This document shows positions 1-64,000 of a DNA stretch of 64,000 nucleotides, piece by piece. Each line of letters opens with the position of its first letter. Position 1 is the first letter of the stretch. The notes beneath the pieces are model-generated. The model worked only from the letters and a program-made list of their open reading frames with translations, was not told where the DNA came from and searched no databases. This DNA comes from Candidatus Latescibacterota bacterium. GTDB lineage: Bacteria > Latescibacterota > UBA2968 > GCA-2709665. A program made the translations under genes and the position numbers. Where the stretch lies: NCBI GenBank assembly GCA_965116875.1, contig OZ220733.1, positions 5,088,001 to 5,152,000 on the forward strand, given 5' to 3'.

Positions 1-371
1 CGCAAAAAGCCGTCGTCAACCAGCGCAAACTGATACTCACCCTTGCGCTCGCCGAATTGTGCGGACACGCGCCATTGCCACATACGTACGGTTTTTTCTA
101 CTTCAGGAAACGACGCTTCCAATTCAGGTCCGAGCGCACCTGAGGTTCCGCTTTCATAGGTAGTACGGGTTGTTTTGCGCACTTCCCGAATCACTTTGTA
201 AATCCGGTCGCCCAGAGTGTGAAATCGATCGACCGAAAACTCCTGGTTGACGTACAACAAAATCAAGATGCCACCCGCCAACCCGATTGCGAGTCCCGCC
301 ACATTTATGGAGGTGTACAATTTGTGCCGTAGCAAATTGCGGACCGCGACAATCAGAAGATTCTTGATCAC
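1..371 (-). CDS. ABC transporter permease (MacB/FtsX-like), N-terminal part, runs off the window
   Basis: Manual translation from GTG at 371 after GGAG: MIKNLLIVAVRNLLRHKLYTSINVAGLAIGLAGGILILLYVNQEFSVDRFH..., the typical N-terminus of this permease family. Not in the ORF track. Confidence 0.85.
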   Translation of the reverse strand, partial: MIKNLLIVAVRNLLRHKLYTSINVAGLAIGLAGGILILLYVNQEFSVDRFHTLGDRIYKVIREVRKTTRTTYESGTSGALGPELEASFPEVEKTVRMWQWRVSAQFGERKGEYQFALVDDGFL

Positions 372-510
372 TGGTGTCTCCAAAGGTAGATTCTAGAGCA
401 AGGAATATGACGACAACGCCCTGCCTACCGACCGTTTAATTCGGCTCGTTGAACACACTGTCGTGGATACCTGCCGGGTGTATCTCATCAATCGGTTGTG
501 TAGCTCAAAA

Positions 511-627
511 GCAATAATCCTGCCATAAGAATCAAATAACTAAATAACAATAGGTTATAAGATTCTTGAAAAAAGCGCCGGCTTGAAAGTGTTCGTTTTT
601 GATACAGTAATGTCCGATTTCGATACA
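511..627 (-). promoter_or_regulatory. sigma54-type promoter with tandem upstream activator-like sites
   Basis: Minus strand TGGCAGGATTATTGC (GG-N10-GC, 525-511); TGT-N11-ACA boxes at 590-606 and 611-627; AT-rich IHF-like spacer. Confidence 0.65.
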
Positions 628-1068
628 ATAGTAGTCGGCATGGGGGCGGCGTTGGTTTGTAGCTGCTCGTGATGATGGACAAGGACGATTTGCAGATGCC
701 GGCATCCGAACAACACGATCCACAGTGACGAGGTACTGAGCTCGCCTCTCCAGTCGGGTGGATCCCCATTTGGCATCAGCCGTCGCCGTCCCTTCGACAG
801 GCCAGGACACCGGATCAAGGACCTGTACGCATTCTGCGAATCCCCCGATGGGCAGCGGTTACACCATTGAAAGAGCGGGCGCATTCACTACCACCTTTTT
901 GGGTTGCGGCTGAGTACGGCGACGCCGCACTGGCACATGCACCTGCCTGCTTTGCGGCGGAGGGGCGTTGTGATGCACAGATATAAATATCTTCACCACC
1001 TTAAAACCAGCTTCCCGCACGTCTCGATAGTGCAATGGACAGTGTTGTCTGCCTACAGGGAATGGCAA

Positions 1069-1881
1069 ATGGTGGGCCGAAGAATAGGGTCAACGGCGAT
1101 CATGCTCATGATTCTACTGCTTGCATCGGCGGGCTTCGCGACGGAACAAAGCGAAGGGAGCGTGGAGGACCTGCGTCGGCGCGTCTTGCAAGGCGAGGCC
1201 GAGGCGCAATTCCTTCTCGGGGCCATGTACGCGAGCGCACGCGGCGTGAAGCAGGACTTCGCTGAAGCGGTCAGATTGTTGCGTCTCGCCGCGAAACAGG
1301 GTCATGCCGACGCGCAGGCCAGCCTCGGATGGATGTACGCCCAGGGTCTGGGCCTGAATAGAGACGACGCAGAGGCCGTCAAATGGTACCGTGCCGCGGC
1401 GAATCAGGGACACGCGGACGCCCGGTTCAAGCTGGGAACGGCTTATTCCCGCGGTCGCGGCGTGCGAAGAGACCTCGAGAAAGCGATCGAAATGTATCGC
1501 TCCGCGGCGGCCCAGGGCCACGCCGGCGCGCAGTACCTGCTTGGGATCATGTACGCCAACGCCCGCGGCGTGCCCCGCGACTATACCGAGGCGCTCAAGT
1601 GGTTCCGCCTCGCGGTCGACCAGGGGTTTTCACGAGCCCGATCACAGCTGGGGATGATGTACGCCATGGGCCTGGGCGTGGAGCGGGACGACGTTAAAGC
1701 CCACGCGCATTGCAGCCTGGCCGCCGCTGCCGGAGACAGCCTGGGCGTCGTCGTACGCGACAACCTGGAGAATTCGATGACGCCCTCCCAGATCGCCGAA
1801 GCCCGCCGGCTTGCGAAGGAATGGAGCGAGGAAGCGAAGTCCAATCAGGAAAAATCGCAAAATTCAGGATCGACAGAATAG
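1069..1881 (+). CDS. Secreted Sel1-like repeat (SLR) protein
   Basis: Repeated AQxxLGxMYxxGxGVxxDxxEAxKWxRxAAxQG units; signal peptide from ATG 1069 (the ORF-track start at 904 is probably an extension). Confidence 0.9.
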   Translation: MVGRRIGSTAIMLMILLLASAGFATEQSEGSVEDLRRRVLQGEAEAQFLLGAMYASARGVKQDFAEAVRLLRLAAKQGHADAQASLGWMYAQGLGLNRDDAEAVKWYRAAANQGHADARFKLGTAYSRGRGVRRDLEKAIEMYRSAAAQGHAGAQYLLGIMYANARGVPRDYTEALKWFRLAVDQGFSRARSQLGMMYAMGLGVERDDVKAHAHCSLAAAAGDSLGVVVRDNLENSMTPSQIAEARRLAKEWSEEAKSNQEKSQNSGSTE

Positions 1882-2100
1882 ATAGTAAACCGCCAACCAA
1901 TTCCAACCGGGTCGCGATAGCAAGGTCACCCTAAAAAAACATAAAATTCCCTGCTATTTGTACTTCCTATATAGTCTCTTGCTGAATCGGGCACGCCGAT
2001 ATTGTCGACATTGACATTGGAAGTAAACTACTGTATTTTGTCACGAATTCGGAACTGTTTTCAGCCGAAAAATCGGTTTCGTTCCTGACTATTTGGAGAT

Positions 2101-2613
2101 GTGGATATGGCAACGCTTCCTCTCTTGGGCAGGCCGTATAGTTTCGTCGCAGAGTCTGCGCCGGTTTACACCGACGGTCGTAACCCTGGGGACGAGTCCG
2201 CCGATAGAGGATTTGTTCAGGATATTCGACGAGCTATTGACGAAATTAACGCAGTATCGCTAGAAAAAATCTCTGATCTTCAAGCTGCCCTGGAGTGCTT
2301 GGAAGAGACTCCGGAAGATTACCGTTCGTTGTGTAAGGACGGAGACGTAGAAACACTCATCAAGCAAATTGAGATCTCCGAAGCTGATGAAAAGAAGGCA
2401 AGGAAATACATCACCTGCTCCCAGAAACAACTGGAGAATACAAATGCAGCATTGGCTGGTAAACTCCGAGAGGCAGACGGGAATTTATACGACATAGTCT
2501 CTCTGCTTCAAGAGATCAGGTGGCGCATTATGATCCTCGATCGCGGAGAACAGCCAGGTTCCGGGAAGGTCTATGGTTCTGCAAAAGAAGCTCTTGATGC
2601 CTTATGGAGCTAG
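2101..2613 (+). CDS. Hypothetical helical protein, putative antitoxin
   Basis: 170 aa with GGAG RBS; 3 bp upstream of a RelE-like gene; C-terminus GKVYGSAKEALDAL resembles antitoxin tails. Confidence 0.55.
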   Translation: MDMATLPLLGRPYSFVAESAPVYTDGRNPGDESADRGFVQDIRRAIDEINAVSLEKISDLQAALECLEETPEDYRSLCKDGDVETLIKQIEISEADEKKARKYITCSQKQLENTNAALAGKLREADGNLYDIVSLLQEIRWRIMILDRGEQPGSGKVYGSAKEALDALWS

Positions 2614-2616
2614 GGA

Positions 2617-2958
2617 GTGCAGGGATTTCAATTACCTCCCATAAAGTCATTCCGGGTCTTTAGTGCCAGGTTCAAGAGAGACTTCAAAGGTCTACCGCCG
2701 GAAATCAAGGGTCAATTCGAGGCAGTCTTCAGTGAATTAGAAAAGGGAGCGTTGTCCAGGGGACGACGCCTAGAAAAAGTAGACAATGCTTTTACAGTTC
2801 GGTTAGACCAGAAATTCCGACTTGCCTTCTCCTTGTACAACGGTGACACCGTCGAACTTCTGGCAATAGGCAATCATGATCAAGTGTATGGATGTGTGAA
2901 CAGGACGCGAACGAAAAGAAAATCGGCAGAGCATCGACGAAGAAAACGGGAACGATAG
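2617..2958 (+). CDS. RelE/ParE-superfamily toxin-like protein
   Basis: FSARFKRDFKGLP...FTVRLDQKFRLAF...VELLAIGNHDQVY pattern of RelE-fold mRNA interferases. Confidence 0.75.
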   Translation: MQGFQLPPIKSFRVFSARFKRDFKGLPPEIKGQFEAVFSELEKGALSRGRRLEKVDNAFTVRLDQKFRLAFSLYNGDTVELLAIGNHDQVYGCVNRTRTKRKSAEHRRRKRER

Positions 2959-2970
2959 ATTCGCGATGAT

Positions 2971-3013
2971 TTACAAAAGAGGCCCCCTGAATTGAGGGGG
3001 CCTCTTTTTGTAA
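2971..3013. terminator. Bidirectional intrinsic terminator
   Basis: ttacaaaagaggccccct-gaattg-agggggcctctttttgtaa inverted repeat with A- and T-tracts. Confidence 0.85.
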
Positions 3014-3328
3014 CGGTATTGGCGTAACGCTCACACCGGCTGCGGTTCGTACCGTTCGACCTTGATTTTATGTTCTTGCGCCTGCGCGACGTCGCAGACC
3101 GCCGGCAGTCGTCGAACAAGAAGCCCTCGCCAGCCGCACCACCATTACCCTGTGTTCCAGGGTCGCGAACAGGAAGGCATCCCAATTCCGGCAAGATCTA
3201 CATAACGCAGCCACTTCGCGTTTCCAGTCAGCATAACGCATAGGTATCGTCCGTCATTACGTCAGCACGATGTGGATGCGTATTGTTTTCGGTTGACATT
3301 TTGCATTCTAATTGCATATTTTCAAGTC

Positions 3329-4552
3329 ATGCCCCATCACTACATCACGCGATCTCTTGAACCTGTCCTCAGAAAGGCGGCCGGCGAGTTTCCGGCCGTC
3401 ATCCTGACCGGTCCGCGCCAGTCCGGCAAGACAACACTCCTTAAACATCTGTTTCGCGAGCAGTTCCGCTACGTATCCGTAGAGCCACCGGATGTTCGCG
3501 CGGCTGCTACCGAAGACCCTCGAGGATTCCTGGAACTGTATCCCGCGCCGGCGATCTTCGACGAGGTGCAATACGCACCCGATCTGCTCTTCTATATTAA
3601 GGAGAAGATCGACGCAAACCGTAACCGAGCCGGTCAATATCTGTTGACGGGCTCCCAGAATCTGCTGCTCGTCCGGAACATAACCGAGTCGCTTGCGGGT
3701 CGTGCCGCGATTCTCCGACTCTTGCCGCTGTCGAGGCGTGAAGTCGAAGGGCATCCCCAGGCTCCCCTCGTCTGGGAACGCGAAAGCCGGTCATCCGCGA
3801 GTCCGCACTCCGGCTTCGGTGAATTGTGGCAGGAGTTTCTTCGCGGCGGTTATCCGGAACTCGCGACCCAGCCCGACCGGGATGTCTCTCTGTGGCATTC
3901 AAGCTATATTCAGACCTATCTCGAACGGGACGTGCGCGCGCTGCGGCAGGTCGGCGACCTGACTCTGTTTCAGAATTTCCTGCGGGTGCTGGCGGCCCGA
4001 AGCGCCCAGTCGCTGAATCTGTCCGACGTCGCACGCGACCTCGGTGTTGCCGTCAATACGACCAGGGCATGGCTTTCCGTACTCGAAGCCACCTATCAGG
4101 TCATCGTCCTTCGCCCGTACTTCGCCAACATCGGGAAACGGCTTGTCAAGTCACCGAAAGTCTATTTCAGCGACGTTGGGACCCTCTGCCACCTGGTCGG
4201 CCTGAAAGACCCGAACCATGCGGCATCGGGCCCCATGGGCGGTGCGATCATGGAGACCGCGGTACTGTCAGAAATCATACGGACGTTGACCCACCGTGGA
4301 ATAGACGCACGGGTGTATTTCTGGCGAACCCAGGCGGGAACCGAAGTTGATTTCGTGGTTGAAACAGGCGAAGGGCTCGTCCCCATCGAAGTAAAGCTGT
4401 CCGCCACACCCCGCCAGGCCATGGCCAACGCCATCAGGACATTTCAGGATGATTTGAAAACAAGGACCGGACCCGGATTCGTCATACATCCGGGAGACAT
4501 CCGCTTGCCGCTCGCACCGTCGGTTTCCGCCGTACCCTTCGCTGAACTGTAG
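3329..4552 (+). CDS. AAA+ ATPase (AAA_14 + DUF4143)
   Basis: Walker A GPRQSGKTT, Walker B IFDEVQ, LTGSQ, GGYPE, YLERDVR, KSPKVYFSDVG, EVDFVVE...PIEVK. Confidence 0.9.
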   Translation: MPHHYITRSLEPVLRKAAGEFPAVILTGPRQSGKTTLLKHLFREQFRYVSVEPPDVRAAATEDPRGFLELYPAPAIFDEVQYAPDLLFYIKEKIDANRNRAGQYLLTGSQNLLLVRNITESLAGRAAILRLLPLSRREVEGHPQAPLVWERESRSSASPHSGFGELWQEFLRGGYPELATQPDRDVSLWHSSYIQTYLERDVRALRQVGDLTLFQNFLRVLAARSAQSLNLSDVARDLGVAVNTTRAWLSVLEATYQVIVLRPYFANIGKRLVKSPKVYFSDVGTLCHLVGLKDPNHAASGPMGGAIMETAVLSEIIRTLTHRGIDARVYFWRTQAGTEVDFVVETGEGLVPIEVKLSATPRQAMANAIRTFQDDLKTRTGPGFVIHPGDIRLPLAPSVSAVPFAEL

Positions 4553-4658
4553 CCTTCGATTAGCCTCAATATAGAAAAAACCCCGGAAGGGTTGAAAGGA
4601 GCCCCAGAGGAGATGCCGTCTTCGAGGTCTGGACTGTCGAATGCCATTCTTCGGTCGT

Positions 4659-6367
4659 TCAATGATACGCATGCTGAGCGATGGCTTCCACGAATTCAGG
4701 CGCTTCGATTTCTTCGAATCTCTTTTCGATGATTGAGACCGCGCCGGCTTTTTGCCAGGTTTCCCAATGTATCCGGAGGGTCGCGTGCACGTTTTCGGCG
4801 AGCCGGTCAGGCTCCGGGTGGACGATCACGAACCGTCGACCCTCCCTTCCGGCGTACCAATCCATCAACTCGTTGTTGACTCCCCTGTCGCCAAAGCCGT
4901 ATCCGCAAATTACCATTGTGTTCGCCTTTCCAACGGTCGACCTGAAGCAGTCCAGGAGTTCGCGAAATATCCCTGAGCCATCGTTCGAAAGCTTGTTGAA
5001 CGCGCCGATCAGCAGCATCCTCGGGATATCTTCCGCGTACAGAAAGGCGCCGTCAACCTCGATGCGCTGGGGATACAGATCAGGCGGGATGCGTCTGACT
5101 CTCCCGTCCCTGTAGCGGTACCAGTCTATAGAACCACGCAATTTCAGGAACGGAATCTTCACCTCCGATATGAGATCGCCGTTCCAGGGCGAAATGTCAT
5201 CCTCGCCGCCGGCAAACCCGTCGGCGAGCGAAACGTTCCTGTCCTTCAAAAACGCCTCGACGTGGGAATCGTGACAGAGCGTCGATATACAGGTTACGTT
5301 GAAGGCCTTACACGCGGTTTCGACGGCATTTAACCTTGATTCCTCATTTTTCGAGGACGTTAATTCGAATATGTGTCAGTAAAAAAGGCGATTTAACTGC
5401 TGATTACCAGGATACACCAGGACACTGTACGTGAACGGAAAAAATGTCCTTCATGACGACCATTTCGGCCCGTTTCGAAAGGTTTCGTCGCGGTGCCGCG
5501 TTGCGGCTTTTGCGGAATTAAGGTTAACTGGCGGGTGCGGTCCGGTTCGGGCCGGTAAAGCAGAAGGCTTCGCCTCACGACGTCCGCGATGTAGTTGCAC
5601 GTTTCCCCCAACAAGCCGCAAAGGTCGTCCGGAACGCCCGTCCGGGATGAATGTACTGCGGCTTCGCCTCTTGTCACGACTGTTTGGGTGAGTGACAGCC
5701 AGTTGGCCCTCAGCCTTTCCACAAACAGGCGAAGCGCCGGATTCTCCGTCTCGCCCAACTCATCATCCAGCGCCTGCCGCGCGAGGAAGTATATGTCCTC
5801 GTAATTGGCCTTCCGGTCGACGTATGTGGAAAGGTAAGACTCAGCCTCCTCATGAAGTCGCTTCACCATGCCCAGGGGTAATCTTACTTCCGCGGTTTTC
5901 GGTTCTTCGCCGCCGCTGATGTAAAAACACCCGTCGCCGTGCCGGGTAACGCCCCGTCCGGAAACAACCTGGTCGGTGAGGTCCTGCATCGAAGGGAAAC
6001 CGGCCGCTTCCGACGCGCCGGCGCCCAGAAACATGGCGATATTGGTATTCCTGTAGACGCCATGCCCTTCCCGCAGCCTGGGCGGGGGCTGATAGCGTTC
6101 GACCTGAATGCGTTCCTCCTGCCGCCGGGCTTGCAGAAGGTCGTGAGCCGTCTGCCTGCGCAACCAGTACTCGGCATCGGACCACCCGGCCTTCTCCAAT
6201 CGAATCGCCATTTCGGGCGAGATGCCCGCGTGTCCGTTGAGCACCCTGGACAGCGTGTGACGGGCCACGCCCAACACTCTCGCGGCGTCCGTGACGTTGA
6301 GGCAGAGCGGATCGAGCCAGTTCTCGACGATGCTGATACCGGGATGGGGCGGTTTCTCCATAGCCAT
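4659..6367 (-). pseudogene. HigA(HTH)-SIR2-like fusion ORF interrupted by a 190-bp insertion
   Basis: N-terminal PPHPG...[19 protein letters not shown] (HigA), then FLGAGAS (SIR2 NAD loop). After removing 5334-5527 the frame continues through ISTLCHD, LKLRGSIDW and ICGYGFGDRGVN to the stop at 4659. Confidence 0.8.
5334..5523. mobile_element. MITE-like element, 190 bp, TTAA target duplication
   Basis: TTAA at 5330-5333 and 5524-5527; terminal inverted repeats CCTTGATTCCTCA / CCTTAATTCCGCA (11/13); excision restores the reading frame. Confidence 0.85.
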
Positions 6368-6633
6368 GGCACTTACCCCGCGCTGTTTGTGGTAACACCG
6401 CTCGACGCCGTACCGGACGGCATTCGCTTACATCCAAGTCTACTCGTCAATCGACTGATTCACAGCAAGTTACAATCCCGAGAGCTCGGGCCGGGGGAGT
6501 GACTTCGAAGAGTTCCGTCCGACGGAGGGCGCTACGCACGGCATCTCAGGGCGAGGATTATCCGATTATCCGGAATATTACTGTTCTAGACGACATGAGG
6601 GACTACGTTGATAGAGAACGACACACCCCAAAC

Positions 6634-6662
6634 AATGTATCGCGTACCGGTACGCGTGTCAA
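6634..6662 (-). promoter_or_regulatory. sigma70 promoter with perfect operator palindrome
   Basis: TTGACA-N17-TACATT whose spacer holds CGCGTACCGGTACGCG (6641-6656). Confidence 0.75.
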
Positions 6663-6753
6663 GCGGCTTGTCCCTGAGTTCGAATGTGAGAATCACAGCA
6701 GCGACACGCCGTCGGTACGCTGCATTGACCAACATGGCGGGCGAACCAACCGG

Positions 6754-7911
6754 TCAGAAGTCGTCACCGGTCAGGATGTCGAGGTACTCGCGGTACGCAT
6801 AGAACCGGCCGCGCAGCCTCCCCGTGAATTCAGCAAGCACGGCGAGGCTTTCAAGTAATTCAATGGCCTTGCGGGCCGTTGGCGGCGTCATTCCCAGCAA
6901 CTCGCCCACTTTCCGGACGTCGACAACCGGATTGGACGGAAGTAAGTCCAGCAACCGAATTGCGGCGACGGTTGCGTGCTCACTGGCGAGAAGCCGGCGG
7001 CGGTCCCGTGCCACGACGGAATGAAGCGCCTCTGCGACACGAACACCATCCTCGGCGGCGTCACGTACGCACCCCAGAAAATACGTGGACCAGCCTTCCC
7101 AATCACCTTCGTCGCGAACGGCCGTCAACCGCGCGTAGTACTCCTGTTGACTGCGCCTGAACGCGACGCTGAGGTACAGGAGCGGTCGGTCGAGAAGCCC
7201 CCAATGCTCAATCAAAAGCGCGATCAACAACCTGCCGATGCGACCGTTTCCGTCGAGAAACGGATGAATCGTCTCAAATTGTGAGTGCGCAAGTCCAGCC
7301 CGCACCAGCGGCGGAAGATCGCTGTCGACGTGCAACCATCGTTCCAGCGCCGACAGCGCTTCAGGGACCTCTTCAGGCGGCGGCGGGACGAAGTGGGCGT
7401 TACCGGGCCGCGTGCCGCCGATCCAGTTCTGCGACCGGCGTACTTCGCCGGGCCTTTTTCCTTCGCCTCGAACCCCCTGCATCAAAATTCGGTGTGTGTC
7501 GCGAAGCAGGCGGATACCAAGAGGAAGTCCATTCGGGTCCGCGATCTGTTCTCGGGCATGCACAAGCGCCCTTACATAGTTGCAAACCTCACGAACATCG
7601 TCGAGACGTTGGCTCTGGCCGGTGGCTTCAAAAGTAACGACGTCCCGTAACGTGGCCTGCGTCCCTTCAATCCGGGAGGTAATAACCGCTTCCTTGCGCA
7701 CAAATCCGAATAGAAACCATTCGGCGCTGGGCACCATCACGCCCGCGATCCGGAGACGGGCAAGGGCCGCATCCGCCGCGTCGTGAAGTTCGATTGTCCG
7801 ACCGTCAATTGCCAGCGGTGGATCAACCGGCGGGAGCGGGAACGGTACAAACGCTCGAACTTCCTCGCCGAGGGTGCTGACAATTCGATATTGGCCGGTC
7901 ACACGTGGCAT
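6754..7911 (-). CDS. Fic family protein (Fic_N + Fic + C-terminal wHTH)
   Basis: EAVITSRIEGTQ, PGEVRRSQNWIGG and canonical HPFLDGNGRIGR motif. Confidence 0.92.
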   Translation of the reverse strand: MPRVTGQYRIVSTLGEEVRAFVPFPLPPVDPPLAIDGRTIELHDAADAALARLRIAGVMVPSAEWFLFGFVRKEAVITSRIEGTQATLRDVVTFEATGQSQRLDDVREVCNYVRALVHAREQIADPNGLPLGIRLLRDTHRILMQGVRGEGKRPGEVRRSQNWIGGTRPGNAHFVPPPPEEVPEALSALERWLHVDSDLPPLVRAGLAHSQFETIHPFLDGNGRIGRLLIALLIEHWGLLDRPLLYLSVAFRRSQQEYYARLTAVRDEGDWEGWSTYFLGCVRDAAEDGVRVAEALHSVVARDRRRLLASEHATVAAIRLLDLLPSNPVVDVRKVGELLGMTPPTARKAIELLESLAVLAEFTGRLRGRFYAYREYLDILTGDDF

Positions 7912-7950
7912 AGATGGATTAACCGCCTTTCCTTTGTAGATATGTTAAGA

Positions 7951-8025
7951 AATGATCGTTTCTTTGTCAAGAAATTATAAAATGTTCGTTTCTTTATGTA
8001 ATCTTTGCAATACGATCGTTTCCTT
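7951..8025. repeat. Three direct repeats at a 30-bp period over the fic promoter
   Basis: TCGTTTCYTT at 7956, 7986 and 8016; overlaps a minus-strand TTGACA-N17-TAACAT. Confidence 0.65.
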
Positions 8026-8169
8026 AAATCCTTGCCTTTCTGTACGCCGCCGCATAAAATGAGACCCCGACGGGCGATGCCATCGGGGTCATTCAATCGT
8101 TCGAACGAATGTCGTTTGCAATTCCGGTTCAATGGAAATCGTTTGCGTATCTCTCTGAGGTCTTTTTCG

Positions 8170-8766
8170 TCAGGGTCTGACGATCTGGCGCCAGACTGAA
8201 TGCGCGACCGTTTCCAGTTCCGCCGCGGATCCAGTGTTTTCGATCACGAAGTCCGCGGCCTCAACCTTGTCGGACTCCGGCAGTTGGCACGCCATCCGTT
8301 CCCGGACTTCCGTCTCCGACAGCCCCTTCCGCTCCATCGCCCGCTGGATCCGGACCGTCTCCGGCGCCGTGACGACCACGAGAACGTCGCAAAGATCGCG
8401 ATGCTCGCCCCACTCCAGGATCAGCGCGGCATCGATCACGACAGGACGTTGAGGACGATGCGCGAGCGCGCTTCGGGTGCGTTCCTTCAACTTCGCCGTG
8501 AGCGTGGGCCAGACGATGGCGTTCAGCCGGTCCCGCGCCTCCGTTGACGCGAAGGCGCGCCGGCCCAGTTCCCGGCGCACCAGCACACCGTTCTCATCCA
8601 GGATACCCGGGCCGAACGTCTCTGCCAGCGACCGCAAAACCGCCGGGTCGTCCACCGCCGCCCGCCCCACCTCGTCCGCCTCGATCACGTACGCGCCATG
8701 CCGGGCGAATACGTCGCAAACGCGGCTCTTGCCGGCGCCGATACCCCCCGTCACGCCAACGATCAC
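8170..8766 (-). CDS. coaE: Dephospho-CoA kinase
   Basis: VGVTGGIGAGKS, IEADEVG, VIDAALILE, ADFVIENTG. Confidence 0.95.
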   Translation of the reverse strand: MIVGVTGGIGAGKSRVCDVFARHGAYVIEADEVGRAAVDDPAVLRSLAETFGPGILDENGVLVRRELGRRAFASTEARDRLNAIVWPTLTAKLKERTRSALAHRPQRPVVIDAALILEWGEHRDLCDVLVVVTAPETVRIQRAMERKGLSETEVRERMACQLPESDKVEAADFVIENTGSAAELETVAHSVWRQIVRP

Positions 8767-9704
8767 GTCCGGTCTCCCGAGCGACGCACGCGGAGGCGGA
8801 GACGCAGCGGCAAAGCGTCCTCAGGAGATTCCTCATCCCATTGTTCGATAATCCGCCGGTTCCGGACACGGACCGCGACGAATACGCCGAGCAGCAGCAG
8901 TGTCATATAAAACCACAGCGCCCCCGCCGATGTCAACAGGGCCGTCGCGCTGAACCTGCCCTCGGCGTACTCGGCCCACTCGCGTTCGAATTTGTCTGGA
9001 GTGAGTCCGGTGATCCGATACAGTGCGACGTTGAACGAGACTCCCGCACGGAGCGACTCGACGATCTGCGCCACGCTTCCGGGACCGCCCAGATGGATCA
9101 GGTACAGGACCGCCAGCAGGCTTTCGGTATAGGCCAGGTGCGCCTTTGAAGAAGAAAAACCGAGCACCCCCTCGATTTCACGCAGCGGAATCAGACCGCC
9201 GGAGAAAATCGCGTAAGAGAGCTCGGTGCTTTCCCGGAGCCGCCATTCCTGAGCGGCCCACATGGCCACGCCTTCGTCGAACCAGCGCGGCAAGCGCGAG
9301 CGCGCCAGCTGGTGAAGCAGAATATGGGAGATTTCGTGCCGTGCGGTTTTCAGGACCTGTCCGCGCTGCCCCGGAAACAGGCGCAACACGGCGATCCGTT
9401 CGGCAGGGAAGGCGCAACCCGCGCCCCAGTGGGGGATGCGGCCGCGGGTAACGGTTTGAAAAAGCGCCTGTGAACCGGCGACGTAGACGATAATCGGGAC
9501 GTCCTGCCCACCGCCCAGCTTCCGCGCGACCTCAGATCTGGCGGAGACCAGTTCATCCAGCAGCACCCGCGCCGGCTCGCGATCGATGTCCTGATACCGA
9601 AGCGTCAGTCCTTCCCGTTCGTGTCGCTCCCAGCCAGCGGCCGAAACCGGCCGGCACAGCAGGCAGACCACCCAGATCAACGGGCAGAACCGCCGGGCGT
9701 TCAT
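8763..9704 (-). CDS. Peptidase MA-like zinc metalloprotein, secreted with C-terminal TM
   Basis: Signal peptide, HEISH and PRWFDEGVA motifs, C-terminal hydrophobic helix. Confidence 0.75.
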   Translation of the reverse strand: MNARRFCPLIWVVCLLCRPVSAAGWERHEREGLTLRYQDIDREPARVLLDELVSARSEVARKLGGGQDVPIIVYVAGSQALFQTVTRGRIPHWGAGCAFPAERIAVLRLFPGQRGQVLKTARHEISHILLHQLARSRLPRWFDEGVAMWAAQEWRLRESTELSYAIFSGGLIPLREIEGVLGFSSSKAHLAYTESLLAVLYLIHLGGPGSVAQIVESLRAGVSFNVALYRITGLTPDKFEREWAEYAEGRFSATALLTSAGALWFYMTLLLLGVFVAVRVRNRRIIEQWDEESPEDALPLRLRLRVRRSGDRT

Positions 9705-10561
9705 CGCCGTTTCCTGTTACCCAGATACTTGAAGAAGTCCGTGCGCAGGGGCAGCACGACCGTGGTGCCTTCTCCGAGGGTTTTTTCATACGCCTCGAGG
9801 GTGCGCTGGAACTCGTAGAACCGCGGGTTCTTCTGGAATGCCTGCGCGTAGATGGTCAGTGCCTCGGCGTCGCCCTGGCCCCGGATCAGCTGGGATTTCT
9901 GAAACGCGTCGGATTTGATGCGAGTAACCTCCAGGTCGGTCTCCGCGCGGATCTTCAGGGCCGCTTCTTCGCCCTCGGCGCGATACTCTTTGGCCTGGCG
10001 GGCGCGTTCGGCCCTCATCCGGTCGAACACGTTCTTCTTGTTTTCCTCGGGCAGGTCGGCGCGCTTGACCCGCACGTCCACCACCTCCACGCCCAGTTCC
10101 GCGGCGTCCTGTCGCGACCGCTTCGTGACCTTGTCCATAATTGCTTTCCGATTCCCGGAGACGATTTCAGTGAGCGTCCGCCTGCCCAACTCCTCCCGCA
10201 CGGCCGCGTAGATGATATCGTCCAGGCGCGACTGGGCGCCCCGGACCGTCTGCACGGACTTCAGAAACTTCAGCGGATTGACGATTCGCCACCTGGCGAA
10301 ATTGTCCACAATCAGGTTCTTTTTGTCCGACGTATAAATCGGCGCCGGGTCCGCGTCACTGTAAAGCAAGCGGTTATCGAAGGAGTGAAGCCGTTCCACG
10401 AACGGCACTTTCCAGTGCAGGCCGGGGCTCTGGATGGTGCGCCTGGGTTCTCCCAGCCTGGTCACCACCACCTGTTCGCGCTCATCCACCGTAAACAGGA
10501 CCGATTCAATGAGGAGACCCGCCAGCACGACCGCCACGACCGCCTTGACTAACAATTTCAT
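9701..10561 (-). CDS. hflC: Protease modulator HflC
   Basis: SPFH domain; DKKNLIVDNFARWRI, RMRAERARQA, FYEFQRTLEAY. Confidence 0.95.
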   Translation of the reverse strand: MKLLVKAVVAVVLAGLLIESVLFTVDEREQVVVTRLGEPRRTIQSPGLHWKVPFVERLHSFDNRLLYSDADPAPIYTSDKKNLIVDNFARWRIVNPLKFLKSVQTVRGAQSRLDDIIYAAVREELGRRTLTEIVSGNRKAIMDKVTKRSRQDAAELGVEVVDVRVKRADLPEENKKNVFDRMRAERARQAKEYRAEGEEAALKIRAETDLEVTRIKSDAFQKSQLIRGQGDAEALTIYAQAFQKNPRFYEFQRTLEAYEKTLGEGTTVVLPLRTDFFKYLGNRKRR

Positions 10562-10562
10562 T

Positions 10563-11564
10563 TCAGTTTCCCCCTGCTGTCGCGGGTTGCGCGGTTTTCG
10601 CGGCCCTGGGCTGCAACTGCAGCATGTTCAGAAAACCGCTCCCCTTGCCGTCGGATTCCACCACGTATTTCTGTATGTCCGGCAGGATCTTTTCCATGGT
10701 CTCGAGATAAAGTCTGACTTCGGTCACGTCTTTCGCCTTGCGATACTCTTTCAGTACCTCCAGGAACCGCTCCGCGTCGCCCTGTGATCGCTTGACGCGT
10801 TCGACGGTATAAGCCTCCGCCTCCCGGATCATCTGCTCGGCTTCGCCCCGCGCCTTCGGGATCACTTCGTTCCGATAGGCTTCGGCTTCGTTGCGCAGGC
10901 GCTCCCGGTCCTCACGGGCGCTGGCGACGTCCTTGAACGCGTGGTCCACCTCGCGCGGCACCGACACAGTCTGCAGCTTCACGTTCTCCACGTGCAACCC
11001 GATGTCGTAGAGATTGAATACCTCCTTGACCTGCACTTCGATCTCGCTCTGGATCTTGAATTTGCCTTCGGTGAGCGCCTCGTCGATCGGCGACCGCCCC
11101 AGCACCTGGCGCAGCGCCGCTTCCACCACGCTCCGGACGGCGTGCACCTGGTCGGCGGCATGGAACAGATAGGCTTCTATGTCGCTGATCCGGTACTGAA
11201 CGATCAGCTCGACGTTCACGATATTCTCGTCGCCGGTCAACATGGACTGCTCCCTGGTCACTTGCTGATATCGCGGCACCGGCTCCACGGCGACGGTCCG
11301 GAACCCGATCTCCACGCGCTTGACCTCGCTCACCCGCTCGATTTCCACGGACTCGATCGGCCACGGGAGATGATAGTGGATGCCGGGCTCCTCCACGCCC
11401 ATGGATTTGCCGAACCGCAATACCACCGCCTGTTCGGCCGGCTGCACGATGTAAATCCCGCTGAGCAGCCATAGCAGGATCAGAACGCCCAGACCGTAAT
11501 AGACCAGCCGCGGGCTGAGGGACAGGTCGAAACTGGGCCGACCGGGGAAATCGTATTGTTGCAT
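10563..11564 (-). CDS. hflK: Protease modulator HflK
   Basis: MLTGDENIV, EAEAYRNEVIPKARGEA, RLYLETME; adjacent to hflC. Confidence 0.95.
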   Translation of the reverse strand: MQQYDFPGRPSFDLSLSPRLVYYGLGVLILLWLLSGIYIVQPAEQAVVLRFGKSMGVEEPGIHYHLPWPIESVEIERVSEVKRVEIGFRTVAVEPVPRYQQVTREQSMLTGDENIVNVELIVQYRISDIEAYLFHAADQVHAVRSVVEAALRQVLGRSPIDEALTEGKFKIQSEIEVQVKEVFNLYDIGLHVENVKLQTVSVPREVDHAFKDVASAREDRERLRNEAEAYRNEVIPKARGEAEQMIREAEAYTVERVKRSQGDAERFLEVLKEYRKAKDVTEVRLYLETMEKILPDIQKYVVESDGKGSGFLNMLQLQPRAAKTAQPATAGGN

Positions 11565-11636
11565 AGAACAAACCCCTTGATAAAATGGCTGGCGCCGAAA
11601 TACCGCCGGAACGCAAAAGTACGGCGGGCGAACTTT

Positions 11637-12563
11637 CTATTGCTTCAGATAGTCACCGATCCGGGCCATCCGCTCGATGCCCCGCAGGCAACACGTAACA
11701 CCGGCGACCCTGTTGGCGAACCGGACGGCCGCCGGAACACTTCCGGTTTTCAGATACGACCACGCAAAACCCATCAGAAACGCATCGCCGCATCCGGTCT
11801 CATCCACGGGAACATCCGCCGGCCGCGCCGGACAGTGTTGGACTTCAACGCCGCCCAGCGGGTTCCTGGTAATCGCATCGGCTCCGTGTTCACCACGGGT
11901 AATCAACAGCGCGTGGGGACCCAGAGCCAGAACCCTCTCTCCGAATTCACGGGTGGCCCCCGCGCCGGGCAGAGACGCGCCGGCAAGGAGACCGGCTTCC
12001 TGCTCGTTCAGCTGTATGATATCGGCGCACGCCAACCACGCCTCCCACCGGGGCGGCAGACGAAAAAACCTCCGGCGCCGGCTGTCGATTCCGAGCGTCA
12101 GGCTGTGTACGTCCATCAGGACGAGACCGCGGGATTCCCTTCGAAATGCCCGCAACGTCTGCAGTTCAAGTTCCATCCCGGTGATGAAATTGAAGCAGAC
12201 CGCATCGCAGCCCAGAAAGGGCCGAAGCCGCTCGATCGTCAGCGCGGGCACGCCGCCCAGCAGCGTTTCCTGCTTCCGGTTCCCGGAATCGTAGGTCAAA
12301 AAACAGTGGGGATTCCGTTCGGGTACGAACCGGACGCCATCCAGTTCCACGGACGCCCAGGAACCCAGAAGACGCCGAACCGCGCCTTCAACGTCTCTCC
12401 CCACGTTGCATACCGGAAAAATCGTGGCGGAACCGATCTGGTCCAGTGCCGCGATACTGTACAGGATGCCGCCATAGCTTTCCGTGCGGGTCCCGTCGGG
12501 CGTACAAATCGTATCCCGGTTGATTGAACCGACCACCGCGATACGGCGCGCGTTTCCGGACAT
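11637..12563 (-). CDS. PfkB family carbohydrate kinase
   Basis: VVGSINRD, LNEQEA, ITRGEHG, DETGCGDAF signature. Confidence 0.88.
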   Translation of the reverse strand: MSGNARRIAVVGSINRDTICTPDGTRTESYGGILYSIAALDQIGSATIFPVCNVGRDVEGAVRRLLGSWASVELDGVRFVPERNPHCFLTYDSGNRKQETLLGGVPALTIERLRPFLGCDAVCFNFITGMELELQTLRAFRRESRGLVLMDVHSLTLGIDSRRRRFFRLPPRWEAWLACADIIQLNEQEAGLLAGASLPGAGATREFGERVLALGPHALLITRGEHGADAITRNPLGGVEVQHCPARPADVPVDETGCGDAFLMGFAWSYLKTGSVPAAVRFANRVAGVTCCLRGIERMARIGDYLKQ

Positions 12564-12590
12564 AGCCAACCTCACCGGGAGCAGTTTTTG

Positions 12591-12619
12591 AATGTACTAC
12601 AAAAGCCCGCGGGTGTCAA
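12591..12619 (-). promoter_or_regulatory. sigma70 promoter of the pfkB-hflKC-coaE operon
   Basis: TTGACA-N17-TACATT on the minus strand. Confidence 0.65.
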
Positions 12620-12673
12620 CCCCAAACCCCCTCAAAGGAACCGCCCGGCGCCGCAATACGATCGTGCTCCCCG

Positions 12674-14755
12674 TCACCCCGCGCGGGCGGTCGGCCCCTC
12701 CAGATTCACTGATTCGACGCGCCGTCGCAACACGTCGTGGCGTTCAAGGTTCGGGTCCCGGTCCAGCAGTTCAGCCGCTTCGTCCCGGGCCGACCGGACC
12801 AGGTCCACGTCACGTGCAAGGTCGGCAAATCGAAATTCGGGACATCCGGCCTGCCGGGTGCCGAAGATCTGTCCGGGCCCTCGGATCTTCAGATCCATCT
12901 CAGCAATTTCGAACCCGTTGCCCGTGGCAGTCATGGCGTCCAGCCTCGCGCGCGCGTCCGGCGACAGGTCCCCCTCCGGGTCGGCGATCAGGATACAATA
13001 CGAACCGGCGGCGCCGCGACCTACGCGGCCCCTCAACTGGTGGAGTTGCGCCAGACCGAACCGTTCCGCGTTTTCCACCATCATTACCGTCGCGCCGGGA
13101 ACGTCCACCCCCACTTCGATCACCGTGGTGGAGACCAGTACATCCAGTGAACCCTTTCGGAAGGCGGCCATCACCGCCTCCTTCTCCGCGGGAGAGAGGC
13201 GGCCGTGCAGCAACCCCAGCCTCAATCCCGATAACACGCCGCCACGCAATTCCTCGAATGCCGTGGCAGCGGCCCTGATGTCCCTGGCTCCGGAGTCATC
13301 GATTGCCGGAAAGACGATATAGGCCTGACCGCCCGCCGAAACCTGTTCATGCAGAAACCGATAGGCTTTTTCACGGTCCCCCGCCGCCCGCCATCCCGTC
13401 TTCACCGGTTGACGTCCCGGCGGCAGTTCATCCAGCACGGTAACCTCCAGGTCCCCATAGAGCGTCAGGGCCAGGGACCGTGGAATGGGCGTGGCCGTCA
13501 TCACCAGGAGGTGGGCGCCGCCTTCCTTCTCCAGCAGTGCGGCCCGCTGCAGGACCCCGAACCGATGCTGTTCGTCCACGACCGCGAGACCGAGCCGCGC
13601 GAATACCACATTCTCCTGCAGGAGCGCATGCGTGCCTACCACGAGGTGCACGCGACCCCAGGCCAGCCCCTGCAGGATCTCGCTTCGCTCTCGCTGAGGC
13701 TGTCGCCCGGTGAGCAGCGCGACCACCAGCCCCAGCGGGGCCGCGAGGTCGCGGATGGTCCGGGCGTGCTGCTCCGCCAGAATCTCGGTAGGGGCCATCA
13801 GTGCGGCCTGCGCGCCGCCATCCACCGCCGACAGCATGGCCGCCGTTGCCACCAGAGTCTTGCCCGACCCCACGTCGCCCTGCAGCAGGCGGCGCATCGG
13901 CCTGCCGCGCTCCAGGTCACGGCCGATCTCGGTCAACGCGCGGCGCTGCGCTCCGGTGGGTTCGAAGGACAATATCCCCAGCAATTTTCCGGCAAGAGGG
14001 CCCGTTGACGGCAATACGGGCCCCGGTTTTTTGTCATGGACCGCCTGAAACGACCGAAGCCTCAGCTGGAAATACAGCAGTTCGTCGAATGCGAGCCTGC
14101 GGCGCGCCGCCTCAATATCCCGTCGTTCGTCGGGGAAGTGGAGCTTTCTCACGGCATCGCCGAGCGGGAGGGCCCCGAATCGGGCCCTCATCGGGTCCGG
14201 GAGCGGTTCCGACAGGCGAACATCCTGCAGCGCCTGGTGGATGATGCGGCGCAATGCGCGGCTTGTGAGGCGTTCGGCCTTCATCCGCGCCGTTGTAGAA
14301 TAGACCGGGATCACGCGCCCTGTATGAACTTGCGTTCCCTCTTCGCGATCCGAAATCACCTCCACGTCGGGGTGTACGATCTGTCGTTTGCTGCCAAACC
14401 GGGTCAACCTGCCCCCAACGGCCAGCAGGTCGCCCGACGAGAACGCCTGCCGAAGATACCGGTGTCCTGAAAACCAGACGCACTCCAGCGTGCCCGATTC
14501 GTCTTCCAGCACGAGAACAAACCGGGGCCGCCTGCCGGGCACCACGTTTCCGCCGCGAACCGTGGCGACGGCCGTGACCTCCGCGCCAGCCGGCAGCGCG
14601 GCAATGGGCGACTGGCGCGTACGATCCACGTACCGGTACGGAAGGAAGAGAAGGAGGTCCGCGACGGTGGATATCCCAACCTCACGCAACAGTTCCTCCC
14701 GTTTCGCGCCCACGCCGCGCACGGCGCTCACCGGGACATCGAGTTCGGGCAACAT
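12674..14755 (-). CDS. recG: ATP-dependent DNA helicase RecG
   Basis: RLLQGDVGSGKT, DEQHRFG, TATPIPR, QLHQLRGRVGRG, DLKIRGPG. Confidence 0.97.
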   Translation of the reverse strand: MLPELDVPVSAVRGVGAKREELLREVGISTVADLLLFLPYRYVDRTRQSPIAALPAGAEVTAVATVRGGNVVPGRRPRFVLVLEDESGTLECVWFSGHRYLRQAFSSGDLLAVGGRLTRFGSKRQIVHPDVEVISDREEGTQVHTGRVIPVYSTTARMKAERLTSRALRRIIHQALQDVRLSEPLPDPMRARFGALPLGDAVRKLHFPDERRDIEAARRRLAFDELLYFQLRLRSFQAVHDKKPGPVLPSTGPLAGKLLGILSFEPTGAQRRALTEIGRDLERGRPMRRLLQGDVGSGKTLVATAAMLSAVDGGAQAALMAPTEILAEQHARTIRDLAAPLGLVVALLTGRQPQRERSEILQGLAWGRVHLVVGTHALLQENVVFARLGLAVVDEQHRFGVLQRAALLEKEGGAHLLVMTATPIPRSLALTLYGDLEVTVLDELPPGRQPVKTGWRAAGDREKAYRFLHEQVSAGGQAYIVFPAIDDSGARDIRAAATAFEELRGGVLSGLRLGLLHGRLSPAEKEAVMAAFRKGSLDVLVSTTVIEVGVDVPGATVMMVENAERFGLAQLHQLRGRVGRGAAGSYCILIADPEGDLSPDARARLDAMTATGNGFEIAEMDLKIRGPGQIFGTRQAGCPEFRFADLARDVDLVRSARDEAAELLDRDPNLERHDVLRRRVESVNLEGPTARAG

Positions 14756-14826
14756 CGACCGGCCTTTCCTGACTGGACGTAGTTGAAGGGATACTCTTTT
14801 TCGCGCAGCGACATGCGAACCGTGCG

Positions 14827-14855
14827 AATATAGTTATTCCATATACATGCGTCAA
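14827..14855 (-). promoter_or_regulatory. sigma70 promoter of recG
   Basis: TTGACG-N17-TATATT on the minus strand. Confidence 0.55.
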
Positions 14856-14955
14856 GAAACCGCCTCCGTTTCGGGCGAATGGAGGGCGCATAAGCCGCAT
14901 TTTTCTTGATCTTCCCGAATCCACACCCTATCATGCAACGTGGTTGCCGCGCGTC

Positions 14956-15221
14956 GCCCTGCTTCCCGCCTGCCGAAACGGCGACATTGACGTCGTCAGG
15001 CAACTGGTCGCATACGACGCCGACGTCAATGCCACCTCGGACAACGGACACTTCCCCTGTATTGCGCCGCCGGACACGGACACGCGGACACAACCCGGTT
15101 CCTGATAGAGAGCGGCGCGGATCCGGAAGCCCCGATGGCCGATGGCAAGACGGTCGCTGAATGGTTGGCACAATACGCGGATCATGACCCGCGATTGAAG
15201 GCGTGTCTGGCGATGCTGTAG
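14956..15221 (+). pseudogene. Ankyrin-repeat gene remnant (3' end, frameshifted)
   Basis: ALLPACRNGDIDVVRQLVAYDADVNATSDNGH, frameshift near 15052, then PLYCAAGHGHADTTRFLIESGADPEA... to TAG 15221. Confidence 0.75.
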
Positions 15222-15866
15222 GAGTGAAGCTTCGGGCTGCCGGACTCCCCGGATTTCTCGGACCGCGGTCAACCCGGCAGGGCCCACTCCAGGCGTGCGA
15301 CGGTGCGCAAAAGCGGCACGAATTGTTCCGATGAAAATCGGAACAATGAAGCCTGAATGACGCGAAATAAATTCTCTTGACAAGGTTTGCGCCAGTGCTT
15401 TTATTAAGTGACGTAGAAGTCTATATTCACCACGCTTTCCAACGATACTCCCCCATATATGGGATAAACGTCATTGTAGACACACTATCCTTTGTAGTAC
15501 AACGGCCTGCACTTCCAATGTATTTCGCGCAAGGCGGGCCATCCTGCCAATCTTCAAATCATTCCACGTGAATGGACCGAAAGTAACAGGTCCATCCACG
15601 GCTCACGCAACCCGCAAATCGGGCATCCGCGCAATACGGTCAAGCGCGCTGCGGTTTGCGAATCACCTTACGGAAACACTCCAGACTGATCGGATTGACC
15701 GGTTCCACCGGTTTACAATTGCTGAAACGCCGAATTCTGAAGGTGGTTTTAGCAGGATGTTCGTGACGGGGAGGCATACCCCACGCCCACGCCGCTCCGT
15801 CGGTAACCGTTGCGGCCGATATCGTCCACGGACCGCGGCACGTATCTATTTTTTAGGGAGGTAGAC

Positions 15867-16196
15867 ATGGCAGGTAGAGTTATCGTAGGTCTCATCGCCC
15901 TCGGTGCGATCATTGGGGGCCTGGCTGGCGACGCTTTCCTCGGTGAGGGCATTCTTGCGCTCGTGCTGGTCATCCTGGGTCTCGCCTATGCGGGCGTTGC
16001 GATCGACGCTGAGGACGCAACGGGCTACCTCGTGCTCGCACTTGCCGTCGGCGGCGCGGGAATGGCCAACGTGCTGGGCAACATCCCGGGAATCGGCGAG
16101 AAACTGGATGCGATCGTCGATCTGGCCAGTGTCTCACTGTATGCCGGTGTGGTCACCGTGCTCGTGCAGAGGACGCTGAATCGCCTCAAAGGATAA
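15867..16196 (+). CDS. Small multi-TM membrane protein
   Basis: Strong GGGAGG RBS, ATG 15867, 109 aa, mostly hydrophobic Gly/Ala-rich helices. Confidence 0.75.
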   Translation: MAGRVIVGLIALGAIIGGLAGDAFLGEGILALVLVILGLAYAGVAIDAEDATGYLVLALAVGGAGMANVLGNIPGIGEKLDAIVDLASVSLYAGVVTVLVQRTLNRLKG

Positions 16197-16379
16197 GCAC
16201 CGCAGCGGGATGAGCAGCCTAAAACGGCAGGCATGACTCTCGCAATTAGCCAGCGAGAGAAAGGGAATCCTCGTCACAACGCGTTCGCCCTGCCGACGGC
16301 GGACGGTATTTGGCGATCCCGCAGCACAGATTCGGAAAGGATTCAGTCTGCCAGAAAGCCGAAGTTAAAGCGTTTCAAT

Positions 16380-16425
16380 ACAGGTCGCCGGATTTCCAGA
16401 CCCGATTCCGGCGGCCTGTTTGTGT
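16380..16425 (+). terminator. Probable terminator hairpin
   Basis: acaggtcgccgga / tccggcggcctgt stem followed by ttgtgt. Confidence 0.45.
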
Positions 16426-16556
16426 ACACAGGATCCCTGGGGCAACCCCCCGCGGGTCTTTGCAAGTTCAACAGGTCAGCGCGGGCTTCTGTCCCGTCCA
16501 CAGTTGCGTCACCCCGAAAGTCGGGCGACCGCCTGAAGCGCGCGGAGACTCGAGCG

Positions 16557-18710
16557 ATGTCGCAGCAACACCCTGTTAAGAATTCCATACTGCTGTTTGT
16601 GCTGATCTTCGTCGGATGTCAGCCTGACGGAAAAGTGACGGTTTCCGGCGCGGTAGCGAAACCGGGCGCCTATCGGTACACGCCCGGCAGACCAGCGGCG
16701 GAATATCTGGAAGATGCCGGCGGCGCAACGGAAGAGGCGATGCTGGATGAGGCGTATGTGTCGCGCGCGGGGCCGGACGCTTCCACGGCGGAAACCGGAG
16801 GCACCACGACTCCCCTGTCTGAGAATCCTCCAATTTCGCCCGGTGATGAAATCCGGATTCCCGCTCGCATTTATGACGTACGACTGGACACCGTCCGCCT
16901 CGTGAACAACGTCCGGCTGGTCGACAGAAGTCGAATCTATCGGATCCCCAGGGGCGCGCTGGTGACCGGGTGGACGGAACGCGGCGTGCAGGTGGCGCTG
17001 ATGCTGGGACGCGGCAAGGCATACGAGTGGCCCGATACGACGAAGGCCGTGACGGCCTTTCACTACCTGTACATCCACCTGCATCCCGGAGAATTCCCAC
17101 GCCTGGCGCGATTTGCCGGTGATGTTGTTGACAGCCTGGAAGCGATTGAGGACGCAGACACGATCCAGGAGGGCGTTTTACACTCCCTGAAATTTCTGCG
17201 TGACGGCGGCCTGCAGCTTCCGCCCGTCGGCTATTGGCGCGTAATAAAGGGCGTTTTCCTGGCCCCGAGGAGCGCGTCACGTCCCGGAGGCGGCATGCGC
17301 CGGCGACGCTTCGACGACGGGCGCGTATGGACGACGTTTCCGGACGGGCGGCAGCGATGGCAGTATCCCGACGGACGGGTCAGCGTGAATTTTCCGAAAG
17401 GCTCGCGTGAAGACCGGTTTCCAGATGGACGGGTCGTGTACACCGACCGTCGCAAAAACGAGCGGATCACCTATCCCGATGGACGCCGCGAGTGGCGAAT
17501 GGCGAGAGGAACTCGGGTACTTCAGGGGGCGGACGGCCGGGTTGTCGAGCACAATCTCGAGGGGGTGCTGGTTCAGCAACTGCCGGACGGAACGACCTAC
17601 GGGGTCCCTCCCGACGTACACGTGGAAATGCGCGAAGCCCACGGGACCGCAACTGTTCTTTCCCCCGCGGAAGAACGAACGAAGGACACACCCTCGGGGG
17701 GCGGGCCTGACGCTGCGGTGGAGAGGCGTTCACCAGAAACGTCACATGACAGAGCCGCGTTAGCGCCAGGCAGCGCGCCGCCGGCGTCGCACGGTCAGGG
17801 TTCCCTGCTGATCGTTCCGTCCGATCGGGGTGCGACGGGTGGTGTGTCGGGCGGTTCGTCCCGCGGGACATTTCCCGATGGGCGGCTGGTGGAGACCGGT
17901 CCGGCCGGCCGGACGTTCACCTCGTGGCCGGACGGAAGAATGGAAGTCCGGATGCCCGCCGCTTACGGGTACCCGGGCCGGCTGCGAACGGACCTCGCGA
18001 CGGTCGACCGGCTTCCGCAGGCGGTTGCCGTCGGCGAGAAGCTGACCGTCTCGGGACGGGTCCACGGCGAGGTTGAAGATGTAAACGTGATGGGGTTTCT
18101 CGTGCCTGACGGTGACGCGATCGAAGGCGACGTGGTCATGCGGGACCGGCGGTTTCACGCGCGGTTCCGGTTCGGCGAGGCAGGGCATTGCCGGGTGCAG
18201 GTGCAGGTTGTTTTGCCCAGAGCGCGTACGTATACGGCTTCCCACCAGTCGGTGATTGTCGGCAATCCCGGCAGGCTGGAAGACGAGGTACTCGCCATTG
18301 TCCCGTATCCCGGGGACGAGGCCGCCCAGCTTCTTCTGATCGATCGAATCAACGCGGCCCGGAAACGGATTCGCCGTGGTTCGGTGTTTCCGCATCCCGA
18401 GTTGATGCACGTGGCGCGCATCCGGCTGGAAGAGATTCTTGCCATGGGTTTTATATCTCATTTTTCCATGACGGGTCTGGACGCGGGATGGCACTCGAAC
18501 TACCGGCGGTTGCCCTTCCACCGCGTGGGTGAAAACGTGGCGAGATCGCGTTTTGTCGAAACGATGCATGCCAACTGGATGCTGAGCGCGGGGCACCGCG
18601 GAAATATCCTGGCGAAGCACTGGACGCACGTTGGAGTGGCGGTTGCGGAAGCGGATGGATCGGTCTGGGGCGTTCAGGTGTTCGGACAGGGTTTCGACCA
18701 GGGCCCTTAA
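16557..18710 (+). CDS. Lipoprotein with SLBB domain, PDG beta-repeats and C-terminal CAP/SCP domain
   Basis: Lipobox LIFVGC; VTVSGAVAKPGAY...AGG...PGDEIRIP (SLBB); many xPDGR repeats; GENVA...WMLSAGHRGNIL...HVGVAVA (CAP). Confidence 0.75.
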   Translation: MSQQHPVKNSILLFVLIFVGCQPDGKVTVSGAVAKPGAYRYTPGRPAAEYLEDAGGATEEAMLDEAYVSRAGPDASTAETGGTTTPLSENPPISPGDEIRIPARIYDVRLDTVRLVNNVRLVDRSRIYRIPRGALVTGWTERGVQVALMLGRGKAYEWPDTTKAVTAFHYLYIHLHPGEFPRLARFAGDVVDSLEAIEDADTIQEGVLHSLKFLRDGGLQLPPVGYWRVIKGVFLAPRSASRPGGGMRRRRFDDGRVWTTFPDGRQRWQYPDGRVSVNFPKGSREDRFPDGRVVYTDRRKNERITYPDGRREWRMARGTRVLQGADGRVVEHNLEGVLVQQLPDGTTYGVPPDVHVEMREAHGTATVLSPAEERTKDTPSGGGPDAAVERRSPETSHDRAALAPGSAPPASHGQGSLLIVPSDRGATGGVSGGSSRGTFPDGRLVETGPAGRTFTSWPDGRMEVRMPAAYGYPGRLRTDLATVDRLPQAVAVGEKLTVSGRVHGEVEDVNVMGFLVPDGDAIEGDVVMRDRRFHARFRFGEAGHCRVQVQVVLPRARTYTASHQSVIVGNPGRLEDEVLAIVPYPGDEAAQLLLIDRINAARKRIRRGSVFPHPELMHVARIRLEEILAMGFISHFSMTGLDAGWHSNYRRLPFHRVGENVARSRFVETMHANWMLSAGHRGNILAKHWTHVGVAVAEADGSVWGVQVFGQGFDQGP

Positions 18711-18754
18711 CGCCGTCGCCTTTCCCTGTGCCCGGAACCCGTGGTAAAATAGAG

Positions 18755-18819
18755 CCTGAAGAAAACACTTGACAAAACAGACATACGTCTGTTTTTTTGT
18801 TTGTGAACATTTCTTCAGG
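18755..18819 (+). promoter_or_regulatory. Promoter of the imuA cassette with palindromic operator (candidate SOS box)
   Basis: TTGACA at 18769 followed by AAAACAGAC-ATAC-GTCTGTTTT (18774-18795), nested inside CCTGAAGAAA...TTTCTTCAGG. Confidence 0.65.
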
Positions 18820-18881
18820 AGAATGTGGAACCTTTTTCACCCCCGGGAAAGGTCATCCAGGTGCGGGACGTATCGGACAAT

Positions 18882-19526
18882 ATGAAACGAGAACGCTTTT
18901 CAGCATTGCAGGACAGCGGATTACAGCGCCTCCAGGCCGACCTGAACAGGATCAGGGCCCGGACGAAAACGCCGCGCTGGTCGCTGGCGCATCTGGCCGG
19001 GCGCCTCTGCGAACTCTCTTCCGGTTCAGGAGCCGGTCTGCTCACGGCTGCCTTCCGGCTGGTGCTGGATGCGCAGCTCGGGCATGAGCCGGTGGCCTGG
19101 ATCTCGGCCACGCCGGATACCTTCTTCGCCCCCGATGCCGTCGAAAACGGCGTGGACCTGAATGCCCTCGTCGTCATCCACGTGCCCAACGCCCAGTCCG
19201 CGGCGCGTTCGGCGGACCGGCTCCTGAGGTCGGGCGCCTTCGGCCTGATGGTGATGGACCTGCACACCGATCCCGCAATCCCGTTTCCGCTGCAGGCGCG
19301 CCTGGCCCACCTGGCGCGGGCCCACGACACCGCCCTGCTCTGCCTGACATCAAAAGCCAGGGAGACGCCTTCGCTGGGACCGATGGTCTGTCTGCGAGGG
19401 CAATCCTCCTGCCGGCGCATGGGGGTCGACCGTTTCCAGTACGATATCGAAATTCTGAAGGACAGACGCCATGGACCGGGTTGGCGCCACACCGAAATCT
19501 GCCGGGGGCCGGACGGCCTGCATTAA
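18882..19526 (+). CDS. imuA: RecA-like mutasome accessory protein ImuA
   Basis: Degenerate RecA-like core (GRLCELSSG, RLLRSGAFGLMVMDL); first gene of the cassette; alternative GTG start at 18825. Confidence 0.8.
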   Translation: MKRERFSALQDSGLQRLQADLNRIRARTKTPRWSLAHLAGRLCELSSGSGAGLLTAAFRLVLDAQLGHEPVAWISATPDTFFAPDAVENGVDLNALVVIHVPNAQSAARSADRLLRSGAFGLMVMDLHTDPAIPFPLQARLAHLARAHDTALLCLTSKARETPSLGPMVCLRGQSSCRRMGVDRFQYDIEILKDRRHGPGWRHTEICRGPDGLH

Positions 19527-20973
19527 TATCCGGGCGCTGCCGCTGCAACTCCTGCTGAGGAAACACCCGGAGTGGAAGCGAAGGCCGGTCGCCGTGGTGG
19601 AAAAAGAGAATCCTCAGAGCCCCATCCTCTGGGTGAACCCGGCGGCCGGCCGGGCCGGCATCCGCACGGGTATGCGCTATGCCGCGGCCCTTTCGCTGGA
19701 CCGGAACCTGTGCGCGGGAACGGTTTCCGAGAGGGAAATTCAGGCCGCGATGCGGCAGGTCCACCGGCTTCTGGACCGTTTCAGCCCCCGGATCGAGCCC
19801 TCCAACGACGAGCCCGGGATTTTCTGGGTCGATGCCGGCGGGCTCGACAAGCTCCATACCTCTCTTGAAGACTGGGCCAGGCAGATCGACGCCCGCCTTT
19901 CCCGGCTGGCGTTAAAGGCCGGCATCGTCGTCGGCTTCGGCCGTTTCGGCAGCTATGCCGTCGCCAGGTCGGCAAGCCGGGTGATCGTGTTCCCTTCCCC
20001 GGAGGTCGAGCAGACGGAAAGCCGCATGGTGCGGCTGCTGCATCTGCAGATCGACCCGAAGCTGCGCGACCGGCTCGAAAAACTGGCGGTCCATACCGTG
20101 AGCGACTTCCTGGCGCTTCCCGCGGGCGGCATTGTGCACCACCTCGGCGAGGAGGCCTGGAACCTCTACCGTTTTGCGTCGGGAACGCTGTCGCTGCCGA
20201 TTCAATCCCGAAAGATCCCAGAGCCCCTCCGCGTCCGGATAGACCTGGACGAGCCCGAATCCAATGCACGGAGTCTGCTTTTCTGGATCCGTCAGAGGCT
20301 GGATCCCCTGCTGCGGGCGACGGCGGCAAGGTGCCAGGCGGTGGCGGCCCTGCATTTGCAACTGCTGCTGGAAGACGGAGAACGTCATCGCCAGCGCATC
20401 CAGCCGGCAAGGCCCACCCTGGAGGCGCCGGTCCTGCTGGACTTGCTGCGTCTGCACCTGGAAACGGTCTCTTTCCGCGCTCCCCCGGTGGAACTGGCAC
20501 TCGAGGCGGAAGGCGTGTACGTCTCCGCCGAAACACTGGACCTGCTGCAGCAGAACCCACGCCGCAATCTCGAGGCGGCCCTGGATGCCCTGGCCCGGGT
20601 CCGCGCCGAGTTCGGCCCCGATTCCGTGCTGTCGGCCCGGCTCAAACCGGGACACCTGCCGGAAGCCCGTTTCGAGTGGCAGCCTTTCAGGAAGCTTGCC
20701 GCCGCCAGTCCCCGGCCGGTCCTCCTGCGCCCCCTGGTGCGGCGCGTCCACGCCTGCCCCGAACACCTGGAAGGGGCTTCCCTTTACCACGCGAAAAACC
20801 GGAAGCCGCCGCCGGGCGCGGGACATCCGCCGGGACACGCGATCAGCGGAGGATGGTGGCATCGGGAGATCCGGAGAGACTACCGGTTCATCAAGAACCA
20901 CCGGGGAGAGCGCCTCTGGATCTATTACGACGAGCAAACGCATCGCTGGTACGCCCAGGGCCGCGTCGAATGA
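19471..20973 (+). CDS. imuB: Inactive Y-family polymerase ImuB
   Basis: AGIRTGM...ALSL, FSPRIE, C-terminal GGWW...RDY...LWIYYD...WYAQG; lacks catalytic acidic residues; ATGA overlap with dnaE2. Confidence 0.88.
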
Positions 20974-23900
20974 CCGCAACCCCCGCCCCCAATCCGCCCT
21001 ACGTGCCCCTCTGGTGCAAGAGCAACTATTCCTTTCTGGAAGGCGCCAGCCATCCCGAGGAACTGGTCGAGGCCTGCCGGCGGAACGGCCTTCCGGCCAT
21101 GGCGCTCACCGACCGGAACGGCGTGTACGGGATCGTCAGGGCCCACGTTCAGGCCCTGCAGGCGGGCATACACCTGATCGCGGGATCGCAGATCGGCCTC
21201 CGGGACGGATCGGAGATCCTGTTGCTGGCCCAGAACCGGAAGGGCTACGGCAATCTCTGTCGCCTGCTGACCGACGAACACCTGCGTTCCTCCAAGGGAA
21301 CGTGTACGCCGGGCCTGGATGAAGTCTGCCGCCGCAATCCCGGTCTGATCGCCCTGTGGATCGGCCGGGGCGGGCCGGAAGCCCCCGAGGAGAGCGGTCC
21401 GGAGCCCGTGCTGGAACGGCTCAAAACGGTATTCGGAGACCGCCTGTACATTCTGTTGGCCAGACACCGCCGGGCGGAGGAGATCCTGCGGGAAATCCGG
21501 CTCCGGGAACTGGCGGACCGGTTCAGCCTCCCCACCGTGGCCGCCGTGGAAGTCCTCTATCACACACCCGAACGGCGCCGCCTGCAGGACGTCCTCACCT
21601 GTATCCGGGAAGGCGTGACCCTGTCCACGGCCGGCCGGCGCATCCGGCCGAACGACCGGCACGCTCTGACGCCTCCGGACGACCTGGCCCGCCTCTTTGC
21701 AGACGATCCGGAGTCGGTCGGGCGGACCCGGGAAATTGCCGACCGCTGTTCCTTCTCGCTCCAGGAACTGCGCTACCGCTATCCGCTGGAACGCGTGCCG
21801 GAGGGCAAAACCTCCATCCAGTACCTGCACGACCGGACGTTCGAGGGCGCCGCGCGCCGGATGGGCGAAAAATTCGGGGAACAGATTCCACAACTGGAGA
21901 AGGAACTCGAACTGATCCAGGAACTGGAGTACGAAGGCTACTTTCTGACCATGTACGAGATCGTCGAGTACTGCCGCCGTCAGAAGATCCTCTGCCAGGG
22001 CCGGGGGTCGGCCGCCAACTCGGCGGTCTGCTTCGCCCTGGGGATCACCAGCGTGGACCCGACACAGGTGGAGCTTCTCTTCGAACGCTTTCTTTCCAGG
22101 GAGAGGGCCGAGCCACCGGATATCGATCTGGATATCGAACACAACCGGAGAGAAGAAGTGATCCGGCACATGTACGAAAAGTACGGGCGCGACCGCGCCG
22201 CCATGGTGGCCAACGTGGTGCGGTACCGGTACCGATCCGCCATCCGGGAAGTGGGCAAGGCGCTGGCGGTTTCAGCAACCAGCCTGGACCGCCTGGCCAA
22301 GCTGGTGTCCCATGAAAACTGGAGCGATGCCTTCATCGCGCAGGCCGGGCTCGATCCTCAAAACCCGGCCATGCGCCATCTCGCTTCGCTGGTGGAAGAG
22401 ATCCAGGATTTTCCCCGCCACCTCTCCATCCATCCCGGCGGCTTTCTGCTGGGCCATCGCCCCGTCCACGAACTGGTGCCCATCGAGAACGCCGCAATGG
22501 ACGGCAGGACGGTCATTCAATGGGACAAGGAGGACGTGGAGCAGGCCGGCCTGTTCAAGGTGGACCTTCTGGGGCTGGGCGCCCTCACCCATCTGCATCT
22601 CTGCTTCGATCTCATGCGGGAGCACCGCGGGCAGGACATGTCTCTGGCCACCCTTCCCCGGGCCGATGCGCCGACCTTCGATATGATCTGCCGCAGCGAT
22701 ACCGTGGGGGTGTTTCAGATCGAAAGCCGGGCGCAGATGGCCATGCTGGGGCGCCTCAAGCCGCGCAGTTATTACGACCTGGTCATCGAAATCAGCATCG
22801 TGCGTCCCGGCCCCATCACGGGGGGCATGGTGCATCCCTATCTGAGACGGCGCAACGGGGACGAGGAAGTCGACTATCCCCACCCTTCCCTCGTTCCCGT
22901 CCTCAGGAAAACCCTGGGCATTCCCCTGTTTCAGGAACAGGTGATGCAGCTGGCCATGGTTGCGGCCGACTACACCCCCGGCGAGGCCGATCAGCTCCGG
23001 CGGGACATGGCGGCATGGCGACGTTCCGGACGCATCGAGCGGCACCATCGCCGGCTCGTCACCCGCATGGTCAAAAAGGGCATCGAACGCGAATTCGCCG
23101 AACGCATCTTCAACCAGATCCGCGGCTTCGGCGACTACGGCTTTCCCGAGAGTCACGCCGCCAGCTTTGCTCATATCGCCTATGCCACCGCCTATCTCAA
23201 ATGCCACCATCCGGCGGAGTTCGTCTGCGCCCTGCTGAATGCCCAGCCGATGGGATTCTACGAGCCCGCCACCATCGTCAACGACGCCCGCAGGCACGGA
23301 ATCGCCGTGCGTCCCGTCTGCATACGCGAAAGCGACTGGGACTGCACCCTCGAGCCGGCCGCATCCCGCACGTCGTCCGCTCCGTTCGCCGTGCGCATGG
23401 GGCTGCGTTACGTCAGCGGACTGGGCGACGCGGACGGACGCCGGCTTTCGGACACCGCGAGGAAGCGCCCTTTTCAGGATCTCCAGGACGTCGCCCGGCG
23501 CGGCGGACTTCGCCAGGACAAGCTGGAGACCCTGGCCGAGGCGGGCGCCTTCGAGTGTTTCGGCCTGGACCGGCGCGGCGCGCTCTGGCAGGTCCACGGT
23601 ATCGCAACCCGCGAGGTGCCGGCGCTGCCGGTGAACAACCACGTTTCGCCGCCCCGGTTCCCCCCCTGAGCGGGTTGGAGACCGTTGCCTGGGACCACGA
23701 GGCCGCCGACCATAGCACCCGGGGACACCTCCTGAAACCGCTGCGCTCCCAGCTGGCCGCCCGGAAACTGCCCACCGCGCGCCAGATCAGCCGGATGCGG
23801 GACGGACTCCGGGTTCGCTACGCGGGGATGGTCATCTGCCGCCAGCGACCGGGAACCGCGAAGGGCGTTACCTTCATGACTCTGGAGGACGAGACGGGGT

Positions 23901-24088
23901 TTGTGAACCTGGTGATCTGGGAAAGGACGTTCAAGCGCTATTCTATGCTGGCCAAAACGCTTTCCTGCATGGGCGTGACCGGAAAACTGCAGGTGGGAGA
24001 GGGCGTCACCCACCTGGTGGTTGAAAAAATCTGGAAGCCGAAGCTGGATACGCGAGCGGCCCGCCACAAGAGCCGGGATTTTCATTGA
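20970..24088 (+). CDS. dnaE2: Error-prone DNA polymerase DnaE2/ImuC, frameshifted at the C7 tract 23660-23666
   Basis: [51 protein letters not shown]. The frame stops at 23669, but the -1 frame continues with [20 protein letters not shown] and terminal SRDFH. Confidence 0.93.
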
Positions 24089-24196
24089 CACCCTTTCCCG
24101 GAAGGCCGAAATTGCACGGAGCATTCAACACGACCCGGATCGCAAACCCCCGGACGGCGTACCCGGGTCGCCAGGACAACCGGAGGAGATCAACCA

Positions 24197-24883
24197 ATGT
24201 GCGGGCGTTTCACGCAGATGATGACCTGGCGCGAACTCCATGAGCTTTACGCCCTGGCCGAACCCCTGGCGCTGCCGGACCTGCAGCCCCGCTACAACGG
24301 GGCCCCCACCCAGGACTTTTCGGTATGCCGCCTTGACGAGAACGGCGACCGGGTGATCGCCAGGCTCCGCTGGGGGCTGGTGCCCGGATGGGCCAGAGAC
24401 ATCAAATTGGGCGCGCGCATGATCAACGCCCGGTCCGAGACCGTACACGAAAAACCGGCATTCGGCGCGGCATTCCGCTCTCGGCGCTGCCTGGTGCCCG
24501 CCGACGGATGGTTCGAATGGCAGCGGGCCGGGCACGGCAAACAGCCCTACTTCCTGGCGCTCGCAGACGGGTCGCCGCTATCCTTCGCCGGGCTGTGGGA
24601 ACGCTGGGACAAGGGCGGAGACACCCTCGAGTCCTTTTCCATCCTCACCACCGCCGCCGACGCGCCGCTGGCGGACATCCACCACCGCCAGCCCGCCATC
24701 GTCAATCCGGAACACTTCTCGGTCTGGCTCAACGAAGAATCCCCCGCCGATACGCTCCTCGACCTGGCCCGCAAACCCCGCGCCGGCCCATACGAAATCC
24801 GCGCCGTCAGCACCCGCGTCAACAGCGTCCGAAACGACGACCCGGATATCCTCACGCCCATGTCCCAGCAGCGGCTGTTCTAG
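24197..24883 (+). CDS. SOS response-associated peptidase (SRAP/HMCES family)
   Basis: N-terminal MCGRF, INARSET, RRCLVPADGWFEW, IHHRQP. Confidence 0.95.
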   Translation: MCGRFTQMMTWRELHELYALAEPLALPDLQPRYNGAPTQDFSVCRLDENGDRVIARLRWGLVPGWARDIKLGARMINARSETVHEKPAFGAAFRSRRCLVPADGWFEWQRAGHGKQPYFLALADGSPLSFAGLWERWDKGGDTLESFSILTTAADAPLADIHHRQPAIVNPEHFSVWLNEESPADTLLDLARKPRAGPYEIRAVSTRVNSVRNDDPDILTPMSQQRLF

Positions 24884-24898
24884 GCAGGCGCCAATCGC

Positions 24899-24921
24899 AC
24901 CCGGGAAACCGGGCTTTTTTG
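24899..24921 (+). terminator. Intrinsic terminator
   Basis: cccgg-gaaa-ccggg followed by ctttttt. Confidence 0.65.
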
Positions 24922-25042
24922 CGAGTTTTCGGGTTGACCGGACAATTGACCCGTCGTATATAGAAAAGAACCAAATATCTGAGAACAACGGAGACCTTCG
25001 AGGCACAGACTTCGAGATTTGCAAAATTCGGCGAATATCGAG

Positions 25043-25357
25043 ATGAATGCTGAAATCAAGGCGTCACCAGACCACCTGAAGGCATTGTGCGAACGATGGG
25101 GGGTCGTTGAAATGGCGTTGTTCGGCTCCGCATTGCGCGATGAGTTGGGTCCCGAAAGCGATGTCGATATACTCATCAGCTTCGATAACGAAGCACGGCC
25201 AACGCTCCTGGATATGGTGCGCATGGAAGATGAACTGACGGAATTATTCGGCCGGCCAGCCGATCTTCTGGAACGTGACGCAATCGAGGCCAGCGGCAAT
25301 TCTATTCGCCGCAAAGCCATCCTTGGATCTGCGGAGACGATTTGTGCGGCGAAGTGA
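25043..25357 (+). CDS. Minimal nucleotidyltransferase (MntA-like antitoxin)
   Basis: LFGSALRDELGPESDVDILI (GSx10DxD), LFGRPADL. Confidence 0.88.
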   Translation: MNAEIKASPDHLKALCERWGVVEMALFGSALRDELGPESDVDILISFDNEARPTLLDMVRMEDELTELFGRPADLLERDAIEASGNSIRRKAILGSAETICAAK

Positions 25358-25472
25358 AGCCTACTTGCTGAACATGCCGATCCATGCGCGCAAGGCCATT
25401 CAATTCGCCTCCGGATTGACGTACGAACAATTCACACAGAGCGATCCTCACCAGTACGCAAACTACACGTAG
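25344..25472 (+). pseudogene. Truncated HEPN/DUF86 toxin
   Basis: MRRSEAYLLNMPIHARKAIQFASGLTYEQFTQSDPHQYA resembles a DUF86 N-terminus; overlaps the MNT stop; early TAG and no RxxxxH motif. Confidence 0.7.
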
Positions 25473-25679
25473 ATTGAAGTCACCCAGCGGAACATTACAC
25501 CACCCCACCACCTGCATCCCTGACCTGAAAACCCTTGGCAGAGGTTTCGCCCGGTCCGATCCTGCGGGTCTTTCCCGCGACCCCGTGAAGCTCTTCACTC
25601 GTCGCCTGCAGAATCCTTCTCACCCCAGCTCCTGTCGCATCCTGACGGCGGCATTATCATGTCCCTTCCGCGAACTCCG

Positions 25680-27173
25680 ATGGCGCAAGAATCGTTGAGA
25701 ATCTTCGCGATTGCGGCGATATTCGTCTGTATCAGCACGGACACGTGCCTCGCGTACCGCCTCATCGGATCGGAATCCCTCTCAGACGCCCTCGTCGCGC
25801 ATCACTATACCATCAATGGCAGGCTCGACGCTGTCATCGTGGTCGACCCGACGATCCCAACCTTCGAATATCAGACGTTCTACGCCATGGGTTCCGCCGA
25901 TGAACCGGAAGGACAGCAAGGAAAACTACACTTTCTCGAGCATCTCATCGCAGGCACGGGAAGCCGCCCACCGGGAGAACTCAATCGACTGATCCAACAG
26001 AATGGAGGCGAACATCAAGCTTTTACGGGATATCACATGACGTATTTTACGATGAGATTCCCCCGGGATAAGCTGGCTCTCGCAGTGGAGATTGACCGGG
26101 ATAGATACTACAGTACTCTGATCAACAAGGATGTCGTGGAACGCGAAAAGAGAATCGTATTGACGGAACACAGCAGGCGCGTTACCGACCGACAGAGACG
26201 TTTCTTCAACCAGATGGCGGGCCTGGCTTACGGCAAGCAAACATTCGATGGTCTTGGATCCGAGAAGTTTATCGAAGGAATCGGACACGGCGATCTGAAT
26301 CAGTTCTTTCATAATATTCTGCGCCGGAAAAAGCGTATGGTTGTCGTCATCGGTGACATTGATGTGGATGACGTCCTCACGAAGCTGGCCGAAGCGTTTC
26401 CTGACGAGCGCAATCGAAGGGGAGGTGGATCACCATTAACGCGGCTTCCCAAGCCTGTTGCTCTCGGTGAAAGATTCGACGTGAAATTCAAGGGCCTTGG
26501 CGTATCCAGATTTATGAAGACCTGGCGTATTCCTCCAATGACCCATCGCGATCACGCGAGCTTTTACATTCTGGTTTCCATTCTGAAGAGGCCCTCGAAC
26601 TCGCTGAACGCCTCTCTGCTGGATTCGCAAATTGTGGATGAGTCCATCATAGGCGTTGGCAACTACAGAGGTTTCAGTCTCATGATTTTCAGTGTCGAGA
26701 TGCCCGCTGTCACATCAACGGACGCCATAGAAGCGGAAATTGTGGATGAGTTGCGGAAGTTGGAGACAGCCGGCGTCCGAGATATCGACCTGATGGCTGC
26801 CAAGAGTATACTATCGCGTCAACTCTATTCGGAATTCAGCGACAGGTCGAGGATAGCCCATTGGTTCGGCGTAGCTTTCGCACAGGACGGCGATCCCCTC
26901 CATTATCCCCGGTTTATCCGCCAGATCCAGTCAGTCAGTGCGGGAGACGTCGAACGAATCATCGGCCAATACCTGTCTGAGGAGAATTCAATAACGCTGT
27001 CGTGGACTCGAAAGGAAACACGGTGGACCAAAGAAGAGATATTAGGCGCATTTGTCATTTTCGGCGCTCTCGGCGTGATTTTTTTTGGCATTATCTGGGC
27101 TTTCAGAAAGGATATCCCGAAATCTACATCTGAGATCGTTAACGATGATGAAACACACAAATACCACATTTAG
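25680..27173 (+). CDS. M16 family zinc peptidase with C-terminal TM anchor
   Basis: GSADE...HFLEH inverted zincin motif, EREKRIVLTE, signal peptide, C-terminal hydrophobic helix. Confidence 0.82.
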   Translation: MAQESLRIFAIAAIFVCISTDTCLAYRLIGSESLSDALVAHHYTINGRLDAVIVVDPTIPTFEYQTFYAMGSADEPEGQQGKLHFLEHLIAGTGSRPPGELNRLIQQNGGEHQAFTGYHMTYFTMRFPRDKLALAVEIDRDRYYSTLINKDVVEREKRIVLTEHSRRVTDRQRRFFNQMAGLAYGKQTFDGLGSEKFIEGIGHGDLNQFFHNILRRKKRMVVVIGDIDVDDVLTKLAEAFPDERNRRGGGSPLTRLPKPVALGERFDVKFKGLGVSRFMKTWRIPPMTHRDHASFYILVSILKRPSNSLNASLLDSQIVDESIIGVGNYRGFSLMIFSVEMPAVTSTDAIEAEIVDELRKLETAGVRDIDLMAAKSILSRQLYSEFSDRSRIAHWFGVAFAQDGDPLHYPRFIRQIQSVSAGDVERIIGQYLSEENSITLSWTRKETRWTKEEILGAFVIFGALGVIFFGIIWAFRKDIPKSTSEIVNDDETHKYHI

Positions 27174-28488
27174 AGTCGGGTTATTCTGTATCGCTTTTGC
27201 GCTGCCGGCGGTCGCCCGTGAACTGAACAACCATTTGTATTATCGAAGTGACATTCGGGCACCCGTAACCCGGCTGGGAATTGTATTCCTTGGAGCCGGA
27301 AGCAACCGCGACGGGCATTCAAGAAACGGGCTTGCGGAGACTGTCGCGGAACTGATCCTGTACCTATCGAAAAAGCAGGGTCATATGGCTCGATTGGAAG
27401 GATTGGGCGGGGTTCTCGATGTCGATACGTATTTCGATTTTCAGGTTATATCCATGACCACACTTTCCAGGAATCTCGAAGCATCCATAGATATCGTGCG
27501 TGACCTGATGCAGCACCTGGATTTCGACGAATTCGACCTTCATGAAGCACAGAGGAAGTTGAGCGAACTCTACGAAGAGTCCCGGCGGTCCGGCACCCAC
27601 AGCCTTGTGAAGAACTATGCGCTTGCACGGACAATTGGCACGCAGAGATTCTACTCTCGGAGAGCGATGGAAAATCTGACCCTGGAGGACGTCAGGGAAT
27701 ACTGCTCCGGGCTCTTGAAAGCAGATGTTGTCTACTTCACGGCGATCTCTGACGTCGACTCGACAGAAATCCGGGAGTCACTCGTTCCAATCACGGCGGT
27801 CCGAGAGACGGGGGGGTTTATGCATTTGCCGGTGGACCGTGAGAACGAACGCCTTCCCGGGCATACCGCATTCGTGTTTGAGCATTACTCGCATTTGAAG
27901 AGCCTGAGCGGGTACTGGCTGATCCCCTGCGGGACGTTCAGAGAAGACAACTACGTTCCAAACATGGTTTGTAGTGCACTCGGGGAATTTCCCGCTCGCG
28001 GGCTGCTTTTCAGACATCTGAGAGAAGAGCTGGGATTGGTCTACGGTTCCGGCTGCGAATCAGGTGGCTGGGATGCGGTCAGATCTCTCGAGATTTATGC
28101 GAATTCCAGACTTGAAAACAGCGAGAAACTCATCCTGGAAATTCACGAAATCATCACCGGGCTTGCAGACAGCCAACGCTTCTGGGAGATCGTCGCTGAA
28201 TTGCGCCAGAACCCTGACTTCGCCGGGGCCGGTTTTCACGATGAATTGACGCTGCAGCGCAAAATGACCCGGGAGGTGGATCAGGCCATCTTCAAATTTC
28301 CGAGACGGGACGAGGGTTACAAATCCGTTACAGATTCCGAGATCAGGACATTTCTCAGGAAATACTTCGTGGAAGAAAATATGGTCATGTTGTTCTTCGG
28401 ACCTAAGGACCGCATCATCGAAATGCTGGAAAGACATTGGCCGGATATCACCATTCACGTACAGCCCGTAGAGAAAGCCATCGAATAG
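27145..28488 (+). CDS. M16 family inactive partner subunit
   Basis: GAGSNRD...GLA without HxxEH; LFRHLREELGLVYG (R/Y pair motif); overlaps the upstream M16 gene. Confidence 0.8.
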   Translation: MMKHTNTTFRVGLFCIAFALPAVARELNNHLYYRSDIRAPVTRLGIVFLGAGSNRDGHSRNGLAETVAELILYLSKKQGHMARLEGLGGVLDVDTYFDFQVISMTTLSRNLEASIDIVRDLMQHLDFDEFDLHEAQRKLSELYEESRRSGTHSLVKNYALARTIGTQRFYSRRAMENLTLEDVREYCSGLLKADVVYFTAISDVDSTEIRESLVPITAVRETGGFMHLPVDRENERLPGHTAFVFEHYSHLKSLSGYWLIPCGTFREDNYVPNMVCSALGEFPARGLLFRHLREELGLVYGSGCESGGWDAVRSLEIYANSRLENSEKLILEIHEIITGLADSQRFWEIVAELRQNPDFAGAGFHDELTLQRKMTREVDQAIFKFPRRDEGYKSVTDSEIRTFLRKYFVEENMVMLFFGPKDRIIEMLERHWPDITIHVQPVEKAIE

Positions 28489-28510
28489 ACCCGCATCCCC
28501 CAACCCACCC

Positions 28511-29893
28511 ATGACCCGCCCTTTAGCCCCCTCCGACTCCGATCCCACCCCCTCCCACCAGACACCGGTCCTGCGCCAGGTCTGGGCCATCGCGTGGCCC
28601 GTTGTGGCCGCGTCGATGCTGGACGCCATGGAGGGGCTTGTGGACATCTCCATGGTGGGGCAACTGGGGCCCGCCGCGATATCCGCGGTGGGACTCAGCC
28701 GGCAGGTCCTGTTCGTGATCATGGTCATGGCGATATCGGTCAGCACCGGATCACGGACCCTTGTCGCGCAATTCTACGGGGCAGGTCGACGCGAGGACCT
28801 CAGCCATACGGCACAGCAGGCGATCCTGATGGGGGTCCTGCTGTCGGCGGGCCTGGCCCTTGTGGGGAGCGCGATCGCCCGGCCGGCCCTGGTTCTGCTC
28901 GGCGCGCAGGAAGACGTGCTGGCGCACGCGGTGCCCTTCATGCGCGTCTACTTCGTCGGCATCGTGTTCATGATGCCCAATTACATCATCGGCGGGATTT
29001 TCGGCGGCACAGGGGATACGCGGACGCCGCTGAAGATCTCGTGTCTCATCATTTGTCTGAAAATCCCGCTCACGTACGGCCTGATCTTCGGGGCATGGGG
29101 CCTGCCCCAGCTGGGCGTCACCGGAGCGGCGTTCGGCAGCGTCGTCTCGAGGGCGGTGGGCTGCGCCGTCGGCGTCTACCTGCTGACGTCCGGCCGTTCG
29201 AGGGTGCACATGCGGTGGAACTGGCGGCTTCCGTTCAACCGGGACATCATCGGGCGAATGATGCGCATCGGCGTGCCGACGGGGGTGCAGGGCTTCTTCC
29301 GGAATGGCGCAAGGATTCTGATCTATCGCGTGGTGGGGTGGACGAGCCGGCCCACCGCCGCGACTGCCGCGCTGACCATCGGATTGCAGATGCGGATGAT
29401 CGGCATCATGCCGGCCCTGGCGTTTTCCGTGGCGGCAACCGCGCTGGTGGGACAAAGACTGGGCGCGAAACAGATTGGCGAAGCCGAACGCTTTGCCGCA
29501 TACACGATCCGGCTGGGCATGGCGTTCATTGCCGTTTCCGCCGTCATCATTTGTGTCTTCGCGCGGGAAATCGTCGACCTGTTCACAGATGCCGCGGCAG
29601 TGATCGACATGGGATACGTGATGCTCCTGTACTTTACCGCCGCCCAGGTCTTTTCCGCACTGTCCATCGTGGTTGGAGGCGTACTGGCGGGCGGCGGCGA
29701 GACCCGGCCCCTGCTCTACTATACCATTGTGGCGCAGTGGCTGTTGATGCTGCCGCTGTCCTGCGCACTGGCGTTTACCCTGAATATGGATGCGACGGGG
29801 ATCTGGATCGCCTGGTTCATCGCCGGCGTCGCCCAGGGTGTTCTGGCCTGGTCCCGTTATCGGAAGGGCGTGTGGAAACAGACGGTGATCTGA
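28511..29893 (+). CDS. MATE family efflux transporter
   Basis: DISMVGQLG, GTGDTRTPL, LGVTGAA, LVGQRLGA; about 12 TM segments. Confidence 0.93.
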   Translation: MTRPLAPSDSDPTPSHQTPVLRQVWAIAWPVVAASMLDAMEGLVDISMVGQLGPAAISAVGLSRQVLFVIMVMAISVSTGSRTLVAQFYGAGRREDLSHTAQQAILMGVLLSAGLALVGSAIARPALVLLGAQEDVLAHAVPFMRVYFVGIVFMMPNYIIGGIFGGTGDTRTPLKISCLIICLKIPLTYGLIFGAWGLPQLGVTGAAFGSVVSRAVGCAVGVYLLTSGRSRVHMRWNWRLPFNRDIIGRMMRIGVPTGVQGFFRNGARILIYRVVGWTSRPTAATAALTIGLQMRMIGIMPALAFSVAATALVGQRLGAKQIGEAERFAAYTIRLGMAFIAVSAVIICVFAREIVDLFTDAAAVIDMGYVMLLYFTAAQVFSALSIVVGGVLAGGGETRPLLYYTIVAQWLLMLPLSCALAFTLNMDATGIWIAWFIAGVAQGVLAWSRYRKGVWKQTVI

Positions 29894-29943
29894 AGAAGAT
29901 GCGCATGCTGAGTGCGAAAGGGAGAGGATGTGGCGAAGCTAAG

Positions 29944-29967
29944 CAGGGCGCCCACAAGGGACGCCCC
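29944..29967. repeat. REP-like palindrome remnant
   Basis: cagggcgcccacaagggacgcccc imperfect hairpin between convergent genes. Confidence 0.45.
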
Positions 29968-30035
29968 GGCACAACCGGAAAGGCATTTGAAGTCGAAGGC
30001 ATACGAACGGAATCCACGAACTCCCCGGTGATTCT

Positions 30036-30575
30036 CTATTCCTGAAGCTGTTTCACCTTACGCCTCATTTCTTTGATGCCCGGGGCGTTGTCCACCTGCA
30101 CGTACAGCCGGTGCGCTTCTACAAAAGCATGCAGGGCTTCATCGCTCTTCCCCATACGCTCGAGCAGCATGGCGAAGCCGCGGAGCGCATTCGCCAGCGA
30201 ATGGACGGGGGCCGGATCGAGATTCCGGTACGTCTCAATTGCCGATCTGTAGTCGCGCTCCGCTCCTTCCCGGTCGCCGAGGTCCCGGCGAACGTCCGCG
30301 ACGTGACGCAGCGAGTGGGCCATTTTCTCGGCGTGGTTTCCGGCCACGTAGTGGTTGTATCCTTCGAGGTAAAAGTGGAGGGCCTGTTCACGGTTTCCGT
30401 GGTCCCTCTCGAACTGGCCGTATACGTGCGCCACCCTGCCCAGGGATTCGTGGTCGTCTTCCCGGCACAGCTTTGCCGCCTCCGCCACAAGCCGCCTTCC
30501 CCGTTCGGTATCCGACGCCCCCCTTGTCTTCCAGGCCTCGTCCAGCAACCGTGCGATTCTCTGCTTTCCTGACAT
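30036..30575 (-). CDS. Tetratricopeptide repeat protein
   Basis: Helical repeats AHSLRHVADVRRDLG, LANALRGFAMLLERMG. Confidence 0.75.
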   Translation of the reverse strand: MSGKQRIARLLDEAWKTRGASDTERGRRLVAEAAKLCREDDHESLGRVAHVYGQFERDHGNREQALHFYLEGYNHYVAGNHAEKMAHSLRHVADVRRDLGDREGAERDYRSAIETYRNLDPAPVHSLANALRGFAMLLERMGKSDEALHAFVEAHRLYVQVDNAPGIKEMRRKVKQLQE

Positions 30576-30600
30576 TGGATGCCTCTGTTTCTGTCGATTC

Positions 30601-31347
30601 CTACCGCTTCTTCGGCGTGTAGAACAGCAGGGTTCCGATCTGTTGGTATCCGACTGCAGAATACAGCATCGCGCCGGTGTGGGTCGCGGTCAGGACGGCC
30701 AGTTGAGAACCGTGCGACCGATCGTCACGAAGCATTCTGCACATCAACGCCCTTCCGATGCCCCGACGCCGGGCGGCGGGCGCCACGTGCATGTTCGAAC
30801 ACCACGTTGCCGAGTCCACGACGATGCTCTGAACCCACCCCACGGGCTGGTCATTTTCGAGCGCGACGTATTGCCTCAGCGGAGCGTCGGGCAAGAGATG
30901 CTCCGGCAGAATCTGTCGGATTCGTGTCGTCTTGTTCAATCGGTCCGCCATCTCGGCGGTGAGGACACGTTCGATGGGCAGGGGATCCGCGAGACGCGGG
31001 ATCCGCCGCAGCCGGTGCACCATGACGGGCTCCGTCGAATTCAGTCGATAGTCGAGCGCCTTGAAGTCCGCCCGCATGCCGGCGCCGGACTCCCCTGTTG
31101 CGCAGATCGCGCAGATTCCGAACTGCCCACGCGTGTGTTTTCGGGCAACCCGGTCGATCTCTCCTGCCTCAACGCCGTGGGCGATCCACTCCTCGCGGCG
31201 GTACGTGCCGCGTTTTCTGGGCGCGTCCCTCACCACCCAGATCGCGCACTCCCTGCTTGCAGGATAGGGGTGCGTAAAGCTTCTTGTAAAGGAATAGCCG
31301 CGCGCGAAAACCTCCAGCGCCCGCTGCATGAGCACGTTCTCCGGCAT
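30601..31347 (-). CDS. GNAT family acetyltransferase
   Basis: MHVAPAARRRGIGRALM acetyl-CoA motif, GAMLYSAVGY. Confidence 0.85.
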   Translation of the reverse strand: MPENVLMQRALEVFARGYSFTRSFTHPYPASRECAIWVVRDAPRKRGTYRREEWIAHGVEAGEIDRVARKHTRGQFGICAICATGESGAGMRADFKALDYRLNSTEPVMVHRLRRIPRLADPLPIERVLTAEMADRLNKTTRIRQILPEHLLPDAPLRQYVALENDQPVGWVQSIVVDSATWCSNMHVAPAARRRGIGRALMCRMLRDDRSHGSQLAVLTATHTGAMLYSAVGYQQIGTLLFYTPKKR

Positions 31348-31561
31348 AAATCGGCGCCTCCCGTAACTTGTTATAATATAGCAGGCTGCAATTTGCAGGC
31401 ATACAAAAAAAGCTGGACGTGCGATCCAGTAGCCCTTAGTTTTCGTTGGCAGCGAAACAAACTTGCGGTCACGCTGCCATTGCCCGCCCAACCGCGGACC
31501 ACGATACCGTTCTGGTGACGTATTTCGAAGCCCCGCGAGAACTCGAAACCCGGTTCAACTT

Positions 31562-32095
31562 ATGCGAAGCAAATCGTCCGCGACCTCCCGGGAATCCCGT
31601 CCGCATCCGGCCCGGCAAGGCGCGTCCCGATTCCGTGCCGGCGATCGCCTGGGCGTTGTCTCAGACTCCCACGGACTCCTCAGACCACAGGTCATAGAAC
31701 TCCTTCAGGACGTCCGGGCGGTCATCCACGCCGGCGACGTCGGAAAATTCTCGGTACTTGAGCAACTGGAATCTGTCGCGCCGGTGTACGCGGTACGAGG
31801 AAACGTCGACCTGGATCCGCCCTGCAGCGACCTGCCCGGGAGTCTTGCGCTTCACGCCGGCGCACAACGGATTCTCGTGACCCACATCCTTGAAGAAGCG
31901 GACGTCGCGGGTTTCGATCTCGTGGTGTGCGGCCATTCTCACGTACCGAAAATAAGCACGATTGGATCGACCCGCTGTCTGAATCCGGGCAGCATCGGGC
32001 CGCGCCGGTTCCGGCTTCCCGTATCGATGGGCTACGTTACGGTTTCCCCTCAGGGAACGCTTGTTCCTGAACTGCGGACCGTTGAGATCGAGTAG
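31562..32095 (+). CDS. Metallophosphoesterase (YfcE/MJ0936 family)
   Basis: VSDSHG, HAGDVG, VRGNVD, GHSHVP, NPGSIG. Confidence 0.92.
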   Translation: MRSKSSATSRESRPHPARQGASRFRAGDRLGVVSDSHGLLRPQVIELLQDVRAVIHAGDVGKFSVLEQLESVAPVYAVRGNVDLDPPCSDLPGSLALHAGAQRILVTHILEEADVAGFDLVVCGHSHVPKISTIGSTRCLNPGSIGPRRFRLPVSMGYVTVSPQGTLVPELRTVEIE

Positions 32096-32170
32096 GTATA
32101 GGCGAAAGAATCTTTGAATTCGACATCCGAACCGGGACTCCAACCCCCCACCGCATCAGCCGTCGCCGGT

Positions 32171-32370
32171 CCCTTCGACACGCTCCGGTCAGCGCCTTCG
32201 ACCCTTCGACAATCCTTCGGCCCTTCGACAGGCTCAGGGACCACAGGCTTGCTTCGACAGGCCACTTCGACAAGCTCAGTGCAAGCAGCACAAGCAGGAC
32301 AACGGCTCAGGGACCACAGGCTCAGTGCAAGCAGCACAAGCAGGGCAAGTCCTCTGGCGGACAGTTGAGG
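32171..32370. repeat. Nested cluster of CCCTTCGACAGGCTCAGG-type extragenic repeats
   Basis: Six CTTCGAC cores; exact direct repeats 32231-32249/32304-32322 and 32274-32298/32320-32344; related copies at 790-806 and 53126-53170. Confidence 0.8.
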
Positions 32371-32422
32371 CCAACGAGTGGCGGATGCACTTCCTATCAA
32401 ACGACGCATGAGGATACCTCAA

Positions 32423-34093
32423 ATGACGAGCGATGCCAGAACGACGGATGGCGCCCATGCAGAATGGGTGATTTCGCGTATGGTCAGGCCTGCCGAGTTG
32501 GAGAATTCCGGGCATATCGCGGAGAGCAAGGGCAAGGGGCCGGAGGTCTGGGCGATGTTCTGCGCGACGATACGCGGCGACCTGGAAGCGATTCAGAGTC
32601 TTGCCGGGCGCAACCCAGACCTGATCCGTTGCGTACACTACTACACCCAACCCATAAAGTTCGCGGTGCGCGAGGGTCACGCGGAGGTCGTCCGCTACCT
32701 CCTGAAAAAGGGCGCCAGTCCTTTCTACCGGACCCGGATTTTTCACGACTCGCTGGTCAACCTGGCGTCCGACCGGGAACACGACCATATCGTGAAAATC
32801 CTGGAAGCAGCCATCAGCGAACGGAGCGGCGGGTACACGCGGGATACGGAACCCCTTGCGAATGAACTCATCGACGCTGTTCGCGCGCGCGATTATGAAA
32901 AAACAGCACATATTGTCCGAAATTCTCCTGAACGGGTCAAATTGAGCAACGCGAACGGGACCACGGCGCTTCACGAGGCGGTTTCGATCGGCGACTTCCA
33001 CCTGACTCGACTGCTCCTGGATAGCGGCGCCGATATTCAGGCGCAGGCCGGCACGGGCTTCAGCACCGGGCAGAAGGCCATCCACGTCGCGCTCTACGCC
33101 GGATGGCGGGACCGGATTCTCATACGCAAGAGAGCGGCGCTGGCGGGCTATCTGGTCGCCCGGGGCTCGGACTACAATATTCTCGTGGCCTCCGCGTTCG
33201 GCGACTCCCGGCGGGTCCGGGAATACCTGGACGCGGAACCATCGCTGGCAAACTTCCGCGACACCTGCGACCGGTTGCCGATTTCCATCGCGGCCAGCCG
33301 GGGCCATCACGACATCGTGGAACTTCTGCTCGAAAGGGGCGCCGATCCAAACGCGCGGGAACCGGACGCACCCCGAGGAAAAGCCCTGCTCGAGGCGGCA
33401 TTCCATGGACACACCGCCACCGCCCGGTTGCTTCTCGAACACGGCGCCGACCCCAACGGCAACGTGGACTCCACCGGCACGGCATTCCACCATGCCAGAA
33501 AGAACCCCGAGCTCTATGAATTGATGAAATCGTACGGCGGCAGGTCGGATATCATCCCCCCGATCAGCGCCGCGGTCAACGCCAACAACCTGGAGGGCGT
33601 TGAGAGAATACTCACCCAAAACCCCGAAGAGATCGCGAACGCGAAACTGGGCAATCCCGCACGGCGCGGCAGGCTGGAAATGGTGAAGCTGCTCCTGAAG
33701 CACGGCGCGACCATGACAGACAAGAACCACGGCTCGTTCTTCCGGGTCTACGAAACGGCGAAATACCTGCTTGAAAACGGGGCCAATCCAAATTACCGGA
33801 ACTGGCAGGGGATCTCTTCCCTCCACTCGGTCGCCCACGAGGGAGACGTCCGGAGAGCCGGTCTACTGCTGGACTACGGCGCGGAGATCAACGCGATCGA
33901 ACCCGAGTACTGTGCGACGCCGCTGGGGCTGGCGTGCCGGGCGGGTCATGCGCCTATGGTGGCGTTTCTCCTCACACGGGGAGCAGACGCCGGCCTGCCG
34001 CACGAACATCCGTGGGCGAGGCCCCTCACCTGGGCGGAAAAGAAAGATCACCCTGAGGTCGCCCGGATTCTTCGGGACCACGGGGCCAGGTAG
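32423..34093 (+). CDS. Ankyrin repeat protein
   Basis: Many TALHxA...LLLxxGADPN repeats; start could be 32378, 32408 or 32423. Confidence 0.9.
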   Translation: MTSDARTTDGAHAEWVISRMVRPAELENSGHIAESKGKGPEVWAMFCATIRGDLEAIQSLAGRNPDLIRCVHYYTQPIKFAVREGHAEVVRYLLKKGASPFYRTRIFHDSLVNLASDREHDHIVKILEAAISERSGGYTRDTEPLANELIDAVRARDYEKTAHIVRNSPERVKLSNANGTTALHEAVSIGDFHLTRLLLDSGADIQAQAGTGFSTGQKAIHVALYAGWRDRILIRKRAALAGYLVARGSDYNILVASAFGDSRRVREYLDAEPSLANFRDTCDRLPISIAASRGHHDIVELLLERGADPNAREPDAPRGKALLEAAFHGHTATARLLLEHGADPNGNVDSTGTAFHHARKNPELYELMKSYGGRSDIIPPISAAVNANNLEGVERILTQNPEEIANAKLGNPARRGRLEMVKLLLKHGATMTDKNHGSFFRVYETAKYLLENGANPNYRNWQGISSLHSVAHEGDVRRAGLLLDYGAEINAIEPEYCATPLGLACRAGHAPMVAFLLTRGADAGLPHEHPWARPLTWAEKKDHPEVARILRDHGAR

Positions 34094-34183
34094 AAATACG
34101 AACTGTACTGTTTGAGGGTTAAGGAGCGCGTTCCGGGGGACCGGATCGACTGCGACTCCCCCGACGCGAAACCATGCGTGCGG

Positions 34184-34903
34184 TCAGGCCGACCCGCGCG
34201 ACGCCCACCACCTGGCGATGGGGAAAGGCGCATAGACCAGGAAAAACATGGCCAGCCCGATGACGTCCAGAAAGACGAGATACCACGGCCACGGCAGAAA
34301 GAAGAAGGGCGAGACCGTTCCCCACGGAGGTGAGGAGAGGTACATGTAATTCGAACCGGAGAGCAGGTTGACAATAGCAGCAACCGCCGCCAGGACGTGC
34401 AGCCAGAGAAATGCGCGGAAGAGCCCGCCCGGAGTCGGCCGCATGTTCAAACCCCAGGTGGCGTACAGGACCCCGGCAACGATTCCCGAGTGTGAGAAGA
34501 AATACTGGATGAACCGGTACTCCGGATAGTCAACTGCCAGATTTCCGGGCGTGATCACCGCGTTCGCCGATCCGGCGAGGCCCCAGAAATAGGCGACCTC
34601 ATAGAGCTTCTGATTGTGAAACAGCAGGGTAAGGGAGGTCAGGAAGGTCGCGACACCACAGAGGTGGAGGGGAAGGAAGTATCGAAGAAAGACACCGGGG
34701 CCGTATCCGGCGACCCGGAAACCCCAGTGGATCAGCTCATTGCCGAGGAGGACGCCCCCCAGAACAAAGCCCACAACGGCCGCGGCGCGTGCGCCAACCC
34801 GCTTCGCCATCAGCGACAGCAGAATCGGCAGGGCCAGCGTCAACGCCATCGCGACGAGGTGCGGGGTGCCAAACGTCTGAAATCCGCCGGTCAACGCGCC
34901 CAT
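34184..34903 (-). CDS. Integral membrane protein (YwaF/TIGR02206-like)
   Basis: FGTPHL, LPLHLC, QYFFSH, SNYMYL...PWPWY. Confidence 0.8.
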   Translation of the reverse strand: MGALTGGFQTFGTPHLVAMALTLALPILLSLMAKRVGARAAAVVGFVLGGVLLGNELIHWGFRVAGYGPGVFLRYFLPLHLCGVATFLTSLTLLFHNQKLYEVAYFWGLAGSANAVITPGNLAVDYPEYRFIQYFFSHSGIVAGVLYATWGLNMRPTPGGLFRAFLWLHVLAAVAAIVNLLSGSNYMYLSSPPWGTVSPFFFLPWPWYLVFLDVIGLAMFFLVYAPFPIARWWASRGSA

Positions 34904-36858
34904 CCCTCGCCCGAGGCCAGGTCTCTTCCCACCCGCCACGTCTCACCCGACGCGTTGACGGTCATCTCCACGCGGTCGTCCCCCGCCCGCAACTCCTCGG
35001 GCAGTTCCGCCGATACTGCCGGCGTACTGGTACCTCGATAGGGATAGATCACGGCCCCGAAAACCGCGGGCGCCTGGCTGTCGAGCGCGAACCGGAATCC
35101 CTTTCGCGGCGTGCGATGGCCGTATTCCCAGGCGAACCAGCCCGTTTCCTCAATCATCGATGCCGGAGACCCGGCCGCCGCCTGTACCAGGACGTTGGCA
35201 TCTTCAAATCGCGTGAACGCCTTGTTTTCCGCGTTGTCGAACGTGACGTCGCCGGGCGCAAGCTGGAAGTGCAGGTCCAGCTGACCCGGCGCAATGCCGA
35301 TCGCCTCGTCGAGCAGAACGAAGAAGCGACGGTCCAGGAACCATACGGAACGACGGTGGATGAGCCCGGGATAGGACCCGTTTTCGACCACCAGCACGTC
35401 TGTGTCCGCCCCCTCGGAGACCCACATGAATTCGCGCGCGTCGTCGGCGATATCCCGGCCGTCCAGCGTCAGGGTCTGGTGAACCGAGGTCTGCCGGTGC
35501 CAGGCACGGGCTTCGTTGTCTCTACCGTAGGTATAGAAGCCCGTATCGTTCATCAGCCAGCGTCCATAGGCGTACAGCTCAAACGTCCCGTTGTCGGGCT
35601 GGTCGTGGCTTGAAATCGCTGGCGGCGAACAGTGCAGCGCCATATGGATCTGATCGGGACCCCAGTCATTGCGCATGACGTAGAAGCCTGCTTCCGAGAA
35701 TGCGCGGCTCTTCTCCTCAGGCAGGGCTTCGCGATTCAGATTCGCCCTTGCCTCGTATTTGGGATCCCCCAGCAATTCCGACGCAGCCACCAGTTCGCCG
35801 TAGAGCGGCCACTTTGTCCGGTCGTCCGTGGCGACCAGAGGACGGGAACCGTCTCCGAACATCGGCGGCGTGAGATCGGGCGACGCGACCCAGAAAATAT
35901 AGTCGTACATCCTCCGCACGCGCTCCAGGAATTCCGGCGAAGCCTGCATGTCGAAGACTTCCAGGCGCGAGAGGATTTCCACGGCGTCGCGCAGGACGCC
36001 CTGGTGATATCCGAACGACCACTCCCTCTGGACGCCGTCGGTCGTTGTCTGCGCCAGGATGTTCTCCTCCACGCGCGCCAGCCCCAGTTCCATCCAGTCG
36101 CGCGCTTCCCTGAACTCGCTGAACGTATAGGCGACGTTGATAAATCCGCGCTGTTCGAACACCGCCTTGTTGTGGATGAGGCCCATGGGAATCAGCGTCG
36201 TTTTTGTCTGATGGTCGTACACACTCGCAAGAAGCACGCCCAGAAACTCCGGCGTGAACGCCTCGGACTGGATCAGCCCGCGAAAAGCCGCGCAGATGTT
36301 CGTGGCCCGGATGCCCGTCTGCAGGTCCAGCCATGCGAATCCCTTCCACCATTTGTATACGGGATGGGTTCTGGTATGTTTTTCGAGCGGATGTTTTGAT
36401 ATCCAGTCGGACGCCAGTTCGACGAATGCCCGCGCGTACTTTTCATCGCTAGATGCCGCGTAGGCGTTTACGAGCGGCGCGGCCCAGTTAAATCGATAGA
36501 CGACGCATACCCACTCGATATCCCCGGGCGGGTCCCACTCCCAGTCGAAATCGTCGCCATATTGCGCCTCGTCGTACGGCCCCCATTGAATGATACGGCG
36601 GCAGATCTTGTCCGCCTCAGTATGATCACCCTCTTCAACCGCCTCCCCCAGCGGAAATTTCGCCCTGTAATAGTCGCGCAACGCGGAGAGGGCGCCCGTC
36701 CTGTCGCCCGCGTCTGCCGCCCGTTTCACGTCTTCCAGACCGGCCGTTGTCAGATCCAGTTTTTCAAGAATGCGATCGGGGTCGAACGACGTCAGCGGCA
36801 TCTCGTGATCGATCTGGTCCGCGCCCGCGGGGCGCTCTACGACGTAAGTCATTTCCAT
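34891..36858 (-). CDS. Heparinase II/III family protein
   Basis: DGVQREWSFGYH, PMFGD, SHDQPDNGTFEL, DTGFYTY, HQTLTLDG. Confidence 0.85.
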   Translation of the reverse strand: MEMTYVVERPAGADQIDHEMPLTSFDPDRILEKLDLTTAGLEDVKRAADAGDRTGALSALRDYYRAKFPLGEAVEEGDHTEADKICRRIIQWGPYDEAQYGDDFDWEWDPPGDIEWVCVVYRFNWAAPLVNAYAASSDEKYARAFVELASDWISKHPLEKHTRTHPVYKWWKGFAWLDLQTGIRATNICAAFRGLIQSEAFTPEFLGVLLASVYDHQTKTTLIPMGLIHNKAVFEQRGFINVAYTFSEFREARDWMELGLARVEENILAQTTTDGVQREWSFGYHQGVLRDAVEILSRLEVFDMQASPEFLERVRRMYDYIFWVASPDLTPPMFGDGSRPLVATDDRTKWPLYGELVAASELLGDPKYEARANLNREALPEEKSRAFSEAGFYVMRNDWGPDQIHMALHCSPPAISSHDQPDNGTFELYAYGRWLMNDTGFYTYGRDNEARAWHRQTSVHQTLTLDGRDIADDAREFMWVSEGADTDVLVVENGSYPGLIHRRSVWFLDRRFFVLLDEAIGIAPGQLDLHFQLAPGDVTFDNAENKAFTRFEDANVLVQAAAGSPASMIEETGWFAWEYGHRTPRKGFRFALDSQAPAVFGAVIYPYRGTSTPAVSAELPEELRAGDDRVEMTVNASGETWRVGRDLASGEGWAR

Positions 36859-36934
36859 TCCCTCGATGACAGGTTAACCTACCGGCGAATCCAATGAACC
36901 GCTTCTTGCCGGATTCCTTCGAAACGCACCTAAA

Positions 36935-37237
36935 TTACGCCCCAGCCGGTGCGATGGCAACACCATTGTTGCGGATTCCTGTGGAAGAGCAACATGGATG
37001 GGCTGGATGAAAACCGGAGAACGCGGTTTCGCGGTCGTTTCCCGGCAGCGGGCGGACGGAGACGCCAGGCGCATTGCGCAGGGCCGGAAATGTCCCTATA
37101 TTGGGCGACGACTCCCGGTTCTCCCACCTGGAAACGGCATGTACACGGATGCAGACGGCGTATCCAGGCTTTCCACGGGTAAGCGCTCTCTGCTTGCGTC
37201 GATCCTGAGTCCGTCGTCCAATTCTACCGGTCTGCAT
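36935..37237 (-). pseudogene. Degenerate XRE-family HTH regulator
   Basis: IGRRTQDRRKQRALT...AVSRWENRESSPNIGTFPAL...GVSV after a GGGAGG RBS; helix-breaking substitutions. Confidence 0.5.
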
Positions 37238-37469
37238 CGTTATTACGCCTCCCTTCCCGCGTGTGTGCGAAACCGCTTTACTTCAAGTCCCTGAACGTCG
37301 AATAAAGCGTAATAGCCCTGACGCCGGTATCGGTGAAGATGAAATTCTGTCAACCCCTGGCTGAGGTTATTGAAGAGCAACGATTGTACGTCCATATCGC
37401 CGTTCTTTGTGTAAATTTGAAAGTAGCACTTGCAAATTGCACTTTATTTCGGTACATTTCGCAATCCTT

Positions 37470-38654
37470 ATGATTGCTCGCGAGATCACAGACAGACTGG
37501 TCGCGTTGTTCCGCCAGTACCCGTTTGTTACTCTGACGGGCCCACGTCAGTCCGGCAAGACGACGCTCTGTCGCGCCGCGTTTCCCCATCTCAAATACGT
37601 CAACCTGGAGGCGCCCGATCAACGCCTGTTCGCCGAAACCGACCCTCGCGGATTTCTCTCGCAGCACGGCGACGGCGTCATTCTGGATGAAATCCAGCGG
37701 GTCCCGCAACTCCTTTCCTACCTTCAGGTCCTCGCCGACGAAAATGGTGGAAACAGTCTTTACGTCCTCACCGGCAGCGAGCAGTTCAGGCTCTCGGATA
37801 CCATCAGCCAGTCACTGGCGGGACGTACGGCGCTGCTGTGCCTGCTGCCGTTCACAGTTGACGAACGGCGTCGCGCGGGAGCCGGCGGCAGTGTCGACGA
37901 CATCCTGTACTCCGGGTTTTATCCACGAATCCACGATCAGAAACTGGAACCGCGGCAGGCGCTGGGCGACTATTTCGAAACCTACGTCGAACGAGACGTG
38001 CGTCGCCTCGGTGAAATCCGCAACCTCAGCAGTTTTCGTCGATTCGCGCGCCTGTGCGCCGGGCGCGTGGGGCAACTGCTGAATGTCTCATCATTGGGCG
38101 CCGACGCGGGCGTTTCCCATACCACGGCGCGTGAGTGGCTGTCAATTCTCGAGGCCAGCTACGTAGTCTTCCAACTCCCGCCCTTCTTCGCAAATATCCG
38201 CAAGCGCCTGATCAAATCGCCCAAACTCTACTTTTACGACGTGGGATTGGCGAGTTATCTGATCGGAATCGAAAACGCCGGTCAGATCGCGACCCATCCG
38301 CTGCGTGGCGCTCTGTTCGAAAATGCCGTTGTCGCCGAGGCAACAAAGTACTTGTTCAATCGCGGCCGCCGGTCCAATCTGGCCTTTTTCCGCGATATAC
38401 GCGGCCTCGAGTGCGACCTTCTCTATGAAACGGGAGATCGAATTGGCGCCATAGAGGTCAAATCCGGCGCCACCGTCGCATCGGACTTCTTCGATGGACT
38501 GAACCGGATTGCCAGGCTTCTGCCGCAGGTCTCGGACAGGGGACTGGTTTATGGGGGTTCGTTTCGGCAGACCAGAGGAGACGTCGACGTGGTCACGCTG
38601 GACGACATCAGCGACTTGCTACAACGATTCGACAATAGCGAGAAAAACTTATAA
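37470..38654 (+). CDS. AAA+ ATPase (AAA_14 + DUF4143), second paralog
   Basis: GPRQSGKTT, ILDEIQ, SLAGR, YVERDVR, KSPKLYFYDVG, IEVKSG. Confidence 0.92.
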   Translation: MIAREITDRLVALFRQYPFVTLTGPRQSGKTTLCRAAFPHLKYVNLEAPDQRLFAETDPRGFLSQHGDGVILDEIQRVPQLLSYLQVLADENGGNSLYVLTGSEQFRLSDTISQSLAGRTALLCLLPFTVDERRRAGAGGSVDDILYSGFYPRIHDQKLEPRQALGDYFETYVERDVRRLGEIRNLSSFRRFARLCAGRVGQLLNVSSLGADAGVSHTTAREWLSILEASYVVFQLPPFFANIRKRLIKSPKLYFYDVGLASYLIGIENAGQIATHPLRGALFENAVVAEATKYLFNRGRRSNLAFFRDIRGLECDLLYETGDRIGAIEVKSGATVASDFFDGLNRIARLLPQVSDRGLVYGGSFRQTRGDVDVVTLDDISDLLQRFDNSEKNL

Positions 38655-38681
38655 GTAGCTGAAAAAAAAGGATTTGTAATT

Positions 38682-39665
38682 ATGGATTCGATTCGTCTGG
38701 GTCTGGTCGGTTCGGGGGGCATGGCGCACAGCCGCGCGGGCGCGTTCTCGAAAATGCAGGGATACACGCTTAGCGCCCTGGCCGCAAGGAATCCTCAGTC
38801 GGGCGCGGAACTGGCGAGTCGATACGATCTGCCGTTGCTGGGAGATTGGCGGAACCTGATCGACCGTACAGACGTTGACGCGGTCGTGGTCTGCACCAAC
38901 AACGACAGCCATGGCCCAATCGCGCGAGCCAGCCTGGAGGCCGGCAAGCCCGTCTTTCTCGAATACCCTCTCGCGCGACACGTTGACGAAGGGACCGCTC
39001 TGGTCGACCAGGCGCGTTCCACCGGAACGGTGCTGCGCGTAGCCCATCCGGAGGTCGTGTCCGCGTCACATCGGCGGCTCAAGGAGACCGTCGGTTCGCT
39101 GGGCGGACTGTTGCTGGCGCTGTTCGTGCGGCTGACGCCGGGGAAAGGGGCGCGACCGGAGGTGCTGTTCAACGTCCACGCGTCGGGGCCGCCGAGTCTC
39201 TTCTTCGTCTACCATGTGTATCCGGTGGTCGACCTGTTCGGTCCGGCGTCCTGGGTGGAGGGATACGCACACTACGACGGCATGGACAGCAGCGGCACGT
39301 ACGAACGCTTCGTCAATCGCGTCGCCGTCGGAATCGCAGGGGGCGGGACGGCAGAATGGACCTGGGCGGGCGGGATTTCAATCGGAAAGGCCGAACAGGT
39401 TCAGCGATTCGTGCTGGAGGGAGGAACGCTGGTCCACGAGGGTGAAGTCTGGAATATTTCGGCTGCAGACGGCAAAGAGGTATCGCTGCCGCCCGCCGGA
39501 CGGGAGACGTCGCTGGAAGAACTCTTTCTGGAGGAAGTACACCGCAGACGGGATGATTGGCGATCGGACCTGGATACGGCCCTCGAAGCCGTTCGCATCG
39601 GGCTGGGCGCCGAGGAAGCGGCGAACCGCGGCGGCCGCGTACATCTTGGGACCGACGCGTCATGA
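38682..39665 (+). CDS. Gfo/Idh/MocA family oxidoreductase
   Basis: GLVGSGGMA Rossmann motif, DAVVVCT, AGKPVFLEYP. Confidence 0.85.
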   Translation: MDSIRLGLVGSGGMAHSRAGAFSKMQGYTLSALAARNPQSGAELASRYDLPLLGDWRNLIDRTDVDAVVVCTNNDSHGPIARASLEAGKPVFLEYPLARHVDEGTALVDQARSTGTVLRVAHPEVVSASHRRLKETVGSLGGLLLALFVRLTPGKGARPEVLFNVHASGPPSLFFVYHVYPVVDLFGPASWVEGYAHYDGMDSSGTYERFVNRVAVGIAGGGTAEWTWAGGISIGKAEQVQRFVLEGGTLVHEGEVWNISAADGKEVSLPPAGRETSLEELFLEEVHRRRDDWRSDLDTALEAVRIGLGAEEAANRGGRVHLGTDAS

Positions 39666-39684
39666 CGATTAACGGAGACTGAAA

Positions 39685-42426
39685 ATGGAGCCGTGCAAAA
39701 CCGCGCCGCACATCGCACGGGGGTTCGGAAAAAGCATCGGAACAGCGACCCTGGTCGTTGCGTTCATCCTCGTGTCCTTTCCTGGGGCGGCCGGCGCCGG
39801 CGCCTTCTCGTTCGCCCTCATCGGAGACGTACCCTACGCCGATGCCGACAGTATCCGGTTCGCAAGGTTGACCGATATGATCAACGCGGACGACGACGTA
39901 CAATGGGTCATCCACGCGGGCGACATCAAGCGTGGCGGACAACCGTGCACGGATGCGGTTCTGGAAGGTCGACTGGAAAGGTTCAACCGTTTCGATGACC
40001 CGTTCATCCTTACGCCGGGCGACAACGAATGGACGGACTGTCATCGCAAGGTCGCCGGCCGTTTCGATCCGCTGGAACGCCTGCGGAAACTGCGGACCCT
40101 GTTCTATCCCCGTGCCGGGATGACGCTCGGCAAGCGGACGATGCGGGTTGAATCCCAGGCGTCGGCGCCTGAATACAGCGAGTTTGTCGAGAATGTCCGC
40201 TGGGAACGGGCCGGGGTTCAATTCGCAACCATCCACATTGTGGGGAGCAGAAACGGGTTGCGAGGGTTTCAACGCCGGGATTCGACCGAGGTTGGCGCGG
40301 TCCCGATGAGGACGAAACGGCACGACGCGGCGGTGGAGCGGCGCACCAATGCGGGAATCGCATGGCTTCGACAGGCTTTCGCCGCGGCGGGTGAATCGGG
40401 CAGAGCGCTGTTTTTGACCCTGCATGCGTCGATGGGCCTGGAGCAAAATCCGGCGCCGGACCCGCCCCACTTCCAGGCGGTCCTCGACGTGTTGCGCGAG
40501 GAAACGGAGCGATTCGGAAGGCCGGTCGTACTGGCGCACGGCGATTCCCACTATTTCAGGATCGACAAACCGCTCCGACGCAAGGGAGGCGGCAGGCGAG
40601 TTGTGAATTTCACGCGCGTGGAGACGTTCGGCGCGTCAGACGTTCACTGGATCGAGGTCACGGTGGATCCCGCCAGTGAGAACGTGTTCCACTTCGAGCA
40701 GAGAATCGTGAAGGAGGAACGAACGAGCGAAAGTCAACGCATAGCTACGGAGAGGACCGGAATGACCACCGAAAAAACCGGCGCATCGGAACGCACGCCG
40801 CAAGACGTCCTCGACGCCATGCACCGCCCGTCCTGGTGCGTGAACACGGCGGAGGGGCGCCTTTACTGGGAACTGATCGGCGCCGCGATCCGCAATGATG
40901 CCGCAGCCCTGCGCGAACATCTGCGCGAGGACCCGGACTGTGCCAGGCTGCAGTTCTGGTACACCCCGCCGATCCACTTCGCAGTGAGGGAGGGCAGTCT
41001 CGACGCAACGAAAGTGTTGTGGCAAGCCTATGCGCACGACGAGGTGAGCGATCTGATTGTCATGGCCGAAGACCGCGGCCACACTTCGGTCGCAGACTAT
41101 CTCAGGGAAGCCTCCGGGCCCGTTTCGGATGCGCCGGACCCGAGGCTACACAAAGCGATCAACGCCGGAGATCACGCGGAGATCCAGCGTCTGCTTGAGG
41201 TTGCGGACGGGATCGAATTACAGCGGGACGCGGAAGGAAGGACCGCGCTCCATCTCGCCGTCATCGCGAATGACCGCGCGGCGGTAAAGGCGCTCCTCGA
41301 CAGCGACGTGGACGTGGATGCCACCGACCACGCCGGTTTCCGCGCCATCCACTACACGTACTGGAAGGACCTGATGTGGCACCGGTCGAAGGCGAGTCCC
41401 GATCTGGCGGAACTTCTGTTGAACGCCGGGTCCCGAGACAGCCCCGCACTGGCTGCCGCGAGGGGAGATCTGGACGCCGTCATGGCGTTTGTCAACGCCG
41501 ATCCATCCGCCGCGAACGAGGGCGAGAGCCTTCAGAAACGCCCGCTGTCAGCCGCGGTGGAACGCGGCCACCGCAACATCGTCCGCTTCCTGCTGGAAAA
41601 CGGGGCGGACCCCAGTCTGCCGGAAAGCCGGCTGTGCCCCTACGGCGCATCGCTGATGACCGCAACCGTGCAGGACGACCTGGAAGTTGCAACCTGGCTG
41701 CTTGAAGCCGGGGCCGATCCGAATGGACACGTGGACTCCTCCGGGTCCCCCGCAATCCGCGCCCGTTCGGACGCCATGCGCGGCCTGCTCTACGGCTACG
41801 GCGGACGCGCATCCGGAGCGTGGGGCTACGTGCAGCGCGGTGAGTTCGAGACGGTGGCCGCCGTCCTGCGTTACACGGACGATCCGTTTACAGGCGAGGA
41901 GAGCGAGTACCTGACCACGCCCTACACGGCCGTGATCAGCGGCTGCGGGCGGATGGAGGACCGGGGAGAATCCACGGACGCTCACGAGGCGATGTTCAAT
42001 ATGTTCCTGCAGCGCAAACACCCGATGCCCCGCGTGCTGACCGCGTGCAAGACCTACCTCTACCACGTGCCCCGCATGACGCGCCGGCTCCTCGAACATG
42101 GACTGGATCCGGACCTGCCCGACTGGCAGCGACGGACCCCGCTGCACGACCTCTGCCGCGGCAACCGGGCCGTGTCCGACGCCGGAGAAATGGTGCGCAT
42201 GTTCCTCGAATTCGGCGCTGACGTCAATGCAATCGACGAGGAAGACCGGTCCACGCCCCTGGGAATCGCCGCGCGCGAAGGCAACGCGGAACTGGTCGGG
42301 CTGCTGCTGGACAGCGGCGCCGATCCAAACGCGGCCGGCGCCCGATGGGCGACGCCGCTGGCGTTGGCGGAACGACGCGGTCACGACGACATCGCGAAGC
42401 TTCTGCGCAGCCGGGGCGCCCGGTAG
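39685..42426 (+). CDS. Metallophosphoesterase-like domain in frame with an ankyrin repeat protein
   Basis: Signal peptide, GDVPY, HAGDIK, PGDNEWTDC, HGDSH, then ankyrin repeats; internal GGAGAGG + ATG at 40762 may mark a separate gene. Confidence 0.75.
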   Translation: MEPCKTAPHIARGFGKSIGTATLVVAFILVSFPGAAGAGAFSFALIGDVPYADADSIRFARLTDMINADDDVQWVIHAGDIKRGGQPCTDAVLEGRLERFNRFDDPFILTPGDNEWTDCHRKVAGRFDPLERLRKLRTLFYPRAGMTLGKRTMRVESQASAPEYSEFVENVRWERAGVQFATIHIVGSRNGLRGFQRRDSTEVGAVPMRTKRHDAAVERRTNAGIAWLRQAFAAAGESGRALFLTLHASMGLEQNPAPDPPHFQAVLDVLREETERFGRPVVLAHGDSHYFRIDKPLRRKGGGRRVVNFTRVETFGASDVHWIEVTVDPASENVFHFEQRIVKEERTSESQRIATERTGMTTEKTGASERTPQDVLDAMHRPSWCVNTAEGRLYWELIGAAIRNDAAALREHLREDPDCARLQFWYTPPIHFAVREGSLDATKVLWQAYAHDEVSDLIVMAEDRGHTSVADYLREASGPVSDAPDPRLHKAINAGDHAEIQRLLEVADGIELQRDAEGRTALHLAVIANDRAAVKALLDSDVDVDATDHAGFRAIHYTYWKDLMWHRSKASPDLAELLLNAGSRDSPALAAARGDLDAVMAFVNADPSAANEGESLQKRPLSAAVERGHRNIVRFLLENGADPSLPESRLCPYGASLMTATVQDDLEVATWLLEAGADPNGHVDSSGSPAIRARSDAMRGLLYGYGGRASGAWGYVQRGEFETVAAVLRYTDDPFTGEESEYLTTPYTAVISGCGRMEDRGESTDAHEAMFNMFLQRKHPMPRVLTACKTYLYHVPRMTRRLLEHGLDPDLPDWQRRTPLHDLCRGNRAVSDAGEMVRMFLEFGADVNAIDEEDRSTPLGIAAREGNAELVGLLLDSGADPNAAGARWATPLALAERRGHDDIAKLLRSRGAR

Positions 42427-42460
42427 ATTACCTTTTGTTGTCAACGGGAGTGTTTTGAAG

Positions 42461-43027
42461 ATGTCACCCGAAGAGGAAACACATCCGAGATTCCTGGCGC
42501 TCCTGCGGGGCGTGAACGTGGGCGGGAAGAATATCGTTCCCAAAGACGCGCTCCGGGAGTGCTTTGAGGACCTGGGATTCTCCAGCGTCCGCACGTACAT
42601 CCAGAGCGGCAACATCCTGTTTCGGTCCAGAGATACTGACGTCCCGGCGCTGACGGATGAGATCGAACGCGCCCTTTCGGGACGTTTTTCGTACAGCGCT
42701 CGCGCCGTCGTTCTGCCCCGCAAGTCATACCGACTCGTCGTTGACGCCGCCCCGGAAGATTGGGGACAAGACGATGCGTACATGCACCATGCGCTCTTCA
42801 CGCTGGCCGAATCCACGCCGAAAGACGTCCTCTCGAAACTCCGTGCGCCGAAACCGGAGTTCGAGACGGTCACCGCCGGGCCCGGGGTGATCTACTGGTC
42901 GATATCACGGTCCCGTCCGACGCGGTCCACGTGGGTGAAGCTGCCGGCGTCGCGGGAGTATCAGAAGCTCACCGCCCGGAATCACAATACGGTCTTCAGA
43001 TTGAGGGAACTGTTCGAGGAGATATAG
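42461..43027 (+). CDS. DUF1697 domain protein
   Basis: ALLRGVNVGGKN, VRTYIQSGN, TARNHNT. Confidence 0.9.
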   Translation: MSPEEETHPRFLALLRGVNVGGKNIVPKDALRECFEDLGFSSVRTYIQSGNILFRSRDTDVPALTDEIERALSGRFSYSARAVVLPRKSYRLVVDAAPEDWGQDDAYMHHALFTLAESTPKDVLSKLRAPKPEFETVTAGPGVIYWSISRSRPTRSTWVKLPASREYQKLTARNHNTVFRLRELFEEI

Positions 43028-43030
43028 TGA

Positions 43031-43360
43031 ATGGCAGGCGACGAGGAACTCGTCAGCCGGATACGGTCAATCCTTGCCGGCGAGGACGGATTTTCCGAAA
43101 AAAGGATGTTCGGCGGGGTCTGCTTCATGATAGAGGGCAATATGTGCGCGGGAACGTGGAAGGGGTCCCTGATCGTGCGACTCCACAGGGCGCACCACGA
43201 GCAGACGCTTGCCGAACCATACACGAGGCCGTTCGACGTCACGGGCCGCGTGATGAGGGGATGGGCGCTGGTTGAGCCGCCCGCGATCGAATCGGACGAA
43301 GACCTGACGGATTGGCTTTACAGAGCGGTGGATTACGTCCGTACGCTTCCATCCAGGTGA
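43031..43360 (+). CDS. TfoX/Sxy N-terminal domain protein
   Basis: EKRMFGGVCFM, GRVMRGW. Confidence 0.85.
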   Translation: MAGDEELVSRIRSILAGEDGFSEKRMFGGVCFMIEGNMCAGTWKGSLIVRLHRAHHEQTLAEPYTRPFDVTGRVMRGWALVEPPAIESDEDLTDWLYRAVDYVRTLPSR

Positions 43361-43401
43361 CGGTGGGTGGCATCAATCGGAAGCGCAGAAGGGTTGTTCC
43401 C

Positions 43402-43719
43402 CTACTGCATCGGCGAAAAGGAGGTTGGGATGAGGACGTCGGAGATAACCTCGTCCACGATGGGTCCGTTGGCCTCGGTTTTTTCCCGCGCCGCGATCCA
43501 TTCCGGGTCCGCACGGAACGCATCCCACGCGGTTTCCATCGCCTCTTCGCTTTCGAATGCACAGAGGTAGATCAGTTCATTGACGTCTTTTCGCGTCCAG
43601 AAACCCACGACCTTGATGCCGTGCCTGTCGAAGAGGCCGAACGTAATGGTCTCAAACCGGTTGAGGATGTCCGGCATCCGGCCTTCGGGGACTCGGTAGA
43701 TGCGGTGTTCGTAGATCAT
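43402..43719 (-). CDS. NIPSNAP family protein
   Basis: MIYEHRIY...HGIKVVGFW...WDAFRADPEW...PTSFSP. Confidence 0.9.
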   Translation of the reverse strand: MIYEHRIYRVPEGRMPDILNRFETITFGLFDRHGIKVVGFWTRKDVNELIYLCAFESEEAMETAWDAFRADPEWIAAREKTEANGPIVDEVISDVLIPTSFSPMQ

Positions 43720-43888
43720 CGGAACGCTCCCTGGTGTGAAAGGACCCTGAATCGATCCTGTATGGAATGAAACTCGCTGTGACCTGCCATGGTAACAAGA
43801 AACCAGGCGGATTGAAAGGGGCGTCCGACCCCGCCGCCGCGCACCGGCGTGCTTGCTATAGCTGCAGGCGTGAAAGGAAACACGAAAC

Positions 43889-45397
43889 GTGAGAACAGAC
43901 AAGCGGGGCGGCATCTGCTTTCGCGTGGACGACAACAAACCGATACAGCAATGGATCGAGTTCGCCGAGATCTTTGACCGGCACGGTTTCAAGTTCTGCG
44001 CCGCATTGTGCCCGGGGAGAATGGCCGGCGACGAAGACTATACGAGGCTGGTCAGGTCGTTGCAGGACCGGGGACACGAAATCATGGACCACACGCCCCT
44101 TCACAGTGTCGATAAGCTCCCGCTCCCCCACGGCGCCAACGCAGATACCTGGGACACGAAGCCGGGCGTCGACCACGTGGACGAAACTCGGGTCTACCTG
44201 ACCTATGACGCGATTGACACGACGTCGCTTGCGGAATATCGCGCGGATATTTCAGGCAACCTGATGAAAAGCCGGACGACTGGAGTCCTGAACGACACGA
44301 ACCAGACGAGATTCATCGCTGTCTACGTTCCCCATACCGGCAGTGTGTTTCGGTTCAGACAGGTCGAACGATCGGGCGACGTCGCATTGGCGCTGCGCAG
44401 CTTCTGGGACGAAGACAACGTCGATCTGGGCGAACATCGGGATGTGGTCTTCCACAAGCTGAGCAAAGCGGACGTCCGGATGACGTTGGCCGCGCGCAGG
44501 CTTCTGGCCGAATCGTCCCTCAATCTGTTTCGCGAGATCGGCCTTGAACGCCCCGTGACGTGGATACAACCGGGCTCCGGAGGGTGTTCCGACTTCTGGC
44601 GTGAAGACGTCAAGACGTGCTTTGGAGATCGGTACGGATACGTGGCCGCGGCAACCTACCCGGACCGGTCATCGAAATGCTTTAACGAGGATGATCCCGA
44701 TGGGGACAAGTGCTACGGTATGCAGTGGGGCGACTTCAACGACGAGGCACGGGACCTGGACTGGAACCTGAAACGAATTGCGGACGGGGTCGCAGGCCAC
44801 CGCGTGCTCATCGGCCACAGCCACTTCTGGGAGCACGTCATGCCGGACGGCTGGGACGGTTATCTTGAACGCGTCGACCGGATCCTTTCCTGGTGCAATC
44901 ACAACGGTGTCCCGGTAAGGACGTATTCAGAGTGGGCGGAAGCGCTCTATCGTACGAAACCGGACCCGAGCGTGAACGGGTTTCCCGATCTGAACGTCGA
45001 TCTGGATGCGGACGGCGTTCCGGACGGGTTCGACGTGCTGTCCTCGGAACTGGTCCATGGCCGCGGGAAGGCCGGCGTCATCGATCCTTTTCTGTCGGTA
45101 AAGAATGCCGGCACGATTTGCAAAGTGGATCGATTGGGCGGTCTGGAAAAGGGCGCGAATACCTTCTCGGTCCGGACGCGCGGGCATCCGGTGGGCGCCA
45201 TCGAGGCAACGTTCAGATTCTTCGAAGTCGAAACGACGGAAAAACTCACGTTTTCAGTGAACAGCCACGAATGGACCGAACAACACGCGACGGTGACGGT
45301 GCCCGAAGAAGCTTCTCTGGTGGATATCTCAATCGAGTGCAGGCGTACCGGCGGAGATGGCCTGAAGATTGGCGGATTGCGTTTGAGCGGGAGGTGA
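43889..45397 (+). CDS. Polysaccharide deacetylase-like protein with C-terminal carbohydrate-binding-like domain
   Basis: ICFRVDD, GHEIMDHT, IQPG, GHSH motifs; beta-rich C-terminus. Confidence 0.6.
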   Translation: MRTDKRGGICFRVDDNKPIQQWIEFAEIFDRHGFKFCAALCPGRMAGDEDYTRLVRSLQDRGHEIMDHTPLHSVDKLPLPHGANADTWDTKPGVDHVDETRVYLTYDAIDTTSLAEYRADISGNLMKSRTTGVLNDTNQTRFIAVYVPHTGSVFRFRQVERSGDVALALRSFWDEDNVDLGEHRDVVFHKLSKADVRMTLAARRLLAESSLNLFREIGLERPVTWIQPGSGGCSDFWREDVKTCFGDRYGYVAAATYPDRSSKCFNEDDPDGDKCYGMQWGDFNDEARDLDWNLKRIADGVAGHRVLIGHSHFWEHVMPDGWDGYLERVDRILSWCNHNGVPVRTYSEWAEALYRTKPDPSVNGFPDLNVDLDADGVPDGFDVLSSELVHGRGKAGVIDPFLSVKNAGTICKVDRLGGLEKGANTFSVRTRGHPVGAIEATFRFFEVETTEKLTFSVNSHEWTEQHATVTVPEEASLVDISIECRRTGGDGLKIGGLRLSGR

Positions 45398-45506
45398 GGA
45401 CCCGATATACGTGCGGTGAGCCGAAAACGCGCAGGATCACATCGATGCGCGCCGGAAATGGTTTAAATGGCGTCGGATTCGGGCCCCGAAAACTCCGGAT
45501 CGGATT

Positions 45507-45935
45507 ATGTTGAAGATCGAGCCCCTGGAAGAATACCATTTGCCGCAGGTTTTGGATCTCGCAAACGCCCACCTCGGCGCCGTGATCCCGGGGTGGGCCC
45601 TTACCGCCGGCTATCTGTGGGAATGCCTGAAAAGGAATCCGGCCGAGGTGATAACCGACCCATGGGTTGCGCAGAGAGAATCCATCGTCGGCGTTGTCAA
45701 CGACCGCGTTTGCGCCGCGGCCAATCTGCTACGCTACGGAGACGATACCCGCTGGAAGGGAACCGTGTACGTCGACTGGCTGCTGTTCTGGCCGCAGGAG
45801 CGTCCTGCCGGCGAGGCGGTTTTGAAGGAGTGCCTGGGTCGGATGGATGCCACTGGTTCGACAGTACCACTGGACGCGAAGTTCCATGTAACGATCCATC
45901 GCGTGACCCAACCGTCCGTATCTTCCAACGAATAG
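45507..45935 (+). CDS. Hypothetical protein, possibly a truncated GNAT-like fragment
   Basis: Protein-like N-terminus (IEPLEEYHLPQV...VGVVNDRVCAAA), no clear acetyl-CoA motif, atypical tail. Confidence 0.45.
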   Translation: MLKIEPLEEYHLPQVLDLANAHLGAVIPGWALTAGYLWECLKRNPAEVITDPWVAQRESIVGVVNDRVCAAANLLRYGDDTRWKGTVYVDWLLFWPQERPAGEAVLKECLGRMDATGSTVPLDAKFHVTIHRVTQPSVSSNE

Positions 45936-45944
45936 GAATGATCG

Positions 45945-47093
45945 ATGTCCGAAAAAGCTGAAAACTATGACCTGTTGATTTCGGTCGGACGCGTTTTCTG
46001 CGCCGATACCGGCCTGGACGGCCCCGGCGCCGTCGCCCTACGGGGGGACCGGATTGTCGCCACCGGTCCAGGCGTGAAAGGAACCGCGAGTCTGACGCTC
46101 GACTACCCGGACGCCCTGCTTCTGCCGGGACTGGTGGACATTCACGCGCATCCGGCCAGGGGCGGATCCCGGTTCGGCGTCGATCCCGATACGCACTTTC
46201 TCCCGCGCGGGGTCACCACCTGTCTGTCGCAAGGCGATGCCGGCGCCCTCAACTGGCCGGCCTATCGCGAGGACGTGATCCGCGGCAGCCGCACGCGGGT
46301 CCGGCTCGCGCTGCACCTGGCGAAAACCGGCGAATCCCCTCCCGATCACTGTTTCGAGCACCTCGAAGACGCCGACGTCGACCTCTGCGTGGATGCCATC
46401 ACGGCAGCGGGCGATGAAATTTGGGGCATCGCCTTCAACACGGTTCTCGAACCACGCCTCGCCCACGACCCTCGAGAGATCATGCGTCGCGGCGTCGAAG
46501 CGGCCGAACGCAGCGGGCGCCCCATCCTCTACGGGCCGCGCTTCAACGTCGACTTTCCGCTCGAAGAGCAACTGGCGTTCCTTCGCGCGGGAGACCTCTT
46601 CACGTACACGTTCAGCCCTCGCCCGGACAACGTCATCGCGGGCGGAAGGGTGAGGCGCGCGGTATGGGAAGCCCGAGACCGGGGGGTCCTGTTCGACGGC
46701 TGCCACGGGATGCAGTCTTTCAGCTTTCCGCACGCGGAGCGGGCGATCGCCGAAGGGTTCTATCCCGATACGATTTCCACCGACCAGTACAATGCGCACG
46801 TGGACGCCGACCCGCCCCACCATCTGCCCAGGACGATGTCCAAATATATCGTCGCGGGCATGCCCGAAGCGGAAGTTTTCGCGCGGGCAACGGCCAGGCC
46901 CGCCGGCATATTGGGGCTGAAGGGCGAGGTGGGTACGCTGGCGCCCGGCGCATGTGCCGATATTGCGGTTTTGCGTTGGAACCCCGACGGACGCCTGTCC
47001 GACGTCCTCGGTGTTGAACGCCCCGGCGGATCCTGGGAGCCGCTGGCCACCGTGAAATCCGGAAAATTTGTGGATCAGGACTGCCCGAATTGA
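45945..47093 (+). CDS. Amidohydrolase/deacetylase family metallohydrolase (dihydroorotase-like)
   Basis: PGLVDIHAH, GDAG, PDTISTD, GTLAPGACADIA. Confidence 0.85.
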   Translation: MSEKAENYDLLISVGRVFCADTGLDGPGAVALRGDRIVATGPGVKGTASLTLDYPDALLLPGLVDIHAHPARGGSRFGVDPDTHFLPRGVTTCLSQGDAGALNWPAYREDVIRGSRTRVRLALHLAKTGESPPDHCFEHLEDADVDLCVDAITAAGDEIWGIAFNTVLEPRLAHDPREIMRRGVEAAERSGRPILYGPRFNVDFPLEEQLAFLRAGDLFTYTFSPRPDNVIAGGRVRRAVWEARDRGVLFDGCHGMQSFSFPHAERAIAEGFYPDTISTDQYNAHVDADPPHHLPRTMSKYIVAGMPEAEVFARATARPAGILGLKGEVGTLAPGACADIAVLRWNPDGRLSDVLGVERPGGSWEPLATVKSGKFVDQDCPN

Positions 47094-47292
47094 TTCGAAT
47101 TCAGTCGCCTGCTCTTTCAGCCAGGGGACAGCAGGATGCCCATCGTGGACGATATTTCGACACATCTTACTCCGATGTCCGGATTTTCCACAGCGGTCCG
47201 ATGCGGATTCCCTCTCCGTCTACCGGAACGCAACGAGTTGCCCGGTCCACAATTCCCGTTTGCCAAACCCTATCGATTGGAGGAGAGCCGTT

Positions 47293-48243
47293 TTGAGTCA
47301 GGAAGTAATCATGGTTGTCGGCTTTTTGCTTGGTGCCTACTCTATTGTTGGAAACGACGCGATTCAGACCCTTGGAACCTTTCTCAGCTCCAACGCCAGA
47401 CGCCCCTGGTGGGTGCTCTGGATCTTTGCCTGCAGTATTCTGTTCGTCGTCCTCGTCTACGGGTGGTGGATGCACGACGACGTCTCCTACGGCAGGCTGG
47501 AGAAGATCCCCGAACCCGATCAGTGGACCTGGATCTACTGTGTCCCTCCTTTCGTCCTGCTCCTCCTGACACGTTGGGGCATCCCCGTGAGTACCACGTT
47601 TCTCACCCTGACGATCTTCGCGCCGAAGGCCCTGCCGGCCATGCTGGTCAAATCACTCGCCGGCTATGCTACGGCGTTCGTGGCGGCCATTCTGATCTAT
47701 CGATGGGTCACCGGTGGCTTCGAATCCCGCTTTCACAGGACAGACGGGCCCACGAACAGCTGGTGGGTAGTGGCGCAGTGGTGTTCCACCGGTTTTCTCT
47801 GGAGCCAGTGGCTGATACAGGACCTGGCCAATATCTTCGTATTCCTCCCACGTAGCCTCCCCGCGGAATGGTTTTTTCTATCGATGGTGGTCATGCTGGT
47901 CCTACATGCCGTTATCTTCTACAACCACGGGGGCGCCATTCAGAAGGTGGTGCTCACCAAGACCAACACGACCGACATCCGGTCAGCCACCTTCGTCGAC
48001 CTGATTTACGGCATCGTACTCCTGTTGTTCAAGGAGGTCAGCAAGCTCCCGATGAGTACGACATGGGTATTCGTTGGCTTGCTGGCCGGCCGGGAGATCG
48101 CGGTCGCCCGGAATCAACGGCACCGCAGCCGCAAGGAAGTGACGCGGCTTGTGACGACGGATTTCGCCAAAATCACCGGCGGGCTGCTCGTCAGCATCGC
48201 CCTCGCCTATCTCCTGCCCGAATTACAGGCGATGTTCGGCTGA
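47293..48243 (+). CDS. Membrane protein, PiT-like phosphate/sulfate permease fold
   Basis: GNDAIQTLGT, GIPVSTT, PMSTTWVFVG repeats; many TM helices. Confidence 0.65.
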   Translation: MSQEVIMVVGFLLGAYSIVGNDAIQTLGTFLSSNARRPWWVLWIFACSILFVVLVYGWWMHDDVSYGRLEKIPEPDQWTWIYCVPPFVLLLLTRWGIPVSTTFLTLTIFAPKALPAMLVKSLAGYATAFVAAILIYRWVTGGFESRFHRTDGPTNSWWVVAQWCSTGFLWSQWLIQDLANIFVFLPRSLPAEWFFLSMVVMLVLHAVIFYNHGGAIQKVVLTKTNTTDIRSATFVDLIYGIVLLLFKEVSKLPMSTTWVFVGLLAGREIAVARNQRHRSRKEVTRLVTTDFAKITGGLLVSIALAYLLPELQAMFG

Positions 48244-48420
48244 CGAACTGTAGGTTGGTACGGGCTCCGATACAACCTGGACCGTGAGTCACGACATTGG
48301 TACCGGAAGAGAACAGGCTCCCGGCCGGCAGCGTGGATCAGCTATCCATTTTTATCAAGATAAATCTTGACAGTGTGGGCTAAAATTGGCATTTTGGAAG
48401 AAAAACGGGGTAGTTCGGCT

Positions 48421-48648
48421 ATGAAACCGCCACGAGAGAAATTCTCCAGCCAGGTTGCGCCGGAACTGTTGGGCGCCTTTCGGGAAATTGCCCGCAAGGA
48501 AGGGCGTCACTTTCAGACCGTGCTGGAAGAGGCCATGAGCGAATACATCGAAAACCGGGCCCGGGAAAAGCCGCGGGCTCAGGTCATGGCCCACTTTCAA
48601 GCCAGCGTGGAAAGAAACCGCCGTCTGGGTGAAATGCTGGCCAGATGA
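48421..48648 (+). CDS. Antitoxin partner of Doc (RHH-like)
   Basis: 75 aa, KFSSQV...IARKEGR...LEEAMSEYI; ATGA overlap with doc. Confidence 0.75.
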   Translation: MKPPREKFSSQVAPELLGAFREIARKEGRHFQTVLEEAMSEYIENRAREKPRAQVMAHFQASVERNRRLGEMLAR

Positions 48649-49034
48649 CCCACGACTTCCCCACCATACAGGAAGTCCTGGTCATGCACGACGCCCTGAT
48701 CAGCACTTTCGGCGGAATACCGGGCGTGCGTGATGAAGGCGCCCTGGCCGCCGCGCTCATGCGACCGCAGCTTGGATACTACGAGGGTCTGATCGACCAG
48801 GCCGCCGCGCTTATGGAGAGCCTCGCCAACAACCATCCCTTTATTGACGGCAACAAACGGGCGGCCTTCTTCGTCACCGACACCTTCCTGCGTCTGAACG
48901 GCCGCTTTATCGACTGTGACGACGACGAGGCATACGCGTTCTTCATGGGGAACCTGGAGGCCGGAACCTTCCGGTTCGCCGGGTTGAAGGCGTGGCTTCA
49001 GGATAAGGTCGCGGCGTTGCCCGGTGTCCGATAG
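48645..49034 (+). CDS. Death-on-curing (Doc/Fic) toxin
   Basis: GVRDEGAL, NHPFIDGNKR. Confidence 0.92.
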   Translation: MTHDFPTIQEVLVMHDALISTFGGIPGVRDEGALAAALMRPQLGYYEGLIDQAAALMESLANNHPFIDGNKRAAFFVTDTFLRLNGRFIDCDDDEAYAFFMGNLEAGTFRFAGLKAWLQDKVAALPGVR

Positions 49035-49150
49035 CGATCGAGGACACGAGACGATGTAACGATACGTCCGTTCCATGCGAGTATCGGACGAGGATCGGCA
49101 AGGACAAGGGTACGTCGCCTGGCCGGGATAAACCATCAGGGAGAGTCAGG

Positions 49151-50440
49151 ATGCAATACAAGATGGCGCGGACCGACGCGCAGATCGCGGCGGCCTTTCG
49201 GGAGGCCGCCGAGCAGTATGCCGTATTCGGCGTGAATGCGTTCGAAGCCGTGGAGAAAGCAGCGGACGTTCCCATCTCGCTTCACTGCTGGCAGGCCGAC
49301 GACGTGGCGGGGTTCGAGACGAAGGACGAATCCGTGGAAGGCGGCGGCATCATGGCCACCGGGAACTACCCGGGCCGGGCGCGAAACGGGGATGAACTGC
49401 GCGCCGACCTGAAGCAGGCGATCGATCTGTTGCCGGGGCGGCACCGCGCGAACGTTCACGCTTCCTATGGCGACACGGGGGGTAAAGTCGTGGACCGGGA
49501 CAGCCTGCAACCCGAACACTTCGCCGGCTGGATATCGTGGGCGAAGGAAAACGGCGTCGGCCTGGACTTCAACCCGACGTATTTCGCCCATCCGAAGGCG
49601 AACGACGGGTACACCCTGGCTCATCCGGACGTGGAAATCCGGGAATTCTGGATCCGACACGGCGTGGCGAGCCGGCGAATCGCGGATGCCATGGGTCTTG
49701 CACTGGACGACGTTTGCGTGAACAACCACTGGATTCCCGACGGCGCGAAGGACCATCCCGCGGACCGATTCGGACCCCGTGAACGCCTGGTGGAGTCCCT
49801 GGACGCGGTCCTGGACCCCGTGCTGGGCATCGGTCCGGCCTGCGTGGACGCGGTTGAGGGCAAGCTCTTCGGCCTCGGCGTGGAAGACTACACGGCGGGC
49901 TCCAACGACTTCTACGCGAACTACGCCCTGTCGCGGGGCGCGGTCCTCTGCCTGGACATGGGCCACTTCCACCCCACGGAATCCATCGCGGACAAGATCA
50001 CCGCGCACCTGCCCTTTCACGACAGGCTGCTCATCCACACCAGCCGGCCCATCCGCTGGGATTCGGACCATGTGGTGCTCTTCGGCAACGACGTGCGCAA
50101 CGTCTTCCTGGAAATCGTCCGGTGCGACGCCCTGGACCGCGTGTACGTGGCCCTGGACTTTTTCGACGCCAGCATCAACCGCATCGGCGCGTACGTGATC
50201 GGCGCCCGGGCGACGCGGAAGGCCATCCTCTACGCGCTGCTGGATCCCACACGGCAACTGCAGGAGCTGGAACGGGAGGGCAAACTGGCGCAGAAGCTCG
50301 CCCTGATGGAAGACATGAAAACAATGCCCTTCTCCGCCGTGTGGGACATGACCTGCCTGAAAACCGGCGTCCCCCCCGGCGCCGCCTGGATACCCGAAAT
50401 GGAAGCCTACGAGAAACAGGTCCTGTCAACCCGGACATAA
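49151..50440 (+). CDS. rhaA: L-rhamnose isomerase
   Basis: ISLHCWQADDV, TGNYPGRAR, DMGHFHPTE, RPIRWDSDHV, LDFFDASINRI. Confidence 0.95.
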   Translation: MQYKMARTDAQIAAAFREAAEQYAVFGVNAFEAVEKAADVPISLHCWQADDVAGFETKDESVEGGGIMATGNYPGRARNGDELRADLKQAIDLLPGRHRANVHASYGDTGGKVVDRDSLQPEHFAGWISWAKENGVGLDFNPTYFAHPKANDGYTLAHPDVEIREFWIRHGVASRRIADAMGLALDDVCVNNHWIPDGAKDHPADRFGPRERLVESLDAVLDPVLGIGPACVDAVEGKLFGLGVEDYTAGSNDFYANYALSRGAVLCLDMGHFHPTESIADKITAHLPFHDRLLIHTSRPIRWDSDHVVLFGNDVRNVFLEIVRCDALDRVYVALDFFDASINRIGAYVIGARATRKAILYALLDPTRQLQELEREGKLAQKLALMEDMKTMPFSAVWDMTCLKTGVPPGAAWIPEMEAYEKQVLSTRT

Positions 50441-50601
50441 AGAAAACCGCGGAAGGGGGTGGAAAAATCAACCCGTTCCGCGGTCCTTATCTGCTGCAAT
50501 CCTCCACCTGCATGGCCCGATAAACTTCGTTATCGCTCCCGTAGTCGTTCGTTCGGTTCATTTCCAAGTTTCAAGCGAAACTCAACGGCTGTTCGCTCTC
50601 A

Positions 50602-51340
50602 TTATGTCTCTACCGGATCGTAGGCGAGGTTGAACACGATGTCAGTCATCATACGCTTGAAGTCCTTATCGTCCATATACCGCTTGAACAGTTCGGTGTC
50701 ATCCTTCATCACTCCGGTCATCACGCGCAGCAGCGCCTTGTCATGCTCGATCCGCGCATTCTGCCGGTCGGAGTTCACCCGGGCGTTTCGGAATGCGGTG
50801 TCGGCGGCGACGCGGGCCGGAATGGTTTCTGTGATAAGCTGCTTGACGCGGTCTTCATCCTCCCATTCGATATCCCCGAAATGCTCGTTGAAGACGCGAA
50901 GGATGTTGGAAAGTCGATCCAATTCCAGCTCCGGTTGATGTCCGCCGCCGGCCGTCGGCACCGGATCGATCTCCGCATCCTCGTCCGACAGCATGATCTG
51001 TTGCATTGCCCGCTTCTCTACCCGGTAGCTGTCAAGATCGATCGCATCGAGGATCCCCTTGGAGAGGTCCTCTTCCCATTTTTGATCGTGTCGCGGATTT
51101 GGCGTTCCAGAATGACACTGTCCGTGACGACAAAAATCGAGTGGAATACCGGAGCGCCGTCCTTCTCAAGTCCAATCAACTGGCGGGCGAGCCGGACGAT
51201 GGAGTTGCTCTTCCGGCTGCCGGCAGAGTGCTGGATCCGGTAGCGCTGTCCAGCGCCCGCTGCGCCTCGTCGCGGCTGTAGCGAAGCTGCCGCGTCACGG
51301 AAAAACGGTTCGACCCGAACAATTGCTGAACCTGCGTTTT
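50602..51340 (-). pseudogene. hsdR: Collapsed type I restriction subunit (hsdR) relic
   Basis: Three joined fragments: NRFSVTRQLRYS...LD; IQHSAGSRKSNSI...VVTD...QIRDTIK; EEDLSKGILDAIDLDSYRVEK...QNARIEHDKAL...TELFK. Confidence 0.8.
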
Positions 51341-51347
51341 GCGGCGT

Positions 51348-51689
51348 CTATGTGCCCCGCGTTTTCCTGCCTTCCCGGATCTCCTGAGCCGTAAACAGGC
51401 ATCGCCCGACCGCGTCGACGTGCTCCTTCAGAGGGCGATGCGTCAGCCTTTCATAGCTGGCAATGTCAACCGAGAAAGGCAGATTGCTTTCGTTGAACAG
51501 CGTCCACATTCTGGCGATGCTGGCATCCCTGACGTCTCCGTGAATGACAAGGTCGACGTCGGAATTCCTTCGGTGGTTTCCCGTTGCCCTGGACCCGAAC
51601 AGGTCAACCCGTGTGATCTCATCGGCGAAGTTGGCCAAAACGGCACGAATCGTCTCGAGATCCTCGTCGTAGAGTCCGTGGTCAGTCAG
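51348..51689 (-). CDS. Minimal nucleotidyltransferase, apparent CTG start
   Basis: LFGSRATG...SDVDL, LPFSVD; TAAGGAGG ends 6 nt before CTG ACT GAC. Confidence 0.75.
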   Translation of the reverse strand: MTDHGLYDEDLETIRAVLANFADEITRVDLFGSRATGNHRRNSDVDLVIHGDVRDASIARMWTLFNESNLPFSVDIASYERLTHRPLKEHVDAVGRCLFTAQEIREGRKTRGT

Positions 51690-51700
51690 TGTCCACCTCC

Positions 51701-52129
51701 TTAAGCCACGTAGTCGGTGAACGGGTTGATAACCCGGAGGCCGTCGTAGTCCTGTTCTGAACTCAAATCCTCGGTGTACACGACATCGCAGCCCAAGGCA
51801 CGGGCTGCGGCGAGAATGGCGCCGTCCCAGTAGGACAGCCGAAAGCGCTTGCTGATAGTTACGCTGGCGCAAAAGACCTCGTGAGTGACGTCCTGCACTG
51901 GAAAGTGACTAATGCTCGCGATGAACTGCAGCACGTGGTCCTGGGAGATCGCTCCAGGACGGCTGTCGCGCGTTGCCTGGTGATAGAACTCTTGCAGCAC
52001 CTGCACAGACAGCGCCAAATCTCCCTCCTCCAGCAGCCGTTGGGCCGAACGCTGCTTGCCGGCTTCATCAGGAGCGGGGCTGGCAGCGTATATCAGGACG
52101 TTCGTATCGACAAAGCGCACGTCGCTCAC
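51701..52129 (-). CDS. PIN-domain (VapC-like) toxin
   Basis: FVDTNVLIYA, SVQVLQEF, SYWDGAILAAA, YTEDL. Confidence 0.92.
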   Translation of the reverse strand: MSDVRFVDTNVLIYAASPAPDEAGKQRSAQRLLEEGDLALSVQVLQEFYHQATRDSRPGAISQDHVLQFIASISHFPVQDVTHEVFCASVTISKRFRLSYWDGAILAAARALGCDVVYTEDLSSEQDYDGLRVINPFTDYVA

Positions 52130-52467
52130 CCGCCCTCAGGATTCTCGCGTTCGACAGCGGCCGCCGCCTTGGCTTCGGCCCTTGCCCTGGCCCGGTCGTA
52201 CAGCGCCTCCCGAGACAGGTTGTCGGCGGCCCTGAATCCGGGTGAAGTTGTGCGGATTTTCGCAATGACCTCGCTCAACATCCTACGCCGGCGCTTGGCC
52301 ACTTGCTCCGTGACCGCCCCGCTGTCGGTTGTGCCGTCTTTGCGGTCCGTTGCCAGACTCTTCAGGTAGTCTCGCACGAGGGCCGATACCGACGTGTCCA
52401 ATTCTGCCGCACGGATGCGCGCGAGCCGATGGGTCTCTTCGTCGACGGAAACGGTAATATTTCTCAT
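52126..52467 (-). CDS. RHH-type (VapB-like) antitoxin
   Basis: MRNITVSVDEETHRLARIRAAELDTSVSALVRDYL...LSREALYDR; GTGA overlap with the PIN gene. Confidence 0.85.
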   Translation of the reverse strand: MRNITVSVDEETHRLARIRAAELDTSVSALVRDYLKSLATDRKDGTTDSGAVTEQVAKRRRRMLSEVIAKIRTTSPGFRAADNLSREALYDRARARAEAKAAAAVERENPEGG

Positions 52468-52546
52468 AGTCACAGACTCACAGTTTCTGCGTAACACAAT
52501 ATATACATTTGCCGGTCGATCGGCAACAGTTGCGGCGGTGCGGGAA

Positions 52547-52574
52547 GTAGGGGCGACCGGCCGGTCGCCCCTAC
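52547..52574. repeat. GTAG-type REP palindrome
   Basis: Perfect 28-bp palindrome GTAGGGGCGACCGGCCGGTCGCCCCTAC; second copy at 54225-54248. Confidence 0.85.
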
Positions 52575-52605
52575 GGCGATGGGATCCTGGTCATCCCAAA
52601 AGACA

Positions 52606-52676
52606 GAATTCTCGCAGCGTTCCGACAATCTGGCCAGGCTATATTGCGCTGTATCGCCGAATCCGCCGCCAGTTCA
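52606..52676 (-). pseudogene. 3' remnant of REP-associated tyrosine transposase (RAYT), copy 1
   Basis: With two 1-nt corrections reads ELARIRRYSAYSLARLSERCEN; visibly homologous to 54128-54190. Confidence 0.5.
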
Positions 52677-52734
52677 CCATATACCTGAAATTCCAGCATA
52701 CGCCGAAAGCCTTCGTTCCCGTCACGGTTCTTCA

Positions 52735-52980
52735 TCATGAATCGCCCTTGGCGCCGGATCGACCGCCATCGCTTGTCCCATCGTCCTGCCGGGGTCGCAC
52801 AATCCGGGACTTCGGAATGTGTGCGAAGTAGGGATCCTTGCCGACGGCCGCATTGAGTTGTCGACGCCGCTCTTCCGGGGACATTCCCGCCAGTTCCGCG
52901 TTGATCCGGTCCCGGACCTCGCGCGTCCACGTTACGCAATCGAAGGATCTCTCGCCGCTTCCGTCCCGCGATGCAGGCAA
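52735..52980 (-). CDS. Small hypothetical protein (FDCV motif), paralog 1
   Basis: SFDCVTWTREVRDRINAELAGMSPEER aligns with 53293-53508. Confidence 0.65.
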   Translation of the reverse strand: MPASRDGSGERSFDCVTWTREVRDRINAELAGMSPEERRRQLNAAVGKDPYFAHIPKSRIVRPRQDDGTSDGGRSGAKGDS

Positions 52981-53292
52981 ACGTGCCGCCTCTCAGGTAT
53001 CGACACGTGGAAACCGCACGGGGTTGATCCGATGCTGCAGTAGATCCTTCGTCGGCTTGGGGGTCGGCACAAAATGATCGTCTGGTGTCAAGTAAAACCT
53101 ATGCACTTCGCGGACGTTGCACCCAGGCCCCTTCGACAGGCTCAGGGCAAGTCCTCTGGATGACAGTGGGAAGCCACGTGCATGGCAATCATAAAACATG
53201 CCATTCTAAGCGTACTTGCCTCCTCAGGATGAAGGGTCTCCGTCGCGATATGCGGAACATCACCGGCCTGTACGCTTCAGTTTCCTTTGGGT

Positions 53293-53508
53293 TCAGCCGT
53301 CGGAACTGTCTGTTTGCCTGTCCTGCGCTGATTTGCGTATCTGCGCGGCCATTGCTTCCAGCACAGGGTCGGAATACCGCCTGGAATTGAACCACTCTAT
53401 CCGTTCATCAGCAGTCATATCGGCGGTTTCGGCGGTTATGCGGGCGCGGGCCTGGCGCATGAATTCGACACAGTCGAATTTCTTTTTGCGGCGGGGGCCT
53501 TCAGACAT
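53293..53508 (-). CDS. Small hypothetical protein (FDCV motif), paralog 2
   Basis: KKKFDCVEFMRQARARITAETADMTADER; AGGA RBS. Confidence 0.7.
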   Translation of the reverse strand: MSEGPRRKKKFDCVEFMRQARARITAETADMTADERIEWFNSRRYSDPVLEAMAAQIRKSAQDRQTDSSDG

Positions 53509-53634
53509 GGACGATTTCCTCGTGGGCTCGATTGTCGATCGTGGCGTATCCATTATGACAATCGACTTCGTTGCCGGGCCAGATGCGCATGAATCCTTCT
53601 GTTTGGAGAAGGTTTTTGGCCGGGGATCATGGAG

Positions 53635-53883
53635 TTACCCGAAGAGAGTTTCTCGTACCTCGCGTTTGGACAGACCAAGAAACTCCGATACGTCAGCGAC
53701 GATTCCGTCAAGCGTTCCGACGCGCACATCCCGATGTCTCGGTACGGTCACGCTGTGCCGGTTGCCCTCGATTGTCAACGTCACAGTCATGTGGTTGCCT
53801 TTAGTTCGCGTCACGCGGTAGCCATAGTGACGGGTCAGCAGCCTGGCAACCTGGTTTCCTGCGAGGTCGCGTGGTAGCTTCAT
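53635..53883 (-). CDS. HicA family toxin
   Basis: YGYRVTRTKGNH, VTVPRH...VGTLDGI. Confidence 0.88.
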   Translation of the reverse strand: MKLPRDLAGNQVARLLTRHYGYRVTRTKGNHMTVTLTIEGNRHSVTVPRHRDVRVGTLDGIVADVSEFLGLSKREVRETLFG

Positions 53884-54092
53884 ACGGCAATGGCCTCGAC
53901 TCTGACGAGATGCAGCCTGATCACTCGTGGCATGTTCTCGTCGTCAAAATGACAGCGCACCGCGTCTCGCACCATGTCCTTCAGGTCGGTCCAGTCTTCT
54001 CCCTGCGTGAAGATACTGTGCCCGAGCGCTCTGGCGTCGTATCCGCCTTCAACCGCTTCGGTCACCTCGAAGATGATCTCGCTCGGTTTCAT
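53880..54092 (-). CDS. Short HicB-like antitoxin
   Basis: EIIFEV...EGGYDARA...IFTQGE...DAVRCHF; ATGA overlap with hicA. Confidence 0.8.
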   Translation of the reverse strand: MKPSEIIFEVTEAVEGGYDARALGHSIFTQGEDWTDLKDMVRDAVRCHFDDENMPRVIRLHLVRVEAIAV

Positions 54093-54127
54093 GTGTTTAT
54101 CCTCCGTGGGTCGTAACGATTCTCTGC

Positions 54128-54248
54128 GTCAGGATTCTCGGGGACTTCAGACCATCCGGCCGGGTTATACGCACTGTATTGCCGAATCCGACACAATGTG
54201 GATTCGTTCCGGATTCACTCATGCGGGCGACCGGCCGGTCGCCCCTAC
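54128..54248 (-). pseudogene. RAYT remnant copy 2 with adjacent REP
   Basis: Minus strand RIRQYSAYNPAGWSEVPENP resembles the RAYT C-terminal RxYIxxNPxxWxxDxENP; REP at 54225-54248. Confidence 0.6.
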
Positions 54249-54310
54249 AAGACAGAAAGGCGAATCACCCGTGGGGGCGTCGCCTCGGTCGAAGAATACC
54301 ACCGCTTCTC

Positions 54311-55480
54311 TCACCCCCGGTTCCCGCCTCCCCACGCGGACGAGAACTGATCGCCGTCCGCAAAACGGCTGGGACGGAACGGGTGCAGATCGAACGCGGG
54401 CGTCCGGCCGAGTATGACGTCGCTCAGCGAATCGGCAATCGGCGGGCCCAGCTTGAAGCCGTGCCCGCTCCCGCCGAAGAAGGCGTAGTAGCCCTCCAGA
54501 CCCGGCTCGGTTCCAACCAGGGGATGCCAGTCGTCCGCAATGGTATAGACCGACGCCCAGCCCTTCAGGTATGCCCCCTGCCGGAACGCGGGCACCCGTT
54601 CGAAGGTCCCTGACTCGATGCGCCGTCGCGTGGGCGCATCCAGGTCCGGATCGTACGCGTCCACGTCCATCGGCTCCACCTCTTTGGGAAAACTCAGGCC
54701 GGCAAGCAACCCGTTTTCGCCGTCGGGACGAAAATAGATCCGGAGATTGGGATCGGAGACCACGGGAAACGTACCGAATCCCTGCGGCAATCGCATTACC
54801 AGATCGCTCTCCCGGCTCCATCGAACCGAATAGTTCAGGCCCGCGGACAATCCGATATGCCGGCCCCATGGACCCGCCGCGTTGATCACCAGTTCAGTTT
54901 GAATTTTGCCGGCATCCGTCTCCACCCCCGTCACGCGATCGCCGGACAGCCGGATTCGCGTTGCCCCCACGCCCTCGTAACACGCCAGTCCCCAGTCCGC
55001 GGCGCGCGTCACCAGGTTCCGGACCGTCCTGACGGGGTCCGCGTACCCCGACGCGGGTTCGTAGATGCCTGAGACGATCCCGTCCGTGTTTACGCCCGGG
55101 ACGAGTTCCCCGATCTCATCCGTTTCCACCTCCACGGCCCGGGTGTGATTCCGCTGCTCCGCCTCCAGCACCGCCAGGCCGGAGGCCGCGGTATGCTCGC
55201 CCAGAAGACAGATATAACCCGTATTGCGAAAGCCGCAATCTCCCCCCAGCGCCTCCTGTCCGTACGCGAACATCTCCAGCGCCTTCATGGACAACCGGAT
55301 GGTCAGGTCGTTCGAGTAGAAAGTGCGGATCACCGCGGCCGAATGGCCCGTGCTCACGGCGGCCAGCGACCGTTTTTCCAGGAGCGCGACGTCCCCCAGT
55401 CCCTTCTTTGCGAGAAAATGGGCCGCGCTGGCCCCCATGATTCCCCCGCCGATCACAACCGCGTCTGCCACCTTTAGCAT
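54311..55480 (-). CDS. FAD-dependent oxidoreductase (DAO/sarcosine oxidase beta-like)
   Basis: VVIGGGIMG, INAAGPW, DWHPLVG, GSGHGFKLGP. Confidence 0.9.
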   Translation of the reverse strand: MLKVADAVVIGGGIMGASAAHFLAKKGLGDVALLEKRSLAAVSTGHSAAVIRTFYSNDLTIRLSMKALEMFAYGQEALGGDCGFRNTGYICLLGEHTAASGLAVLEAEQRNHTRAVEVETDEIGELVPGVNTDGIVSGIYEPASGYADPVRTVRNLVTRAADWGLACYEGVGATRIRLSGDRVTGVETDAGKIQTELVINAAGPWGRHIGLSAGLNYSVRWSRESDLVMRLPQGFGTFPVVSDPNLRIYFRPDGENGLLAGLSFPKEVEPMDVDAYDPDLDAPTRRRIESGTFERVPAFRQGAYLKGWASVYTIADDWHPLVGTEPGLEGYYAFFGGSGHGFKLGPPIADSLSDVILGRTPAFDLHPFRPSRFADGDQFSSAWGGGNRG

Positions 55481-55547
55481 CTGCATGCTCCTGTGCGACC
55501 TGTTGCTCCAGTTCATGTTCCCGGATGGCGATCCCCGGCAACGAGGG

Positions 55548-55949
55548 TCAGACCTTCACGAAGACCATGGAAACCTGCGATCCGGCAAGCGACGAAGTCA
55601 ACGTCAGCTCATTCCCGTTGACAGTGGCGTTGGTACCGACAAGACCCAGCGTCGCTGCTTCCTGGAAGAGAATGCTCGATCCCTCTATCGCGTACGTTCC
55701 GTCGGAGTAGCGATCTTCGTGCCCAAGCGACGGGATGCTCAGACTCAGGGAAAAGTCGCCCGTTGTCGTAAGTACAAGCGTGCCGGTTGCTTCGGGCGGA
55801 CGGAGTGTCTGGGTTGCCGCGCCGCTTGCCAGTTGTATCTCGCGGAGCGTATAGGTGCCTGCCAGCGTATCGTAATTCAGCGGATTGTCTTCTCCACAGG
55901 ACATGAACAGCAGTGCCACGACAAACGAAAACGGTTTGAATCTCTTCAT
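55548..55949 (-). CDS. Lipoprotein, lipocalin-like beta barrel
   Basis: Lipobox LFMSC, LAGTYTL, GTYAIEG. Confidence 0.7.
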   Translation of the reverse strand: MKRFKPFSFVVALLFMSCGEDNPLNYDTLAGTYTLREIQLASGAATQTLRPPEATGTLVLTTTGDFSLSLSIPSLGHEDRYSDGTYAIEGSSILFQEAATLGLVGTNATVNGNELTLTSSLAGSQVSMVFVKV

Positions 55950-55985
55950 CGCGCACCTCCGGGTCCGGCTGTTTATTTGAATCTA

Positions 55986-56148
55986 ATGTCCTGTCCCAAA
56001 AATTCCTCACCATTCGGCCGCCGATTCATCCCGTCTCGCTGCGTTCCCCTCGCTCGCCGACCATACGCAGGTCGCCTGCGCTCGGGCGCCTTGCGATCCG
56101 GGCGACTCAGCGGCCGAATTCAGGCAACTTATTTCCGGGACAGAACAC
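55986..56148. mobile_element. Palindromic MITE-like element inserted at TA
   Basis: Terminal IRs ATGTCCTGTCCCAAAAAT / GTGTTCTGTCCCGGAAAT (14/18); TA on both flanks; internal attcggccgc/gcggccgaat stem. Confidence 0.65.
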
Positions 56149-57011
56149 TAGCGAATGATGTCCTCCAGATACGCCTTGGCCGTTAGCAGCCCCTCCTGAT
56201 TCAGGGCCGTGCTCCCCATATAGCGGTCGTCTTCCAGCTCGATTGCAAGCGGGCCGTCGTAGCCGAACTCTTCCAGGCGCGCCACAATCCAGATCCAGTC
56301 GGCGTCGCCCCAGCCGGGAATGCAATACCGCCACCAGCCTTCCCCGTGTCCATATCGCCTGCCGAAGCTCTGGCCGAGGCTGCCGTACAGATACAGACCG
56401 TCTGAAAGCAGTTCCGTGTCTTTGGCGTGCACGTGCCGGACGCGGTCTCCGAATTCCATCAGCAGACGCTGATGATCCACGCCGATCCGGATGAAATGCG
56501 ACGGATCGTAGCAGATCCCGAGATGGGGGGACGGCACGACCTCGAATACGGCACGGAGCGTTTCTGGCGTGCATCCCAGATTGCCGTAGCCCGGCGCGCC
56601 TCCCGGATAAGGTTCGATGGCAAGATGGACGTCCTGTTGTTCCGCATACGCCACAATCGCGGGATAGACCTCCTTGAAAATCTCGAAACTCTCGGCCCTT
56701 GACTGCATGCCTTCGTCCGGGGACAGGCAGAGAAAAACCACGCCGGAACCGTGGACACCCGTATCGTGGATGCGCCGCTTCATCGCCGCGACCGCCCCCT
56801 GCCGTACCCCGTCGTCCTTGCTCAGCAGGGCGCCGCCCACCCCCCAGTCGACCGTACCGATCGCCAGTCCCGCCCCGTCGAAAACGCCGCGAATTCCGGC
56901 GTCGACTTCCGGGACGTCGACAGATCCGAAACCGCATTCGCTCGCCCACGCCACCACGCCCTCAAGACCCAACTCCCTTCCCATTGGCGGTATCCGCATC
57001 CCAACGTGCAT
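56148..57011 (-). CDS. Sugar phosphate isomerase/epimerase (xylose isomerase-like TIM barrel)
   Basis: LAIEP, YDPSH, HVHAKD, PGWGD, AIELED. Confidence 0.88.
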   Translation of the reverse strand: MHVGMRIPPMGRELGLEGVVAWASECGFGSVDVPEVDAGIRGVFDGAGLAIGTVDWGVGGALLSKDDGVRQGAVAAMKRRIHDTGVHGSGVVFLCLSPDEGMQSRAESFEIFKEVYPAIVAYAEQQDVHLAIEPYPGGAPGYGNLGCTPETLRAVFEVVPSPHLGICYDPSHFIRIGVDHQRLLMEFGDRVRHVHAKDTELLSDGLYLYGSLGQSFGRRYGHGEGWWRYCIPGWGDADWIWIVARLEEFGYDGPLAIELEDDRYMGSTALNQEGLLTAKAYLEDIIR

Positions 57012-57071
57012 AATTTCCTCCGTGATATTGGTGATTGAATCGACCGACCGCGTCCCTCGTGACGATTTTTC

Positions 57072-57977
57072 CTAAACCGACCAGAGGTCGCGGATACCGG
57101 CAAGAATCCCATCGAGTTCGGCGTGATCGTGCTTGTCCAGCGGACCGGTCGCGGAGGTCCTTACCCGGGCGGACCGGATCACCCCGCGTCGGCGGAGCAC
57201 CTCTTTATAACCCTGTACGCTGTGCAACGATTCAAAATTCAACAGAGGCAACAGGCGGTTGAACACCTCGCGGGCGCGTGACGCGTCGCCCCCCTGCCAT
57301 GCATTCCATACCGCGGCGTGCACGTCGGGAACGTCGCAGGCCGGCATGGTCCCGGCCGCACCCCGACTCATTTCGTCAATCAGGAATCGTCCGGCAGCGC
57401 CCCCGAACACACCCTCCACCGAATCCCCGCAGGCTGCGATATCCGCCGAAACCGAATGCGTAACCGGGGGGACTTCCTCTTTGACGTAAAGCACGCGTTC
57501 GATTTCGCTTGATATCCGACCCAACAGCGCGGGCGACATCGGCACCCCGATCGGCAGCGGATAGTTCTGTACGAATATCGGCAGTTCCGTCGCCGCGGAG
57601 AGCGCCTCGTAATACGCCCGCACGCCATCGGCCGGAGGTTTGGAGACATAGGGCGGCATGGCGATCACGGCGTCGGCCCCGGCATCGGACGCGTGTTTCG
57701 CCAGCCAGACGGCCACCTGGGCGCTCACGCCGGACACGCCGGCAACGAAAGGCAGCCGGCCCCGCGCCGTCCTGCCCACGACTTCGATCAAGCGCAATCG
57801 TTCCGGATCGGACAACGCGCTGAATTCGCTTGCGTTCGCGGGCGTGACCAGCCCGTGCGCTCCCGCCGCGATCGAGAATTCCACAACGGACTTCAACCCG
57901 TCTTCGTCAATCGAACCGTCGTCCGTAAACGGTGTTGCCAGAATGACGAACACCCCCCGAAACGGCCGCCCCGCCAT
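57072..57977 (-). CDS. Dihydrodipicolinate synthase family aldolase
   Basis: TPFTDDGSID, ASEF..LSDPER, MPPY, YVKEE. Confidence 0.88.
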   Translation of the reverse strand: MAGRPFRGVFVILATPFTDDGSIDEDGLKSVVEFSIAAGAHGLVTPANASEFSALSDPERLRLIEVVGRTARGRLPFVAGVSGVSAQVAVWLAKHASDAGADAVIAMPPYVSKPPADGVRAYYEALSAATELPIFVQNYPLPIGVPMSPALLGRISSEIERVLYVKEEVPPVTHSVSADIAACGDSVEGVFGGAAGRFLIDEMSRGAAGTMPACDVPDVHAAVWNAWQGGDASRAREVFNRLLPLLNFESLHSVQGYKEVLRRRGVIRSARVRTSATGPLDKHDHAELDGILAGIRDLWSV

Positions 57978-58032
57978 TCATCTCCCCTCTCGCTCTTGAT
58001 TGGACGTTCAACCCAACCCAACCCCCCATCCA

Positions 58033-58114
58033 ATGGTAAGGTTGAGTAGGGAGATGTCAAGCGGAAAATCCCCCCGATAATTCGATTGACTTACTCCGGA
58101 CCCCGGCCTACCAT
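58033..58114. promoter_or_regulatory. Divergent sigma70 promoters
   Basis: Plus strand TTGACT-N17-TACCAT (58086-58114); minus strand TTGACA-N16-TACCAT (58060-58033). Confidence 0.55.
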
Positions 58115-58155
58115 ATTCAAATATCACGCGCAAACCTCCATTTGCCGGGTTACCC

Positions 58156-58893
58156 ATGCAGGTCGATCCACGGAGACTTCAGGAACTGCACAGCTTCATG
58201 AACGCGCTCGAACCCGGCGGACCGTCGCGGGCGGCTCTGTTGCTCAGAGCGGCGAAGGGTCTCAACCGGCCGGGCGGCAGCCTGGTTGTGATGGATGCCT
58301 CTTTCAACCCGATGACCCTTGCCCACGAAGCCATGATGAACCGGGCATCGGAATCCTGCCGGGCCGGCGAAGCGCTGCTGTTGCTGTCACACGCAAATGT
58401 CGACAAACCCATCTACGGGGCGTCGCTGGCACAGCGGCTGGCCATGCTCGAACACTATGCAAAACCGTATTCGAACGTCTCAGTGGCCGGCTGCAGCCAC
58501 GCCCGGTTCGTGGACAAAGCCAGCGCACTGCGTCCCCTCTATCCCGATTCGACCGATCTGAATTTCGTCGTCGGTTACGACACGCTACTGAGAATCTTCG
58601 ATCCGAGGTACTATTCCAACCTCGAGGACGAGCTCGCCGCACTCTTCGACCGCGCCTACGTCATCGCCGCCAACCGCGACAATATCGGCAAGGAAACCAT
58701 GCGAAGGCTGGAGAAAAGCCCGGAATTTGCGGCATTTTCAGATAGAATCCGTTTCATCAGGCTGGACGGCGCCTATTCGCGGATATCTTCAACCGAGGTC
58801 CGGGACCTCAGACGAAATGGCGTGGCAATCCGTCACCTTGTCCCGTCCAGCGTGGCGGACGCCATCGATGCGCTCGACCTGTATCGTGTCTGA
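58156..58893 (+). CDS. Nicotinamide/nicotinate-nucleotide adenylyltransferase-like (Pof1-like)
   Basis: DASFNPMTLAH, NVDK, RFVDK, GYDTLLRIFDPRYY, ISSTEVR. Confidence 0.8.
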   Translation: MQVDPRRLQELHSFMNALEPGGPSRAALLLRAAKGLNRPGGSLVVMDASFNPMTLAHEAMMNRASESCRAGEALLLLSHANVDKPIYGASLAQRLAMLEHYAKPYSNVSVAGCSHARFVDKASALRPLYPDSTDLNFVVGYDTLLRIFDPRYYSNLEDELAALFDRAYVIAANRDNIGKETMRRLEKSPEFAAFSDRIRFIRLDGAYSRISSTEVRDLRRNGVAIRHLVPSSVADAIDALDLYRV

Positions 58894-59000
58894 CGGTATG
58901 GCGGGTGCGGCACGGCGGCGACGGACGCTCTCCGGCGTCGGTAAAGCCTGTAAACTTTTGACTGTGAGAACCCCTTGAAAGTTCCACGGGAGGAAATTGA

Positions 59001-60632
59001 ATGAACGGCGCGGATCTGCTGGTGGCGGAACTACAGCAAAAGGGGGTCGCCTTCGTTGCAACCCTGTGCGGTCACGGTCTGGACGACCTGGACGACGCGT
59101 GCGACCGGGCGGGAATGCGGCTTGTGGACGTGCGAAACGAGCAGGCCGCGGGATATATCGCCGAAGCCGTGGGACGCCTCAGCCGCACAGTGGGCGTTTG
59201 CGCCGTCAGCAGCGGCGTGGCGCACGTGAACGCGCTCACCGGCGCCTGCAACGCCCATTTCGACGGCGCGCCGATGCTGCTCATCACCGGGAGCGGACCT
59301 TTCCGAACCTCGGGACTCGGTCACTTCCAGGACCTGGACCAGGTTGCCATCGCTGCGCCCCTGTGCAAGTACGCGGAAACCATCCGCCATCCGGAGCGAA
59401 TACCGCAGATGCTGCACGAGGCCTTCGAAGCCGCGATATCCGGCAGACCGGGACCCGTGCACCTGACCGTTCCCCAGGACGTCCTCGACGCCGAAATCCG
59501 CGCCGACGCGGTCGTGCGCGTTCACAATACCGGCCATCCGGCGCCCACCGTCGCGTTGGGGCATCCGGGAGGAATCGACCGGATCGCGGATCTGATCTCA
59601 CAGTCGGCCCGTCCCCTTCTGATTGCCGGCGGCGGGACACACTATGCCGACGGCGGCGACGCGCTGGCGGAATTCTCCCGATTTCTGGCTGTTCCCGTGG
59701 TGGTTCCGATCTGGGACCGCGGCGCCGTCCCGCGGCCCATAGAGACCTTTATGGGCGTTGTCGGCGCGGCAAGCGGGGGACCCCGGCTCCTGTCCGATGC
59801 AGACCTGGTTCTGGTGGCAGGCGCGGTCTGCGACTACCGGATCGGCTACCTTCAACCGCCTGCCGTGCATCCCGACGCAACCATCGTGCGCATCCACGCG
59901 GATGCCTTCCATCTCAATCAGGGCGCGGGCGCTCACCATCGCCTGACGGCAGATCCCGGGTCCGCGCTCAGCCAGCTGACCGAGGCCGCGAAATCACGGA
60001 AGATCGCGCCCAGGACGGCCTGGCTCCAGGAAGCCGCCAGGCGGCGGGACGCGTTTCAACGGCGGTGTCTGGCCGCACGCAAAGGAAACGGCCTGCACGC
60101 GCTGGACATCATCAACGCCGTTCAGGCCGTCCTGACCGACGATACCATTGTCATCATCGACGGCGGCAACATCGGACAGTGGGCCCACCAGGTCCTCTGC
60201 GACCGGTATCCCGGCCACTGGCTCACCTGCGGCGCAAGCGGCGTTGTCGGCTACGGGATCCCGGCGGCGATGGCCGCACGCCTCCTGTACCCGGAACGGC
60301 ACGTCATCCTCATTTCCGGTGACGGCGCGCTCACGTTCACCGTCGCCGAACTCGAGGCCGCCTCCCGACAGAAACTGCCCTTCGTGGTCCTGCTGGCCGA
60401 CGACGAAGCGTGGGGAATCACACTTTCCGGGCACGAGGCGCGTTACGGCCGCGGCATCACCTCCGAACTGGGTCCGATCGACTACGCGGGGATGGCGGAA
60501 GCCTTTGGCGCGGACGGCACACGCATCGAACACGCCCGCCAGATCCTGCCCGCGCTTCGGGACGGTCTGGACGCGGAACGGCCCACGCTGATCCACGTTC
60601 CGGTGCCCCGGAGCAGTCCCGCTGACAAATAA
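59001..60632 (+). CDS. Thiamine diphosphate-binding enzyme (acetolactate synthase-like)
   Basis: VRNEQAAGY, GRPGPVHL, GYGIPAAMAA, GDGA. Confidence 0.9.
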   Translation: MNGADLLVAELQQKGVAFVATLCGHGLDDLDDACDRAGMRLVDVRNEQAAGYIAEAVGRLSRTVGVCAVSSGVAHVNALTGACNAHFDGAPMLLITGSGPFRTSGLGHFQDLDQVAIAAPLCKYAETIRHPERIPQMLHEAFEAAISGRPGPVHLTVPQDVLDAEIRADAVVRVHNTGHPAPTVALGHPGGIDRIADLISQSARPLLIAGGGTHYADGGDALAEFSRFLAVPVVVPIWDRGAVPRPIETFMGVVGAASGGPRLLSDADLVLVAGAVCDYRIGYLQPPAVHPDATIVRIHADAFHLNQGAGAHHRLTADPGSALSQLTEAAKSRKIAPRTAWLQEAARRRDAFQRRCLAARKGNGLHALDIINAVQAVLTDDTIVIIDGGNIGQWAHQVLCDRYPGHWLTCGASGVVGYGIPAAMAARLLYPERHVILISGDGALTFTVAELEAASRQKLPFVVLLADDEAWGITLSGHEARYGRGITSELGPIDYAGMAEAFGADGTRIEHARQILPALRDGLDAERPTLIHVPVPRSSPADK

Positions 60633-60669
60633 CGGCTGCATCGGTCGCCTGAAATCGAGGGCTTCGATT

Positions 60670-62778
60670 CTACATGACGCCGTACCAGCCGTACTGGTCT
60701 TCGGGAACAAGCACGAAATTGGACCGCGCCGCGGGATACCACGTGTCCGGATTCCTCTCCCGGTGATCGTCCACGGCGCGCACTTCCACAAAGTACATTC
60801 TGTTGGCTTCCGGCACCTTCCAGACAATTGACGTGTCCACGGTCGTTTCGGCCGTCACTTCCTCACGACACGCTCGATCATTGAAAACCCGCACGTCGTA
60901 TTCGACCCCGCCGCCGCCCATCTTTATCGCCCGAGCCCAGTTCAAGCGGACCTCTTGCCCGCCCACCCGCTGCGCCGGCAACGGAAGGGCAAACGTTGGC
61001 GGATGCTCCTTGTCGGCCCCCAGATAGTACGAGTAATACGGCTCCGACCCCCAGATGCCGAATACGTACCCCAGAATCCAGAACCGGTCTTCGCTCTCGA
61101 GCAACTCGGGATCGTACGCGAAGCACTCCTGGGCGAAGCCATCGGCGAAATAAACGTCCGCCTTCAGTTCGGCCACGGACAACACGCGCCCCGCCTTGTG
61201 CGGCTGATTGGCGCCGAAAAACAGCGCGTCCACAATATGATCGCCGCCGTCGTACGTGGCCTCCGCGACCACGTGGTGGGAGAGACCGACCGTCCGAACA
61301 GGAATGCCCAGCGCTTCCAGAATCGCCACCGTGACCGCAACGCCCTGCCCGCACCGGGCATCGTGTGCCTCGAGTATGGCCACCGGGTCCCGGGTATCGG
61401 GTATCTGGACCGGATTGTAGTACAGCGTCCGATTCACGTAACCCGCAACCTCTTTAACCGCTTCCGCGTCCGATGACAGCCCGGCCGTGATGGTCCTGGC
61501 AAGGTGTCCGAGGTACCTCGACCGATCGGTCCTGGATGCACGGCGGACCAGTTCGGCCTCCACCCCGGGCGGATAGTCCGTCGCGGGGCCCTCCATATTC
61601 ACGGTGGGCGGCGTCCATGGCGAATGCGGCAGATAGAGTGACCTCTCCGCGCCGTACGTGCGGCGGTACCGATTCAGATGCGCACCCCGGTCAAACGCCG
61701 TGTCATGATTGCCGAAACCCGGCTCCTGTGCGGCCGGTTCGCTTTGCAGTACAATCCAGGAACCGAAAGCCTTACCCGGCTTCCCGGGTTGCGCGTAGGG
61801 AATGGTCGTTCCCGTAATCGCGAATCGATCGCCGTCCGTCCAGTGATAACAAAGCAGCGGGACCCCGTCCGGCTGTTCCGGCGCCGTGAGGTAGTCGAAT
61901 GTTCCGGTATCCGGGTCGAATACCAGAAAACGGTCAAGAAACCGGGGTGAATCCCCGTCGATCGTCAGAGGCCCGTCAGGGATCACGATCCGACCCGTTT
62001 TCGGATCGAGGCGGCTCGGATGCATATATGTACTCAGGCAGATATACGCACAGCCCCCGAAGCCGAACCCGCCACCCATGAATCCGTACACACTGCCGTG
62101 GTCCGGCGTGGGAATCGGTTCTTCCCAACGGCCGCTGACCGGCTCCAGCGGCAGAATCCGGCCCCTTGAAACGTCCCACGTGTAAAGCAGGCCGCGATGC
62201 ATGAGGTGTCCGGATAGCGAGGCTTCGGGATAGGGACCGGGGCGCTCGTCAACGAATCGTTCTTCAGCGGGATCGAACCTGATTATTCTTGAGGGATCGG
62301 TCAATGGTGACCAGACCATCCCCTCAACGTACCACCCGCTTGCCAGTTGCCCTTCGAACGGGCAGTCCACGACACGCGGCTGCGCCAGCGGGCCGTCCAG
62401 AACCAGAACCCTGGATTCCGAACGCTCGAAGAGCAGCACCTTGCCACAAGGCGTCTTGAGTCCGTACCAGACGATGGGCCGGGCTGCGGGGATCTGCCGC
62501 CTTTCACACGTTCGACGCTCCGGATCGAATACCAGGTAGTACGGCAGGTCCCCCATGGTGAGCAACAGCCTGTCTTCCCATGCGATGACCTGGACCACCG
62601 ATCGACCCGCCATTTCTGCCACCGGCATCCGGACCGACTCCGCTGTTCGTAAATTATGGCCTGTCAATCGGTTGCGCCCACAACCCTCCCATAGCCAGTC
62701 CGATCCGTCGACGTCAATTCCGAACGGTCTTCCGGTTTGAATTTCGTCGTGCCTGTACATCCAAACCTGATTTTTCAT
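60670..62778 (-). CDS. Beta-propeller plus transglutaminase-like domain protein
   Basis: Beta-rich FDP repeats; ARCGQ...LEALGIPVR...HVVAE...IVDA Cys-His-Asp pattern; FN3-like tail. Confidence 0.65.
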   Translation of the reverse strand: MKNQVWMYRHDEIQTGRPFGIDVDGSDWLWEGCGRNRLTGHNLRTAESVRMPVAEMAGRSVVQVIAWEDRLLLTMGDLPYYLVFDPERRTCERRQIPAARPIVWYGLKTPCGKVLLFERSESRVLVLDGPLAQPRVVDCPFEGQLASGWYVEGMVWSPLTDPSRIIRFDPAEERFVDERPGPYPEASLSGHLMHRGLLYTWDVSRGRILPLEPVSGRWEEPIPTPDHGSVYGFMGGGFGFGGCAYICLSTYMHPSRLDPKTGRIVIPDGPLTIDGDSPRFLDRFLVFDPDTGTFDYLTAPEQPDGVPLLCYHWTDGDRFAITGTTIPYAQPGKPGKAFGSWIVLQSEPAAQEPGFGNHDTAFDRGAHLNRYRRTYGAERSLYLPHSPWTPPTVNMEGPATDYPPGVEAELVRRASRTDRSRYLGHLARTITAGLSSDAEAVKEVAGYVNRTLYYNPVQIPDTRDPVAILEAHDARCGQGVAVTVAILEALGIPVRTVGLSHHVVAEATYDGGDHIVDALFFGANQPHKAGRVLSVAELKADVYFADGFAQECFAYDPELLESEDRFWILGYVFGIWGSEPYYSYYLGADKEHPPTFALPLPAQRVGGQEVRLNWARAIKMGGGGVEYDVRVFNDRACREEVTAETTVDTSIVWKVPEANRMYFVEVRAVDDHRERNPDTWYPAARSNFVLVPEDQYGWYGVM

Positions 62779-63029
62779 TGGCTGTCCCTCACTGGAGGCG
62801 TTGCCCGCCAAATCCCTTTTTTTAAAAGAATGCTCGCCCGCCACGGGACGCCCCGCCCTGAACAGCCCATTGAAAAAACACATCCAGGTTGCGTAGCGAC
62901 GATATCAACGGACCGTTAAACCGGTTGACAAATCAAAAAGAACCGCTAATTTATGCCGAAATTTGGGCCCTGTACCCTTCCGCTTCATCCGGAATTCCAA
63001 TGCGGCATCTCACATCGGCGAGGCTCCCC

Positions 63030-63722
63030 ATGGGTGTGATTACCGTTTCAAGAGAATACGGCAGCGACGGGCGATCGGTCGCACAAAAGGCGGCGGATCT
63101 GCTGGGTTATCTATGCATGAACAAAGACCTGCTGGTGGAAGTGGCCAATGAAGCCGAGATCCCGGTTTCTGAAGCCGAACGCTTCGATGAACGCCCTGAA
63201 CATCCCGCCATGCGTGTGATTCGAAAGTTCCTCACGCCGGGCCATCCGGAAGCCATTACCGGTCTTTCCGAGTACGAATGGTGGGCGACCGCCACGGTGC
63301 CCGAATTGACCGGACGAAGCGATGCCGGTCTGTCCCTTCCGGACGAGGAATCCTTTGTCAACATCACACGTGAAGTCGTCACGCGGCTGGCCGAACGGGA
63401 CAACGTGGTTCTGGTGGGCCGGGGCGGGCAGGTGCTGCTGAGAGATCGGCCGGATACCCTCCATCTGCGGGTGGTTGCCCCCATGGAGTACCGGATTCAG
63501 GTGGTTATGGAGCGGGAAGATCTGGAATCGGATGCCGCGGCGAAACGCATCCGCAAGATGGACGAATACCGAAGACGCTACCTCAAACGGCACTACGGCA
63601 TCGCCTGGAATGCTTCCGAAAACTATCACCTGACGCTCAATACCCGGCAGACCGGTATCGAAGGCGCCGCCGGCATCGTCGCCGAAGCCGTGCGGTATAT
63701 GGTCAAGGCAAGGCGAAACTGA
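63030..63722 (+). CDS. Cytidylate kinase-like family protein
   Basis: ITVSREYGSDG, VLVGRGG, YHLTLNT. Confidence 0.88.
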   Translation: MGVITVSREYGSDGRSVAQKAADLLGYLCMNKDLLVEVANEAEIPVSEAERFDERPEHPAMRVIRKFLTPGHPEAITGLSEYEWWATATVPELTGRSDAGLSLPDEESFVNITREVVTRLAERDNVVLVGRGGQVLLRDRPDTLHLRVVAPMEYRIQVVMEREDLESDAAAKRIRKMDEYRRRYLKRHYGIAWNASENYHLTLNTRQTGIEGAAGIVAEAVRYMVKARRN

Positions 63723-63754
63723 CCGCGCACGGCCGGAAAACATTGAAGCACGCA

Positions 63755-63790
63755 CAAAGATGCCCCGGGGATCCCTCCGGGGCGTTTTGC
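63755..63790. terminator. Hairpin terminator between convergent genes
   Basis: caaagatgccccgg...ccggggcgttttg. Confidence 0.65.
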
Positions 63791-63814
63791 TCTCTGAATC
63801 AATCCTGACCTCGT

Positions 63815-64000
63815 TTATTCTTCTTCCCTGAGCAACTCCACCAGCATTTCCAGCGCCGCGATATATCCCCGCCATTTGAAACCGGCAACCTGCCCAACCA
63901 CGATCGCCGAAAAGCAGGAATGCCGCCGGAACGCTTCCCTGGCATGGATATTTGACAGATGCACCTCCACCGTTGGCAGCTGGCTGTCTTCAACGGCATC
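63815..64000 (-). CDS. aroQ: Type II 3-dehydroquinate dehydratase, C-terminal part
   Basis: Manual translation DAVEDSQLPTVEVHLSNIHAREAFRRHS...GFKWRGY; this frame is not in the ORF track. Confidence 0.92.
   Translation of the reverse strand, partial: DAVEDSQLPTVEVHLSNIHAREAFRRHSCFSAIVVGQVAGFKWRGYIAALEMLVELLREEE

Follow-up and report, generated by a model that had tools for sequence, protein, structure and literature searches.

The question raised by this locus is whether two open reading frames on the reverse strand of a 64,000-nucleotide stretch of a Candidatus Latescibacterota genome (contig OZ220733.1, hereafter the window) are separate genes or the remains of one and, in the latter case, what broke the gene and what its product did. 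The frames in the open reading frame list, 5393..6367 (−, 324 aa) and 4659..5249 (−, 196 aa, TTG start), had been read in a preliminary description as a single gene that is restored by deleting positions 5334–5527. With these 194 bases removed, a 5′ piece (5528..6367, −; codons 1–280) and a 3′ piece (4659..5333, −; codons 281–504 and the stop) remain. The first translates into 280 residues with the C-terminus ...RTRQ and comprises a HigA helix-turn-helix (HTH), a linker and the first half of a SIR2-like domain including the GAGxS motif; the second begins LNAVETACKAFNVTCISTLCHDSHVEAFLKDRN... and continues through the other SIR2-like half to the stop. Their lengths add up as claimed (840 + 675 = 1515 nt, or 504 codons and a stop), and the translations contain the four motifs FLGAGAS (GAGxS), TLCHD, LKLRGS and GYGFGD in that order.

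Comparison with other genomes supported the reading as one gene. Twelve database proteins of 500–504 aa matched the N-terminal half (65–88% identity over 99–100% of its length), the two pieces corresponding to residues 1–280 and 281–504 of these intact orthologs, and a search for full-length homologs in related genomes recovered an uninterrupted, single-chain HigA-SIR2 gene of 500–504 aa in ten genomes of the same genus, with the open frame across the site extending over 513–533 codons. One source names the product just ‘HigA family antidote protein’. The fusion gene is thus genuine and is retained by related uncultured bacteria, the copy in this genome being dead. That higA and a SIR2 gene were originally separate and look fused through decay alone, with an ATG near 6060 as the SIR2 start, is scarcely credible: the ATG exists and is preceded by GGAAGGG, as had been pointed out, and the parent SIR2 family is stand-alone, but the ATG is out of frame and irrelevant, since all intact orthologs read straight through the linker, the frame of 500–504 codons runs without a stop in ten relatives, and both parts are under purifying selection.

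The splitting bases were resolved into a 190-bp MITE (5334..5523) with terminal inverted repeats (CCTTGATTCC... / ...GGAATTAAGG) and a 4-bp target-site duplication, TTAA, present in one copy at 5330..5333 and in another at 5524..5527. The element is short, non-coding and repeated, matching the genome at 42 positions (78–100% identity, its own place counted); all eight copies examined were 190 bp long and had matching YTAA on both sides. Orthologs carry the empty site CAGTTGAATGCC or a close variant of it, and contigs of two public runs (X3 and X4) lack exactly these 194 bases, representing MITE-free alleles. Contigs of two other runs (X1 and X2) showed 0 differences to the flanks and extended 25–34 nt into the MITE at the exact site, with a depth in X1 of 357–674 in bins over the MITE versus 11.6–13.2 in most flank bins; X1 is possibly the source sample, and separate support for the insertion was counted from X2 alone. 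Could the insert be a repeat misplaced during assembly, the gene being intact in the organism? The high copy number of the MITE and the ending of short-read contigs inside it would allow this, but the difference-free contigs that enter the element from the flanks found here, together with the exact TTAA duplication, make it very improbable. The locus in the window is a pseudogene, with the MITE inserted at codon 280/281 of a 504-codon gene, and no functional product arises from this copy. The MITE as the cause of the break is new relative to the preliminary description, and offers a lesson for annotation, in that such an element can disguise a domain fusion as two unremarkable open reading frames.

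The N-terminal domain was assigned with the curated HigA model: residues 3–82 (6122..6361, −) scored 82.3 bits against NCBIfam TIGR02607 (cut-off 47.7; Pfam HTH_3 E 7e-5), covering model positions 1–80 of 81, and the ortholog P0003 scored 82.7 bits against the same cut-off. A complete HigA-like HTH, as originally described, is therefore in place. The whole TIGR02607 match is shared with HigA of HigBA systems; the latter, however, is a stand-alone protein of ~100 aa paired with a neighbouring HigB, whereas here it forms the N-terminus of a 504-aa chain with an enzyme-like domain of ~400 residues, and the gene has no adjoining HigB. A whole-genome search with PF05015 gave two matches, both far from the locus, in agreement with the earlier statement that no intact higB lies upstream. 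Nor did this profile, which a very degenerate remnant could escape, detect a decayed higB upstream, and no open reading frame of at least 60 aa was present on the gene’s strand upstream of the orthologs at L010 and L011. Canonical HigB-HigA neighbours exist elsewhere in the same genome, and the closest HigA paralog (55% identical) has no higB next to it.

Structural analysis of the remainder was conducted on P0003, which shares 88% identity with each half of the window’s gene. An AF2 model from a 132-row alignment reached a pLDDT of 83.4; it replaced an unusable model built from the 12-ortholog alignment (pLDDT 40.6). The top Foldseek matches were SIR2 domains of SIR2-HerA (E 3e-9), and VIA-align gave Z of 21–24 to these over ~300 residues, as against ~15 to sirtuins, ThsA and DSR2. 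On this model, residues ~100–500 are predicted to be a SIR2 domain closest to that of SIR2-HerA systems, separated from the HTH by a disordered linker of ~20 residues. Neither of the two findings named beforehand as fatal to the fusion, homologs that always encode the parts separately or a C-terminal part without a sirtuin fold, was obtained; the genes are fused in ten relatives and the SIR2 fold was found. Among sequence profiles, Pfam SIR2_2 (PF13289, cut-off 24.5) gave 19.7 bits for the C-terminal half in the window and 22.7 for P0003, both below the cut-off, and 27.6 for P0009, above it; the PADLOC SIR2 and Aga_SIR2 models gave E of 1e-13 to 1e-14, and HTH and SIR2 were the sole domains matched in Pfam, NCBIfam and PADLOC. 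A protein atlas returned SIR2_2 clusters only (score 0.79, below the lead level).

The match to SIR2-HerA (Nezha; 8yhx, 8w9l, 8sub, 8j4u), at an rmsd of 3.2–3.9, includes the helical small domain, and the GAGxS, TxNxD-type, KLHGS and GYxFxD motif positions are common to both. The sequence relation is weak (E about 0.007–0.01), and the two differ in the N-terminal HigA HTH found here, in a Cys in place of the catalytic Asn and, in the window allele, an Arg in place of the His. Moreover, SIR2-HerA has an adjacent HerA, while the fusion gene is flanked by AAA_14+DUF4143 and Fic genes and not by HerA. DSR1/DSR2, Thoeris ThsA, Avs5 and SIR2-APAZ (Z about 15) likewise join SIR2 and another domain in one chain, yet in them the partner of SIR2 is a C-terminal sensor of large size, SLOG, NOD or APAZ instead of a small N-terminal HTH. 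At 504 aa, the protein has neither the SLOG domain with ThsB neighbour of Thoeris ThsA nor the ~1000 aa with a large sensor of DSR1/DSR2, and no ThsB/TIR or pAgo gene was seen beside the fusion gene.

Putative catalytic residues of PsSIR2 are given as N163, D165 and H212 (PMC11472057, Fig. 2 legend). In the window, the position of the catalytic Asn (TxNxD motif) is codon 300, TGT, Cys (5274..5276, −), and that of the catalytic His (KLHGS motif) is codon 346, CGT, Arg (5136..5138, −), which aligns with KLHGS of the solved SIR2 chains 8j4u and 8yhx. Across 153 family members the first position is N in 121, C in 21, S in 6 and A in 5, while His occupies the second in 149/153. All 12 intact orthologs have Cys, Ser or Phe for the Asn; at the His position, five have His and seven have Arg, as does the window allele, and the His/Arg exchange took place no fewer than three times in this single genus. 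The observation that the His is Arg was therefore confirmed and extended to seven intact orthologs. TLCHD in place of TxNxD, also pointed out there, is not decay: Cys occupies this position in every one of the closest stand-alone relatives, which combine it with His, and the change from Asn to Cys is an older trait of the subfamily. Other motifs (GAGxS, D302 and GYxFxD) are mostly kept in the fusion orthologs, GAGxS in 11 of 12 (P0013 has GSD), and at 41 family-conserved positions fusion members deviate at 1–8, whereas 120 stand-alone members deviate at 1.32 on average. With conserved positions lost and Arg at the His here and in 7/12 intact orthologs, the NADase label of the preliminary description is doubtful for the window allele. 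Arg alleles are nevertheless under purifying selection (omega about 0.2–0.3 in Arg-Arg pairs), an argument for a domain that functions even when the His is missing.

These data bear on the possibility that the protein is a DNA-tethered sirtuin, the HTH recruiting a SIR2 deacylase or ADP-ribosyltransferase that would modify DNA-bound host or phage proteins rather than deplete NAD+. The fold is common to true deacylase sirtuins (Z about 15) and the HTH could supply the DNA targeting, but the NADase-type SIR2 of SIR2-HerA is structurally closest by a wide margin, most members have Arg in place of the His on which sirtuin chemistry depends, and no substrate candidate is known; we consider this quite unlikely.

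The origin of the fusion was traced through the stand-alone SIR2-like family, proteins of ~400 aa with 2451 library matches at E ≤ 1e-3. Among the best 150 of the 2451, a 99-residue N-terminal extension was found in the fusion-clade representative only; an HTH Pfam domain was present in three of the best 120 in a second scan, all of the fusion clade, and four of 77 genome loci of the family had an extension of 107–108 aa. Other N-extended frames (L023, L044, L058, L062, L065, L066 and L069) showed SIR2_2 only in Pfam, and their extensions may be over-called starts. The fusion clade was monophyletic (SH-aLRT 100, in a tree from the quick version of the search). Values of dN/dS were 0.04–0.18 for the HTH, the most conserved part of the fusion protein, and 0.17–0.29 for SIR2, indicating purifying selection on both domains. 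The fusion arose once, from this widespread family, and the proposed architecture of a HigA repressor joined to SIR2 is a true one, which purifying selection maintains in a Latescibacterota-type genus, where the gene occupies a variable island beside coaE. It is also rare and lineage-specific, seen only in the Latescibacterota-type clade and not as a widespread system. A search of the main texts in a limited set of papers gave none naming a HigA-SIR2 or HTH-SIR2 fusion, only general SIR2, TA and DSR2 papers, and nothing related to the stand-alone SIR2.

The content of the island adjoining coaE differs among relatives. In the window, a check for defence-gene neighbours with PADLOC placed two such candidates beside the gene: a convergent AAA_14+DUF4143 ATPase (3272..4552, +; candidate system PDC-S01, E 5e-118) and a Fic_N+Fic protein (6754..7911, −; SoFic, E 1e-109). 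The PDC-S01-like ATPase gene adjoins the fusion gene at full length in five relatives and as fragments in three; SoFic lies upstream in the window genome and G005 alone among the relatives examined. Between start and SoFic, a conserved non-coding region (6368..6567, −; 76% mean column identity in 11 genomes) is a candidate promoter/operator. The only sigma-70-like match upstream of the start on the gene’s strand, ~270 nt away, and a terminator-like hairpin (4579..4593, −) with a T run behind it, some 65 nt past the stop, are consensus matches only. The fusion gene itself has an internal deletion in G013, and the window-gene query gave no match in G001, G007 and G009.

Stand-alone members had no common partner gene, either among 54 upstream genes searched in Pfam or after clustering of the ±3 neighbours of 77 loci. 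The largest neighbour cluster (AAA_14/DUF4143) comprised five loci, four of them from the fusion clade, and the small upstream frames of family loci (62–100 aa) were dissimilar at BLASTP E 1e-5, with one Pfam match (HicB, L037). Of 93 immediate neighbours of stand-alone members, only 8 gave strong matches to defence or candidate models, a raw count without background control, so a defence role of the parent family is not established.

Two readings of the intact protein have to be weighed against this background. In the first, it is a one-component transcription factor in which SIR2 no longer acts as a catalyst but senses NAD+, ADP-ribose or some similar nucleotide and, on binding it, controls DNA binding by the HTH. 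NadR, with an HTH fused to an NAD-enzyme domain that serves as sensor, provides a precedent. Several observations are consistent with such a role: the His is dispensable, with Arg in 7/12 intact orthologs on which purifying selection continues to act; none of the orthologs has the catalytic Asn; family-conserved positions are eroded; the HTH has the lowest omega (0.04–0.18); and the 200 bp upstream are conserved. Regulators combining an HTH with a Nudix or WYL sensor are known as well, and in NrtR an HTH is likewise joined with an enzyme fold that binds NAD/ADPR and can dispense with its catalytic residues (both PMC9503650). However, NrtR and NadR have different sensor folds and are encoded alongside genes of NAD or ADPR metabolism, whereas the fusion gene lies in the variable coaE island among defence-type and TA-like neighbours, has a patchy distribution with repeated loss or breakage, and has no known target regulon; five orthologs also keep the His, along with GAGxS, D302 and GYxFxD in most. 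On balance we regard a regulator of this type as possible but somewhat unlikely. It is conceivable, though unlikely, that a HigA-type transcription factor acquired its ligand sensor by recruiting a SIR2 from defence.

The best explanation overall, which we hold tentatively, is a MITE-broken, once-evolved HigA-SIR2 fusion whose intact protein would form, in a single chain, an accessory module of a defence or toxin-antitoxin type. Bacterial immunity employs SIR2 domains as one of its commonest NAD+-depleting effectors, usually coupled to large sensors or partner ATPases; other HigA proteins act as dimers. The HigA domain, probably also a dimer, would bind DNA, its most probable target being the conserved stretch in front of its own gene, and this binding would determine expression and perhaps also gate the enzyme. 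In His alleles the SIR2 domain may bind and consume NAD+, while the Arg alleles, including that of the window before the MITE, are probably catalytically weakened or dead. The Arg substitutions, the deletion in G013, the three genomes that gave no match and the MITE in the window all fit repeated loss of a costly function.

A more specific form of the accessory-module explanation, a fused TA-like immune module in which the HTH represses its own gene and restrains the SIR2 NADase until a trigger, with the His/Arg exchange as an evolutionary on/off toggle for an effector that is costly to keep, seems to us unlikely in its full detail. A complex prediction with HTH 1–95 and SIR2 100–504 scored 0.00 and bears neither way on docking. 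The RES-Xre systems (MbcT-MbcA, NatT-NatR) similarly couple an Xre-type HTH to an NAD+-degrading toxin (PMC9503650); these are two separate genes with a RES (ART-like) toxin and not SIR2, making the analogy one of logic, with no homology of the effectors. If the accessory-module explanation is true, SIR2 with an antitoxin-type HTH would represent a minimal design, with regulation and effector in one chain. Intact His, intact Arg, deletion and MITE-broken alleles coexist among close relatives as a natural experiment, the comparison of which could show whether catalysis matters and whether the cost of the module drives its repeated switching off.

The two open reading frames that the preliminary description had taken for one gene, 5393..6367 (324 aa) and 4659..5249 (196 aa, TTG start), both on the minus strand, do join into a single frame. 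Positions 5528-6367(-) translate into 280 residues with RTRQ at the end and positions 4659-5333(-) into 224 residues beginning LNAVETACKAFNV..., giving 504 codons plus a stop, and all four SIR2-like motifs quoted in that description were found in the joined translation. The 194 bases separating the pieces carry inverted-repeat ends; in the same genome (5.45 Mb, one contig), a query covering them (5330-5531) matched 42 places, its own site included, with identities of 78-100%. The element was 190 bp long in all eight copies examined (genome-wide copies include loci L002-L008), with identical four bases on either side (TTAA in four, CTAA in four; a YTAA target duplication). This constant length and these matching flanks place the element at 5334-5523 and its target-site duplication at 5330-5333 and 5524-5527. 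Orthologs have the empty site CAGTTGAATGCC, or a close variant of it, where the window genome reads CAGTTAA-(element)-TTAAATGCC. Judged from the sequence, the gene is broken by a MITE, which probably inserted recently, since both halves are otherwise open and each shares 88% identity with the closest intact ortholog. What remains at the locus is a pseudogene, a dead copy of a HigA-HTH::SIR2 fusion that is confined to one lineage.

Public sequencing runs contained both states of the site. Contigs from X3 and X4, runs labelled sponge metagenome from two studies, omit precisely the 194 bases; the alleles concerned are somewhat divergent. Contigs from X1 and X2 agree with the left flank at every base and continue for 25 bases into the element, and a further X1 contig likewise enters it from the right flank, for 34 bases. 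Depth in X1 was 357-674 in bins over the element versus 11.6-13.2 in most flank bins; X1 may be the source sample of the assembly, and its support for the insertion is not independent.

Searching with the N-terminal half for longer proteins produced 16 matches, of which 12 were 500-504 aa long (65-88% identity, 99-100% query coverage) and the other four had the HTH alone in common. One of the intact orthologs, P0009, is named by one source 'HigA family addiction module antidote protein [Candidatus Latescibacteria bacterium]'. Among 40 related genomes, the C-terminal half was matched in 11 of 14 from the same genus (all except G001, G007 and G009), in none of seven from other genera of the family and in none of 19 from the neighbouring family. 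Stop-free frames of 513-533 codons were present in 10 of the 11 matching genomes. In genome G013 (locus L020, about 6682-7290, minus strand), an internal deletion joins residues 1-101 to 422-500, leaving a 202-aa ORF with the HigA HTH and the C-terminal tail, the SIR2 core being gone.

The N-terminal domain is a complete HigA-like HTH, as had been proposed: residues 3-82 match TIGR02607, the HigA equivalog model, along its whole length and score 82.3 bits (cut-off 47.7), and the HTH_3 match sits at the Pfam threshold. Nor does a higB lie nearby, the only two PF05015 (HigB-like) genes of the whole genome both being far from the fusion gene; two of the ten HigA-like matches in the genome adjoin them. 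The 200 bases 5' of the start codon, which contain no ORF, have a mean column identity of 76% across 11 genomes, fitting a candidate regulatory region. Closest to the fused HTH within the genome, at 55% identity, is a paralogous 114-aa HigA-like gene at genome positions 3810483-3810758 (locus L104, 1447-1791) with no adjoining higB; an ORF upstream of it on the opposite strand was labelled HicB-like by eye only. At window positions 6228-6339, contigs from X1, X2 and X4 show a joint omitting 110 bases within the HTH-coding region, with a shorter side of only 22 bases; it probably stems from HigA-like paralogs or other organisms.

The Pfam model SIR2_2 left the window protein and ortholog P0003 under its cut-off and P0009 over it, and the PADLOC models SIR2 and Aga_SIR2 matched the C-terminal part with E-values of 1e-13 to 1e-14. 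An AlphaFold2 model of P0003 (132-row alignment) reached a pLDDT of 83.4, mostly above 90 in the SIR2 domain, roughly 50-70 per ten-residue block in the HTH and below 50 in the linker (87-102). The sirtuin fold, whose absence would have told against the preliminary description, is present in this model: Foldseek ranked SIR2 subunits of SIR2-HerA systems first (E 3e-9) and DSR2 and ThsA next, and VIA-align Z-scores were 23.9 for 8yhx_Q (298 aligned residues, rmsd 3.5), 22.8 for 8w9l_A, 21.7 for 8sub_J and about 15 for sirtuins, ThsA and DSR2.

Across 153 aligned family members the motifs read TLNHD and KLHGS, the Asn position being N in 121, C in 21, S in six and A in five, and the His position H in 149 and R in two, both from the fusion clade (the HigA-SIR2 proteins of this genus). 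Solved SIR2 chains have KLHGS at the aligned positions, and the counterparts in PsSIR2 are N163, D165 and H212, putative catalytic residues according to a figure legend of PMC11472057. The reported Cys in TLCHD is real; the nearest stand-alone relatives (P0019, P0020, P0021, P0023, P0025, P0027, P0028 and P0031) all have Cys with His, making it an older subfamily trait and no sign of decay. The reported Arg in place of the catalytic His also holds for the window and recurs in seven of the 12 intact orthologs, the other five having His (CAT vs CGT/CGC/CGA), a pattern requiring at least three changes on a quick tree. The window protein has neither the catalytic Asn nor the catalytic His of proven NADases. 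At 41 positions at least 90% conserved in 120 stand-alone members, and so defined on that stand-alone set, fusion members deviate at 1-8 (median 5), the stand-alone mean being 1.32 and maximum 6. Two of these deviations, P385R and L414I, recur in all or almost all fusion members, the first perhaps through an alignment offset and the second perhaps as a conservative change; one member has GSD for GAG. Together, the His/Arg changes, the lost conserved positions and GSD show that the fusion clade is relaxing or repurposing its ancestral catalytic machinery, with the fold still under selection.

The fusion gene sits in a small island beside coaE and hflC, and its neighbours are of the defence type: a convergent AAA_14+DUF4143 ATPase at 3272-4552 (PADLOC candidate PDC-S01, E 5e-118) and, on the opposite side, a Fic_N+Fic protein (SoFic, E 1e-109). 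Flanks were long enough in nine relatives, and every one of these had coaE near the fusion locus, with differing island content. The ATPase was full length in five relatives, fragmentary in three (loci L017, L018 and L025), with none seen in G008, G010 or G013; SoFic was confined, among the relatives compared, to the window genome and G005. Two plus-strand genes at 2101-2613 (170 aa) and 2617-2958 (113 aa), 3 nt apart and matching no Pfam or NCBIfam model, recur in the same island of G010, G011 and G013 (62-84% identity); that their layout is toxin-antitoxin-like is only an impression. With coaE constant and its neighbours variable, the island behaves as an accessory hotspot, gaining and losing genes between species of one genus.

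Pairwise dN/dS was 0.04-0.18 over codons 1-95 and 0.17-0.29 over codons 100-504, low values indicating that both domains are kept by selection. We tentatively favour the possibility that the intact gene encodes an accessory module on a single chain. Like HigA antitoxins, its HigA domain would bind DNA, the conserved stretch upstream of its own gene being the simplest target, and the SIR2 domain of His alleles would act on NAD+; the Arg alleles, the G013 deletion, the window MITE and the unmatched genomes could then reflect a costly function that has been silenced repeatedly. The chief alternative, which we consider somewhat less likely, is that the SIR2 domain no longer catalyses and instead serves a transcription factor as its nucleotide sensor; this would suit Arg alleles still under purifying selection but not the patchy, island-type distribution. 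A merger of separate higA and SIR2 genes during decay, the alternative raised earlier, is ruled out by the uninterrupted frames in relatives and the selection on both parts.

Among 1.84 billion cluster representatives, a profile of the SIR2 part matched 2451 proteins at E<=1e-3, 451 of them at <=1e-30. Among the 150 best of the 2451, only the fusion-clade representative P0013 (500 aa) was matched from residue 100, the others being mostly 370-420 aa and nearly all matched from close to their first residues; among the 120 best matches of a second search, an HTH Pfam domain occurred only in P0009, P0011 and P0012, all of the fusion clade. One-genome-per-species contigs yielded 345 confirmed relatives, with 80 loci kept from many phyla; the target gene was callable at 77, and four of these, from the Latescibacterota-type clade, carried the 107-108 residue extension. 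In a quick maximum-likelihood phylogeny the fusion clade was monophyletic (SH-aLRT 100) and branched from within the stand-alone members, so the HigA-SIR2 fusion arose once and is lineage-specific.

The fusion protein shares a HigA-family domain with the HigBA antitoxin by sequence but, having no HigB and being joined to SIR2, is not one; its SIR2 domain is closest in fold to that of SIR2-HerA, but the locus has no HerA, which places it outside that system. In logic it resembles RES-Xre toxin-antitoxin pairs or, alternatively, NrtR/NadR-type regulators. An exact-term literature search of partial journal coverage found no paper naming an HTH-SIR2 fusion.

Genes upstream of family members were mixed (housekeeping, integrases, transposase, reverse transcriptase, restriction enzymes, small ORFs without family matches), and in clustering across family loci no neighbour family was common to more than five loci. 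Of the 93 genes immediately next to stand-alone members, 18 matched a PADLOC model at E<=1e-15, and eight of these 18 (a raw count) did so strongly and specifically (BrxA, two type II REases, PDC-S01, PDC-S02, KwaA, SoFic and PDC-S05), which is only a hint of association with defence islands. In L068, from a Hydrogenedentota-labelled MAG, a PDC-S01-like AAA_14+DUF4143 gene (3799-4998) overlaps the start of a stand-alone SIR2-like gene on the same strand (4995-6248) by 4 nt; the two families are thus neighbours there as in the window, which could be chance or functional pairing. Stand-alone members at L040, L043, L077 and L091 appear truncated or split, the next ORF in L091 again matching SIR2 models, which suggests that the SIR2-like family is frequently pseudogenised.
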